Part shown: positions 1 to 44,327 of the stretch, in pieces
Layout of the letters: each line of letters starts with the position of its first letter
How positions within the stretch are numbered: the stretch's first letter is position 1
Origin: Defluviitaleaceae bacterium
GTDB taxonomy: Bacteria > Bacillota > Clostridia > Lachnospirales > WRAX01
Assembly (NCBI GenBank): GCA_009781625.1
Contig: WQVI01000003.1
Coordinates: forward strand, 1-44,327
Length of the DNA stretch: 44,327 nt
Reading direction: 5' to 3'
The notes under the pieces: generated by a model
Told to the model about the DNA's origin: nothing
The model's database searches: none
Seen by the model: only the letters and a program-made list of their open reading frames with translations
Translations under genes and position numbers: made by a program

Positions 1-67
1 AAGATGTATAATGGATACAAGCAGACAATAGACTTGTATACAAAGCATATTGTGAGGAGAGTGAAAA

Positions 68-1300
68 ATGGGCAAGAAGGCGAATTATTTTCTTGGGCTT
101 TTGTCCGGCATGGCCCTTATGTTTATTGTGTGGGTGGCCCTTATGTCGCTTGATGGCGTGTCCGCGCCTTTTATACGCGTAGCACCTACGTCCGCCGCCG
201 CTTCTACAGAGTTTGATACGACAAATATATTGCAAAAGCTTAACCATATACATCAAATTATAGATACCAATTTTTTGGGAGATTTTGATTTGGAACAGGC
301 TGTAGAAATGATGTTTGCAGGCTTTGTTTACGGCGTGGGCGACCCCTATACGGTATATATGGATGCCGCAACCTTCGCGTCGTTTAGAGAAGATACGGAA
401 GGCAGCTTTATAGGCATAGGCGTTAGCATTACCGTAGACCCTGCCGACAACCGCATCTTGATTATTTCTCCTTTTGAAGGCTCTCCTGCATTTGAGGCCG
501 GCATACTGCCCGGGGATAAAATTGTGCGCATAAATGGCTATGAGGTGTTTGGCGATGGCATTAACGAGGCCATAAGGATGATGCGCGGCGAGGCCGGCAC
601 CGAGGTTGTCGTCACCATTTTCCGCGAAAGCGATGGCAGCACCTTTGATGTGCCAATTATACGCGATGTAATACAGGTAGAAACCGTACGCAGCGACATT
701 TTTGATGATAATATCGGCTATATACGCATTTCGCAATTTGACCGCGTGACCCACGACCAATTTGTTAATGCTTACGAGCGCCTATTGGGCGAAAATATTG
801 AAGGCCTTATCATAGACTTGCGTAACAACCCAGGCGGCCTGCTGCATGTAGTAACCGAAATAACAGATATGTTGGTGCCTGAAGGGATAATAACATATAC
901 TGTAGATGCGCGCGGCAACAGAAGCAATGTATATTCGGAAGATGAGAGGCAGATAGAAATACCGCTTATTGTGCTTATAAATGGCAATTCGGCCTCGGCA
1001 TCAGAGGTGCTCTCGGGGGCCGTGCTTGACACAGGCGTGGGCGAGCTTTTGGGCACAACCACCTTTGGTAAAGGTCTTGTACAAAACATTTTCACATTGG
1101 GCGATGGGTCGGCAGTGAAAGTTACTGTGCAAAGATATTACACGCCATCGGGCATTTCCATCCACGGCGTGGGCCTAACACCAAACCACTATGTGGAAAT
1201 GGATGTAGAGCTGACAAACAACCTTTCGCGCCTGTCGGCTGAAGAAGATGTTCAATTGCAAGAGGCAATATCTATTATAAGCGAGACAATAGGACGATAA
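68..1300 (+). CDS. ctpA: S41 family C-terminal processing peptidase (PDZ domain)
   Basis: N-terminal TM segment, GIG PDZ motif, DLRNNPGG, SASASE (catalytic Ser) and TFGKG motifs. Confidence 0.93.
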   Translation: MGKKANYFLGLLSGMALMFIVWVALMSLDGVSAPFIRVAPTSAAASTEFDTTNILQKLNHIHQIIDTNFLGDFDLEQAVEMMFAGFVYGVGDPYTVYMDAATFASFREDTEGSFIGIGVSITVDPADNRILIISPFEGSPAFEAGILPGDKIVRINGYEVFGDGINEAIRMMRGEAGTEVVVTIFRESDGSTFDVPIIRDVIQVETVRSDIFDDNIGYIRISQFDRVTHDQFVNAYERLLGENIEGLIIDLRNNPGGLLHVVTEITDMLVPEGIITYTVDARGNRSNVYSEDERQIEIPLIVLINGNSASASEVLSGAVLDTGVGELLGTTTFGKGLVQNIFTLGDGSAVKVTVQRYYTPSGISIHGVGLTPNHYVEMDVELTNNLSRLSAEEDVQLQEAISIISETIGR

Positions 1301-1325
1301 ACAGAATTACAAAGGAGGAAATGAT

Positions 1326-2039
1326 ATGAGAATAGCGGATAATGTTGAATTATTATCTGTGCCGGTAAACAGGCCGGATGTTGACATGACATTGCACATG
1401 ACGCTAACATGGGATGACGACAATTTGGTGCTGATGGACGCAGGCATTCCCGGCCAGGGGGAAGACATCGCAAAAGCCATTGCTGCCGCGGGTTTTGATG
1501 CGAAAAACTTAACGCACATCATCATAACCCATCAAGACATGGACCACATCGGCAGTGTCCTTGACCTACAGCGGATGTCTCCAAGCGCAAAAATACTAGC
1601 CCACCATGAAGAGGCTCCCTATATGGATGGCCGCAAGATGCCTATAAGACTGGCCACGAATCTGGAAAAATATGAGGATTTATCGCCTGAGATGAAAGCC
1701 TATGTAGACCAAGCCAAAATAGATTATGAAACAGGACAGTTTAAGCTTAAAATTGACAAAGAGCTTACAGATAAAGAGGTACTGCCCATATGCGGCGGCA
1801 TAGAGGCTGTGCACACCCCCGGCCATATGCCCGGCCATATCGCCCTTTTCTTGCACCCAAGCCGTATAATGGTTTGTGGAGACGCCGCCAACATTGCCGA
1901 TAGCGCCATTGCGGGGCCAAATCCCGTACATACAGCGGATATGGAGACGGGGATGCAGTCCGTGGAAAAGATAAAGCAGTATCCGCTTAGCGGCATAGTG
2001 GCCTATCACGGGGGATATTTGCTCCTGGATGGCAAATAA
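1326..2039 (+). CDS. MBL-fold metallo-hydrolase
   Basis: THQDMDH, HTPGH, GDA and YHG metal-binding motifs; AAGGAGG RBS. Confidence 0.9.
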   Translation: MRIADNVELLSVPVNRPDVDMTLHMTLTWDDDNLVLMDAGIPGQGEDIAKAIAAAGFDAKNLTHIIITHQDMDHIGSVLDLQRMSPSAKILAHHEEAPYMDGRKMPIRLATNLEKYEDLSPEMKAYVDQAKIDYETGQFKLKIDKELTDKEVLPICGGIEAVHTPGHMPGHIALFLHPSRIMVCGDAANIADSAIAGPNPVHTADMETGMQSVEKIKQYPLSGIVAYHGGYLLLDGK

Positions 2040-2067
2040 GCACAATAAAGTTAATAGATTTCCTTTG

Positions 2068-2145
2068 TGGATTGTTTCGGGCCTTTGGCCTTGTGGTGAT
2101 TGGATGTATAACCATCATTGCGAGGATGAGGCCCGAGGCAATCCA
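2068..2145. repeat. REP-like long hairpin (GGATTGCTTCG...CTCGCAATGA type)
   Basis: tggattgtttcgggcct...aggcccgaggcaatcca arms pair with G-U wobbles; related half-copy at 44074-44129. Confidence 0.6.
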
Positions 2146-2243
2146 TATTTAATTGCGCCAAGTTAACCTGTAACGACTGTGCGCGGCAGTTTGTGCTTGG
2201 TGTGATTGGGCCCTCGAGACCAATTGCCGCAATACTACAGAAC

Positions 2244-2272
2244 TTGACAGGGCTTGAACAAACAGTTATGAT
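2244..2272 (+). promoter_or_regulatory. sigma-A promoter for the flavoprotein gene
   Basis: TTGACA-17-TATGAT. Confidence 0.6.
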
Positions 2273-2396
2273 AAATGGGTAGGAAGCTTGCTTTGTTAAA
2301 TGGCAATGCTTATAATGGATATAATGCGCAGTTCGGATATGTGCAAGTCTTGACATAGTTTAAAAGAGGAGGCTATCTATTAGGTAGATAATTTAT

Positions 2397-3119
2397 ATGA
2401 ATATAACGATAATTAATGGAAGTCCTCGAAAAGGTAGTACATACGCAGCGACGCAGATATTCAAGAACGAAATGCTGGCTTGCGGGGCGGTAGAATTTAC
2501 CGACTTTTTTCTGCCCCAGGATATGCCAGAATTTTGCAAAGGTTGTATGTCATGCTTCAACAATGGAGAGCAAGCCTGCCCTCATTCGAATTACTCCATG
2601 CCTATTTTAGAATCAATGCTCGGCGCAGATGCCATCATTTTTACCACACCCGTTTTTGTAGTGCAGATGCCTGGTTCGGCTAAGGCTTTCCTCGATCATT
2701 ATGCGTTTATATTTATGGGGCACAGACCACGCCTTGAAATGTTCAATAAAAAGGCTTTTGTTCTTTCAACTGCATCTGAAGCGGGAACAAAAGCAGCAAT
2801 GAAAACAATCGTTATGAATCTTAAATTTTGGGGATTAAACAGGATTTATTCATCAGGTTTTGTTATGAGGGCAGTAGATTGGAATACAACCAAACCCAAG
2901 CGCAGAGAAAAGTTTGAGTATAGACTTAAAAAGTCCGCAAGGCGATTCTATAAAGAGGTCCTTTCGGGCAAGAAGCGCAGACCATATTTATTTACAAAAA
3001 TCATGTTTACCGTGTGCCGTATGTTGCTGAAAAGACAGGATGAAGAAACTTCACTTGATAAAAGATATTGGATAGAGAAAGACTTGTTCAAGCAAAATCC
3101 TTTTGGACGCACTGATTAA
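2397..3119 (+). CDS. NAD(P)H-dependent oxidoreductase / iron-sulfur flavoprotein family
   Basis: INGSPRKGST FMN-binding start, CxGCxxC...CPH cluster motif, TPV motif. Confidence 0.85.
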   Translation: MNITIINGSPRKGSTYAATQIFKNEMLACGAVEFTDFFLPQDMPEFCKGCMSCFNNGEQACPHSNYSMPILESMLGADAIIFTTPVFVVQMPGSAKAFLDHYAFIFMGHRPRLEMFNKKAFVLSTASEAGTKAAMKTIVMNLKFWGLNRIYSSGFVMRAVDWNTTKPKRREKFEYRLKKSARRFYKEVLSGKKRRPYLFTKIMFTVCRMLLKRQDEETSLDKRYWIEKDLFKQNPFGRTD

Positions 3120-3132
3120 GCATTTTCGGTAA

Positions 3133-3224
3133 TAGACCTGTTCTAAAACTACCGATGCGTGCGGAAAATCTCAACAGTTCATGCAGTTTTCCGCGAGCTT
3201 TTTTGGGGTTTTAGAACAGGTCTA
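3133..3224. mobile_element. 92-bp MITE-like element
   Basis: Perfect 17-bp terminal inverted repeat tagacctgttctaaaac/gttttagaacaggtcta, inner IR gcggaaaa/ttttccgc, TA at both ends. Confidence 0.7.
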
Positions 3225-3307
3225 ATATAGGCAACAGCATATCATCCATAAAACTTACAAAGCCGATTAACAAAATATGTATTGTAAAAATATAACAGCC
3301 GCCTGCT

Positions 3308-4057
3308 TTATGCGGGCGGCTGTTTTGTGTTGTGTGGGTGCCTGGTTTTTACTTCTATGCAAGCTTTTGCGATTTCTAGCGGGTTTTGGCTTAGCAGTCG
3401 CAAGGATAGGTGGTTATCCCATGCGCCCTCGCTAAATAGGGTTAAGTTGTCGTGGATGGATATGTGTTGTTTGCCCTCGGAAGTGTATTTTTTTGAGAAG
3501 GTTGTGGTTTTGCCTATGGTTTGTCTAAGCTCTATGGTTACGAGATTTTGTGGGCGATTGGTGAGCCTTAGTGTTAAATCTATATCAAATCTTTTGCTGT
3601 GGGGTAAAATAATTATGAAGTCCCCATCTATGCGGGCGGTGTGTACGCAGTCGTCACAGCGTTTTATGTGGCAAAGCTGCAATGTCCTGCATGGTGACCA
3701 AACATATTTGCTGTCTGCGCAAAATATGTTAATGCATTTGCAGGGGTGCCTGGGCGGCCATGGGCGGGGGTGCGGCATGGCTTCTATTGCCAGATGCAGC
3801 TTGCTTTTAAGGATAAACTGCAAATCTACAATTTTTTCGACAAGCTGGGTTACGGATTGGTTTATGCTCAAGATCATTTTACGGTCTTTTTCGCAGTTGA
3901 AGTCTATGTTTTCTAGTGCTTTGGTAATCTTTTCGCTTTCGGCCGTTAAAATGCGTGAAAGAGCCATTTCTTCCATGGCTATGGATGTGATGATGGCATT
4001 TATAGCCTCTTCACGGCTTAATATGTCTTTAGGGTTAGGAAACTTAGGCATGGACAT
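3308..4057 (-). CDS. Hypothetical protein with SIAMEExALS N-terminal domain (probably spore/exosporium associated)
   Basis: MSMP...SIAMEEMALSRILTAESEKI is a recurrent domain in spore-former proteins; AAGGAGG RBS; SigK-like promoter upstream. Confidence 0.65.
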   Translation of the reverse strand: MSMPKFPNPKDILSREEAINAIITSIAMEEMALSRILTAESEKITKALENIDFNCEKDRKMILSINQSVTQLVEKIVDLQFILKSKLHLAIEAMPHPRPWPPRHPCKCINIFCADSKYVWSPCRTLQLCHIKRCDDCVHTARIDGDFIIILPHSKRFDIDLTLRLTNRPQNLVTIELRQTIGKTTTFSKKYTSEGKQHISIHDNLTLFSEGAWDNHLSLRLLSQNPLEIAKACIEVKTRHPHNTKQPPA

Positions 4058-4105
4058 GGCAACTGCCTCCTTACTGTTTGGTGGGCCCCGGCTTACTGCT
4101 AATCC

Positions 4106-4133
4106 ATCATATGAAGAAAGTGGAATAATTGTG
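4106..4133 (-). promoter_or_regulatory. SigK-like promoter
   Basis: CACA-16-CATATGAT on minus strand upstream of the 4057 start. Confidence 0.5.
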
Positions 4134-4178
4134 ATTTTACCGGGGGATAATTAAGAAAAAACGAAAAGAGGCCACGCC

Positions 4179-4379
4179 ATGAGAATATACGAGCAAAACC
4201 CATCGGCAAAACCTGCACTGTGCCCCAAAATGCTGCTAGAGGGTACGTCCCATGCAGCGCGCCCGCTTTCATCCTGCAGGGGTTGCCCGCATATGTCTTA
4301 TATGAGCTGCAATGCACCCCATGAAACCTCTTACGAAAATACCGTAAAAAGTGCGAAAAATATCTTGCAATGGCTTTAA
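4179..4379 (+). CDS. Possible small Cys-containing protein (66 aa)
   Basis: AAGAGG 7 nt before ATG; 4 Cys including CxxC; no recognised family. Confidence 0.3.
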   Translation: MRIYEQNPSAKPALCPKMLLEGTSHAARPLSSCRGCPHMSYMSCNAPHETSYENTVKSAKNILQWL

Positions 4380-4393
4380 AACTATGGTATAAT
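4365..4393 (+). promoter_or_regulatory. sigma-A promoter of the nusA operon
   Basis: TTGCAA-17-TATAAT with extended TG. Confidence 0.8.
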
Positions 4394-4416
4394 TTGAATA
4401 ATCTATCAATTGTGAC

Positions 4417-4444
4417 AGAGAGTGGGCATAAACCCCACTCTTTA
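4417..4444 (+). promoter_or_regulatory. rimP-leader-type hairpin (weak terminator/attenuator)
   Basis: AGAGTGGG-loop-CCCACTCTTT, the motif that normally precedes rimP-nusA. Confidence 0.8.
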
Positions 4445-4481
4445 CTGTTATGTGGAACTTTATTAGGAAAGGGATGATAAA

Positions 4482-5789
4482 ATGCCTGCAAATAGCGAGC
4501 TTATCGACACTATAAGCCTTATCGAAAAAGAGAAGGGCATCGACAAAGAAACTTTATTTGAAGCTATAGAATCCTCGCTTATCTCTGCGTGCAAGAAAAA
4601 TTTTGGAACAAGCCAAAATATACGCGTGGCCATTGACCGTGATAACGGCGCTGTCAATGTTTTAGCGCAGAAGGAGGTTGTTGAAGAGGTAGAGGACGCA
4701 ACCCTGCAAATTTCTCTTGGGGATGCCCGCGAAATTAGCCTGGAATACGTTGTGGGAGATATTGTAGAGATTGTTGTAACACCGCGGGACTTTGGACGAA
4801 TTTCTGCGCAAACCGCAAAGCAGGTGGTTGTGCAAAAGTTTCGCGAGGCAGAGCGCAATAAAGTTATCAACGAATTTAAGGGCAGGGAATATCGCCTGCT
4901 GTCAGGTGTTGTAGAGCGTATAGAGCGTCGCGATGTTTATGTTACCGTGGGTGATACAGAGCTTAAATTGGCGCCGACAGAGCAAATTCCTGGTGAAGAA
5001 TATTATTTCAACCAGCGCATAAAGGTGCTGGTGCTTGATATTAAGGATGGCGGCAGCCGCGGGCCTTTGATACCCGTGTCACGCTCCCATCCGGATTTGG
5101 TGGCGCGTCTTTTTGAACAGGAAGTGCCTGAAATTGCCGATGGCACGGTTGTCATCAAGGCCGTAGCCCGGGAAGCGGGGCATCGCACCAAAATTGCTGT
5201 GGCCAGCCTTAACCCTAATGTGGATCCTGTTGGCTCTTGCGTGGGCGCCGGCGGCCAACGCGTAAATTTGGTTGTTAACGAGCTTAACGGTGAAAAAATT
5301 GACATAATAACCCATAGCGATAATCCCAAAGATTTTATTGCCGCCGCCCTTAGTCCTGCTGTGGTTTTGGCTGTGCGCGTGGAAGAAGGGGGAAAGTCTG
5401 CTAAAATAGTGGTGCCTGACAACCAGCTTTCGTTGGCTATTGGCCGCGAGGGCCAAAATGCTCGCCTAGCGGCGAAGCTTACGGGTTTTCGTATTGATAT
5501 CAAGAGCTATACCAAGGCCATGGAAGAAAACTTTATTGATGATACAGATATGCTGGGTGAAACAGAGGAAGCGGTATCTGTTGAAGCGGAAATTACCGTT
5601 GATGAAGCCCAATATGCGGAAGCGGCGGCGGAGTATTATGAATACGATGACGACGAATACGACGATGAATACGATGACGACGAATACGACGATGAATACG
5701 ATGACGAATTCTACGACGACGAATACGACGACGAATACGACGACGATGAGTATAACGATGCAGAAGGTGATGACCATAAACAAGACTAA
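4482..5789 (+). CDS. nusA: Transcription termination/antitermination factor NusA
   Basis: FGRISAQTAKQV, AREAGxRTKIAV, LAIGREGQNARLAAKLTG; acidic tail. Confidence 0.98.
   Translation: MPANSELIDTISLIEKEKGIDKETLFEAIESSLISACKKNFGTSQNIRVAIDRDNGAVNVLAQKEVVEEVEDATLQISLGDAREISLEYVVGDIVEIVVTPRDFGRISAQTAKQVVVQKFREAERNKVINEFKGREYRLLSGVVERIERRDVYVTVGDTELKLAPTEQIPGEEYYFNQRIKVLVLDIKDGGSRGPLIPVSRSHPDLVARLFEQEVPEIADGTVVIKAVAREAGHRTKIAVASLNPNVDPVGSCVGAGGQRVNLVVNELNGEKIDIITHSDNPKDFIAAALSPAVVLAVRVEEGGKSAKIVVPDNQLSLAIGREGQNARLAAKLTGFRIDIKSYTKAMEENFIDDTDMLGETEEAVSVEAEITVDEAQYAEAAAEYYEYDDDEYDDEYDDDEYDDEYDDEFYDDEYDDEYDDDEYNDAEGDDHKQD
5640..5760 (+). repeat. Coding tandem repeat (EYDD/EYDDD) in nusA tail
   Basis: GAATACGAYGAY(GAC) units, 8 YDD copies plus one YND. 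Confidence 0.9.
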
Positions 5790-6069
5790 AGGTATTGCGG
5801 GATCCAGAAGAAAGCTCCCTGAAAGGCGTTGTGTTGGTTGTCGCGAGATGAAAAACAAGTCCGACCTTATGCGCATCGTGCGTAAAGCCGATGATAGCGG
5901 GTTTTGCGTGGACGATACGGGCAAAGCGGCCGGCCGTGGTGCGTATATTTGCCGTGATGCTGCTTGCTTCAAGAAAGCGGTGAAATCCGGTGGTTTTGAT
6001 AGGTCTTTTAAGCAAAAAATCCCGCAGGAAGTTTATGCGATTTTGGAAGGTATGATTACACTTGAATGA
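5770..6069 (+). CDS. rnpM: YlxR/RnpM family RNA-binding protein
   Basis: PERRCVGC...DLMRIV...GRGAYIC motif; position after nusA; start estimated. Confidence 0.92.
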   Translation: MTINKTKGIAGSRRKLPERRCVGCREMKNKSDLMRIVRKADDSGFCVDDTGKAAGRGAYICRDAACFKKAVKSGGFDRSFKQKIPQEVYAILEGMITLE

Positions 6070-6379
6070 AATGACGAAAAAACGTCTGCTTTCCATGATA
6101 GCGCTGGCTAGAAAGGCCGGAAAGCTCGTTGCCGGTGAGGAAACCTGCGAGAAGACCATTAGAGGCGGCACTGCACATCTCGTACATGTGACGAATGATG
6201 CCTCTGCCAATACACAAAAGAAATTTCGCAACAAATCAAACTATTACGATGTGCCGATATATAGTCTATTTTCCAAGGAGGAGATAAGCCGACACATAGG
6301 CCTGCACAACCGTGCCACCTTTGTGATCACAGACGAAAATTTTGCAAGGAAAATAATTGAAATTGCGGAAAGGCTGTAA
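6062..6379 (+). CDS. ylxQ: L7Ae/L30e family protein (YlxQ)
   Basis: [22 protein letters not shown]; operon position. Confidence 0.92.
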
Positions 6380-6401
6380 ATTCCGCAAGAAAGGTGGTTA
6401 C

Positions 6402-9400
6402 ATGGCCAAAAAAAGAATTAATGAATGGGCAAAGGATATTGGGGTTGGTTCAAAGGATATTTTGAATATTTTGTCACAAATTGGTGTAGAAGGCAAAACC
6501 CATTCTTCTTCCCTTGATGAAACAGATTTTAATAAAGTACGACAGATTTTAAAACCGCAAAGCATAGAGACGCAAGCTGTTAAGAAGGAAGTTGTCAAGA
6601 AGGCGGAAAGGCCGGAAAGACCGGAAAGGCCCGTTAGGCTTGATGCTGACGGTAATCCTTTGCCCCGCAGAGAGCGTCCCCTAGGCCCCGACGGCAAGCC
6701 TCTTCCAAGGCCTGTAAGGCTTGGCCCCGACGGCCAGCCCTTGCCAAGAAGAGAACGTCCCCTAGGCCCAGATGGCAAGCCTTTGCCCCGCAGAGAAAGG
6801 CCTCTTGGCCCTGACGGCAAACCTCTTCCAAGGCCCGTAAGGCTTGGCCCCGACGGCCAGCCGCTACCAAGAAGAGAACGCCCTCTTGGCCCTGATGGCC
6901 AACCCTTGCCGCGCAGAGAAAGGCCATTAGGCCCGGACGGCAAGCCTTTGCCGCGCCCAGACAGAGGCGACAGACCCCCAAGGCTCGGCCCAGACGGCAA
7001 GCCAATCCCCAGAGGCAACAGGCCTGATAGACCCCCAAGGCTTGGCCCCGACGGCAAGCCATTACCGCGCCCAGACAGAGGCGACAGACCCCCAAGATTA
7101 GGCCCCGACGGCAAGCCCCTTCCAAGACAGGAGCGTTTTGACAGAGGCGACAGGCCCCCGAGACTAGGCCCCGACGGCAAACCTTTGCCGCGCCAAGACA
7201 GAGGCGACAGGCCGCCCTTTAGGTCTGACAGGCCAAGACCAACCGGCGACAGACCAAGCGGCGGCTATGGTGACAGACGCCCGCAGGGACAAGGGCAGGG
7301 GTATAGTCAAGGCCAAGGCCAAGGACGCCCATCAGGCCCACCACGCGGCGGCGACAAGCCGCAGTTTCGCGGTGGAGACCGCCCACCGTTTCGTGGCGGC
7401 CAAGGGCAAGGCGGAGGCTTTTCCCAAGGCGGAGGGCCGGGCAGAGGACGTCCGGGTGCTGCTGCCGGCTTTGACAAAAGCAAAAGTGGCAACACAAAGC
7501 AAGAGGCGCCGGATAAGCATGGCCGCCGTCAAAAATTGGAAGCATCCAGCAAGAAGGATAAGCGTAAAGACCGTCTTGTGGACGATAGCAAAGAGAAAAT
7601 GCTGTCTCGTCAGATCGTGGCAAAGATTCCTGCAAAGCCGGAAGAGCCACGGGTGATACAAGTGCCCGCCGTGCTGACGCTAAAAGAGCTGGCGGAGCTT
7701 ATGAACAAGCAAGGTGCAGAGCTTGTTAAGGCCCTGATAAAAAAAGGCGATATGATATCCATCAACCAAGAAATTTCCTACGAAAAAGCTATGGAAATTG
7801 CCATAGAATACAATATCTTGGTTGAGGAAAAGATAGAGATTGATATACTTGAGGAAGTGTTTGCCGAGGACGAAGAGGGCGACGATGTGCTGATAACACG
7901 TCCGCCGGTTGTGGTTATTATGGGCCACGTTGACCACGGCAAAACATCCCTTTTGGACACCATACGTAAAACGGATGTGGTAGCCGGCGAGGCAGGCGGT
8001 ATTACGCAAGCAATTGGCGCTTATACCGTGAGTATCAATGACCGCCCCATCACTTTCCTTGACACGCCCGGCCACGAGGCTTTTACGGCCATGCGTATGC
8101 GCGGCGCGCAAGTAACGGACATTGCCGTGCTTGTTGTGGCTGCGGATGACGGTGTTATGCCGCAAACTGTTGAGGCCATAAGCCATGCTAAGGCGGCAGG
8201 CGTTGAAATTATTGTGGCCATCAACAAAATTGATAAGCCAAGTGCAAATCCTGACCGCGTTATGCAAGAGCTTACAGAGCACGGCCTTGTTGCCGAGGCA
8301 TATGGCGGTGACGTTATATGCGCGCGGGTTTCGGCCCATACCCAAGAGGGTATTGACAACCTGCTTGAAATGATACTGCTTGTTGCGGACATGAAGGAAT
8401 ACAAGGCCAATCCCAACAAGAAGGCGCGAGGCACCGTTATTGAGGCCCAGCTGGACAAGGGCCGTGGCCCTGTGGCTACCGTGCTTGTAAAAGCGGGCAC
8501 CCTTCGCATTGGCGATTCTATCGTGGCGGGCACGGCCCATGGCCGCATACGCGCCATGATAAACGACAAGGGCCAGAGGGTGCAAGAAGCGGCACCGTCC
8601 ATGCCTGTGGAGATATTGGGTCTGCATTCTGTGCCGACTTCCGGAGATTTGTTCCATATCGCCCGAGACGACAAAGAGGCCCGCTATGTTGCCGAGACAA
8701 TTATTGCCAAAAACCGCGTGAAGCTAATTGACGAAACGCCACAAAAGGTGTCACTTGATGACCTTTTCTCGCAAATTCAGGCAGGCAAGGTGAAAGACCT
8801 TAATATCATCATTAAGGCCGACGTGGGCGGTAGCGTTGAGGCCGTGAAAGCGTCGCTCGAAAAACTGTCCAACGAGGAAGTCCGCATACGTACCATTTTA
8901 GGCGGCGTGGGTGCTGTTACAGAAAGCGACGTCATGCTGGCATCGGCTTCAAACGCCATCATCATCGGGTTTAACGTGCGGCCGGAGCCTATGGCGAAAA
9001 CTGTGGCGGAAGAGCAGCAAGTTGATATCCGTCTATATCGCATCATCTACAACGCCATTGATGACATTCAGGCGGCCATGGTGGGTATGCTAGACCCGAT
9101 TTTCGAGGAAAAGGTTATTGGCCATGCAACAATACGCCAGATTTTCAAGGCTTCGGGCATTGGTACCATCGGCGGTGCATATGTAACCGACGGCAAAATG
9201 ACGCGAAACGCCTCTGTGCGTGTGCTGCGTGATAATATCGTGGTTTACGAAGGCACATTGGACACTCTTCGTCGTTTCAAGGAAGATGTGCGCGAAGTCC
9301 TTACCAACTATGAATGTGGACTGGTGTTGACCAAGTTTAATGACATCAAAGAAGGTGACGTTGTTGAAGCCTTCGTAATGGAAGAAATTAAACGAGACAA

Positions 9401-9404
9401 GTAA
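6402..9404 (+). CDS. infB: Translation initiation factor IF-2
   Basis: [17 protein letters not shown] GTPase motifs; start set at MAKKRINE after AAGGTGG. Confidence 0.99.
6636..7219 (+). repeat. Coding repeat array (LGPDGK/QPLPR) in IF-2 N-terminal region
   Basis: 11 LGPDG units plus one LDADG unit, with synonymous variation between copies. Confidence 0.95.
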
Positions 9405-9415
9405 GGAGCAATTTA

Positions 9416-9763
9416 ATGAAAAATCGAATGATTAGAATAAACGATGAAATTAAAAAAGAATTGTCGGAAATTCTGCGTTCGGGCCTAAAGGACCCGCGCA
9501 TGGTGTCCATGGCGTCTGTTGTGCGCGTGGACACCAGCGCGGATTTAAAGCATTGTAAGGCGTACATTAGTGTTCTGGGCGATGAAACCGCCAGCCAAAG
9601 CTGCATGGATGCCATAAACAGCGCAAAGGGCCACATCAAAAGCCAAATTGCAGCTGCGTTGCAGCTGCGCCAAACGCCGGACTTTAAATTTATTTTGGAT
9701 GATTCTTTGGACTACAGCTTTAAAATTAACAAGATGTTGGATGATGTAACGAAGGGCGATTAA
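9416..9763 (+). CDS. rbfA: Ribosome-binding factor A
   Basis: LKDPR, SADLKHCKAYIS, LRQTPDFKFILDDS; follows infB. Confidence 0.96.
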   Translation: MKNRMIRINDEIKKELSEILRSGLKDPRMVSMASVVRVDTSADLKHCKAYISVLGDETASQSCMDAINSAKGHIKSQIAAALQLRQTPDFKFILDDSLDYSFKINKMLDDVTKGD

Positions 9764-9807
9764 GCACTTCGTTACATCTTTGAAATGCTGAAAAGGGGGA
9801 TTTTGCA

Positions 9808-10296
9808 ATGAAAACAGTATGTCATATTTGTAAATTTAAGATGGATGATGCTTTTGACAATTGTCCGCAATGTGGCACTAATCTTGCAGATGCAAACGCA
9901 GAAAGATTTATTTTATCCATAGCGGCTGACCAACATGAAACCCTGGAAGAACTGGGCGTAAATGTGATGCTTACCCTGACGGATAAGCGTATCATTATGG
10001 TTAACGCCGAAAAAGAAGAGGGTAGCGGACCAGTTAGAGGCGGAATTGCCGGGGCTTTTATTCATGGTGCCATCGAAGGGTATAAGGCCGCCGTTGATGG
10101 CAAGGCTTTGAAGCTAAGGGCTATCACATCCATACAGTTAAGCGATATTGCCTCTTTAACCGTGGAAGAATCAGGATTTTTAAAGAGATTTAGGCTGTTT
10201 ACAATAACTGATAAAGATGGCAAAATATATTACACGGCCTTTGGCAAAAAAGCCGCACCGGAATGGGAAAGTGAAATTAGAAAAAGGATTGGCTAG
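9808..10296 (+). CDS. Hypothetical protein, N-terminal zinc ribbon and PH-like domain
   Basis: CxxC-x9-CxxC, LTLTDKRII strand, Gly-zipper GGIAGAFIHG; RBS present. Confidence 0.7.
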   Translation: MKTVCHICKFKMDDAFDNCPQCGTNLADANAERFILSIAADQHETLEELGVNVMLTLTDKRIIMVNAEKEEGSGPVRGGIAGAFIHGAIEGYKAAVDGKALKLRAITSIQLSDIASLTVEESGFLKRFRLFTITDKDGKIYYTAFGKKAAPEWESEIRKRIG

Positions 10297-10306
10297 GAGG
10301 AAACAC

Positions 10307-11269
10307 GTGTTTTCAAGACAAGAAGCCTGGGATAATATGACACAAAATGGCGAAAACATCGTCATTGCAACCCATCATTCGCCTGATGGGGATGCGTTGG
10401 GCTCTGCCTTTGGCACGGCGTTGGCCCTGCATTATGCGGGTAAAAAGCCCGTAGTGCTGCTGGACGAGCATTCTGCCAAATTTAATTTCCTTCCGGGTCG
10501 AGAATTTATCTATGATGGCGATATTGCAGACCTTGCCTGTGATGTCTTTATTGCCGTGGATTGCGGCGATAAAGGGCGCGTCAGCATGGCAGAGGATTTG
10601 CTTGGCCGCGCGCCTGTCACCATAAACATTGACCATCACGTGAATAACGATGGATTTGCGCAGCACAATTATATTGATGCCGTGGCATCATCCACCTGTG
10701 AGGTTATTTGGGACATCATAAAAACCCGCATTTCTATCACAAAGGAAATTGCGACAGTCCTTTACACAGGTATTTGCACTGATACGGGGGGCTTTCGACA
10801 TTCGGCCACTTCGCCCAAAACCATGGCGGCGGTGGCACTTTTGATGGGCGCAGGCATAGATATATCTGACATACAGCGCAGGGCGATGTATTCGCATTCT
10901 AAAGTTGAGGCGAAAATATTTGCCACAGCCATCCAAAAAATGCAATTTATGGAAGAGCATCCTGTTGCCTATACTGTTCTGACGCAAAAGGACTTGAATG
11001 ATGTGGGTGCCGTATATTCCGACTTAGACGGTATTGCCTCATATATTCTGGACACCGAAGGCATTGAAGTTTCCGTCTTTTTTACCGAGAGAACCCATGG
11101 CAAAGTAAAAGCATCCTTCCGCTCTAACAGTCTCGACGTTAGGGAAATAGCCGAGAATTTTGGCGGCGGCGGCCATAAATTTGCCGCATCGGGCAGCTTT
11201 GTGGCTGAAGTAGAAGAGGGCGTTCGGTTGGTGCTGGACGCTGTAAAGGTGGCGTTAGAAAACCAATGA
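10307..11269 (+). CDS. nrnA: DHH family oligoribonuclease/PAP phosphatase NrnA
   Basis: HxxPDGDAxGS, IDHH, DTGxF, GGGGH; GTG start after AGGAGG. Confidence 0.93.
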   Translation: MFSRQEAWDNMTQNGENIVIATHHSPDGDALGSAFGTALALHYAGKKPVVLLDEHSAKFNFLPGREFIYDGDIADLACDVFIAVDCGDKGRVSMAEDLLGRAPVTINIDHHVNNDGFAQHNYIDAVASSTCEVIWDIIKTRISITKEIATVLYTGICTDTGGFRHSATSPKTMAAVALLMGAGIDISDIQRRAMYSHSKVEAKIFATAIQKMQFMEEHPVAYTVLTQKDLNDVGAVYSDLDGIASYILDTEGIEVSVFFTERTHGKVKASFRSNSLDVREIAENFGGGGHKFAASGSFVAEVEEGVRLVLDAVKVALENQ

Positions 11270-12156
11270 ATGGCATAGTAAATATATACAAAGAAAAAGG
11301 ATTTACATCCCACGATGTTGTGAGCATTGTCAAAAGATTGACGAAGCACAAGGCGGGGCACACAGGCACATTAGACCCTGATGCTGAAGGTGTGTTGCCT
11401 GTTTGTATTGGCCGTGCAACAAAAATTTCAGATTACATTATGGCTGAGAATAAAGAGTACATAGCCGATGTTATGCTAGGCATTGCAACTGATACACAGG
11501 ACAGCACCGGAGAAACCTTGATACAAAAACCATTTTTGGGAGATTTGTCGAAGATTGATAGCGTAATTCAAAGTTTTATTGGGCAGATTACACAAATACC
11601 GCCTATGTATTCTGCTTTAAAAATTGATGGCAAGAAACTGTACGAATATGCGCGGGAAGGCAAAGAGATAGAACGCAAATCTCGTAGCATTACCATCCAT
11701 GGTATTGAAATATTGTCGGAAGATTTGCCAATATCTTTCAAAATTCGTGCAAACTGCTCTAAAGGTACATACATCCGCACCCTTTGTGCTGATATTGGCG
11801 AGGCTTTGGGCTCTGTAGCTCATATGGGGTATTTGATGCGCACAAAAAGCGGCAGTTTTCATGTAGAGGATACCATAAAAGTGAATGACCTGAAAAAAAT
11901 CGCTGAAAAAGGCGAACTTGGCAAAGTTATTATGCCTATAGAAAATGTTTTGGACTATATGCCAAGAATTACTATATCTCAGGATGCTGATAGATGGATG
12001 AGAAACGGCAATAAAATTCCTGTAGGCTATGTAAATGCACCAGCTAGCCTGTCTCACGGCGGGGAATACTTGGCCTATGATGCGGTGGGTGGCCTGGCCG
12101 GCATATATGTGATGGCTGATGACGATTTTATAAAGCCCAAGGTGATGCTGCTATGA
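11266..12156 (+). CDS. truB: tRNA pseudouridine(55) synthase
   Basis: GHTGTLDP, PPMYSALK, CSKGTYIR. Confidence 0.98.
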   Translation: MNGIVNIYKEKGFTSHDVVSIVKRLTKHKAGHTGTLDPDAEGVLPVCIGRATKISDYIMAENKEYIADVMLGIATDTQDSTGETLIQKPFLGDLSKIDSVIQSFIGQITQIPPMYSALKIDGKKLYEYAREGKEIERKSRSITIHGIEILSEDLPISFKIRANCSKGTYIRTLCADIGEALGSVAHMGYLMRTKSGSFHVEDTIKVNDLKKIAEKGELGKVIMPIENVLDYMPRITISQDADRWMRNGNKIPVGYVNAPASLSHGGEYLAYDAVGGLAGIYVMADDDFIKPKVMLL

Positions 12157-12938
12157 AGCATGTTTTTGGTGAAAACATAAAAATTGGTAAAGATTTGGCC
12201 ATAGCCATTGGAAAGTTTGATGGACTTCATAAAGGGCATATGGCTTTGATTTCTAAGCTTAAAGAAGTAGCAAAAAAACAGAGGATTGTCTCTGCTGTGT
12301 TATCCTTTTCGCCGCATCCTGCTGCTGTACTTGGCGGAGCGGATATCCCCCTTATCCTTTCTCCCCAAGAGAAGCTTCATCTTCTTAGTAAGCTGAGTCT
12401 GGACTATTTTATCGAATATCCTTTTACGCGTGAATTTGCGCAAATATCACCTGATGATTTTTTGAAAAATATTGCTGTTGAGCAATTGAAAGGTAAAGCC
12501 CTGGTTGTAGGTGAAAATTTTCGTTTTGGTCACGACGGAGCGGGAGATGTTGCGCTTGCTAAAAGGCTGAGCGCCTCATTAGGTCTGCAAGTGCATACCA
12601 TGCCCCTTGTTTCACAGGGCACTGCTGAAATCAGCGCAAATAGCATTCGCTGTGCCATTGCTAATAAGGATTTTCACGCTGTAAAAAACATGTGCGGCAG
12701 AGATTTTTTCTTTATAGGTGAAATTGCCTATATTCCGCAGAAAAACAAGCTTTTACCGCCATATGGCGAATATATCACCAGGACATATGTGGATGATATG
12801 CCCTACGAAAGCATCACAACCGTTGGCCCCGATGTCGTAGAAACTCATCTGCTTAACTATAACAGCGACCTTTATGGATGTGCCCTGCGTGTAGAATTTC
12901 TTGATTCTTACTCATCGTCGTCATCAAAGTCATGGTGA
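12153..12938 (+). CDS. ribF: FAD synthetase (FMN adenylyltransferase) with degenerate riboflavin kinase domain
   Basis: GxFDGLHxGH, VGENFRFG intact; kinase PTAN motif and C-terminal helix not present. Confidence 0.85.
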   Translation: MKHVFGENIKIGKDLAIAIGKFDGLHKGHMALISKLKEVAKKQRIVSAVLSFSPHPAAVLGGADIPLILSPQEKLHLLSKLSLDYFIEYPFTREFAQISPDDFLKNIAVEQLKGKALVVGENFRFGHDGAGDVALAKRLSASLGLQVHTMPLVSQGTAEISANSIRCAIANKDFHAVKNMCGRDFFFIGEIAYIPQKNKLLPPYGEYITRTYVDDMPYESITTVGPDVVETHLLNYNSDLYGCALRVEFLDSYSSSSSKSW

Positions 12939-13357
12939 TGGTCGTGGTCATGGTCTGATGGTGGTACAAGCCCATCCAAAGTGATACCCTTTTTCTGGGA
13001 ATAATCCCATAGCGCGGCGCGCACAGCATCTTCCGCTAAAAGAGAGCAATGCACCTTTACAGGCGGCAGGCCGTCCAAAGCCTCTGTTACGGCCTGGTTT
13101 GTAAAACCTATGGCCTCATCAATGGTTTTACCCATAACAAGCTCTGTTGCGATAGAAGAGGTTGCGATGGCGGCCCCACAGCCAAAGGTTTTAAATTTGG
13201 CATCGCGGATAACACCCTCATCATCAATATCCAGATATATCTTCATAATGTCGCCGCATTTTGCATTGCCCACGGTGCCAACGCCGCTGGCGTTTTCAAT
13301 TTCGCCCATATTGCGCGGGTTCATAAAATAATCCATAACTTTTTCGCTATATTGCAT
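12908..13357 (-). CDS. iscU: Fe-S cluster scaffold IscU/NifU
   Basis: NPRN, CGD, FKTFGC, LPPVKVHCS. Confidence 0.96.
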   Translation of the reverse strand: MQYSEKVMDYFMNPRNMGEIENASGVGTVGNAKCGDIMKIYLDIDDEGVIRDAKFKTFGCGAAIATSSIATELVMGKTIDEAIGFTNQAVTEALDGLPPVKVHCSLLAEDAVRAALWDYSQKKGITLDGLVPPSDHDHDHHHDFDDDDE

Positions 13358-13375
13358 AAAAACCTCTCCTTTACA

Positions 13376-13399
13376 CGGGCGAACACAGTTCGCCCCTAC
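13376..13399 (-). repeat. GTAG-family REP, single copy
   Basis: GTAGGGGCGAACTGTGTTCGCCCG: GTAG followed by a 7-bp-stem palindrome. Confidence 0.75.
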
Positions 13400-14631
13400 T
13401 TGTATCCCAAAAGTTTATCTATATTTCCGGTTTTTTGAAATTCTTCCCACAATGGTGACATAGAGCGAAGCCTTTCGACTATTTGCGGCAGGATTTCGGC
13501 AAGCTTGTCCAAGTCATCCTTGGTGGTTTCTCTGCCGAAGGATAGGCGCAGAGAACCGTGAGCAAGCTCATGGCGCAGACCCGAGGCTATAAGTACATGG
13601 GAAGGGTCTAATGACCCTGACGTACAGGCAGAGCCGCTTGACGCGCTAATGCCCTTTGCGTCCAGCAGCAAAAGCATACCTTCACCTTCGATAAATTCGA
13701 AGGTGATGTTTACATTGCCTGGAAGACGCTTTGTAGGGTGTCCGTTGAGATGGCTATATGGTATTGCTTTTGTGATTTTGTCAATGAAGTCATCGCGCAT
13801 TTTTGTGTGGCGCGCGGCTTCGGCATCAAGTTCTGCCACGGCCAGATGGGCTGCTGCACCCATGCCCACAATGCCAGCTACATTTTCCGTACCGCCGCGG
13901 CGACCGCGTTCTTGCCCGCCGCCGTGGATAAGGGGCGGCAGCTTTACGCCTCGCCGCACATACAAAGCACCCATTCCCTTTGGTCCATAAAGCTTGTGGG
14001 CGGACATGGAAAGCAAGTCCATCCCCAGTGCGTCGACATTTACAGGGATGTGGCCCACGGCCTGTATGGCGTCCGTGTGGAAGAAAATTTTGTTTTCTCT
14101 GCCCCGGGTGGCGTTTACCTCTTTAAGATGTGCGCCAATTTCTTCAAGGGGCATTATGGTGCCAACCTCGTTGTTGGCCATCATAACAGTAACCAGTATA
14201 GTTTCTGGGCGGATAGCGGCGGCAAGGTCTGCCGTGCTTATCATTCCAAATTTATCAACAGGCAAAAATGTTACATCAAAGCCGATTTTTTCAAGGTATT
14301 GGCAGGTATACAACACCGCGTGATGCTCTACTGCACTGGTAATAATGTGATTGCCTCTATCGCGATTAGCTTCCGCAATGACTTTTATGGCCCAATTAAC
14401 AGATTCTGACCCGCTGCCTGTAAAATAAATTTCATTACCGCGGGAGGCACCGATGATGGCGGCAATTTTCTCTCTCGCCTCGTCCATGGCCACTTTGGCG
14501 GAAGTTGCAGCAGAATATATGCTGGAAGGGTTGGAGAAATTGCCCGTCAGAAATGGCATCATGGCATCCAGCACTTCGGGTCGTATTGCAGTTGTTGCGG
14601 CATTATCAAGATAAATTGTGTTTTGCTTCAT
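13396..14631 (-). CDS. iscS: Cysteine desulfurase IscS/NifS
   Basis: YLDNAATT, SAHKLYGPKG (PLP Lys), SSGSACTS (catalytic Cys). Confidence 0.97.
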   Translation of the reverse strand: MKQNTIYLDNAATTAIRPEVLDAMMPFLTGNFSNPSSIYSAATSAKVAMDEAREKIAAIIGASRGNEIYFTGSGSESVNWAIKVIAEANRDRGNHIITSAVEHHAVLYTCQYLEKIGFDVTFLPVDKFGMISTADLAAAIRPETILVTVMMANNEVGTIMPLEEIGAHLKEVNATRGRENKIFFHTDAIQAVGHIPVNVDALGMDLLSMSAHKLYGPKGMGALYVRRGVKLPPLIHGGGQERGRRGGTENVAGIVGMGAAAHLAVAELDAEAARHTKMRDDFIDKITKAIPYSHLNGHPTKRLPGNVNITFEFIEGEGMLLLLDAKGISASSGSACTSGSLDPSHVLIASGLRHELAHGSLRLSFGRETTKDDLDKLAEILPQIVERLRSMSPLWEEFQKTGNIDKLLGYK

Positions 14632-14634
14632 TTC

Positions 14635-15090
14635 TTATGTCCCTTTCTGTTTTAGGTCGGAAAGTTTATCAAAATCCTGTGCAAGTTCTGCAATTGTGAT
14701 AGAATCTATTACTTCATTTATTTTTTCTGTAATTTTGTGCCAAGAGGCTTTCATAACGCAAAGGTCGCAATCAACCTGCCCGCAGACATTTGTGCCGTCA
14801 ATGACGCAGTCCACAGGCACTATCGGCCCTTCCAAAATGCGTAACACTTCGCCTGCTGTAAGTTCTTCCGCAGACTTTGCCAAATAGTATCCCCCATTTG
14901 CGCCACGGATAGAATTAACAATCCTTGCCTTTTTCAGGGGAGATATAATTTGCTCCAGATAGTTTTCAGATATGCCCTGCCTTTCGGCAATGCTTTTGAT
15001 GCTGATACATTTTTCGCCGCGCTTTTGCATTGCGTAAGCGATATCTACAACAGCCTTTAGGCCATAGCGGCCTTTGGTTGAGATTTTCAT
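14635..15090 (-). CDS. Rrf2 family regulator (IscR-like)
   Basis: MKISTKGRYG, YLEQI, RGANGGY, C-terminal Cys cluster; heads iscSU. Confidence 0.93.
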   Translation of the reverse strand: MKISTKGRYGLKAVVDIAYAMQKRGEKCISIKSIAERQGISENYLEQIISPLKKARIVNSIRGANGGYYLAKSAEELTAGEVLRILEGPIVPVDCVIDGTNVCGQVDCDLCVMKASWHKITEKINEVIDSITIAELAQDFDKLSDLKQKGT

Positions 15091-15120
15091 AAGACAACAC
15101 CCCTTAATTGGAGTTAAACA

Positions 15121-15143
15121 ATTCCTATCACAATTCTAGGAAT
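15121..15143. promoter_or_regulatory. Probable Rrf2 (IscR/CymR-type) operator
   Basis: Palindrome ATTCCTA-N9-TAGGAAT 30 nt upstream of the Rrf2 start. Confidence 0.6.
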
Positions 15144-15159
15144 TAATATATTCATAATA

Positions 15160-16599
15160 TCAGCTTTCTATTCCTGTGTCAAGAGATTTTTGCCTTTTAT
15201 TTAAAATTTTATATTCGCGTATAATCATGCTGCCTGTTATCAGCAGGGCGATGGTGTCTGACACTGGCATTGCAAACCAAATGCCGTCAAAGCCGAAGAT
15301 GCGCGGCAGGATGAAATATGCTGGGATAAGCAGAAGGCCTTGGCGCAGCACTGACAAAAACACCGAGATCTTTGCGCGGCCAATAGATTGGAAGAAATTG
15401 GCGGTGTTCATTTGAAAGCCCATAAGAGGCATGGTGAAAAGTATGATGCGCATACCCACGGTACCAATTTCGTTTAAAGCGGGGTCGTTGCTAAAAAGGG
15501 ACATCAGTTGCGCTGAAAACAGCTGAACGACAATGAAGCCCACAAGACAAAACGCCAGCGAATACAGCGCAGAATATTTAAAAGCCTGCTTCACCCTTGA
15601 TATGTTTCCGGCGCCATAATTAAAGCCAATGATGGGCTGTGCGCCCTGGTTTATGCCGAAAACAGGCATAAGGAAAAGCATGGAGATACTGAGGATGACG
15701 GTGAAGGCACCCACGGCGTGGTCTGCATCGCCAAAGGCAATGGCTCCGTAATATAGTAGCGAGCGGTTTGCAACGATAGTGATAACAGATCCCAAAAACT
15801 GCATGAAAAACGGCGATATGCCTATGGCAAAAATTGATAAAATTATCTTTAACGAGGGCTTCATGTTTTTTAGCTTTATGGTAACAACCGGCCTGCCCGA
15901 GACATTTGTAAAGTAGTATGCAAACACCCACATGGCAGAGATGGATTGTGCTATCAGCGTGGAAATGGCGGCACCTGCGATGCCAAGGCCAAGCCATAGG
16001 ATAAAAATAGGGCTTAAAATGATGTTGGATATGGCCCCCAAAAGCTGTGCCGATGCAAAACGCCTGGGGTTGCCCATGGCGCGGATGGGGTGGTTCATGG
16101 CAAAGGACAAAAACATCACAATACAGCCGGCCATCATGATACGTGTGTATGTAAGGGCGAAGGGCAGTGTGGCCTCGCTTGCGCCCACGGCGATAAGCAG
16201 GGGCTCTAGGAAAAACAGGCCTATGATGGACAGGATGACGGGGAAAGTTAAATTAAGCACCAGGGCATTGCCTATTACGCGCTCTGCGGCTTCCCTGTTT
16301 CTGTTGCCAAGATGCAAGGAAATGTTGGCGGCTGTGCCTATGCCCACAAGCAAAGCAAAAGCCCCTATGATGTTGAGGATAGGGGCCGCGAGGCCAATGC
16401 CTGTTAAGGCATCTGTGCCCACGCCGGGTATCTGCCCGATGAAAAAGCGGTCCACCACAACATAAAGGGCGTTTACCAACATACCAATTATTGTAGGTAT
16501 GGAATAATATAGCACCAGCCTGGGTATGCCGCTGGTGGCCAGCTTTTTTTCTTGCGGTGTAAGCTCTTTTATAATTTTGTCGTCATTTGGCGTCTCCAA
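15160..16599 (-). CDS. MATE family efflux transporter (MepA-like)
   Basis: [25 protein letters not shown], ~12 TM segments. Confidence 0.92.
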
Positions 16600-16625
16600 G
16601 ATGAAATGGCCCCCATTCTAGCTAT

Positions 16626-18260
16626 TTACCTCATTGCGAGTATAGTATCCACAAATTCTGAATTTTTGCTGGTTTTGGCCAGCATATCCGTTACTTGCTC
16701 GTTAAATTCTTGCGTGGAAACATTGCCCATCCGGCGTCGTAGTGAGAACAGTGCATCCAGCTCGCGCTGGCCCAAAAGCATCTCTTCGCGGCGTGTGCCG
16801 GACTTGTTGATGTCGATAGCGGGGAAGATGCGCTTTTCGGATAGGCGGCGGTCCAAAACAAGCTCCATATTACCCGTGCCTTTAAATTCCTCAAAGATAA
16901 CATCGTCCATCTTGCTGCCTGTGTCCACCAAAGCCGTGGCCAAAATTGTAAGAGACCCACCATTTTCAATATTTCTGGCGGCACCAAAAAACTTTTTGGG
17001 CATGTAAAGGGCGGCTGGGTCCAAACCGCCTGAAAGCGTACGCCCACCCGCCGGTATCGTAAGGTTATACGCACGCGCCAAACGCGTGATAGAATCCAGC
17101 AAAACAACCGCATTCTTACCTTGCTCTACAAGCCTTTTGGCTCTCTCCAGCACAATTTCCGCAACCCTTTTGTGATGCTCTGGCTGCTCATCAAAAGTGG
17201 AAAATACAACGTCTGCCCTGTCGCCTGCGATAGAACGTTGCATATCCGTAACTTCCTCAGGCCTTTCGTCAATAAGCAATACAATAAGATGTACATCTTT
17301 ATGGTTTGCTAAGATTGCATTAGCAACTTTCTTCAACAGCACTGTCTTGCCGGCCTTTGGCGGCGAAACCACCATGCCGCGCTGGCCAAGGCCAATGGGT
17401 GCCACCAAATCTATTAGCCTTGTAGCCAGATCTTTGGAAGAAACCTCAAGTGAAAGCCGTTTCTCGGGAAAAATGGGTGTTAGGTCTTCAAAATTAGGCC
17501 TTCGCTGGGCGGCATAAGAATCGTCTCCATTCACGCCGCTGACATAAAGCAAGGCCTTAAATTTTTCATTTTCCTTGGGTATGCGGATATTGCCTCTCAC
17601 AAAGTCGCCGGTTTTCAGGTTAAAGCGTCGTATCTGGGCGGGCGACACATAAATGTCGTTAGGGCCGGGCATATAATTGTCCACGCGCAAAAAACCGTAT
17701 CCATCGCCTAAAATCTCCAAAATACCCATGCGCTCTATGCCGCTGTCCAATTGCACTAAATAATCCGCTTTATGCTGGCCCTTTGGTGCCGCTTCTTCTT
17801 GCTTTACCCTTGGTGCTACCTCTTCAACTTTAACTTCCTGCACGACGAGATCCGGCTCTGTTTTAACTTCCTGCACTACCTCTTCCTTCTTCTCTTGTGG
17901 AAGTTCCTGAAGAGGCTCTTGAAGAGGTTCCTGAGGAAGCTCGATGGTTACATTTACTTCCACCTTAACATCTTGCTTCTCCATTATAATTTGCGCAAGC
18001 TCTTTTTTTCTGTAGCGCCCGATGTTTTTCATGCCAAGGCCCTGCGCTATTTCACGCAGCTGTGGCAATGGAAGCTTTGAAAGATCTTCGCTATCTTTGG
18101 GCTTCTCTTCCTTAATATTTACATTGCTTTCCGCTTCTTTTTCCGCAACAAGCTTTTCTAATTCTGCCTTGCGATGCTTCATAAAGCCCTTGATACCAAG
18201 CTTTTTTGCGCTCTCTCGGATATCTGCCAATGAAAGGCCCTTAATTTCTGAATTTTCCAA
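16626..18260 (-). CDS. rho: Transcription termination factor Rho
   Basis: [34 protein letters not shown]. Confidence 0.99.
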
Positions 18261-18325
18261 ATGGATGCCCTCCTAAAGTAATTATATTGTCGTTTGATAG
18301 GTTTGGATTGGTGTAAAAACAGCCC

Positions 18326-18488
18326 AGGGCCTGCTCCCACTATAAGAAAATGCAGATTTGTGAGGCGATTTTTCGCCAATCAAGGAGCTGAGGACGACGC
18401 GTGCCTAAAGGCACGTTAGGACGAAGCGACACAGAGTGGCGGAAATATCGACCGCAAATGTGCGTTTTCGTTAGTGGGAGCAGGCCCT
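18326..18488. mobile_element. 163-bp MITE, copy 1
   Basis: Perfect 17-bp TIR agggcctgctcccacta/tagtgggagcaggccct; shares a ~50-bp identical block with copy 2. Confidence 0.8.
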
Positions 18489-18507
18489 AGATAAGGTACG
18501 ATAAACA

Positions 18508-18539
18508 CAGTGATTTAACTTTGGCAAGTTAAATCACTG
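18508..18539. terminator. Hairpin downstream of the LysM gene (terminator or operator)
   Basis: cagtgatttaact-ttggca-agttaaatcactg 13-bp perfect stem. Confidence 0.55.
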
Positions 18540-18574
18540 GATAATAGAATGTCGAAAAATAGATTTTAATTGAA

Positions 18575-19597
18575 TTAATCGGGTATAATAAGTATCATTC
18601 CTGGATGAATATTGTCAGATTCTGACATATTATTTGCATCAAGTATATCTGCAAAGCGCAAACCATTTCCGTAAATTCTCGCGGCTATGGCCCAAAGGCT
18701 ATCGCCTTCTTGTACGGTATAAATACGGTTGCCCGCAGTATTAATGGTGGTGTGAGGCAAATCTCCCGGTGTTCCTGGGGTTGTGGTTGTGGTGGTTGTG
18801 ATAGGCGCATCGGTTGTGCCGTTAGCATCTGCATCGTCTGATGTATCACCACCGTTAGCATCGTCGTCGTTGCCTTCAACATCATCACCTGCGCCCTGTA
18901 AAAGCGTCAAAGAGCTCTGCAAGTTGTAGTTGTCTGACCTGGCCTGGCTAAGTTGGCTGTAAAGGCCTTCGTTTGCAATGCGAGCCGACCCAAGCTCTAT
19001 TTCAAGCTCGGAAATGCGGCCTTCTGCTGCGGACAGGCTTGACCTTGCGGAAATTATCTGCCATGTTAGCACGGCGCACACAATCAAGACCAAAAAGCCG
19101 GCCAAAGCGGCCAAATTTCTTATATTTAGCTGGCGTCGTGCAGGCTGATTTCTCATAGATAAATCTTCCTCTTCTTCAAAACGGCTTCCTGTAACATATT
19201 CTTCAAATCTTACAGGGGTAGGCGTGGGCGCACCAAGCTTTTTGTCTCTGTCCATCATTGCGCGCTCTCTGTTGGCACGTGCCTTTTCTTGATCCATGCG
19301 GTTGGCTTTCTCTGCAGTGCGGATATATTTTGCGTATTCCTCATCGGGGTCGGCTTCACGCTTAAAAGAGGTAGGCGGCCCTGCTTCGTGTGTAGATACG
19401 GGATGAGGAGTGTAGTCATCATCATCCTCTTCTTCATCATACCCTTCATCGCCTTCATCGTCAAAAAGACTTTCCACAGCGCGCTTTGAAAAGCCTTCCA
19501 TATTGCCGTATATCTCTTCAAAGCCCCCTCTTATTTCATCCATAGCATCGCCTTCAGGATATCCATCAGGCAAGCCTTGCTTCGGATCGTCACTCAA
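18575..19597 (-). CDS. Membrane-anchored LysM peptidoglycan-binding protein
   Basis: Acidic N-terminus, one TM, coiled coil, Thr-rich linker, YTVQEGDSLWAIA...IHPGMILIIP. Confidence 0.88.
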   Translation of the reverse strand: MSDDPKQGLPDGYPEGDAMDEIRGGFEEIYGNMEGFSKRAVESLFDDEGDEGYDEEEDDDDYTPHPVSTHEAGPPTSFKREADPDEEYAKYIRTAEKANRMDQEKARANRERAMMDRDKKLGAPTPTPVRFEEYVTGSRFEEEEDLSMRNQPARRQLNIRNLAALAGFLVLIVCAVLTWQIISARSSLSAAEGRISELEIELGSARIANEGLYSQLSQARSDNYNLQSSLTLLQGAGDDVEGNDDDANGGDTSDDADANGTTDAPITTTTTTTPGTPGDLPHTTINTAGNRIYTVQEGDSLWAIAARIYGNGLRFADILDANNMSESDNIHPGMILIIPD

Positions 19598-19620
19598 AAT
19601 ATCACCCCATCTGGAGAACT

Positions 19621-19748
19621 AGGGCCTGTTCCTGCTAACAAAAACGCATCTTTGTGACCGATATTTCCGCCACTCTTCGTCAGCTCTTCCTTGATTGGCG
19701 AAAAATCGCCTCACAAATCTGCATTTTCTTATAGTGGGAACAGGACCT
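19621..19748. mobile_element. MITE copy 2, inverted and internally deleted
   Basis: Reverse complement of 18326-18488 lacking ~35 central bp; CTAG at both junctions. Confidence 0.8.
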
Positions 19749-19820
19749 AGCTAAAATATAGCACATATTATCCATATCGTAACATCTTTTCAGGCAAATG
19801 TCAACACTTCGTGTCTTAAA

Positions 19821-20021
19821 AATCCATATGGTGTGGCCGCAATGGACTTGTAACAAAATTACCTACATACCATCCGTAGGGGCGGCTTGTAGCCGCCCGT
19901 TAATGAAATGCCGCGAATGTCGTAACGTATAGATGTCGCTTCATAAGCGGGCGGCTGTAAGCCGCCCCTACAAGTGAGTGGGTGGTTTTGTTACAGGGCT
20001 AATGTCCACACCATATGGATT
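19821..20021. mobile_element. Nested palindromic element containing a GTAG REP doublet (REPIN)
   Basis: Outer 16-bp IR aatccatatggtgtgg; middle IR tgtaacaaaa; REPs at 19876-19899 and 19948-19971. Confidence 0.8.
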
Positions 20022-20550
20022 ACACGCGCCAGAATCCATTAAACCATGCCCGCTCTGAAAAAGGTTTCTTGTCTGCATGTTTTATTGATTGCGAAGCAAT
20101 TCCAATTGGAAGAAAACAGACAAGTTCATAATCTTCCGGGACATTCAAAATATTCGCCATTTTTCGTCCAATAGCATCAGAGTCAGTTACGTGCCCCTCG
20201 TACCAACAGCTTTGGTACCCAAGTTCAACTGCTGCTAACAGCATATTCTGGATAGCCGCTGAATAATCCTGTACATTGAAGCACTTATCCCTATATGCAA
20301 TGATCTTTCGCGTTAATACGCATATTATGGCGGGAGCGGTTTCTGCAACCTGCGGGCTAATTACTTCGCGCAATCTGGCTAACAATTCGGCATCATCTAC
20401 AACGATTAGGCTTGTTGTTTGCTTGTTGCAGCCAGACGGCGCTGATAATCCAGCTTCCATAATTTTTGTTAAGTCGCTTCTGGGGACACTGATATTTTCA
20501 TATTTTCCTCGGTAGCTAGTCCTATTTTTTATTGCGTCCAATGCGGTCAT
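20020..20550 (-). CDS. Nitroreductase family protein
   Basis: RTSYR, APSGCNKQ, QNMLLAAVELGYQSCW. Confidence 0.92.
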   Translation of the reverse strand: MTALDAIKNRTSYRGKYENISVPRSDLTKIMEAGLSAPSGCNKQTTSLIVVDDAELLARLREVISPQVAETAPAIICVLTRKIIAYRDKCFNVQDYSAAIQNMLLAAVELGYQSCWYEGHVTDSDAIGRKMANILNVPEDYELVCFLPIGIASQSIKHADKKPFSERAWFNGFWRV

Positions 20551-20555
20551 AAGCT

Positions 20556-21737
20556 CTAAATTCCCAATTCTTGTTTAGCTTCCTTAAACGCATTAAGCAC
20601 ATAGTCCAGCTGTTCTTTTGTATGGGCGGCAGAAACCTGCGTGCGCACCCGTGCCTTGCCCTTGGGCACAACGGGATAGAAAAAGCCGATAACATACACA
20701 TTTTTTGCAAGCATGGCCTCTGCCAGCTTTTGCGAGGCAATTTCGTCGTAGGTCATTATGGGCACTATGGGATGGGTGCCGGGCACGATGTCATAGCCGA
20801 TGTCTGTAAGGCCTTTGCGGAAATACGCCGTGTTTTCTTTAAGACGCGCGGCCAAATCTCCGGATTTACTTATCATATCCAGCACCGTAAGGGATGCGCT
20901 GGCGATGATGGGCGAGAGGCTGTTAGAAAACAGATATGTGCGGCTGCGTTGGCGCAAAATGTCTATAATAGCCTTTTTGCCGCTGGTATAGCCGCCGGAA
21001 GAGCCGCCCAGGGCCTTACCCAGCGTACCCGTTAGCACATCAATGCGGTCTATCACGCCGCAATGCTCATGGGCACCTTTGAGGTTGTCGCCAATAACAC
21101 CAACGCCGTGGCTGTCATCCACAATAACAATGGCGTCGTATTTGTCAGCCAAGTCGCAAACAGCCACAAGGTTGGCAATGGTGCCGTCCATGGAGAAAAC
21201 ACCGTCCGTTACAATAGCTTTAATGCGGCTGCCCGCTGCCTCTTTTAGGCAGTTCTCCAGTTCTTGCATATTGTTATTTTTGTAGCGGAAACGCTTGGCT
21301 TTGCATAGACGCACACCATCAATGATGCTGGCGTGGTTAAGCTCGTCGCTGATAATTGCGTCGTCGGGGCCTAAGATGGTCTCAAAAAGGCCGCCGTTTG
21401 CGTCATAGCAAGACGAATATAAAATAGTATCATCTGTGCCCAAAAATTCTGAAAGCTTAGCCTCAAGATTTTTATGAAGCTCTTGCGTGCCGCATATAAA
21501 GCGCACGCTGGATAGGCCATAGCCCCAACGGTCTATACCTGCCTTGGCCGCCGCCTTTATCTCGTCATTGTTGGACAGGCCAAGATAGTTGTTGGCGCAC
21601 ATGTTTATCAGCCCAGGGTACTTTGTCGTATCAATTTTCGCGCCCTGTGGCGTCGTGATGATACGCTCTGTTTTCCACAAGCCGCTGTCTTTAATTTCTT
21701 GGGTCAATGCTGCCCAATGGTTGTATGCTGTTTTCAT
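20556..21737 (-). CDS. kbl: Glycine C-acetyltransferase (2-amino-3-ketobutyrate CoA ligase)
   Basis: CANNYLGL, SVRFICGT, DELNHAS, TLGKALGG; start after GAGGAGG. Confidence 0.96.
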   Translation of the reverse strand: MKTAYNHWAALTQEIKDSGLWKTERIITTPQGAKIDTTKYPGLINMCANNYLGLSNNDEIKAAAKAGIDRWGYGLSSVRFICGTQELHKNLEAKLSEFLGTDDTILYSSCYDANGGLFETILGPDDAIISDELNHASIIDGVRLCKAKRFRYKNNNMQELENCLKEAAGSRIKAIVTDGVFSMDGTIANLVAVCDLADKYDAIVIVDDSHGVGVIGDNLKGAHEHCGVIDRIDVLTGTLGKALGGSSGGYTSGKKAIIDILRQRSRTYLFSNSLSPIIASASLTVLDMISKSGDLAARLKENTAYFRKGLTDIGYDIVPGTHPIVPIMTYDEIASQKLAEAMLAKNVYVIGFFYPVVPKGKARVRTQVSAAHTKEQLDYVLNAFKEAKQELGI

Positions 21738-21756
21738 GCATTTCCTCCTCAAATCT

Positions 21757-21858
21757 TATAGCAATTCAACTTGAAAATTGCCTCAGCTCGCGCGGATACA
21801 CACTTGGTGCGCTGTCTGTATCCGCGCGGCCTCGTTGTTTTCAAGTAAAATTGCTATA
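21757..21858. mobile_element. 102-bp TATAG-ended MITE-like element
   Basis: 21-bp TIR tatagcaattYWacttgaaaa (2 mismatches); inner 12-bp perfect IR cgcgcggataca. Confidence 0.7.
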
Positions 21859-21861
21859 GTG

Positions 21862-22449
21862 CTAATCATTGTTACGCACTAATATTTCTGTCCAGCCATC
21901 ATAATCTGTCAATAGCAGCATTTCACTGTCTCCGAAGACGCTTCTATAAATGGCAAAATGAAATTCATAGTAGTCGTCATATGGAAAAGCGAGAGTTATT
22001 ATGTTACCATCGGCGCCCCACGCAAAATATTGTGCGTCCAGTGTGGCAGCATCATACAGCCTAAACATTGAAGCTATACCTGTGCCATCCGCGAAAAATT
22101 CAATGCGCTCAACCAAAGTTTCATATTCGTCATATTCGATATCCCAAGCACCGCCTATCAAAAAGCCTTCGATAGCGGCATGGCCCAAATAAGCTGTGTT
22201 TGTATCAGGGTTAAAGTCCACAGGCAGGCCCAGCAAATCCGCCATGGTGCGCAGAGGCAAAAATGTCCTATCATCCATAATAAATGGCTGGCTGTCCTCA
22301 TCAAATTGCACTGTGCGGCCGTTTAAGACGATGCTAATGCCATAATGTATCTCGCGGCTTATGCCGGGGCTTGCGAAAACCAAAGTTGCCGACAGCATCA
22401 CCATCAGCAAAACACCAGCAACAAAGCCTTTTAAATGCTCTTTTTTCAT
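21862..22449 (-). CDS. Secreted protein with copper amine oxidase N-terminal (stalk) domain
   Basis: Signal peptide KGFVAG...VFA; PFIMDDRTFLPLR...LGLPVDF. Confidence 0.8.
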   Translation of the reverse strand: MKKEHLKGFVAGVLLMVMLSATLVFASPGISREIHYGISIVLNGRTVQFDEDSQPFIMDDRTFLPLRTMADLLGLPVDFNPDTNTAYLGHAAIEGFLIGGAWDIEYDEYETLVERIEFFADGTGIASMFRLYDAATLDAQYFAWGADGNIITLAFPYDDYYEFHFAIYRSVFGDSEMLLLTDYDGWTEILVRNND

Positions 22450-22468
22450 GACTATCTCCGAAATTTAT

Positions 22469-22930
22469 TTATTTTTCTGCGTGCATATCCACCGCATAAT
22501 CCCGCATATCATCAGGATTTACGTAGATTTTTGCTGAGAGGTGAAATTCATCCAAAGGTGTGAAGTTAACATCGCTATGGCCTAAGCACAGACAATACCA
22601 GCGCGTTTTGGTGGTATGCTCGGCACCCTTATCGTCTGTGTAGGTGAAATACGCACGGAAAGTTATATAGCCCCATACGCGCAGCAAATAGACGGGTGCA
22701 TAATCTATACTATCAGCATCGTAAGCTGCGCCGCTGGCTTGTAAATGCGCAAGCCTTTTGCCCCTCATCCAACCAATAAGCAAAAACGCTATGCCCAGGG
22801 CAAAAAATGCGGCAAGGATAATGAAAATTGTGAGGACAGAGTTGATGAGGGCAAGGATGGCAAGAGCCGCCGAAATAAGTGCCATGCGAAGTCCCATCAC
22901 ACTGTGAAAACTAGCTATTTTTCTTTCCAT
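22469..22930 (-). CDS. Hypothetical membrane protein, paralog of 22958-23437
   Basis: Two TM segments and a beta domain ending IYVNPxxxxDYAVD. Confidence 0.75.
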   Translation of the reverse strand: MERKIASFHSVMGLRMALISAALAILALINSVLTIFIILAAFFALGIAFLLIGWMRGKRLAHLQASGAAYDADSIDYAPVYLLRVWGYITFRAYFTYTDDKGAEHTTKTRWYCLCLGHSDVNFTPLDEFHLSAKIYVNPDDMRDYAVDMHAEK

Positions 22931-22957
22931 AACAAAATCAATCTCCGAAAAACTTCA

Positions 22958-23437
22958 TTATTGTTTTACATTTGCGCGAAAATCCACTGCGTAATCCTGT
23001 GAATTTTGCGGGTTAACATAGATGGTTGCAGAAAATGTCAAGTTGTGCAAACGCACAGTTCCAAAGCGTGTACTTACGGCGCATCGTCTGGCTTTTGTGG
23101 TATGCTTAACACCGTTGCTATCTATATAAGTGGCAGTTAGCTTGACGTCCTTATGCCCCGGTATCCAAAATAGAGAGGTGGTTGCATAGGCAACATCTTC
23201 TGCCTCATAGGCTACCCCATCAGCGCGCAGGCGAGCCAACTTTCGCCGTCTAAACCAATCCGGCATCAAGAACGTTATAGCTGTGATAAATAGCGCTGCG
23301 ATAGAAAAGTAGCCAACAAATGCAACTTCAGGTATAAGGTGTATGCCGCCAATAAAGAAGAGGGCGATGAAAAGCCCCCAAAGCGGCATTCCAGGAAAGG
23401 CGGTTATGGCAGATATGCTTCTAATTTTCATTTCCAT
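22958..23437 (-). CDS. Hypothetical membrane protein, paralog of 22469-22930
   Basis: Same architecture, HTTK and IYVNPQNSQDYAVD; start may extend to GTG 23446. Confidence 0.75.
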   Translation of the reverse strand: MEMKIRSISAITAFPGMPLWGLFIALFFIGGIHLIPEVAFVGYFSIAALFITAITFLMPDWFRRRKLARLRADGVAYEAEDVAYATTSLFWIPGHKDVKLTATYIDSNGVKHTTKARRCAVSTRFGTVRLHNLTFSATIYVNPQNSQDYAVDFRANVKQ

Positions 23438-23446
23438 GCGTGCCAC

Positions 23447-24499
23447 CTAGTCCCAATTAAGCACAACCTTCACGGCCTCGCCCTTCATCATAGCCGCAAA
23501 GCCCTTTTCAAAATCTGTATAATGGAATTCGTGGGTTACAAGCCTGTCAACCTTTTCGGCCAGGCCTGTTTGCAACAATGCCGTCATCTTATACCATGTG
23601 TCATACATCTCGCGGCCATAAATGCCCTTTAGATGCAGGCAACGGAAGATGACCTTGTTCCAGTCTATTTTAATTTCTTCGGCAAAGATGCCAAGGATGG
23701 CTATTTTGCCGCCATTAGCCATATTGTCCACCATATCCGCGAAAGCAGATGCGGCACCGGACATTTCCAAGCCCACGTCGAAGCCCTCTGTCATACCAAG
23801 CTCGGCCATAACATCGCTGATGTTTTCCTTCATTACATTAACTGTACGTGTCGCGCCAAGCTCCATTGCAAGGGCAAGAGGCTCGTCTCTTCTGCCTGTG
23901 ATGACGATGTTGCGCGCACCCGCCATCTTAGCTATGGGCACTGCCATAAGGCCAATAGGCCCGGAGCCTGTAATTAAAACATCCTCACCCAGCAAGTTGA
24001 AGGAAAGTGCCGTATGTACAGCATTTCCAAGGGGGTCTTGCACGGCCAGCACATTTTCAGGGATACCTGCTGGGCACGGCCAAATATTTGTTGCAGGAAT
24101 AGCAGCGTATTGAGCAAACACACCGTCATCATTAACGCCTATGCCTACGGTTTGGCGGCATAGATGCTGCGAGCCCGTGATGCACCAGCGGCATTTGCCG
24201 CAAACCACATGCCCTTCGCCGGAAACAAGCTGCCCGATGGTAAAGCCTGTAACGTTATCGCCAAGAGCCACAATTTCACCAACAAATTCATGACCTATCG
24301 TCAGCGGCGGTTTTATAGTCTTTTCTGCCCAAGAATCCCATTTATAAATATGCACATCCGTACCGCAAATGCCTGTTTTACGAAGCTTCACCAACACGTC
24401 ATTTTTTGATATCTGGGGCACCGGCTTTTCCTGAAGCTCAAGCCCGCCATATTCGCCTTTGGCCTTAACGATGGCCTTCATGGTTTTAGGTATTTCCAT
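23447..24499 (-). CDS. tdh: L-threonine 3-dehydrogenase
   Basis: GICGTDVHIY, GHEFVG, structural Zn Cys, GIYGREMYDTWY; start after AGGAGG. Confidence 0.96.
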   Translation of the reverse strand: MEIPKTMKAIVKAKGEYGGLELQEKPVPQISKNDVLVKLRKTGICGTDVHIYKWDSWAEKTIKPPLTIGHEFVGEIVALGDNVTGFTIGQLVSGEGHVVCGKCRWCITGSQHLCRQTVGIGVNDDGVFAQYAAIPATNIWPCPAGIPENVLAVQDPLGNAVHTALSFNLLGEDVLITGSGPIGLMAVPIAKMAGARNIVITGRRDEPLALAMELGATRTVNVMKENISDVMAELGMTEGFDVGLEMSGAASAFADMVDNMANGGKIAILGIFAEEIKIDWNKVIFRCLHLKGIYGREMYDTWYKMTALLQTGLAEKVDRLVTHEFHYTDFEKGFAAMMKGEAVKVVLNWD

Positions 24500-24580
24500 A
24501 TCATTTCCTCCTATCAGAAATGTAAAATTTAAGTCGTACAAACATTGTAACACGATTTTATTTTGGTTGCAATACGATAT

Positions 24581-24609
24581 GTCTAAAGTTGCCCAAGCCC
24601 TCATATAAT
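24581..24609 (+). promoter_or_regulatory. SigE-like promoter for ykvI-gerS-alr
   Basis: GTCTAAA-14-CATATAAT. Confidence 0.5.
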
Positions 24610-24634
24610 GCAAAAAACAACAAGGGGCGGCATC

Positions 24635-25672
24635 ATGGATAAAATAAAAATAATTAAAACTGCTTGTGTGTACACAGGGTTAATTTTCGGCGCGGGATTT
24701 GCTTCCGGCCAAGAGCATCTCACATTTTTCCTGCGCTACGGCAGATTGGGCATTGCCGGCATCATCGTGGCCAGCGTCCTAATAGCCCTTTGCGGCTGGG
24801 CTGTGATGGACATCTGCGTGCGCCAGAAAATAGGCAATTATCGCGAATTTATGGCGATGGTATTTGGCCCGCGACTTGGGGCTGCTTTGGACATCATCAC
24901 GGGCGTTTTCATCTTCGTGATTTTCTCCGCCATGCTGGCCGCCACAGGTGCCATGGGTAGCGAGGCCGCCGGACTGCCCTTTACATGGGGCGTAATTTTT
25001 GCTGCCGCGCTGTGTTTTATCGTGTTGTTATTTGATTTGCGCGGCATGGTGCAGATAAACATCATAATTTCACCTATTTTGGTGGTTGGCGCGCTGCTCT
25101 TGGGCCTATATGCCATCTTCGGCAGCGCGGCACCTGCTTTTGCGGCGCGCGCCGTGGACAATTGGCCCACATCCGCCGTGGTGTATGCATCCTACAATTT
25201 GATACCTGCCGTTGCTGTGCTGGCGGCCATGCCAAAACTGGTAACATCACGCAAAATAGCAAGGCATGGCGGCATATTGGGCGGCATTTTCCTGGGCATC
25301 ATCGGCATAGTGCTGGCGGTTGCACTTCTCTCTAACATTGGCTTAATAGGCCAAATGGAGCTCCCCATGCTGGCTCTGGCGCGAAATTATGGCCATCTGG
25401 TCGCAAATCTTTATATAATATTACTGTTTTTGGCTATTTTCACCACGGCGGCCACAAATGCCTTTTCGCTGACAGAATGGCTGGCGGCAAGGGTTAACTT
25501 CTCAAAGATGCGGATAAAAATTGCAATAATCATCTTAGGCATCGCCGCCGCCCATGTTGGCTTTTCTAACATTGTCACCCATGCCTACAGTTTTTTCGGC
25601 TTCTTAGGGATTTTCATCATGGTTTCTATCATCATTTACTTCTTTCGTGGCATAAAACACCGCGAAAGCTAG
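24635..25672 (+). CDS. YkvI family membrane protein
   Basis: GAGFASGQE motif, ~10 TM segments. Confidence 0.85.
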   Translation: MDKIKIIKTACVYTGLIFGAGFASGQEHLTFFLRYGRLGIAGIIVASVLIALCGWAVMDICVRQKIGNYREFMAMVFGPRLGAALDIITGVFIFVIFSAMLAATGAMGSEAAGLPFTWGVIFAAALCFIVLLFDLRGMVQINIIISPILVVGALLLGLYAIFGSAAPAFAARAVDNWPTSAVVYASYNLIPAVAVLAAMPKLVTSRKIARHGGILGGIFLGIIGIVLAVALLSNIGLIGQMELPMLALARNYGHLVANLYIILLFLAIFTTAATNAFSLTEWLAARVNFSKMRIKIAIIILGIAAAHVGFSNIVTHAYSFFGFLGIFIMVSIIIYFFRGIKHRES

Positions 25673-25709
25673 TATACATAGTACAATCTTAGATTGTCCG
25701 GAGGTAATT

Positions 25710-26345
25710 ATGAAGAAGTTTATGTTTTTGATGCTAATTTGCGCGGGCGTGTTGGTGCTTTCCGCCTGCACGGCCATACAAGAGAGGGTTGACGCCACAG
25801 CCTATGAAAGAATTCACCGCCAGCTGATGGCCATGGAAAGTTTTACGACCCAGGCTACGGTTACGTTTATTTCCAACAACAGCACCCATGTTTACGAAAC
25901 CATCCAACACGCTCGCGTTACCGGCGAATACCGCATAGAAGTGACAGCCCCTGAAAATGTGGCGGGCAACACCACTGTTTTTGACGGCACCACCATATCC
26001 CAATTTAACCCCCGGGTAGATGGCCGCATTTCACAAACCAGCACGGAAGCACCGGAGCGTCTGGAAATTTTGCTGACGTCCTTTGTGCGTAACTTTGTCA
26101 CCAGCCAAGAGGTAAGCATCATGGCCGCGGCCATGGAAGAGGGATTGACGACGATATTGGAAGCCACCATCCCCGGCGACCACCCATATATGACATCCCA
26201 GCGGCTGTGGGTTAAAAACGATACACAGCTGCCCGTGCAGATGATAATTTATGACCAAAACGGCGCAGAAAGAATTATTGTAATTTTTAATAGCTTTGAG
26301 TATAATGTGAATATAGAGGATAATATGTTCCAAGTTAGACGATAA
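25710..26345 (+). CDS. GerS-like / LolA-fold lipoprotein
   Basis: Lipobox VLSAC, YRIEVTAPE motif, directly upstream of alr as in clostridial gerS loci. Confidence 0.75.
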   Translation: MKKFMFLMLICAGVLVLSACTAIQERVDATAYERIHRQLMAMESFTTQATVTFISNNSTHVYETIQHARVTGEYRIEVTAPENVAGNTTVFDGTTISQFNPRVDGRISQTSTEAPERLEILLTSFVRNFVTSQEVSIMAAAMEEGLTTILEATIPGDHPYMTSQRLWVKNDTQLPVQMIIYDQNGAERIIVIFNSFEYNVNIEDNMFQVRR

Positions 26346-26363
26346 ATGGGGTGAATACAAAAG

Positions 26364-27506
26364 ATGATAACTTTTGGGAGAACGGCGGCCGTGGTGAGCT
26401 CTGCCGCCATTGCAAACAATATTGGCGTTGTTAGGAAAATGATTGCGCCCAAGACGCGCATAATGGCCGTTGTAAAGGCTAATGGCTATGGCCATGGTAT
26501 TTACGAGGTGTCTAAAGCGGCTGTAAACGCCGGGGCGGACTGGCTGGGCGTTGCCACCGTGATGGAAGGCGTGTTTTTGCGCCGCCTTAATATAATGGCT
26601 CCCATCTTGGTGCTTAGCCCAACTTTTGAGGAAGAATATGAAAACCTCATCCTTAACAACCTTACATCCACAATTTTTAGCCTTGAAACGGCGAAAAAGA
26701 TGGCCCATGTGGCGGGATATCTGGAGAGGCCAGCGAAGGTGCATATCAAGATAGACACAGGGATGAACCGCGTTGGATATACCGTTGCCAATGGCGAAGC
26801 AGAGGCCGTGGCGGCTGAAATTGCTGAAATTTCACGCTTGGAGGGCATTATTCTTGATGGCATATATTCCCATCTCGCAACGTCGGATTCTGACGCTGCT
26901 TTCGCACAAGAACAATTTCGCCGCTTCATGCATATAATAGGGGTATTGGAAAAAATCGGTCTACATATTCCTATGAAACATATTTCAAATTCTGGCGCAA
27001 TTTTGGGATTTCCGGAATTTAATCTGGACATGGTGCGTGCAGGTGTTTTGACATATGGTCTTGCGCCAAATTCGCTGCACGAAGGAGCCTTAGAGCTTGC
27101 GCGCCTAGGCTTTTTGCCTGCGCTTACGCTGAAAAGCCGCGTTGCCCATGTAAAAACCGTTAAAAAAGGCCAAAGCGTGGGCTATTCTCGTAATTTCCTT
27201 GCAGACAAGGATATGCGCGTGGCCACCATGCCTGTTGGCTACGGTGATGGCCTTTCGCGCCATCTAAGCAATTGCGGCCGCGTGCTGATAAACGGTGCTT
27301 TCTGCAATATCATCGGCAATGTTTGCATGGACCAAACCATGATAGATGTGACGCATATTGATGCAAAGCTGCGCGATGATGTTATCATCATCGGCCAAAG
27401 CGGTGATAAGCGCATTTGGGCCGAGGATGTAGCGGCCTGGCAAAAGTCTATTAACTACGAAGTGGCCACGTCAATTTCTGAAAGAGTTGCCAGATTTTAT
27501 GTATAG
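26364..27506 (+). CDS. alr: Alanine racemase
   Basis: AVVKANGYGHG, HIKIDTGMNR, VGYGDG, GNVCMDQ. Confidence 0.97.
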   Translation: MITFGRTAAVVSSAAIANNIGVVRKMIAPKTRIMAVVKANGYGHGIYEVSKAAVNAGADWLGVATVMEGVFLRRLNIMAPILVLSPTFEEEYENLILNNLTSTIFSLETAKKMAHVAGYLERPAKVHIKIDTGMNRVGYTVANGEAEAVAAEIAEISRLEGIILDGIYSHLATSDSDAAFAQEQFRRFMHIIGVLEKIGLHIPMKHISNSGAILGFPEFNLDMVRAGVLTYGLAPNSLHEGALELARLGFLPALTLKSRVAHVKTVKKGQSVGYSRNFLADKDMRVATMPVGYGDGLSRHLSNCGRVLINGAFCNIIGNVCMDQTMIDVTHIDAKLRDDVIIIGQSGDKRIWAEDVAAWQKSINYEVATSISERVARFYV

Positions 27507-27530
27507 TTGAACGCCGCAAGGTCAATAATA
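27501..27530 (+). promoter_or_regulatory. SigF/SigG-like promoter upstream of mazF
   Basis: GTATA-15-GTCAATAATA (also GTATA-18-AATAATA). Confidence 0.4.
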
Positions 27531-27578
27531 AATATGTAGCCCAAAATCCCGAATTATTCCGGTTTGGAGAGTGAGGAC

Positions 27579-27929
27579 ATGTTGGTAAAACGTGGCGACA
27601 TATTTTATGCAGACCTTAGCCCCGTCATAGGCAGCGAGCAGGGCGGCATCAGGCCCGTGCTTATTGTACAAAACGATGTGGGCAACAAATATAGCCCCAC
27701 CATCATCTGCGCGGCCATAACAAGCCAGATAGGCAAGGCAAAACTGCCCACACATATTGAGATAGACTGCGCAAAGGCGACTTTGGTAAAGGATTCTGTA
27801 GTCCTGCTGGAGCAAGTGCGCACTGTGGACAAAAAACGCCTGAGAGAAAAGATATGCCATCTGGATGACGCCTTTATGAGCAGAGTGGACAGAGCCCTGC
27901 GTGTAAGTTTCGGACTTGTAAATACATAG
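27579..27929 (+). CDS. mazF: PemK/MazF family endoribonuclease (EndoA)
   Basis: [41 protein letters not shown]; follows alr. Confidence 0.96.
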
Positions 27930-27954
27930 GCAGGGGAAATAGCTGATAACCAAA

Positions 27955-27985
27955 AACCACCGACAAATTCGGTGGTTAATTTTTT
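27955..27985 (+). terminator. Intrinsic terminator after mazF
   Basis: aaccaccga-caaat-tcggtggtt followed by a T run. Confidence 0.75.
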
Positions 27986-27994
27986 GCAAATATG

Positions 27995-28023
27995 TTGACA
28001 TTGGATAATTATGGTGATATAAT
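27995..28023 (+). promoter_or_regulatory. Consensus sigma-A promoter for the small ORF
   Basis: TTGACA-17-TATAAT with extended TG. Confidence 0.85.
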
Positions 28024-28044
28024 ATGCTTGCAAGATTGTTTAGG

Positions 28045-28118
28045 GAAAAAGGAATACGCTTGTCCAGCCTCACAAGCGTACCACGACAGGCGTATTCCTC
28101 CCAAGCAATTAAGCCCGT
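28045..28118 (-). ncRNA. Predicted ~73-nt cis-antisense RNA
   Basis: Own promoter at 28125-28153; ends in 14-bp stem GGAATACGCCTGTC/GACAAGCGTATTCC (1 mismatch) followed by TTTTT; ends estimated. Confidence 0.6.
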
Positions 28119-28124
28119 GAGAAG

Positions 28125-28153
28125 ATTGTATCTCACCTGGGCTTAATTGTCAA
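28125..28153 (-). promoter_or_regulatory. Antisense sigma-A promoter
   Basis: TTGACA-17-TACAAT on the minus strand. Confidence 0.7.
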
Positions 28154-28181
28154 GCCGCAAAAAGAGGGGGTGAGATTTTTT

Positions 28182-28370
28182 ATGGTCAAAAGAAAGCCGT
28201 CGCCCCCTAGTGGTTTTGCCGTTAACAGAAAGCTTGAGGCTATTTTAGAAGAAGAGCTTCAAAAGAGACTTAAAGATGATAGCAAAAACAACAAAGTGAC
28301 ATCAAAAGAAAAGGTAGAAGCGAAAAAAGCAGAAGATGACGAAGATTTTTTCATACCTGTGCTGTTTTAA
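28182..28370 (+). CDS. Small charged hypothetical protein (62 aa)
   Basis: GAGGGGGTGA RBS, own promoter, downstream terminator. Confidence 0.7.
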   Translation: MVKRKPSPPSGFAVNRKLEAILEEELQKRLKDDSKNNKVTSKEKVEAKKAEDDEDFFIPVLF

Positions 28371-28373
28371 TTA

Positions 28374-28404
28374 AAAAGGGGCGGACTTATGTGGCGCCTC
28401 TTTT
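28374..28404 (+). terminator. Probable intrinsic terminator
   Basis: aaaaggggcg...cgcctctttt. Confidence 0.55.
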
Positions 28405-28412
28405 CTGTTACC

Positions 28413-28441
28413 TTGACAAAACTGAGGAATTAATATACAAT
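28413..28441 (+). promoter_or_regulatory. sigma-A promoter
   Basis: TTGACA-17-TACAAT. Confidence 0.7.
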
Positions 28442-28472
28442 TTTTTTGGTACTTGATGGGGGATGGATTAAA

Positions 28473-29417
28473 ATGGAGATAAAAATTGCACAGCTGGAAA
28501 TACCGCAAAACAAGCGGCTTATCTGCATCAGTGACGTTCACGGCGAGATGGAATTGCTTATTAAGTTACTGGACAGGGTCGAATTTTGTAGTGATGATAT
28601 ATTGGTTTTGCTGGGTGATGTGTATTTGAAAGGCAGCCGATGCCATGCGTGCCTGAAATATGTTATGGAGCTATCCGCGCAGCCCAATGTGCATGTTTTG
28701 CGTGGAAACTGCGATTGGCTGGGCGAGGACTATCTTGACGAGGACGACAAAGCCTGGCTTGAGGCCCTGCCCCATATCATCGAAAGTGAGGATTTCATTT
28801 TTGTACACGCGGGCATAAAGTCCATGAACTTACAGGAGCAAGACCCTTTGTTTTGTATGCGAAACGACGCATTTTTGGAAAATTACGATGGTCCTGCCTT
28901 TGAAAAATGGGTGATGGTGGGTCATTGGCCTAATAGCAACTATTGCCACGAGGTGGGTTGCAACGGCCCCATCATCAATGAGGAAAAGCGCATAATTGCC
29001 ATTGATGGCGGCAATGTGGTGAAAGAGGGTGGGCAGCTAAACGCCTTTATCCTAGAGGATGATGAATTTTGGTGGGATTCTGTGGATAAATTCTACACGG
29101 CCTTTGTGGGCCAAGCTCAAGAGGGCAGTTGCGGCACATTAAACATCACTTGGACAGACCGTTTTATTGAGATTATAGAAGCAGGAGAAGAATTTAGCGT
29201 GGTGCGCCATGTAGCCAGCGGCAAGGCTTTGTATGTGCCAACCAATAAAATTTGGCAGGATAGTGATGGCAACAACTGCATTGGCGCTATGGCCACCGAC
29301 CATTGGCTGAAAGTTTATGAAGGCGATATCATCTCCGTGATTGAGGTATTTTCAGATAGGATGTTTGTGAAACGAGACGGAATAATGGGTTGGGTATGGC
29401 CTGATGATATAATGTAG
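28473..29417 (+). CDS. Metallophosphoesterase with C-terminal SH3-like region
   Basis: SDVHG, LGD, RGNCD, VHAG, GHW, IDGG motifs. Confidence 0.88.
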   Translation: MEIKIAQLEIPQNKRLICISDVHGEMELLIKLLDRVEFCSDDILVLLGDVYLKGSRCHACLKYVMELSAQPNVHVLRGNCDWLGEDYLDEDDKAWLEALPHIIESEDFIFVHAGIKSMNLQEQDPLFCMRNDAFLENYDGPAFEKWVMVGHWPNSNYCHEVGCNGPIINEEKRIIAIDGGNVVKEGGQLNAFILEDDEFWWDSVDKFYTAFVGQAQEGSCGTLNITWTDRFIEIIEAGEEFSVVRHVASGKALYVPTNKIWQDSDGNNCIGAMATDHWLKVYEGDIISVIEVFSDRMFVKRDGIMGWVWPDDIM

Positions 29418-29430
29418 AGGAGGAAATATT

Positions 29431-30105
29431 ATGAAACACAAAATTGTAGGCGACAGCTTTCCTGTGTTGATTTGCGAGCTTAACAGGGGCGAAAAGATGA
29501 TTACACAGCGTGGCGGCATGTCTTGGCGCACAAATGACATTGAAATGGAAACAAGCACAACAGGCGGCATCATGAAGGGCCTAAAACGTACATTGGCGGG
29601 TACTTCCTTTTTCCTAAACCATTATACGGCACGCAGCGATAACCAAGAAATTGCTTTTGGCCTAACTTTCCCCGGTGAAATTATGACATGGGACTGCTCC
29701 GGCGGCAGGGATATCATCGCCCAAAAAAGTGCCTTTATAGCTTGCACATCCGGTGTGGACATTGACATTTTTTTCAACAGAAAGCTGGGTGCCGGCCTAT
29801 TTTTAAGCGAAGGCTTTATCCTGGAGCGTTTTAGCGGCGAAGGCCTGGCCTTTATTGAGATAGACGGCAGGGCCCATGAATACAACCTGGCACCCGGCGA
29901 GAAAATAGTGATAGATTGCGGATATCTGGCGGCCATGGAGCCGACAGTTGCCTTTGACATAGAGGTTGTTAGAGGCCTGAAAAACATTGCCTTTGGCGGC
30001 GAGGGGTTGTTTTTGGGCAACCTTACGGGGCCGGGCAAAGTGTGGCTGCAAACTCTGCCTGTGACGGGCTTATCGCGGGTTATTGGCACCGGGGCGAAGG
30101 CGTAA
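29431..30105 (+). CDS. AIM24/TIGR00266 family protein
   Basis: GGMSW, QKSAFIA, FGGEGLF, GPGKVWLQT. Confidence 0.9.
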   Translation: MKHKIVGDSFPVLICELNRGEKMITQRGGMSWRTNDIEMETSTTGGIMKGLKRTLAGTSFFLNHYTARSDNQEIAFGLTFPGEIMTWDCSGGRDIIAQKSAFIACTSGVDIDIFFNRKLGAGLFLSEGFILERFSGEGLAFIEIDGRAHEYNLAPGEKIVIDCGYLAAMEPTVAFDIEVVRGLKNIAFGGEGLFLGNLTGPGKVWLQTLPVTGLSRVIGTGAKA

Positions 30106-30106
30106 T

Positions 30107-30847
30107 ATGATTTTAAAGCCAATTTCGATTGACATTAGTGACTATCCCGCCAAATTTCACCCAATTTTGTCTGACGCTAAGATTTATGACAGTAGCTGCT
30201 CTCCTGAGGCGAAGGTTATTTTTATCGACGTTGATGGTGGTTATTTTTTGAAGTCCGCCGCTAGAGGCAAGCTTGCGGCCGAAGCTGTGATGACAAGGTA
30301 TTTTCATAGCAAAGGCCTATCCGCGAAAGTATTGGACTATGTTAGTCACGATTGCGACTGGCTTCTTACTGAAAAAATCCATGGCGACGATTGCGTTGCT
30401 GCAAAATATCTGGAGCAGCCCGAACGCCTGTGCGATACCATTGCAGAGTTGCTTGTTAATCTGCACAGCGTAGATTTTGTGGGCTGTCCCGTGCCAAACT
30501 ACAATGAAGTCTATATCTCCATGGCGCGGCGGTATGCGACTTCTGACGCAGACCATAAAATTATTGATATAGCAGAGCGCACTTTTGAGGCCGATACATT
30601 GCTGCATGGCGACTATTGTCTGCCCAATATAGTCCTAAAAGATTGGGCTTTCAGCGGCTTTATAGACCTTGGGCAAGCCGGCGTGGGCGATAGAAATATT
30701 GACATCTTTTGGGCCGCATGGACGCTGCGATACAACCTAAAAACAGACAAATATCGACAGAGATTTTTTGATGCTTATGGCCGGTCAAAAATAGACGAAG
30801 AAAAGCTGAGAATTGTGCATACCATTGAGGGTAAGATTGGATTATAG
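30107..30847 (+). CDS. Aminoglycoside 3'-phosphotransferase-like kinase
   Basis: YFLK, HGDYCLPN, FIDLG, GVGDR motifs. Confidence 0.85.
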   Translation: MILKPISIDISDYPAKFHPILSDAKIYDSSCSPEAKVIFIDVDGGYFLKSAARGKLAAEAVMTRYFHSKGLSAKVLDYVSHDCDWLLTEKIHGDDCVAAKYLEQPERLCDTIAELLVNLHSVDFVGCPVPNYNEVYISMARRYATSDADHKIIDIAERTFEADTLLHGDYCLPNIVLKDWAFSGFIDLGQAGVGDRNIDIFWAAWTLRYNLKTDKYRQRFFDAYGRSKIDEEKLRIVHTIEGKIGL

Positions 30848-30865
30848 CTACTTAGGAGATATTTA

Positions 30866-32962
30866 ATGAAAAAAACGAAATATATGCAAGACCAAAAGAC
30901 AAAATTAACCAGCTTTATCAATTCCAAAGAATATAACGCCATGACACCGGAAGATATGATTTTTCTGCTGGTCGTGCCGCCTGAGGATGCCGATACATTT
31001 CAGCGGATATTGCAAGAGATTATCGAAGAAGGCGGTGCTTTTGTTACGCGCAAAGGCAGGGTTATTACGCCCGCCATGGCGGATTTGGTTTCCGGCACCT
31101 TCGAGCACAAGGCGCAAGGCTTTGGCTTTGTGTTGGGTGAGGGTGAAGATGTTTTTGTGCCAAAGACAGGCGTAAAAAACGCATTGCACGGCGACAAGGT
31201 GCTTTGCCGTATCACAGAAAAGGGCGACCCCAGCTCTGTTGGTGAAATTGTAAAGATTTTGTCGCGGTCGAAGAAATTTGTTGTGGGCACCCTTAATGAT
31301 GGCTATGTTATACCTGATGACAGGCGATTTCCTAAGATTTTTATTGATAATCTGAGGGAAAGCCGCGCAAAGGATGGCCAAAAAGTGGTGGCAGAGACCT
31401 CGCAGAATTTTGGTGAGAAAGAGCATACGGGCAAGATAACAGAAATCCTTGGAAATGCCCATGATATCGGCATGGATGTGCTTTCCATCGTCCTTGGGCA
31501 CGAGATACCCCACGAATTTCCAAATAATGTGCTGAAAGCGGCGGATGGCTTGCCTGAAACTGTGTTAGCGACGGACTTTGCAGGCCGTCGCGATTTTCGT
31601 GGGTTTCCAACTGTCACTATTGACGGCTCTGACACAAAGGACATTGACGACGCCGTGTCCCTGGAAGCCCTTGATGACGGTCTTTTTCGCCTATACGTCC
31701 ATATTGCCGACGTTGGACATTATGTGACAGTAGGCTCTGCCCTATGGAAAGAGGCCCTAAAGCGCGGCACCAGCGTATATCTGGCGGATAGGGTGATACC
31801 TATGCTGCCCCAAAAGCTATCCAATGGCATATGCTCTCTTAACCCGCGTGTGGACAGGCTTGCCCTGTCCTGTGTGATGGACATTAACGCTAACGGCGTG
31901 GTGGTGGCCCATGAAATTTGCGAATCCGTGATACATTCGGACCATGCCGTGACTTACGACGCCCTTGCGGACATGCTGGAAAACCCGGATTCGCCCCACA
32001 AAGCGCAGTATACCGACTTTTTGCAGATGTTTGAAAATATGGCCTCGCTGGCCAAGATTTTGCGCGAACGCCGCCTGCGCCAAGGTGCCATGGAATTTGA
32101 CTTTCCCGAGGCGAAAATTATTGTGGATGCAAAGGGTAGGGTGGTTGACATTGTGAGGCGGCATCGCAGCATGGCCACCTCCATAATTGAGGAATTTATG
32201 GTGGCGGCCAACGAAGCCGTGTCCACAGAATATCACTGGCTAGATATGCCATTTATTTACAGGGTGCACGAAGAGCCCGACCGCGAAAAAATTGAGGCCC
32301 TGATGACCTTTATCGCAAACTTCGGCTATAGTCTAAAGGGCAGTGTGGCTCGCACAAAGTCGCTACAAACCCTGTTGGCACACATAGAAAACACCCCCGA
32401 GGCCCTGCTTATCAGTAAGCAGGTGCTGCGCAGCATGAAGCAGGCACGCTATGCGCCCGTGGCCCTAGGGCATTTTGGCTTGGCAAAGCAATTTTACAGC
32501 CATTTTACCTCGCCCATACGCCGCTTTCCGGACCTTGCCATACACAGCATCATCAAAGCCAATATAGCGGGCAAAACCCAAGCCAAGAAATTTGCGGACT
32601 TTATGGCAAATCTGGAGCAAATTTGCATTTCGTGCTCTGAAAACGAGCGCAGGGCCGACATCGCCCAGCGTGATGTGGAAGACCTCAAAAAGGTGGAATA
32701 TATGCAGGATAAAGTTGGGAAGGCCTACGATGGCATAATTTCCCATGTGACGGCTCGTGGTTTCTATGTAGAGCTGCCCAACACCGTCGAGGGCTTTGTG
32801 ACTGTGGATAGTCTGGGTGATGACTATTACATCTTCCACGAAGAGCATAGCACCCTCATGGGCGAACGCCTCAAAAAAGCCTACAGAATTGGCGATGCAG
32901 CGCGCATTATCGTCGCCAAAGCGGATATGGAGATGCGGCGATTGGATTTTGTGCTGGCTTGA
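30866..32962 (+). CDS. rnr: Ribonuclease R
   Basis: TIDGSDTKDIDDA, RGTSVY, HFTSPIRR, C-terminal S1 domain. Confidence 0.97.
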   Translation: MKKTKYMQDQKTKLTSFINSKEYNAMTPEDMIFLLVVPPEDADTFQRILQEIIEEGGAFVTRKGRVITPAMADLVSGTFEHKAQGFGFVLGEGEDVFVPKTGVKNALHGDKVLCRITEKGDPSSVGEIVKILSRSKKFVVGTLNDGYVIPDDRRFPKIFIDNLRESRAKDGQKVVAETSQNFGEKEHTGKITEILGNAHDIGMDVLSIVLGHEIPHEFPNNVLKAADGLPETVLATDFAGRRDFRGFPTVTIDGSDTKDIDDAVSLEALDDGLFRLYVHIADVGHYVTVGSALWKEALKRGTSVYLADRVIPMLPQKLSNGICSLNPRVDRLALSCVMDINANGVVVAHEICESVIHSDHAVTYDALADMLENPDSPHKAQYTDFLQMFENMASLAKILRERRLRQGAMEFDFPEAKIIVDAKGRVVDIVRRHRSMATSIIEEFMVAANEAVSTEYHWLDMPFIYRVHEEPDREKIEALMTFIANFGYSLKGSVARTKSLQTLLAHIENTPEALLISKQVLRSMKQARYAPVALGHFGLAKQFYSHFTSPIRRFPDLAIHSIIKANIAGKTQAKKFADFMANLEQICISCSENERRADIAQRDVEDLKKVEYMQDKVGKAYDGIISHVTARGFYVELPNTVEGFVTVDSLGDDYYIFHEEHSTLMGERLKKAYRIGDAARIIVAKADMEMRRLDFVLA

Positions 32963-32982
32963 TAATGGGCGACAAGGTGGCT

Positions 32983-34317
32983 TTACACCAGCTTGTTAGC
33001 CCATTTATTTTTGCGCACCCTAGCCCCTGCGATGAAGATTTTTACTAATTCTTCTATATAGACCAAAACCAACACCATGTAAATAGGCCAGCCAAGCACA
33101 TACGCGCCCAAAAAGGCCATTGGTATGCCTATAAGCCAAACCGAGCCGGAGTCAAGCAGCATACAAAACACCGTGTCGCCGCCTTGGCGCAGGATGGATA
33201 TTATGAAGTAGTAATTTATCGTGCGCGGCACCATGAAAATGCTGATGATAGCGAGATTTGTGGATGCAAGGCCTTGGACATACGGGGATACTTCGCTGAA
33301 AGTGCCAACGATGAAAGGCCCCACGATAAACAGCAATATGCTCATGATGCCTGTTACAATGGCCCCTATGGCCACGCATCTTCGTGACGCTGCGATAGCC
33401 TCGTCGCGCTCTCCGGCACCTAAGAGGTTTGCTATGGTGATGCCCGAAGCGGCACCAATGGAAATACCCATTATCATAAAGAAATGCTGGATGTTATCCG
33501 AAATTTGGAAGGCCCCTTGGCCGGTGCTTCCTGTAAATCTGTAGGCTATGTCATACACAAAGATGCCAAAGCCCCAGAAAAACTCATTGCCAATGACGGG
33601 CAGGGTGGTTTTGAAGAAGTTTTTGACATAGGCGAAGTTAAAGTCAAAATGATTACGGAAGCTGGTTAAAATAGGCAGGCGGTGGTATTTTATCAACATA
33701 ACTTGCACTGTTATTTCTGTTACGCGGGCAAAAACCGTACCCCAGGCGGCCCCTACAATGCCCATATCCAGCACGAAAACGAAAATATAGTTGATGGCCA
33801 GCTTTACCACAAGGGAGCATAGGACGGCAAACATAGGTATCTTTGTTTGGCGTATGCTGCGCAAGGCAAATAAGATGGTTGAGGAAATGGCCGTTAGCAA
33901 GTATGCAATTGACGCTATGGCCAGGTATTGCACGCCCTGCTCTATAACAGCAGGGTCGGCGGAAAGGATGGACATAAACCACCGCGGCGCAAAAATGGCG
34001 ATGGATGCAAAAATGATGGCGATAGAGATATTGGCCGTAAAAGCAATGCCCAAAACCCTATGAATGCCGCGTATATCGCCTTTGCCCCAATATTGCCCCA
34101 TAAAAATGGCAGACCCGCTGTTGACGCCGAAAACCAGCATGATAAACAGAAAAAACAGCCGCTTGGATAGGCCAACGCCTGTCACGGCCTCTAAAGACAG
34201 CTGACCCATCATCCACATGTCCATAAAATTTACGCTGTGGGTCATAAGGTCTTGCAAAATTATGGGAAGTGCCAGTATAAAAAGGGTGCGCAGAAATTTT
34301 TTATTTATTTTCTTCAT
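32983..34317 (-). CDS. MATE family efflux transporter
   Basis: LALPIILQ, QYWGKGD, LRQGGDT; start uncertain (34317-34344). Confidence 0.9.
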   Translation of the reverse strand: MKKINKKFLRTLFILALPIILQDLMTHSVNFMDMWMMGQLSLEAVTGVGLSKRLFFLFIMLVFGVNSGSAIFMGQYWGKGDIRGIHRVLGIAFTANISIAIIFASIAIFAPRWFMSILSADPAVIEQGVQYLAIASIAYLLTAISSTILFALRSIRQTKIPMFAVLCSLVVKLAINYIFVFVLDMGIVGAAWGTVFARVTEITVQVMLIKYHRLPILTSFRNHFDFNFAYVKNFFKTTLPVIGNEFFWGFGIFVYDIAYRFTGSTGQGAFQISDNIQHFFMIMGISIGAASGITIANLLGAGERDEAIAASRRCVAIGAIVTGIMSILLFIVGPFIVGTFSEVSPYVQGLASTNLAIISIFMVPRTINYYFIISILRQGGDTVFCMLLDSGSVWLIGIPMAFLGAYVLGWPIYMVLVLVYIEELVKIFIAGARVRKNKWANKLV

Positions 34318-35218
34318 CTTCATCCTCGTCCTTGTCTCTGCCAAATCTATCCATATGTTTCTGCATTTTTTCTATAATGTCTTTTTCAACTTGCTGGAAG
34401 CTAAGGGCATGAAAGCGTTTTATGTCAAAATACCATAAGGCGAAGGCTATGGCGAAGAAGGAAAGGACGAAATGCTGTATCAGGAAGAACGGCAGATGCA
34501 CGAAGACATTGCCCTGCAAACCCAAGAGAAGGCCAAAAACTTCCAGTGAAAAGGATATTAAAAAATAGCAGCCAAAGAGGAAGATGCAGCCGAAAAACAC
34601 CCTAAACCAGCGGCCGCGGACAATAAAGCGGCTAAGTGAGATGGCACTTAAACCCCATCTGCCTACATCTGCCACAATATGCTGGTAAAATACTACACCC
34701 ACGGCTATATAGATGGTTAGGAACATAAGGATGCCGCCTAAAAAGTCAAGGGTAAAAAAGATAAGAAGGTAAATTAGCGTTGCGGCGAGGGCCGAGGTAA
34801 CTATCATCTTTGGGAAAATGGGCATGGATGCAGAAAACATGCCGCCAAAATTAGGCTCTTCGTTATCCAGATGCTTTGCAACCAGATAAACGGCCGCAGC
34901 TGTGGACAACGGAAAAAACACCAGCTCTATCCCTGAAAAAATTATGAAAAATGTCATGGCATCTGTTAGCACGGCTGTTGGCACCACAGGCGTAATTTCG
35001 GGTGCATGTCCATATGCCAAGATATAAACCCAAGCATCTGCAAAGGTGTCCACTATGGCCATAACCGCGGCATAATAATGCTCTGGAATAAAATGGCGAA
35101 AAATGAAGACCGGCACAAAGGCCATAACTGTTATAACTGCAAGATATTTTGCGTTTTTACCATAAACAGAAAAAGCCGAGCCCACTATGGAAAATATATT
35201 TTTTTCAGGAATAAACAC
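34301..35218 (-). CDS. Hypothetical integral membrane protein
   Basis: ~6 TM segments, AISLSRFIVRGRWF motif; AAAGGAG RBS. Confidence 0.75.
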   Translation of the reverse strand: MFIPEKNIFSIVGSAFSVYGKNAKYLAVITVMAFVPVFIFRHFIPEHYYAAVMAIVDTFADAWVYILAYGHAPEITPVVPTAVLTDAMTFFIIFSGIELVFFPLSTAAAVYLVAKHLDNEEPNFGGMFSASMPIFPKMIVTSALAATLIYLLIFFTLDFLGGILMFLTIYIAVGVVFYQHIVADVGRWGLSAISLSRFIVRGRWFRVFFGCIFLFGCYFLISFSLEVFGLLLGLQGNVFVHLPFFLIQHFVLSFFAIAFALWYFDIKRFHALSFQQVEKDIIEKMQKHMDRFGRDKDEDEDEENK

Positions 35219-35306
35219 GATATGCTCCTTTCGGTGGTATTGCCATGGAACTTTCTTGAAGAAACTTACGTTACATTATATAACACCGCGACCCTAATTG
35301 CAAGCA

Positions 35307-35335
35307 TTGACAACTTTGTCGTTTTGTGATATATT
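35307..35335 (+). promoter_or_regulatory. sigma-A promoter for the LCP gene
   Basis: TTGACA-17-TATATT with extended TG. Confidence 0.7.
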
Positions 35336-35354
35336 GATATAGGTGATTTTATAT

Positions 35355-36734
35355 ATGGAAAAAACAGTAAAAAATACTAAAAATAAAAGAAAATTTAATG
35401 ACCACAGCCCGTTTAAAAAATTTCTAATTGTAACGGGCATATCATTTTCTGCGTTTTTTGTCATAGCGGCCACTGCCTTTGTTCTCCTTTTTGTTGTTGA
35501 CAATGCCGCATCGCGTGGGCTATCAATAGCCCTAGGGCTGGAAGCAAGCGGCGGGGAAGGCTCTTTTATGGGAGGCCTTGGCGAGCTTTTAAGCGTAGGC
35601 ACAGCCCTGCCCGAAAGGACAAATGTCCTTCTCATAGGCTCTGACGAGCCAAGCGGACGAGGCTACCTTGGCCGTGCGGATATGCTGATGATAGTTACTA
35701 TCCACGCAGAAACCGGCCAGGTGTCGCTGGTTTCTGTTCCTCGTGATGCCCATGTTACTATGCCGCAATATCGCTTAGATATTTTGCGGGAAAATGGCCG
35801 CAACACTGCACCCTCTTCGGGCTCGATGCGTATAAACGAAATTACGCATCACGCAGGGCCGGAATTTGGTCCGACATTTATGGCCCGGCAAGTGGAAGAG
35901 CTTATGGGCATTGAAATACATTATTATGTGCATATAGATCTTGAAGCTTTCCGCTTTATTATCAACCAAATTGGCGGTATAGATTTTTATGTGCCGCGAC
36001 GCATGTTTTATCACGATCCCTATCAAGATTTGCTAATAGACCTTCAACCCGGCCAGCAGACATTGATGGGCCATGCGGCCGAAGGGTTGGTGCGCTATCG
36101 CAGCAGTTTTGCAAATCAAGATTTGGGACGCGTGCAGGTGCAGCAGGACTTTATGCGTGAAGCCATGCGTCAGATAATGGATATGGAAAATATTTTGGGG
36201 AATCCCATGGCTTATCTTAGCATGTTTTTAAATCATCTGAACACCAACTTCAGCCTTTTGGATGTGCCACCGTATTTAACGCTTTTGCCTAATTTAGATT
36301 TGGCCAATGTAGAAGCCCATACCCTATCGGGCAGAGGAGCCTCTGTTGGGGGACGCTTTGTTTATATCATGGACGAGGAAGCCATAGCAGAGCTTGTAGA
36401 GCAAGTTTTCTACGCGCAGCCGGAAATACCTGACGATGACGAAGATGCCCTTTCTGATGTGGCGGCAACTTCATTTGGCTTAGACATAGAAGTTCTTAAC
36501 GGCACAAATATTACGGGCCTTGCCGCGAGAACAAGTGAAAACCTGACAGAATATGGGTATAATATAGTAAGCATAGGAGACTATTTTGGAAACAGTGAGG
36601 CCGCAACCCGCATATTGGTGCGGCAAGCGGGGCGCGGGCAAGACTTAACAGAATTTTTCCGCAATAGCAGAATAGTGATAGACCCCAACATTGATACTGA
36701 CATTGTAATAATTCTTGGAACAGATACATTTTGA
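35355..36734 (+). CDS. LCP (LytR-CpsA-Psr) family protein with LytR C-terminal domain
   Basis: NVLLIGSD, RAD, SVPRD, DLGRVQVQQ, EVLNGTNITGLA. Confidence 0.93.
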   Translation: MEKTVKNTKNKRKFNDHSPFKKFLIVTGISFSAFFVIAATAFVLLFVVDNAASRGLSIALGLEASGGEGSFMGGLGELLSVGTALPERTNVLLIGSDEPSGRGYLGRADMLMIVTIHAETGQVSLVSVPRDAHVTMPQYRLDILRENGRNTAPSSGSMRINEITHHAGPEFGPTFMARQVEELMGIEIHYYVHIDLEAFRFIINQIGGIDFYVPRRMFYHDPYQDLLIDLQPGQQTLMGHAAEGLVRYRSSFANQDLGRVQVQQDFMREAMRQIMDMENILGNPMAYLSMFLNHLNTNFSLLDVPPYLTLLPNLDLANVEAHTLSGRGASVGGRFVYIMDEEAIAELVEQVFYAQPEIPDDDEDALSDVAATSFGLDIEVLNGTNITGLAARTSENLTEYGYNIVSIGDYFGNSEAATRILVRQAGRGQDLTEFFRNSRIVIDPNIDTDIVIILGTDTF

Positions 36735-36745
36735 TAGTAAGCTTG

Positions 36746-36775
36746 GTAATATCCACAACAAAACCTTCATATTAT
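36746..36775 (+). promoter_or_regulatory. SigE/SigK-like promoter
   Basis: ATA-16-CATATTAT upstream of the coat kinase-like gene. Confidence 0.45.
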
Positions 36776-36839
36776 TGAATATTGGATATGTATCAGTTGC
36801 GATACATAACCCATTTCGTGACCTTCCGGAGGTGTTTTT

Positions 36840-37808
36840 GTGGAAAGTTCCATTCTGTCCGCTGCCATGGGCTTTAACTTAAAATGTACAAAAGCCAAGG
36901 TGTTTAGGGACAAATTTGGCTATGTTTGTGCCACAACGGAAGGTCCCGTGAGGATACAGCGGCCAGACCGCAGAGGTCGCGCGCCCAAGGACAACAACGC
37001 CGTCCATACTTCTAATGCCACAGTTTTGGGAATATTGTTTCAGCACGAAATTAAAGAATGTCTTCATCAAAATGGCTTTACCGTGGACCGCTTCTTAATT
37101 TCCGCCCAAAACACACCATATTTTCGCATTGATGACGACATTTATACTGCCTGCTTTGCTCAAGGTGGGCCTAATGTGAACTTCACTGTGGGTGATGTAT
37201 TTTTGGATGTGATAGCCCAGGTGGCCAAAATGCATCATGTCCTTTTCAGGTCGAGCATTGAGGCATCTCTTCCTAAAAAAGTTAAAACAGGGGATGAAGT
37301 GACAAAATCCCTGGCAAATTTGACATCTTTGAGAAAAAAGCTGCTTAAAGCAGGTAAATTTTCAGAATTTGATATGCTGTTTTTGCGTAGCTATGAGAAG
37401 CTTGCAGCGCATATTGTTTCCATTGAAGACGAAGACACCAAACATATATGCCACAATTTGCTTAAAGAAGAAAATATTTACATATATGACGAAAAAATAA
37501 TCCTCACAAACTTTCACGAGGCCGCATCAAAGCTTCATTTGTACGACCTGGCGTATATAATAAAACGCTATGTGAAAGCGATGCCACAAGATATTATGCC
37601 GTTGCGCAAAATTTTAGAAACATATATTGAAAACTGCCCTGATATTGATTTTGACGAAATGCTTTTCCGTCGCATCCTTCTATATCCTGACAAATTTATC
37701 AAGGTGACGGGCGATTATTACAGCAAAAAACGCTCTTTTGCGCCAAACACTTATCTTTCGCGCATGGAAGAATGTTTGCGCATGAGTGAAACCTTAGAGA
37801 GGCTTTAA
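36840..37808 (+). CDS. CotS/YutH-like spore coat kinase-fold protein
   Basis: AKMHH, ICH, DLAYIIKR and YPDKFIK...YYSKKR segments typical of the family. Confidence 0.65.
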   Translation: MESSILSAAMGFNLKCTKAKVFRDKFGYVCATTEGPVRIQRPDRRGRAPKDNNAVHTSNATVLGILFQHEIKECLHQNGFTVDRFLISAQNTPYFRIDDDIYTACFAQGGPNVNFTVGDVFLDVIAQVAKMHHVLFRSSIEASLPKKVKTGDEVTKSLANLTSLRKKLLKAGKFSEFDMLFLRSYEKLAAHIVSIEDEDTKHICHNLLKEENIYIYDEKIILTNFHEAASKLHLYDLAYIIKRYVKAMPQDIMPLRKILETYIENCPDIDFDEMLFRRILLYPDKFIKVTGDYYSKKRSFAPNTYLSRMEECLRMSETLERL

Positions 37809-37811
37809 ATT

Positions 37812-39299
37812 ATGGACAAAAGAAATGGCGAAAATAATCCGCAAGATACCAGAAGGGTGCCTACAATTCGTAGTGGTGCTTATGGCTCGGACCCAGAGCT
37901 TGCCAAAACAAGAAAAATAACCACCGCGCCGCAAAATTCTGAAAGAAGGGCCGCGCAAGGTGCCGCCCAAAAACAAGGGCAAAAGGGCCCCGCACCAAAA
38001 GGCCCAAGAAAATCCCATTTGGCTATCCTTTTAGTCACCACTGTCTTCGTGGGCGTTGTTGCTGCGGTTTTTGTCTTTGCCATGATGTTTAACGAGCTAT
38101 CCGCCGAAGGCGGTGGAAATACGCCCGGGCAGCCCAACACATCGACAACGCAGCCGCAAACCCAGGATCCTGTGGATCAAGACCCCTTGCCCGTTGAAGC
38201 CGGCCACCTTTCCTTTATCGGCGTTGTTCAAGACATGAATACCACCAACGGCCGTGTAGAAGTTTATGAAATAGAAAATTCCCGCCAACATTTACTTTTT
38301 GTGGAAGGCCATTCTGTATTGCGTGATAAATTTGGCGAAGCCATGACCTTTCCGCAATTTAGTATGGGTGATGTTGTGGAAATTGTTCATGTAGAAGATT
38401 CTACCACAGTTGAAACCATGCGCATCAGTGCCCAGGTGACAACAATGGAGCTTCGCGATATTGTTATAGACGAAGAAACCAACATGCTGCTTATCGGTAA
38501 TAGTCGATATGCCATCAGTTCTCGCACTGTGGTGATGCATCAAGGCACACCAAGTGATGTGTCCGATTTAGCCACCGCATCCACCGCCAGGGTGGACATC
38601 TTCCGCGAGCATGTTGTTTTTGTGGACATACTTCAAGGCAGCGGCACCATACGCATCCCGTCAAATGACACCATTTTGCAGGGCTCTGCTGAGATATCCG
38701 GCATTGTCTTTGCCGGGTTGGACGGTGAAACGGATATACGCGCGCCGGAAGGCACACATAGGCTGATTATCCGTGGCGCAAATATAGAACTTTTTGAGCA
38801 GGACATCACCGTTACCCGCGGCGGCATAACCACCGCAAGCTTTGATGGAATGGAGCTTTTGTCAGGGTCCCTTACCGTAAATGTGGAAGACCCCCTCGTG
38901 ACGCTGACGATAAATGGCGAGGCGCATATAACAAATACATTGATTATACTGGAGCACGGCACCTACACCGTGTCTGTGACGCGAGATGGCTTTATGCCCT
39001 TTTCGCGGGACATTAATGTAACGGCAAGTTCGCCAAACCATGAAATGCATGTGGCTTTGCAAGAGATTATTATTCCCACGCAAAACATAACCATCACAAC
39101 AAGCCCGCCGGGCGCCAGAATTTATATTGACGGGGCACACCTTGGCCTTTCTCCAGTATCAACCCTACTAGAATTTGGAAGCTACACTGTCACAATGATT
39201 TTGGAAGGCTATATGGGCGGCAATTCCAATATTACGGTTGCGGGAAATCAGGAAATATTTAGCTTTCTGCTTGCGCCCAACCCTAATTACGCACCATAG
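37812..39299 (+). CDS. PEGA domain membrane protein
   Basis: Single TM; TSPPGARIYIDGAHLGLSP and GTYTVSVTRDGF PEGA repeats. Confidence 0.85.
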   Translation: MDKRNGENNPQDTRRVPTIRSGAYGSDPELAKTRKITTAPQNSERRAAQGAAQKQGQKGPAPKGPRKSHLAILLVTTVFVGVVAAVFVFAMMFNELSAEGGGNTPGQPNTSTTQPQTQDPVDQDPLPVEAGHLSFIGVVQDMNTTNGRVEVYEIENSRQHLLFVEGHSVLRDKFGEAMTFPQFSMGDVVEIVHVEDSTTVETMRISAQVTTMELRDIVIDEETNMLLIGNSRYAISSRTVVMHQGTPSDVSDLATASTARVDIFREHVVFVDILQGSGTIRIPSNDTILQGSAEISGIVFAGLDGETDIRAPEGTHRLIIRGANIELFEQDITVTRGGITTASFDGMELLSGSLTVNVEDPLVTLTINGEAHITNTLIILEHGTYTVSVTRDGFMPFSRDINVTASSPNHEMHVALQEIIIPTQNITITTSPPGARIYIDGAHLGLSPVSTLLEFGSYTVTMILEGYMGGNSNITVAGNQEIFSFLLAPNPNYAP

Positions 39300-39328
39300 T
39301 GACGATATAATAATTATAATATGGTTAT

Positions 39329-39357
39329 AGCCACCCTGCATGGGTGGCTTGCTTTTT
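39329..39357 (+). terminator. Intrinsic terminator
   Basis: agccaccc-tgcat-gggtggct then T-rich tail. Confidence 0.6.
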
Positions 39358-39367
39358 GAAAAATATA

Positions 39368-39395
39368 TGTAATGAAAATCACTTCCATCCGTATA
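39368..39395 (+). promoter_or_regulatory. ECF-type autoregulatory promoter
   Basis: TGTAAT-16-CGTATA upstream of the ECF sigma gene. Confidence 0.5.
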
Positions 39396-39448
39396 CCATG
39401 TTGTAGAGCTTGCAAGATTTACAAAAATCCGCATGAAGGGGATGAACA

Positions 39449-39997
39449 ATGCAAATAGCAGCCATAAAAGAAGATGCGCGGGTTAAAATTGAGATGGACG
39501 TTCAATTGCTGGAGGCCATTTACCGCCAATATTACAAAAACATATACAATTACATAGGCTTTCGCATAAACAACCACTTTGATGCGGAAGAGCTTGCCGC
39601 CCTGGTGTTTGAGAGGGCAATGACAAAATGGAAAAGCTATAACCCTGCTTTTCCTGTAGAGGCCTGGCTTATAGGCATTGCCAAAAACGCTGTTACAGAC
39701 TATCTGCGGGCCAAAAAGCGCAAGCATTTTGTTGCCCTGGATGGCATTATAAATCTTGTTTCTCCAAACCGCCAGCCTGAAGAGGTGGCTGTCGCAAATG
39801 AGGAGCATAGAGAGCTGATAGTAGCCATGGCACGGCTAAAAGACACAGAGCGACAAATTTTATCCATGAAATTTGCAACAGACCTTAAACATCGCGAAAT
39901 TGCTGATATACTTGGCATAAGCGAATCAAATGTTAGCGTAACTGTCCATCGGGCGTTGAAGAAGCTTAGGAAAATCATGGAGGAGGATGGGGCATGA
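39449..39997 (+). CDS. ECF family RNA polymerase sigma factor
   Basis: DAEEL, AWLIGIAKNAVTDYLR, EIADILGISESNV. Confidence 0.95.
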   Translation: MQIAAIKEDARVKIEMDVQLLEAIYRQYYKNIYNYIGFRINNHFDAEELAALVFERAMTKWKSYNPAFPVEAWLIGIAKNAVTDYLRAKKRKHFVALDGIINLVSPNRQPEEVAVANEEHRELIVAMARLKDTERQILSMKFATDLKHREIADILGISESNVSVTVHRALKKLRKIMEEDGA

Positions 39998-40938
39998 GAC
40001 ATAGTTATGATGACAACGATTTCTTAACAAAATGCAGAGATATTGACCTTTCTGCCGATAGCCAAAATTACGAAAAAAACCTTGAAGTCCTAAAGGGCAA
40101 ATTAGCGCAAATTGAAGAGGAGAGATATAATATGAACAAGCAAAGAAGATTTAAAAAACCCATTGCGGTGGCTGCCATCATAGCTGTCATGTTATCGTTT
40201 TCGGCTGTGGCCTTTGCTGCACCTGCATGGCAATATATAGAATTTGTTTTTGTGCAAGGTGCAGAGCATGTAAATTATTTTAGAGGGATGACCATTGCTC
40301 CGACTACTATAGAATACCTTGGTGACGGCACATCTGTTTCACGGGGCGTGGTTATCATAGAATCTGACATAGACCGTAATGCTGATGGGCCGATAATTAT
40401 TGATGTAGACGGCCATCATGTGGTGTTGCAAGATGCCCATCATTTTTATGACCTTAACGAGGCATTAAACCATCTTGCGATTGAAAATCCACTATTGCCC
40501 ACTTATTTGCCAGAAGACTTTGATTTCCAGCGTGCAACCTTTAACATAAGCCCTGTAAGGCATCCTGACATACACTCTGCTGCAAACAATATAAATATCA
40601 GCTACAGCGATGGCCAAGGCCATTTAAACATTAATATCAATGACATGTTTGCAGGAGCGGTTTCAGCCACACTAGGATATGATGAAGATGGTGTCTCTCA
40701 CTTTACAAAAGTTAGTGGCGTAGAGGGCGCTGGAGATTTCGACTTTGACTATGAAGAGCTTGTGTCTGTTCATTTTTCGTTAGACCCTGAGAGAATCGAA
40801 ACAATTGAGATTAACGGCCAACAGGCCTTTATAGGCAACGGCAGACTAATCTTGCAGGCAGGAACTATAACTTATATCTTAGAATCTGCGGATTTAACAT
40901 ACGAGCAACTTATTGAAATAGCAAAATCTTTGCAATAG
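39994..40938 (+). CDS. Probable anti-sigma factor (DUF4367-like)
   Basis: ATGA overlap with the sigma gene, one TM, PTYLPEDF, ELIEIAKSL-type C-terminus. Confidence 0.75.
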   Translation: MRHSYDDNDFLTKCRDIDLSADSQNYEKNLEVLKGKLAQIEEERYNMNKQRRFKKPIAVAAIIAVMLSFSAVAFAAPAWQYIEFVFVQGAEHVNYFRGMTIAPTTIEYLGDGTSVSRGVVIIESDIDRNADGPIIIDVDGHHVVLQDAHHFYDLNEALNHLAIENPLLPTYLPEDFDFQRATFNISPVRHPDIHSAANNINISYSDGQGHLNININDMFAGAVSATLGYDEDGVSHFTKVSGVEGAGDFDFDYEELVSVHFSLDPERIETIEINGQQAFIGNGRLILQAGTITYILESADLTYEQLIEIAKSLQ

Positions 40939-40954
40939 GCATTTAAGCGCAACG

Positions 40955-40984
40955 AAAAAATCCCCCTTTGACAGGGGGATTTTC
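40955..40984. terminator. Bidirectional terminator
   Basis: aaaatccccc...gggggatttt between convergent genes. Confidence 0.75.
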
Positions 40985-40986
40985 TA

Positions 40987-41328
40987 TTATTGAAGTTCAA
41001 GCCATGGGCACCATTCGCATTCATTTATGCCATTATTGAAGCCTTGCCGAATACTTTGATTGTCTAGGCCCTGCCTAATTCGCTGACCTCGCCCGAATCC
41101 TCGCCCAAGACCACGCGGGATAAAGCTGCCTTCTTCATTAAAGGCCTGACAGCTTCTTTGATAACCTTCTGAAAAAACATCTTCGTCTAAAAATTGGCAA
41201 GCGGCATTTCTCTGCCCTTGTTGCCCCGCACCAAGCCCTCTGCCGCAGCGCGCAAACGCTGTATCGGCTACGGCTACACATAAGGCAAATGCCAAAGCCC
41301 CTGCCATAATCCTCTTTATCATTTTCAT
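40987..41328 (-). CDS. Small secreted Gly/Arg/Cys-rich hypothetical protein
   Basis: Signal peptide ending AFA; GRG repeats; AAAGGGGG RBS. Confidence 0.7.
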   Translation of the reverse strand: MKMIKRIMAGALAFALCVAVADTAFARCGRGLGAGQQGQRNAACQFLDEDVFSEGYQRSCQAFNEEGSFIPRGLGRGFGRGQRIRQGLDNQSIRQGFNNGINECEWCPWLELQ

Positions 41329-41425
41329 TTATCTTCCCCCTTTATGATTTTCTTAATTATAACTCATTTAACAAAGCAAGCGATGAACGATTTGTAAACA
41401 ATGTTGCGGAAATTTTTGCAAAATT

Positions 41426-41454
41426 AATCCCGCAAGCCTTATGACTGCGGGATT
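41426..41454 (-). terminator. Hairpin after the small ORF
   Basis: aatcccgca...tgcgggatt 9-bp stem. Confidence 0.6.
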
Positions 41455-41465
41455 GTTTATATAAC

Positions 41466-41558
41466 TTATCTGCCAGAACCGCCTTTGCCGCCATGGTTAG
41501 TATCATGCTCATCAGAGCGACCACCTTGGTTACCTTTATTGGTATTTTTATTATCCAC
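41466..41558 (-). CDS. Small hydrophilic peptide (30 aa), below ORF-track cutoff
   Basis: AAAGGAGG 9 nt before GTG; MDNKNTNKGNQGGRSDEHDTNHGGKGGSGR; hairpin follows the stop. Confidence 0.6.
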   Translation of the reverse strand: MDNKNTNKGNQGGRSDEHDTNHGGKGGSGR

Positions 41559-41638
41559 CTCGTTCATCCTCCTTTCACGAAAGATTTGCTTTACAAAAGC
41601 TATTATTTTCATGTGTTTGAATTTTTATACATTGAACT

Positions 41639-41666
41639 TTGAAAATTTTGTATTTTGTGGTATAAT
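41639..41666 (+). promoter_or_regulatory. sigma-A promoter for mnmA
   Basis: TTGAAA-16-TATAAT with extended TG. Confidence 0.6.
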
Positions 41667-41691
41667 GCCTTATAGGATAGGGGGCATTGAC

Positions 41692-42765
41692 ATGAAAAAG
41701 GTTGTAATTGCGATGTCGGGCGGAGTGGATAGTGCTGTCGCGGCATATTTGCTTAAAGAGGCAGGATATGATGTGCTGGGCATTACCATGCAGATATGGC
41801 AAAGCGAAAACCCTGATATTGCTGCGGCCAAAGGCGGTTGCTGCGGCATGACGGCCGCAGAGGATGCCCGTTTTGTATGCCATAACCTAGGCATACCTCA
41901 TTATGTGCTTAATTTCCGCGATGTTTTCAAAAAGACTGTAATAGATTATTTTGCCCGAGAATATAAGGCAGGCAGAACGCCAAACCCCTGCATAGCCTGC
42001 AACCGCTATGTGAAGTGGCAAACGCTTTTGGATAAGTCTATAGAGCTTGAGGCGGATTTTATCGCCACGGGCCATTATTCCAAAATTGTGAGGCACGAGG
42101 ACACAGGCAGACTGACTATAATGGCGGTGGATAATGCCAAGGACCAAAGCTATGCCCTGTATAATCTGACGCAGGCGCAGCTGGCACGCACCTTGTTTCC
42201 TATCGGAGACATGCCCAAGGACGAGCTGCGACAGCTGGCGGCGCAAAAAATAGGCCTGCGCGTGGCCCACAAGCCTGACAGCCAGGAAATTTGCTTTATA
42301 CCGGATAACGACCATCCAAGATTTTTGGAAGAATATTTTGGCGAAGCCCTTGCTGCGGGCGATTTCGTGGACGAAGCGGGCAATGCGCTGGGCCGCCATA
42401 AGGGCATTGGCGCATACACCATCGGCCAACGAAAAGGCCTTGGCATGGCCTTTGGCAAGCCTATGTTTGTGAAGGAAATTGATGCTAAAAATGGACGCGT
42501 GGTGTTGTCTGATGACGAAAGCCTGTTTGCACGGCACATGACCGTAGGGGATGTAAACTTTATGTCCCATGATGGCCTTGATAACGAGCTTAGGTGCTTT
42601 GGCAAGATACGCTATTCACATAAAGCCGCACCCTGCGTTATAAGGCAAGAAGACAATGCGATAAAATGTGTGTTTGACGAGGCCCAAAGAGCCATAACGC
42701 CCGGGCAGTCTGCGGTGTTTTATGATGAGAAGGGAAGGATAATATGCGGCGGGCAAATTTCTTAA
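41692..42765 (+). CDS. mnmA: tRNA 2-thiouridine(34) synthase MnmA
   Basis: AMSGGVDS, TPNPCIAC, ATGHY, KDQSY, DSQEICF, TIGQRKG. Confidence 0.98.
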   Translation: MKKVVIAMSGGVDSAVAAYLLKEAGYDVLGITMQIWQSENPDIAAAKGGCCGMTAAEDARFVCHNLGIPHYVLNFRDVFKKTVIDYFAREYKAGRTPNPCIACNRYVKWQTLLDKSIELEADFIATGHYSKIVRHEDTGRLTIMAVDNAKDQSYALYNLTQAQLARTLFPIGDMPKDELRQLAAQKIGLRVAHKPDSQEICFIPDNDHPRFLEEYFGEALAAGDFVDEAGNALGRHKGIGAYTIGQRKGLGMAFGKPMFVKEIDAKNGRVVLSDDESLFARHMTVGDVNFMSHDGLDNELRCFGKIRYSHKAAPCVIRQEDNAIKCVFDEAQRAITPGQSAVFYDEKGRIICGGQIS

Positions 42766-43976
42766 ACCCAATTTTATACACAATTCCAATTTTATTTTTT
42801 CTCGTAGCGTGCGACATGGAAAGTTTATATTATCACGAAGAATATTATTACGAAGCAGACTATAATGTTAAGATGCAAATTGTAGATGTCAATATTAATG
42901 GCGACTTGGTGCAGCTTTCAGGGTACTATGACGACCTTTTTCATTTTCGTCTGCGGGATATTGAGGATATGCTAATAAACACCCGGTCTCGGTTTCGTTA
43001 TGGGGCTTTACCACAAGATGAATGGCGGGATTATTATATCTGGAGAGGTGTAGCAGATATTCCTGAGTGGTTTTTAAACATGGCGCCGCCCATCCATGAA
43101 GGAACCCGCGATGATGTCCCGGTCATCCGCGAACAAATTGCTATGTGGACACCCTTTGATAGAGATGGGGCACTTGGCTATATGTATGCATTAAAAATTG
43201 GCGGACATCATTATTTCACCCTATGTAGTTTAAGCGCAGTTCTTGGTTTTACAGTGGAATTTGACGAAGATGGCACGGCGTGGATAAATACCTGCGAGGC
43301 AAACATAAGCGAATATGGCCGCCAAGCGGCGGCGCAATTTCTTGCTCAAATGCCTACTTTGTTTTATAGGGACTGGAGCGAGGAAACACTTGCTTCCACA
43401 CCATATATTCTCCCATGGGGATATTTTGCGGGAGAAGAAAACGAGCTTTATTCGAGATTTTACCCTGCCACATTTACATTGCATGATTTTAATAACAACG
43501 GAATTCCTGATATTCTCCTTCATTATTACACAGTAAGCTGGCATGGGGAAATGCGCCGAGACATGCATTTATTTATGTACATAGACGGCAGCTATCAAGA
43601 AATAACAACAATTTCCCCCTGGGGCGGCATTTTTGCTGATTTTGAAGGAAATATATTCGCCATCGAAGGAAATCATCAAGAAAGCTTCACCCATGTTCAG
43701 AAAATTTCATTTGATGATGAGGAACCCGTGGTGGAAATGATTATTGAAGCTTGGTGGTGGAACGATGATGAAGAAGAGTTGCCATGGGATGACTTTATCG
43801 AGGCGGTGAGAAAGCATCAAGAGAGATATTGGACAAATTGGGATTATTTTGCACCAACTGTCCCCGGCCAGCACGACAAATCGTTAATCGCCATGCGCCC
43901 CATTTGGGATTTAGCCGAAAGCCTTAGGGATGAAGTTTATCAAAGCCTAATTGATGAAGGGCGAATACCCTCTTGA
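42744..43976 (+). CDS. Hypothetical lipoprotein
   Basis: Lipobox LVAC; stalk-like segment; DFNNNGIPD Ca-binding-like loop. Confidence 0.7.
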   Translation: MRRANFLNPILYTIPILFFLVACDMESLYYHEEYYYEADYNVKMQIVDVNINGDLVQLSGYYDDLFHFRLRDIEDMLINTRSRFRYGALPQDEWRDYYIWRGVADIPEWFLNMAPPIHEGTRDDVPVIREQIAMWTPFDRDGALGYMYALKIGGHHYFTLCSLSAVLGFTVEFDEDGTAWINTCEANISEYGRQAAAQFLAQMPTLFYRDWSEETLASTPYILPWGYFAGEENELYSRFYPATFTLHDFNNNGIPDILLHYYTVSWHGEMRRDMHLFMYIDGSYQEITTISPWGGIFADFEGNIFAIEGNHQESFTHVQKISFDDEEPVVEMIIEAWWWNDDEEELPWDDFIEAVRKHQERYWTNWDYFAPTVPGQHDKSLIAMRPIWDLAESLRDEVYQSLIDEGRIPS

Positions 43977-44073
43977 AAAATAATAGTGCAAAATGATAAA
44001 GGTGATGGGGGTTATTTGTCGAGGATATGACGCTTGAGAAGCGCCATTTGCGTCGATGTCAAATCTGCGTTAC

Positions 44074-44129
44074 TGGGTTGCTTCGGGCGTTATGACAGAT
44101 GGCTATTATAGCGATGCTGCCCTCGCAAT
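44074..44129. repeat. Degenerate GGATTGCTTCG...CTCGCAAT repeat remnant
   Basis: tgggttgcttcgggc...gccctcgcaat resembles the arms of 2068-2145. Confidence 0.45.
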
Positions 44130-44184
44130 TGCCAATACGTTATTGTAATCTCAACATGGAAATCATGTCATTCCAACCGTCATC

Positions 44185-44311
44185 AGCCTTATAACAAAAC
44201 CACCCGCCCGCTTGTAGGGGCGGCTTATAGCCGCCCGTTTATCCTACAGACGTACCACCTATTCAATGTATTATGTCACTGCATATGCGGGCGGCTACAA
44301 GCCGCCCCTAC
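44185..44311. mobile_element. Second REPIN copy, opposite orientation
   Basis: REPs at 44214-44237 and 44288-44311; flank ataacaaaaccaccc matches the reverse complement of the 19972-20000 flank. Confidence 0.8.
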
Positions 44312-44327
44312 GACATATGTACTACAC

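Follow-up and report, generated by a model that had tools for sequence, protein, structure and literature searches.

The control of a gene by a countertranscript acting on its leader is textbook knowledge, both in plasmid replication and at a handful of single loci. In pT181, for example, the rep gene is subject to a countertranscript-driven attenuation that follows the same logic as that of pIP501. Type I toxin–antitoxin loci such as hok/sok, SymE/SymR, and AapA/IsoA also have transcripts overlapping at the 5' end, an antisense RNA over the leader, and a ribosome-binding site hidden by long-range pairing; their toxins are usually shorter than 60 aa and hydrophobic or membrane-active. In pIP501, RNAIII/RNAII attenuation employs the convergent promoters pII and pIII (PMC4981023). 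The prgQ/prgX pair of plasmid pCF10 of Enterococcus faecalis (Anti-Q, Qs) has convergent promoters and overlapping transcripts (PMC3181467). RnaG of Shigella flexneri, which is borne on the chromosome or the virulence plasmid, is a cis-antisense RNA to icsA made from a strong convergent promoter; it brings about an intrinsic terminator in the icsA leader during transcription and adds transcriptional interference (PMC2879508). A different type of reuse is exemplified by the “mobile” promoters, highly similar promoter regions that precede unrelated genes of one genome (PMC3575422).

The locus analyzed here occupies positions 27995–28404 of a 44,327-nucleotide stretch of DNA, the whole of which we call the window. 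Its flanks are chromosomal, with alr and mazF upstream and a metallophosphoesterase gene and an RNase R-like open reading frame (ORF) downstream. Its parts are as follows.

27955–27977, + strand: terminator-like hairpin and T-run 3' of mazF, the left edge of the unit
27995–28023, + strand: sense promoter TTGACA-17-TATAAT, 12 of 12 matches and an extended TG (promoter scan)
28046–28050, − strand: five A's on the + strand, which would be the U-run closing the antisense RNA (sequence and promoter/terminator scan)
28046–28118, − strand: predicted antisense RNA of ~73 nt, its start placed 7 nt past the −10 element
28051–28098, − strand: hairpin 1, GGAATACGCTTGTC / GACAGGCGTATTCC, interpreted as where the antisense RNA terminates intrinsically
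28082–28053, − strand: terminator-like stem followed by CCTTTTT (same scan, of 27400–28600)
28106–28149, + strand: hairpin 2 of the sense leader, with outer stem 28106–28116/28139–28149 and inner stem GTGAGA/TCTCAC
28131–28137, + strand: anti-SD segment TCTCACC, within the 3' arm of hairpin 2
28153–28125, − strand: antisense promoter TTGACA-17-TACAAT, 11 of 12 matches (−35 TTGACA 28153–28148, −10 TACAAT 28130–28125)
28164–28181, + strand: ribosome-binding site GAGGGGGTGAGA, then six T's (28176–28181) abutting the ATG
28182–28370, + strand: ORF for a charged 62-aa protein of no known family, with conserved ends MxKRKPSP and DDEDFFxPVLF
28374–28404, + strand: terminator hairpin 3' of the ORF, then UUUUCU (−14.5 kcal/mol, z −3.6)

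The region 27400–28600 contains eight promoter-like sites, versus 2.1 ± 1.4 in 50 shuffled versions. The sense RNA probably starts near 28030, giving a leader of ~150 nt, and both promoters are constitutive in appearance. The first-pass annotation, which was made from the window alone, had called the sense promoter perfect, had placed a convergent promoter opposite to it, and had predicted an antisense RNA of ~73 nt ending in a stem and five U's; both promoters were recovered at their positions, and the stem and U-run lie where they were said to be. Two inverted repeats underlie the two hairpins, 28050–28064/28085–28099 (93% complementary) and 28106–28116/28139–28149 (100%). The loop of hairpin 2 contains the antisense −10 element and the −35 element is located just 3' of this hairpin. 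Hairpin 2 cannot form in the antisense RNA, because the predicted start of the latter lies inside it; the hairpin 1 stretch, as well as folding in the antisense RNA, folds in the sense leader too.

On balance, we favor the view that 27995–28404 is a countertranscript-controlled and portable expression cassette, which would apply the logic of pIP501 and pT181 on a chromosome and to unrelated cargo. Like pIP501 (and also pAMbeta1), the locus has a strong sense promoter opposed by an antisense promoter within the leader, with predicted convergent transcription; a predicted antisense RNA, short and structured, which leaves the ribosome-binding site uncovered; and alternative leader folds, one of which would close at a U-run just 5' of the start codon (PMC4981023). 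The predicted antisense RNA of ~73 nt is, however, shorter than the 136 nt of the plasmid attenuator. Unlike pIP501 and pT181, the cassette is chromosomal and occurs in 9 to at least 25 copies in each of five genomes; its copies have diverged, with stems that are specific to one another's exclusion, Rep proteins are not its cargo, and no CopR-like repressor gene is attached. Sequence or Rfam similarity to these plasmid systems, as to pCF10 and RnaG/icsA, is lacking, and termination in the cassette is predicted. As in pCF10, a small RNA of one strand would prevent the expression of the other (PMC3181467; a prediction in the case of the cassette). The pCF10 pair, however, serves one conjugation operon with a pheromone-sensing repressor, whereas the cassette is a stand-alone repeat with no linked protein regulator. 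RnaG/icsA resembles the cassette in its strong convergent promoter and cis-antisense RNA. It is a single Gram-negative locus devoted to one large virulence gene, with no similarity in sequence or structure to the cassette. Likeness to type I toxin–antitoxin loci extends to the several copies per genome, the small ORFs, the antisense RNA over the leader, and the ribosome-binding site hidden by pairing; in opposition, the cargo consists mostly of ordinary-looking or large proteins rather than small hydrophobic ones, and some copies have no ORF. The first-pass annotation had likened the layout both to type I toxin–antitoxin and to plasmid copy-control loci: the countertranscript logic of the plasmids is the reading that we favor, and the small hydrophobic protein typical of the type I toxins is not seen. 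Finally, unlike the reused promoters, the cassette reuses a whole device (two promoters, two hairpins, SD, and spacer), and it is preserved by its structure while its sequence drifts.

The evidence for a family of such loci comes from comparison. The DNA of 27930–28420 matches three further places in its own genome (C19, C1, and C54). The C19 match includes a paralogous 62-aa ORF; those of C1 and C54 are confined to the interval that the sense −35 element and the start codon delimit. A covariance model built from the window's copy and these three matches (R1) was run on 20 genomes belonging to the taxonomic family and found 66 matches in total, distributed over 7 of them. Fifty of these entered the alignments, after three weak matches on the opposite strand at the same places had been dropped; one alignment was fitted to the model (A5) and the other, a shorter one, was made with MAFFT (A7). 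From the latter a core model of 111 positions (R2) was derived; the core measures 106–118 nt among the 50 copies. With R2, 13 copies are found in the window's genome, which is 73% complete, and, of 11 further family members examined, 6 genomes have matches, at 9, 11, 23, at least 25, 1, and 1 places; the E-values of both models are rough. No R2 match was found in 139 genomes representing 33 other families of the order, nor in 150 further genomes of the class. Since these genomes are a sample, the cassette is, outside the family, one that was not found in those searched. In Rfam release 15 the whole window gave no match at or above a gathering threshold, and 27900–28480 gave 11 subthreshold matches (E 0.39–9.2), all far below the gathering scores. 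The first-pass annotation had allowed that the leader might match a known control RNA; no Rfam family does. Nor did the literature searched contain a publication on this cassette. It is thus well supported, at the level of sequence comparison, that the locus is one copy of a lineage-restricted and multicopy sense/antisense leader cassette, found so far in one family; the host lineage is probably the Defluviitaleaceae of termite guts.

The two promoters are retained throughout this collection. The antisense promoter (TTGACA-16..18-TANAAT) has 12, 11, 10, 9, and 8 of 12 matches in 13, 26, 8, 2, and 1 copies, respectively, so that 39 of the 50 have at least 11 matches and 47 at least 10; the spacer is 16–18 in every copy. 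A sense promoter within 120 nt upstream has 12 of 12 matches in 21 copies and 11 of 12 in a further 23 (44 of 50 altogether). Both hairpins covary in both alignments. In A5, 87.8% of the cells are paired versus 65.4% when shuffled, with 356 double-change cells versus 109, and in A7 the values are 92.5% versus 74.0%, with 162 double-change cells versus 45; the structure was taken from the same alignments and the copies are mutually related, hence the shuffle and permutation statistics overstate the significance, but the effect is large nonetheless. Controls in which the pairing was slid gave 29–44% (A5) and 26–48% (A7) of cells paired, and the covariation is seen at all of the pairs of hairpin 1.

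The nature of the wobble pairs indicates which of the two strands has been under selection. Hairpin 1 has 21 A–C oppositions, which are G–U pairs on the − strand, versus 7 G–U pairs on the + strand. For the outer stem of hairpin 2, in opposition, the + strand has 26 G–U versus 7 A–C. The same count made on A5 agrees for hairpin 1, and for hairpin 2 it is muddied by misaligned outer columns. Moreover, in 43 of the 50 copies the − strand gives the more stable form of hairpin 1 (−24.4 versus −21.5 kcal/mol). On the + strand, a run of A's (at least six in 10 nt) lies before this hairpin in 38 of the 50, and T's do not follow it. On account of the wobbles and stability of the − strand, the A-run before, and the missing T's after, hairpin 1 is best read as the intrinsic terminator of a putative antisense RNA. 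The proposition that hairpin 1 has been selected in an RNA of the − strand and hairpin 2 in an RNA of the + strand is well supported by these patterns. Comparison thus lends support to the predicted cis-antisense RNA, with its own promoter and terminator, over the sense leader.

In the window's copy the predicted RNAs are unusually structured. The leader (28030–28190) folds with −58.8 kcal/mol (z −5.41) and the antisense RNA (28118 to 28045) with −29.5 kcal/mol (z −4.33); in neither case did any of 200 shuffled sequences equal this. The first-pass annotation had described the leader as switch-like, on the basis of two sets of alternative pairings, all of which are present. In the first, TACGCTTGT (28055–28063) can pair with ACAAGCGTA (28072–28080) or with ACAGGCGTA (28086–28094). 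In the second, TCTCAC (28131–28136) pairs with GTGAGA (28117–28122) or, as TCTCACC, with GGTGAGA (28169–28175), and the helix begun at 28131 in this way abuts the six T's and the ATG. When folded on its own, 28111–28182 adopts hairpin 2 (−23.5 kcal/mol). The two alternatives had different fates when the 50 copies were compared. The choice of partner in hairpin 1, which is strong in the window's copy (−14.3 kcal/mol), averages −6.3 kcal/mol versus −6.6 with shuffled loops and attains −9 or lower in only 6 of the 50; as a feature of the family it was therefore rejected, and it is peculiar to this copy. The anti-SD alternative is the part of the description that is kept across the copies.

In 31 of the 36 ORF-bearing copies, the SD can be paired by the segment just beyond the antisense −10 element, which is the 3' arm of hairpin 2, and the resulting helix closes at a T-run; the remaining five are without a T-run. 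The anti-SD appears to follow its own SD, as the duplex averages −6.57 kcal/mol within a copy versus −5.64 across copies, a difference equaled in none of 2,000 permutations (to which the relatedness of the copies also applies). Likewise, for duplexes between the 5' arm and the anti-SD the value is −6.12 kcal/mol within a copy and −4.56 across copies. A run of at least five T's within the last 10 nt before the start is found in 30 of the 36 copies versus 21 of the 809 SD-bearing ORFs of the genome. A closing helix as such is a criterion of low specificity, satisfied by 34 of 36 copies and still by a fraction of 0.61 when the arm is shuffled (closing-helix energy −10.8 kcal/mol with the arm shuffled versus −14.7 observed). 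This helix also has a long branched loop, unlike that of a textbook terminator. When the part of the leader covered by the antisense RNA was removed, equilibrium folding predicted that SD accessibility went down in 12, up in 7, and was unchanged in 17 of the 36 copies (P = 0.2). In addition, the full-length minimum-energy fold of the window's copy already pairs TCTCACC with GGTGAGA. Together these two results imply that a switch, if it exists, must be kinetic and act on the nascent RNA. The predicted antisense start also leaves the inner 5' arm of hairpin 2, GTGAGA, uncovered. A kinetic refolding of the leader by the antisense RNA is, with this partial comparative support, a plausible interpretation.

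The sequence of events that we propose is the following. The near-consensus sense promoter would produce an RNA with a ~150-nt leader, while the second near-consensus promoter, on the opposite strand within this leader, would produce a ~73-nt countertranscript ending at hairpin 1 and its U-run. When no countertranscript is present, hairpin 2 would form first and sequester the anti-SD, and the gene would be read through and translated. A countertranscript pairing with the nascent leader would reach the outer 5' arm of hairpin 2 and open the hairpin; the released anti-SD could then capture the ribosome-binding site, and the helix so formed would extend as far as the T-run that precedes the ATG. 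Such a helix would block translation, and transcription would probably also be stopped there. Within this genome, the 78 nt covered by the antisense RNA have a median of only 8 identical consecutive bases between copies, and the longest shared run is 36 (paralogues C37 and C113). Given this median, each predicted antisense RNA should be specific for its own leader.

The pair of transcripts could also be real and yet act otherwise, by the collision or occlusion of the promoters or by RNase III cleavage of the ~70-bp duplex, without any refolding of hairpin 2 and the SD. We consider this unlikely as the sole explanation. It would make sense of the near-consensus promoters that oppose each other at a distance of ~130 bp in nearly all copies, and of an SD whose predicted accessibility has no consistent change; furthermore, pIP501, pCF10, and RnaG/icsA combine such effects with pairing (PMC4981023; PMC3181467; PMC2879508). 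It leaves unexplained, however, the sense-strand covariation of hairpin 2, the anti-SD that tracks its own SD, and the T-run before the ATG. Interference or RNase III mechanisms can, moreover, coexist with the proposed refolding.

The genes that follow the homologous leaders differ greatly. An ORF of 38–497 aa is present at the expected place in 36 of the 50 copies; four copies run off their locus, and ten have no ORF or one of less than 35 aa. In the window's genome, small ORFs follow 7 of the 13 copies and are not present after the other 6; in the C97 copy, one of the latter, a hairpin with a T-run follows immediately. The ORFs of at least 40 aa number 35, of which 28 were compared with Pfam, the two 62-aa proteins and five evident paralogues being left out. 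Five of the 28 matched MazE_antitoxin/AbrB-type PF04014 at E ≤ 0.01 (three exceeding the curated cut-off), two proteins of 220–236 aa matched Cu_amine_oxidN1, 14 had no match, and the remainder had weak matches only. Even the four closest leaders (C3/C19, C1, and C54) precede three types of cargo among which no significant similarity was found (E 0.22, 0.33, and none). As predicted proteins, the cargo is diverse and mostly not toxin-like, with no theme that would suit one ligand. Because the other copies have unrelated cargo, the cassette would serve as a portable regulator rather than as a partner of mazF.

This diversity weighs heavily on the idea, raised by the first-pass annotation, of a toxin–antitoxin system of undescribed type. 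That the locus is a type I system, in which the 62-aa protein is a toxin restrained by the antisense RNA, seems to us quite improbable. The layout does resemble hok/sok-like loci, in that the sense promoter is strong, the leader would be overlapped by a short antisense RNA, the ribosome-binding site can be sequestered, the ORF is small, and each genome has several copies. The 62-aa protein, however, is highly charged and has no hydrophobic segment, a departure from the type I toxins that the same annotation had itself correctly pointed out, and the same cassette precedes proteins with the AbrB/MazE fold, proteins with Cu_amine_oxidN1, and proteins of up to 497 aa, or is followed by no ORF at all. 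The list of ORFs downstream of homologous leaders, which that annotation had suggested, contains unrelated genes.

A still more doubtful interpretation is that the leader is a riboswitch or a binding site for a protein, and that the antisense promoter is a chance look-alike produced by conserved bases of the RNA. Hairpin 2 has indeed been selected on the sense strand, and the bases TTGTCAA and ATTNTA are nearly invariant. These conserved bases, however, spell TTGACA-16..18-TANAAT on the − strand in 47 of the 50 copies, and this promoter is followed by a hairpin whose wobbles fit the − strand and then by a U-run. The lack of an Rfam match and cargo genes without a theme common to one ligand also argue against this view.

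The first-pass annotation had also proposed that the 62-aa protein regulates the adjacent MazF. The gene mazF (27579–27929; PemK, 3e-37) directly follows alr with no antitoxin-sized ORF between them, and the acidic tail of the 62-aa protein ends in hydrophobic residues, both of which could suggest the missing antitoxin. It is nonetheless very improbable that the protein has this role. With R2, no cassette was found within 3 kb of mazF in any of 80 other mazF loci (449 kb). In 18 of these 80, an alr-sized ORF lies directly upstream of mazF, again with no antitoxin-sized ORF; the orphan state of mazF is therefore independent of the 62-aa gene. In a MazEF pair the antitoxin gene is conserved beside mazF and its product has a MazE/AbrB or RHH fold; the 62-aa protein has no family match, and its ORF, like the cassette, is missing from the 80 other mazF loci and from the two loci of the same genus. 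Among its three known homologues, the window's copy alone lies beside mazF. A second, on a metagenome contig, is located 3' of the same leader and 5' of a terminator, beside ligA. The third, the C19 paralogue, is 14 kb from the second PemK gene of the genome, and that gene is preceded by a MazE-like gene of its own. Two genomes of the same genus are similar to the window as far as ~27940, the end of mazF, and then continue with other genes and no cassette. An insertion of the cassette between mazF and the phosphoesterase gene was considered and dropped, as synteny in these genomes simply ends at mazF; two related loci do have ORFs of 313–316 aa after mazF, but these are not homologous to the phosphoesterase gene. 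These comparisons of mazF loci make the link between the cassette and MazF an accident of position, and the idea that 27995–28404 explains the orphan MazF is corrected accordingly. Equally improbable is a selfish MITE- or REP-like repeat with no regulatory role, which the presence of several copies at contig ends in other genomes might bring to mind, since no terminal inverted repeats bracket the unit, the similarity coincides exactly with the interval between the sense −35 element and the start codon, diverged copies keep their promoters, pairings, and position ahead of SD and ATG, and what closes the unit is in every case either an SD with its start codon or a terminator.

If the countertranscript-controlled cassette is what we take it to be, then a chromosomal family of 9 to at least 25 diverged copies per genome, placed before different genes, would be a new use of this type of control. 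A more speculative extension, which we advance tentatively, is that the lineage has evolved a portable RNA gate, spread before dozens of unrelated genes, that constitutes a set of orthogonal attenuators and is possibly bistable. Such a gate would combine a pair of consensus promoters facing each other with a countertranscript and a leader that refolds. As the stems have drifted copy by copy, the genome would then harbor a natural set of mutually orthogonal antisense attenuators, and would supply ready-made the sort of orthogonal regulator parts for which pT181 has served as the starting material in engineering. With strong promoters opposed to each other, every gene could behave as a separate on/off switch, resulting in cell-to-cell variety in regulators and surface proteins. 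For the databases the cassette would be a new RNA family, and it would draw attention to many small genes that lack annotation in this uncultured lineage of the gut. The asymmetry of the wobble pairs between hairpins 1 and 2 reveals functional RNA from both strands by sequence alone, and the same test is applicable to other candidate antisense pairs.

The small protein encoded in the window has very few relatives. No match to a Pfam or NCBIfam family was found for it; a word-index search returned only itself, a scan of metagenome proteins gave no relatives, and the one model in the Atlas is of low confidence (pLDDT 0.48) and gave no look-alike that could be used. A full HMMER search of 1.84 billion representatives found three sequences, which are the protein itself, the C19 paralogue (73% identical), and the homologue from the metagenome contig, a protein of 51 aa contained in a mis-called ORF of 108 aa. 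These relatives keep both ends of the protein, MxKRKPSP at the N-terminus and DD(E/D)DFFxPVLF at the C-terminus. The ratio pN/pS between the 62-aa paralogues is 0.47, and the product is probably a real, fast-evolving, small soluble protein.

Many copies of the cassette, the repeated unit of sense promoter, two-hairpin leader, convergent antisense promoter and SD, carry an additional 5' stem-loop in the stretch that separates the sense promoter from hairpin 1, upstream of the conserved core (for example GGCAATGTTTGCC and CCCGCA..TGCGGG). This element, which may act as a 5' stabiliser, is found in the window's own genome (contigs C37, C113, C36, C21 and C65) and in copies of the related genomes G018 and G019; the window copy is without it and has an extended hairpin 1 instead. 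In some own-genome copies the sense leader is followed directly by a hairpin and there is no ORF:

C97:2773-2948, leader running into a hairpin, then a T-run
C36:16004-16160, leader running into a hairpin

Such copies may be cargo-free pairs of sense and antisense RNAs, or they may simply have decayed. In two related genomes several copies with identical scores lie at the extreme ends of contigs, for example:

G013, C4:4-116, C13:4-116 and C38:1-116, contig-end copies
G018, C168:64-176 and C121:64-176, contig-end copies

Their position and identical scores suggest near-identical repeats that break the assemblies, and the real copy numbers are probably higher than those counted.

The database protein P0003, which contains a 51-aa homologue of the 62-aa protein encoded in the window, is a small ORF that gene callers have fused to the leader read in frame (..AREDIVSHLGLIVKPQKEGVRFF..; metagenome locus L158, 1610-1936, minus strand). 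The same artefactual leader frame is likewise open in C19, and since gene callers make this fusion, database proteins of the 62-aa family may be mis-annotated. At its C-terminus (window 28340-28367) the 62-aa protein carries AKKAEDDEDFFIPVL, which resembles AKNERSDDDFLSRPAL at the N-terminus of the unrelated 54-aa cargo of the C54 copy (locus L028). With 7 of 16 residues identical and an E value of 0.33 the match is not significant; the two proteins could have a short docking motif in common, or the likeness could be due to chance.

In the window (26364-27929) a PemK/MazF gene lies directly 3' of alr, and the 72-nt gap between them holds no antitoxin ORF. Of 80 related mazF loci, 18 show this antitoxin-free arrangement with alr, chiefly those of the closest relatives, and in 57 a short ORF precedes mazF. 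The own genome has a second PemK gene:

C19:14742-15289, minus strand, PemK gene (113 aa) with an upstream ORF

That ORF, immediately upstream, is a canonical MazE/AbrB-like one of 79 aa. The contig also holds the paralogous cassette, 14 kb away from the PemK gene.

Immediately 3' of the cassette terminator, and 5' of a metallophosphoesterase gene, stands a further promoter:

window 28413-28441, third near-consensus promoter, TTGACA-17-TACAAT, 11/12 matches

In one same-genus genome the metallophosphoesterase gene, with no promoter gap before it, instead overlaps the stop of a gene upstream of it.
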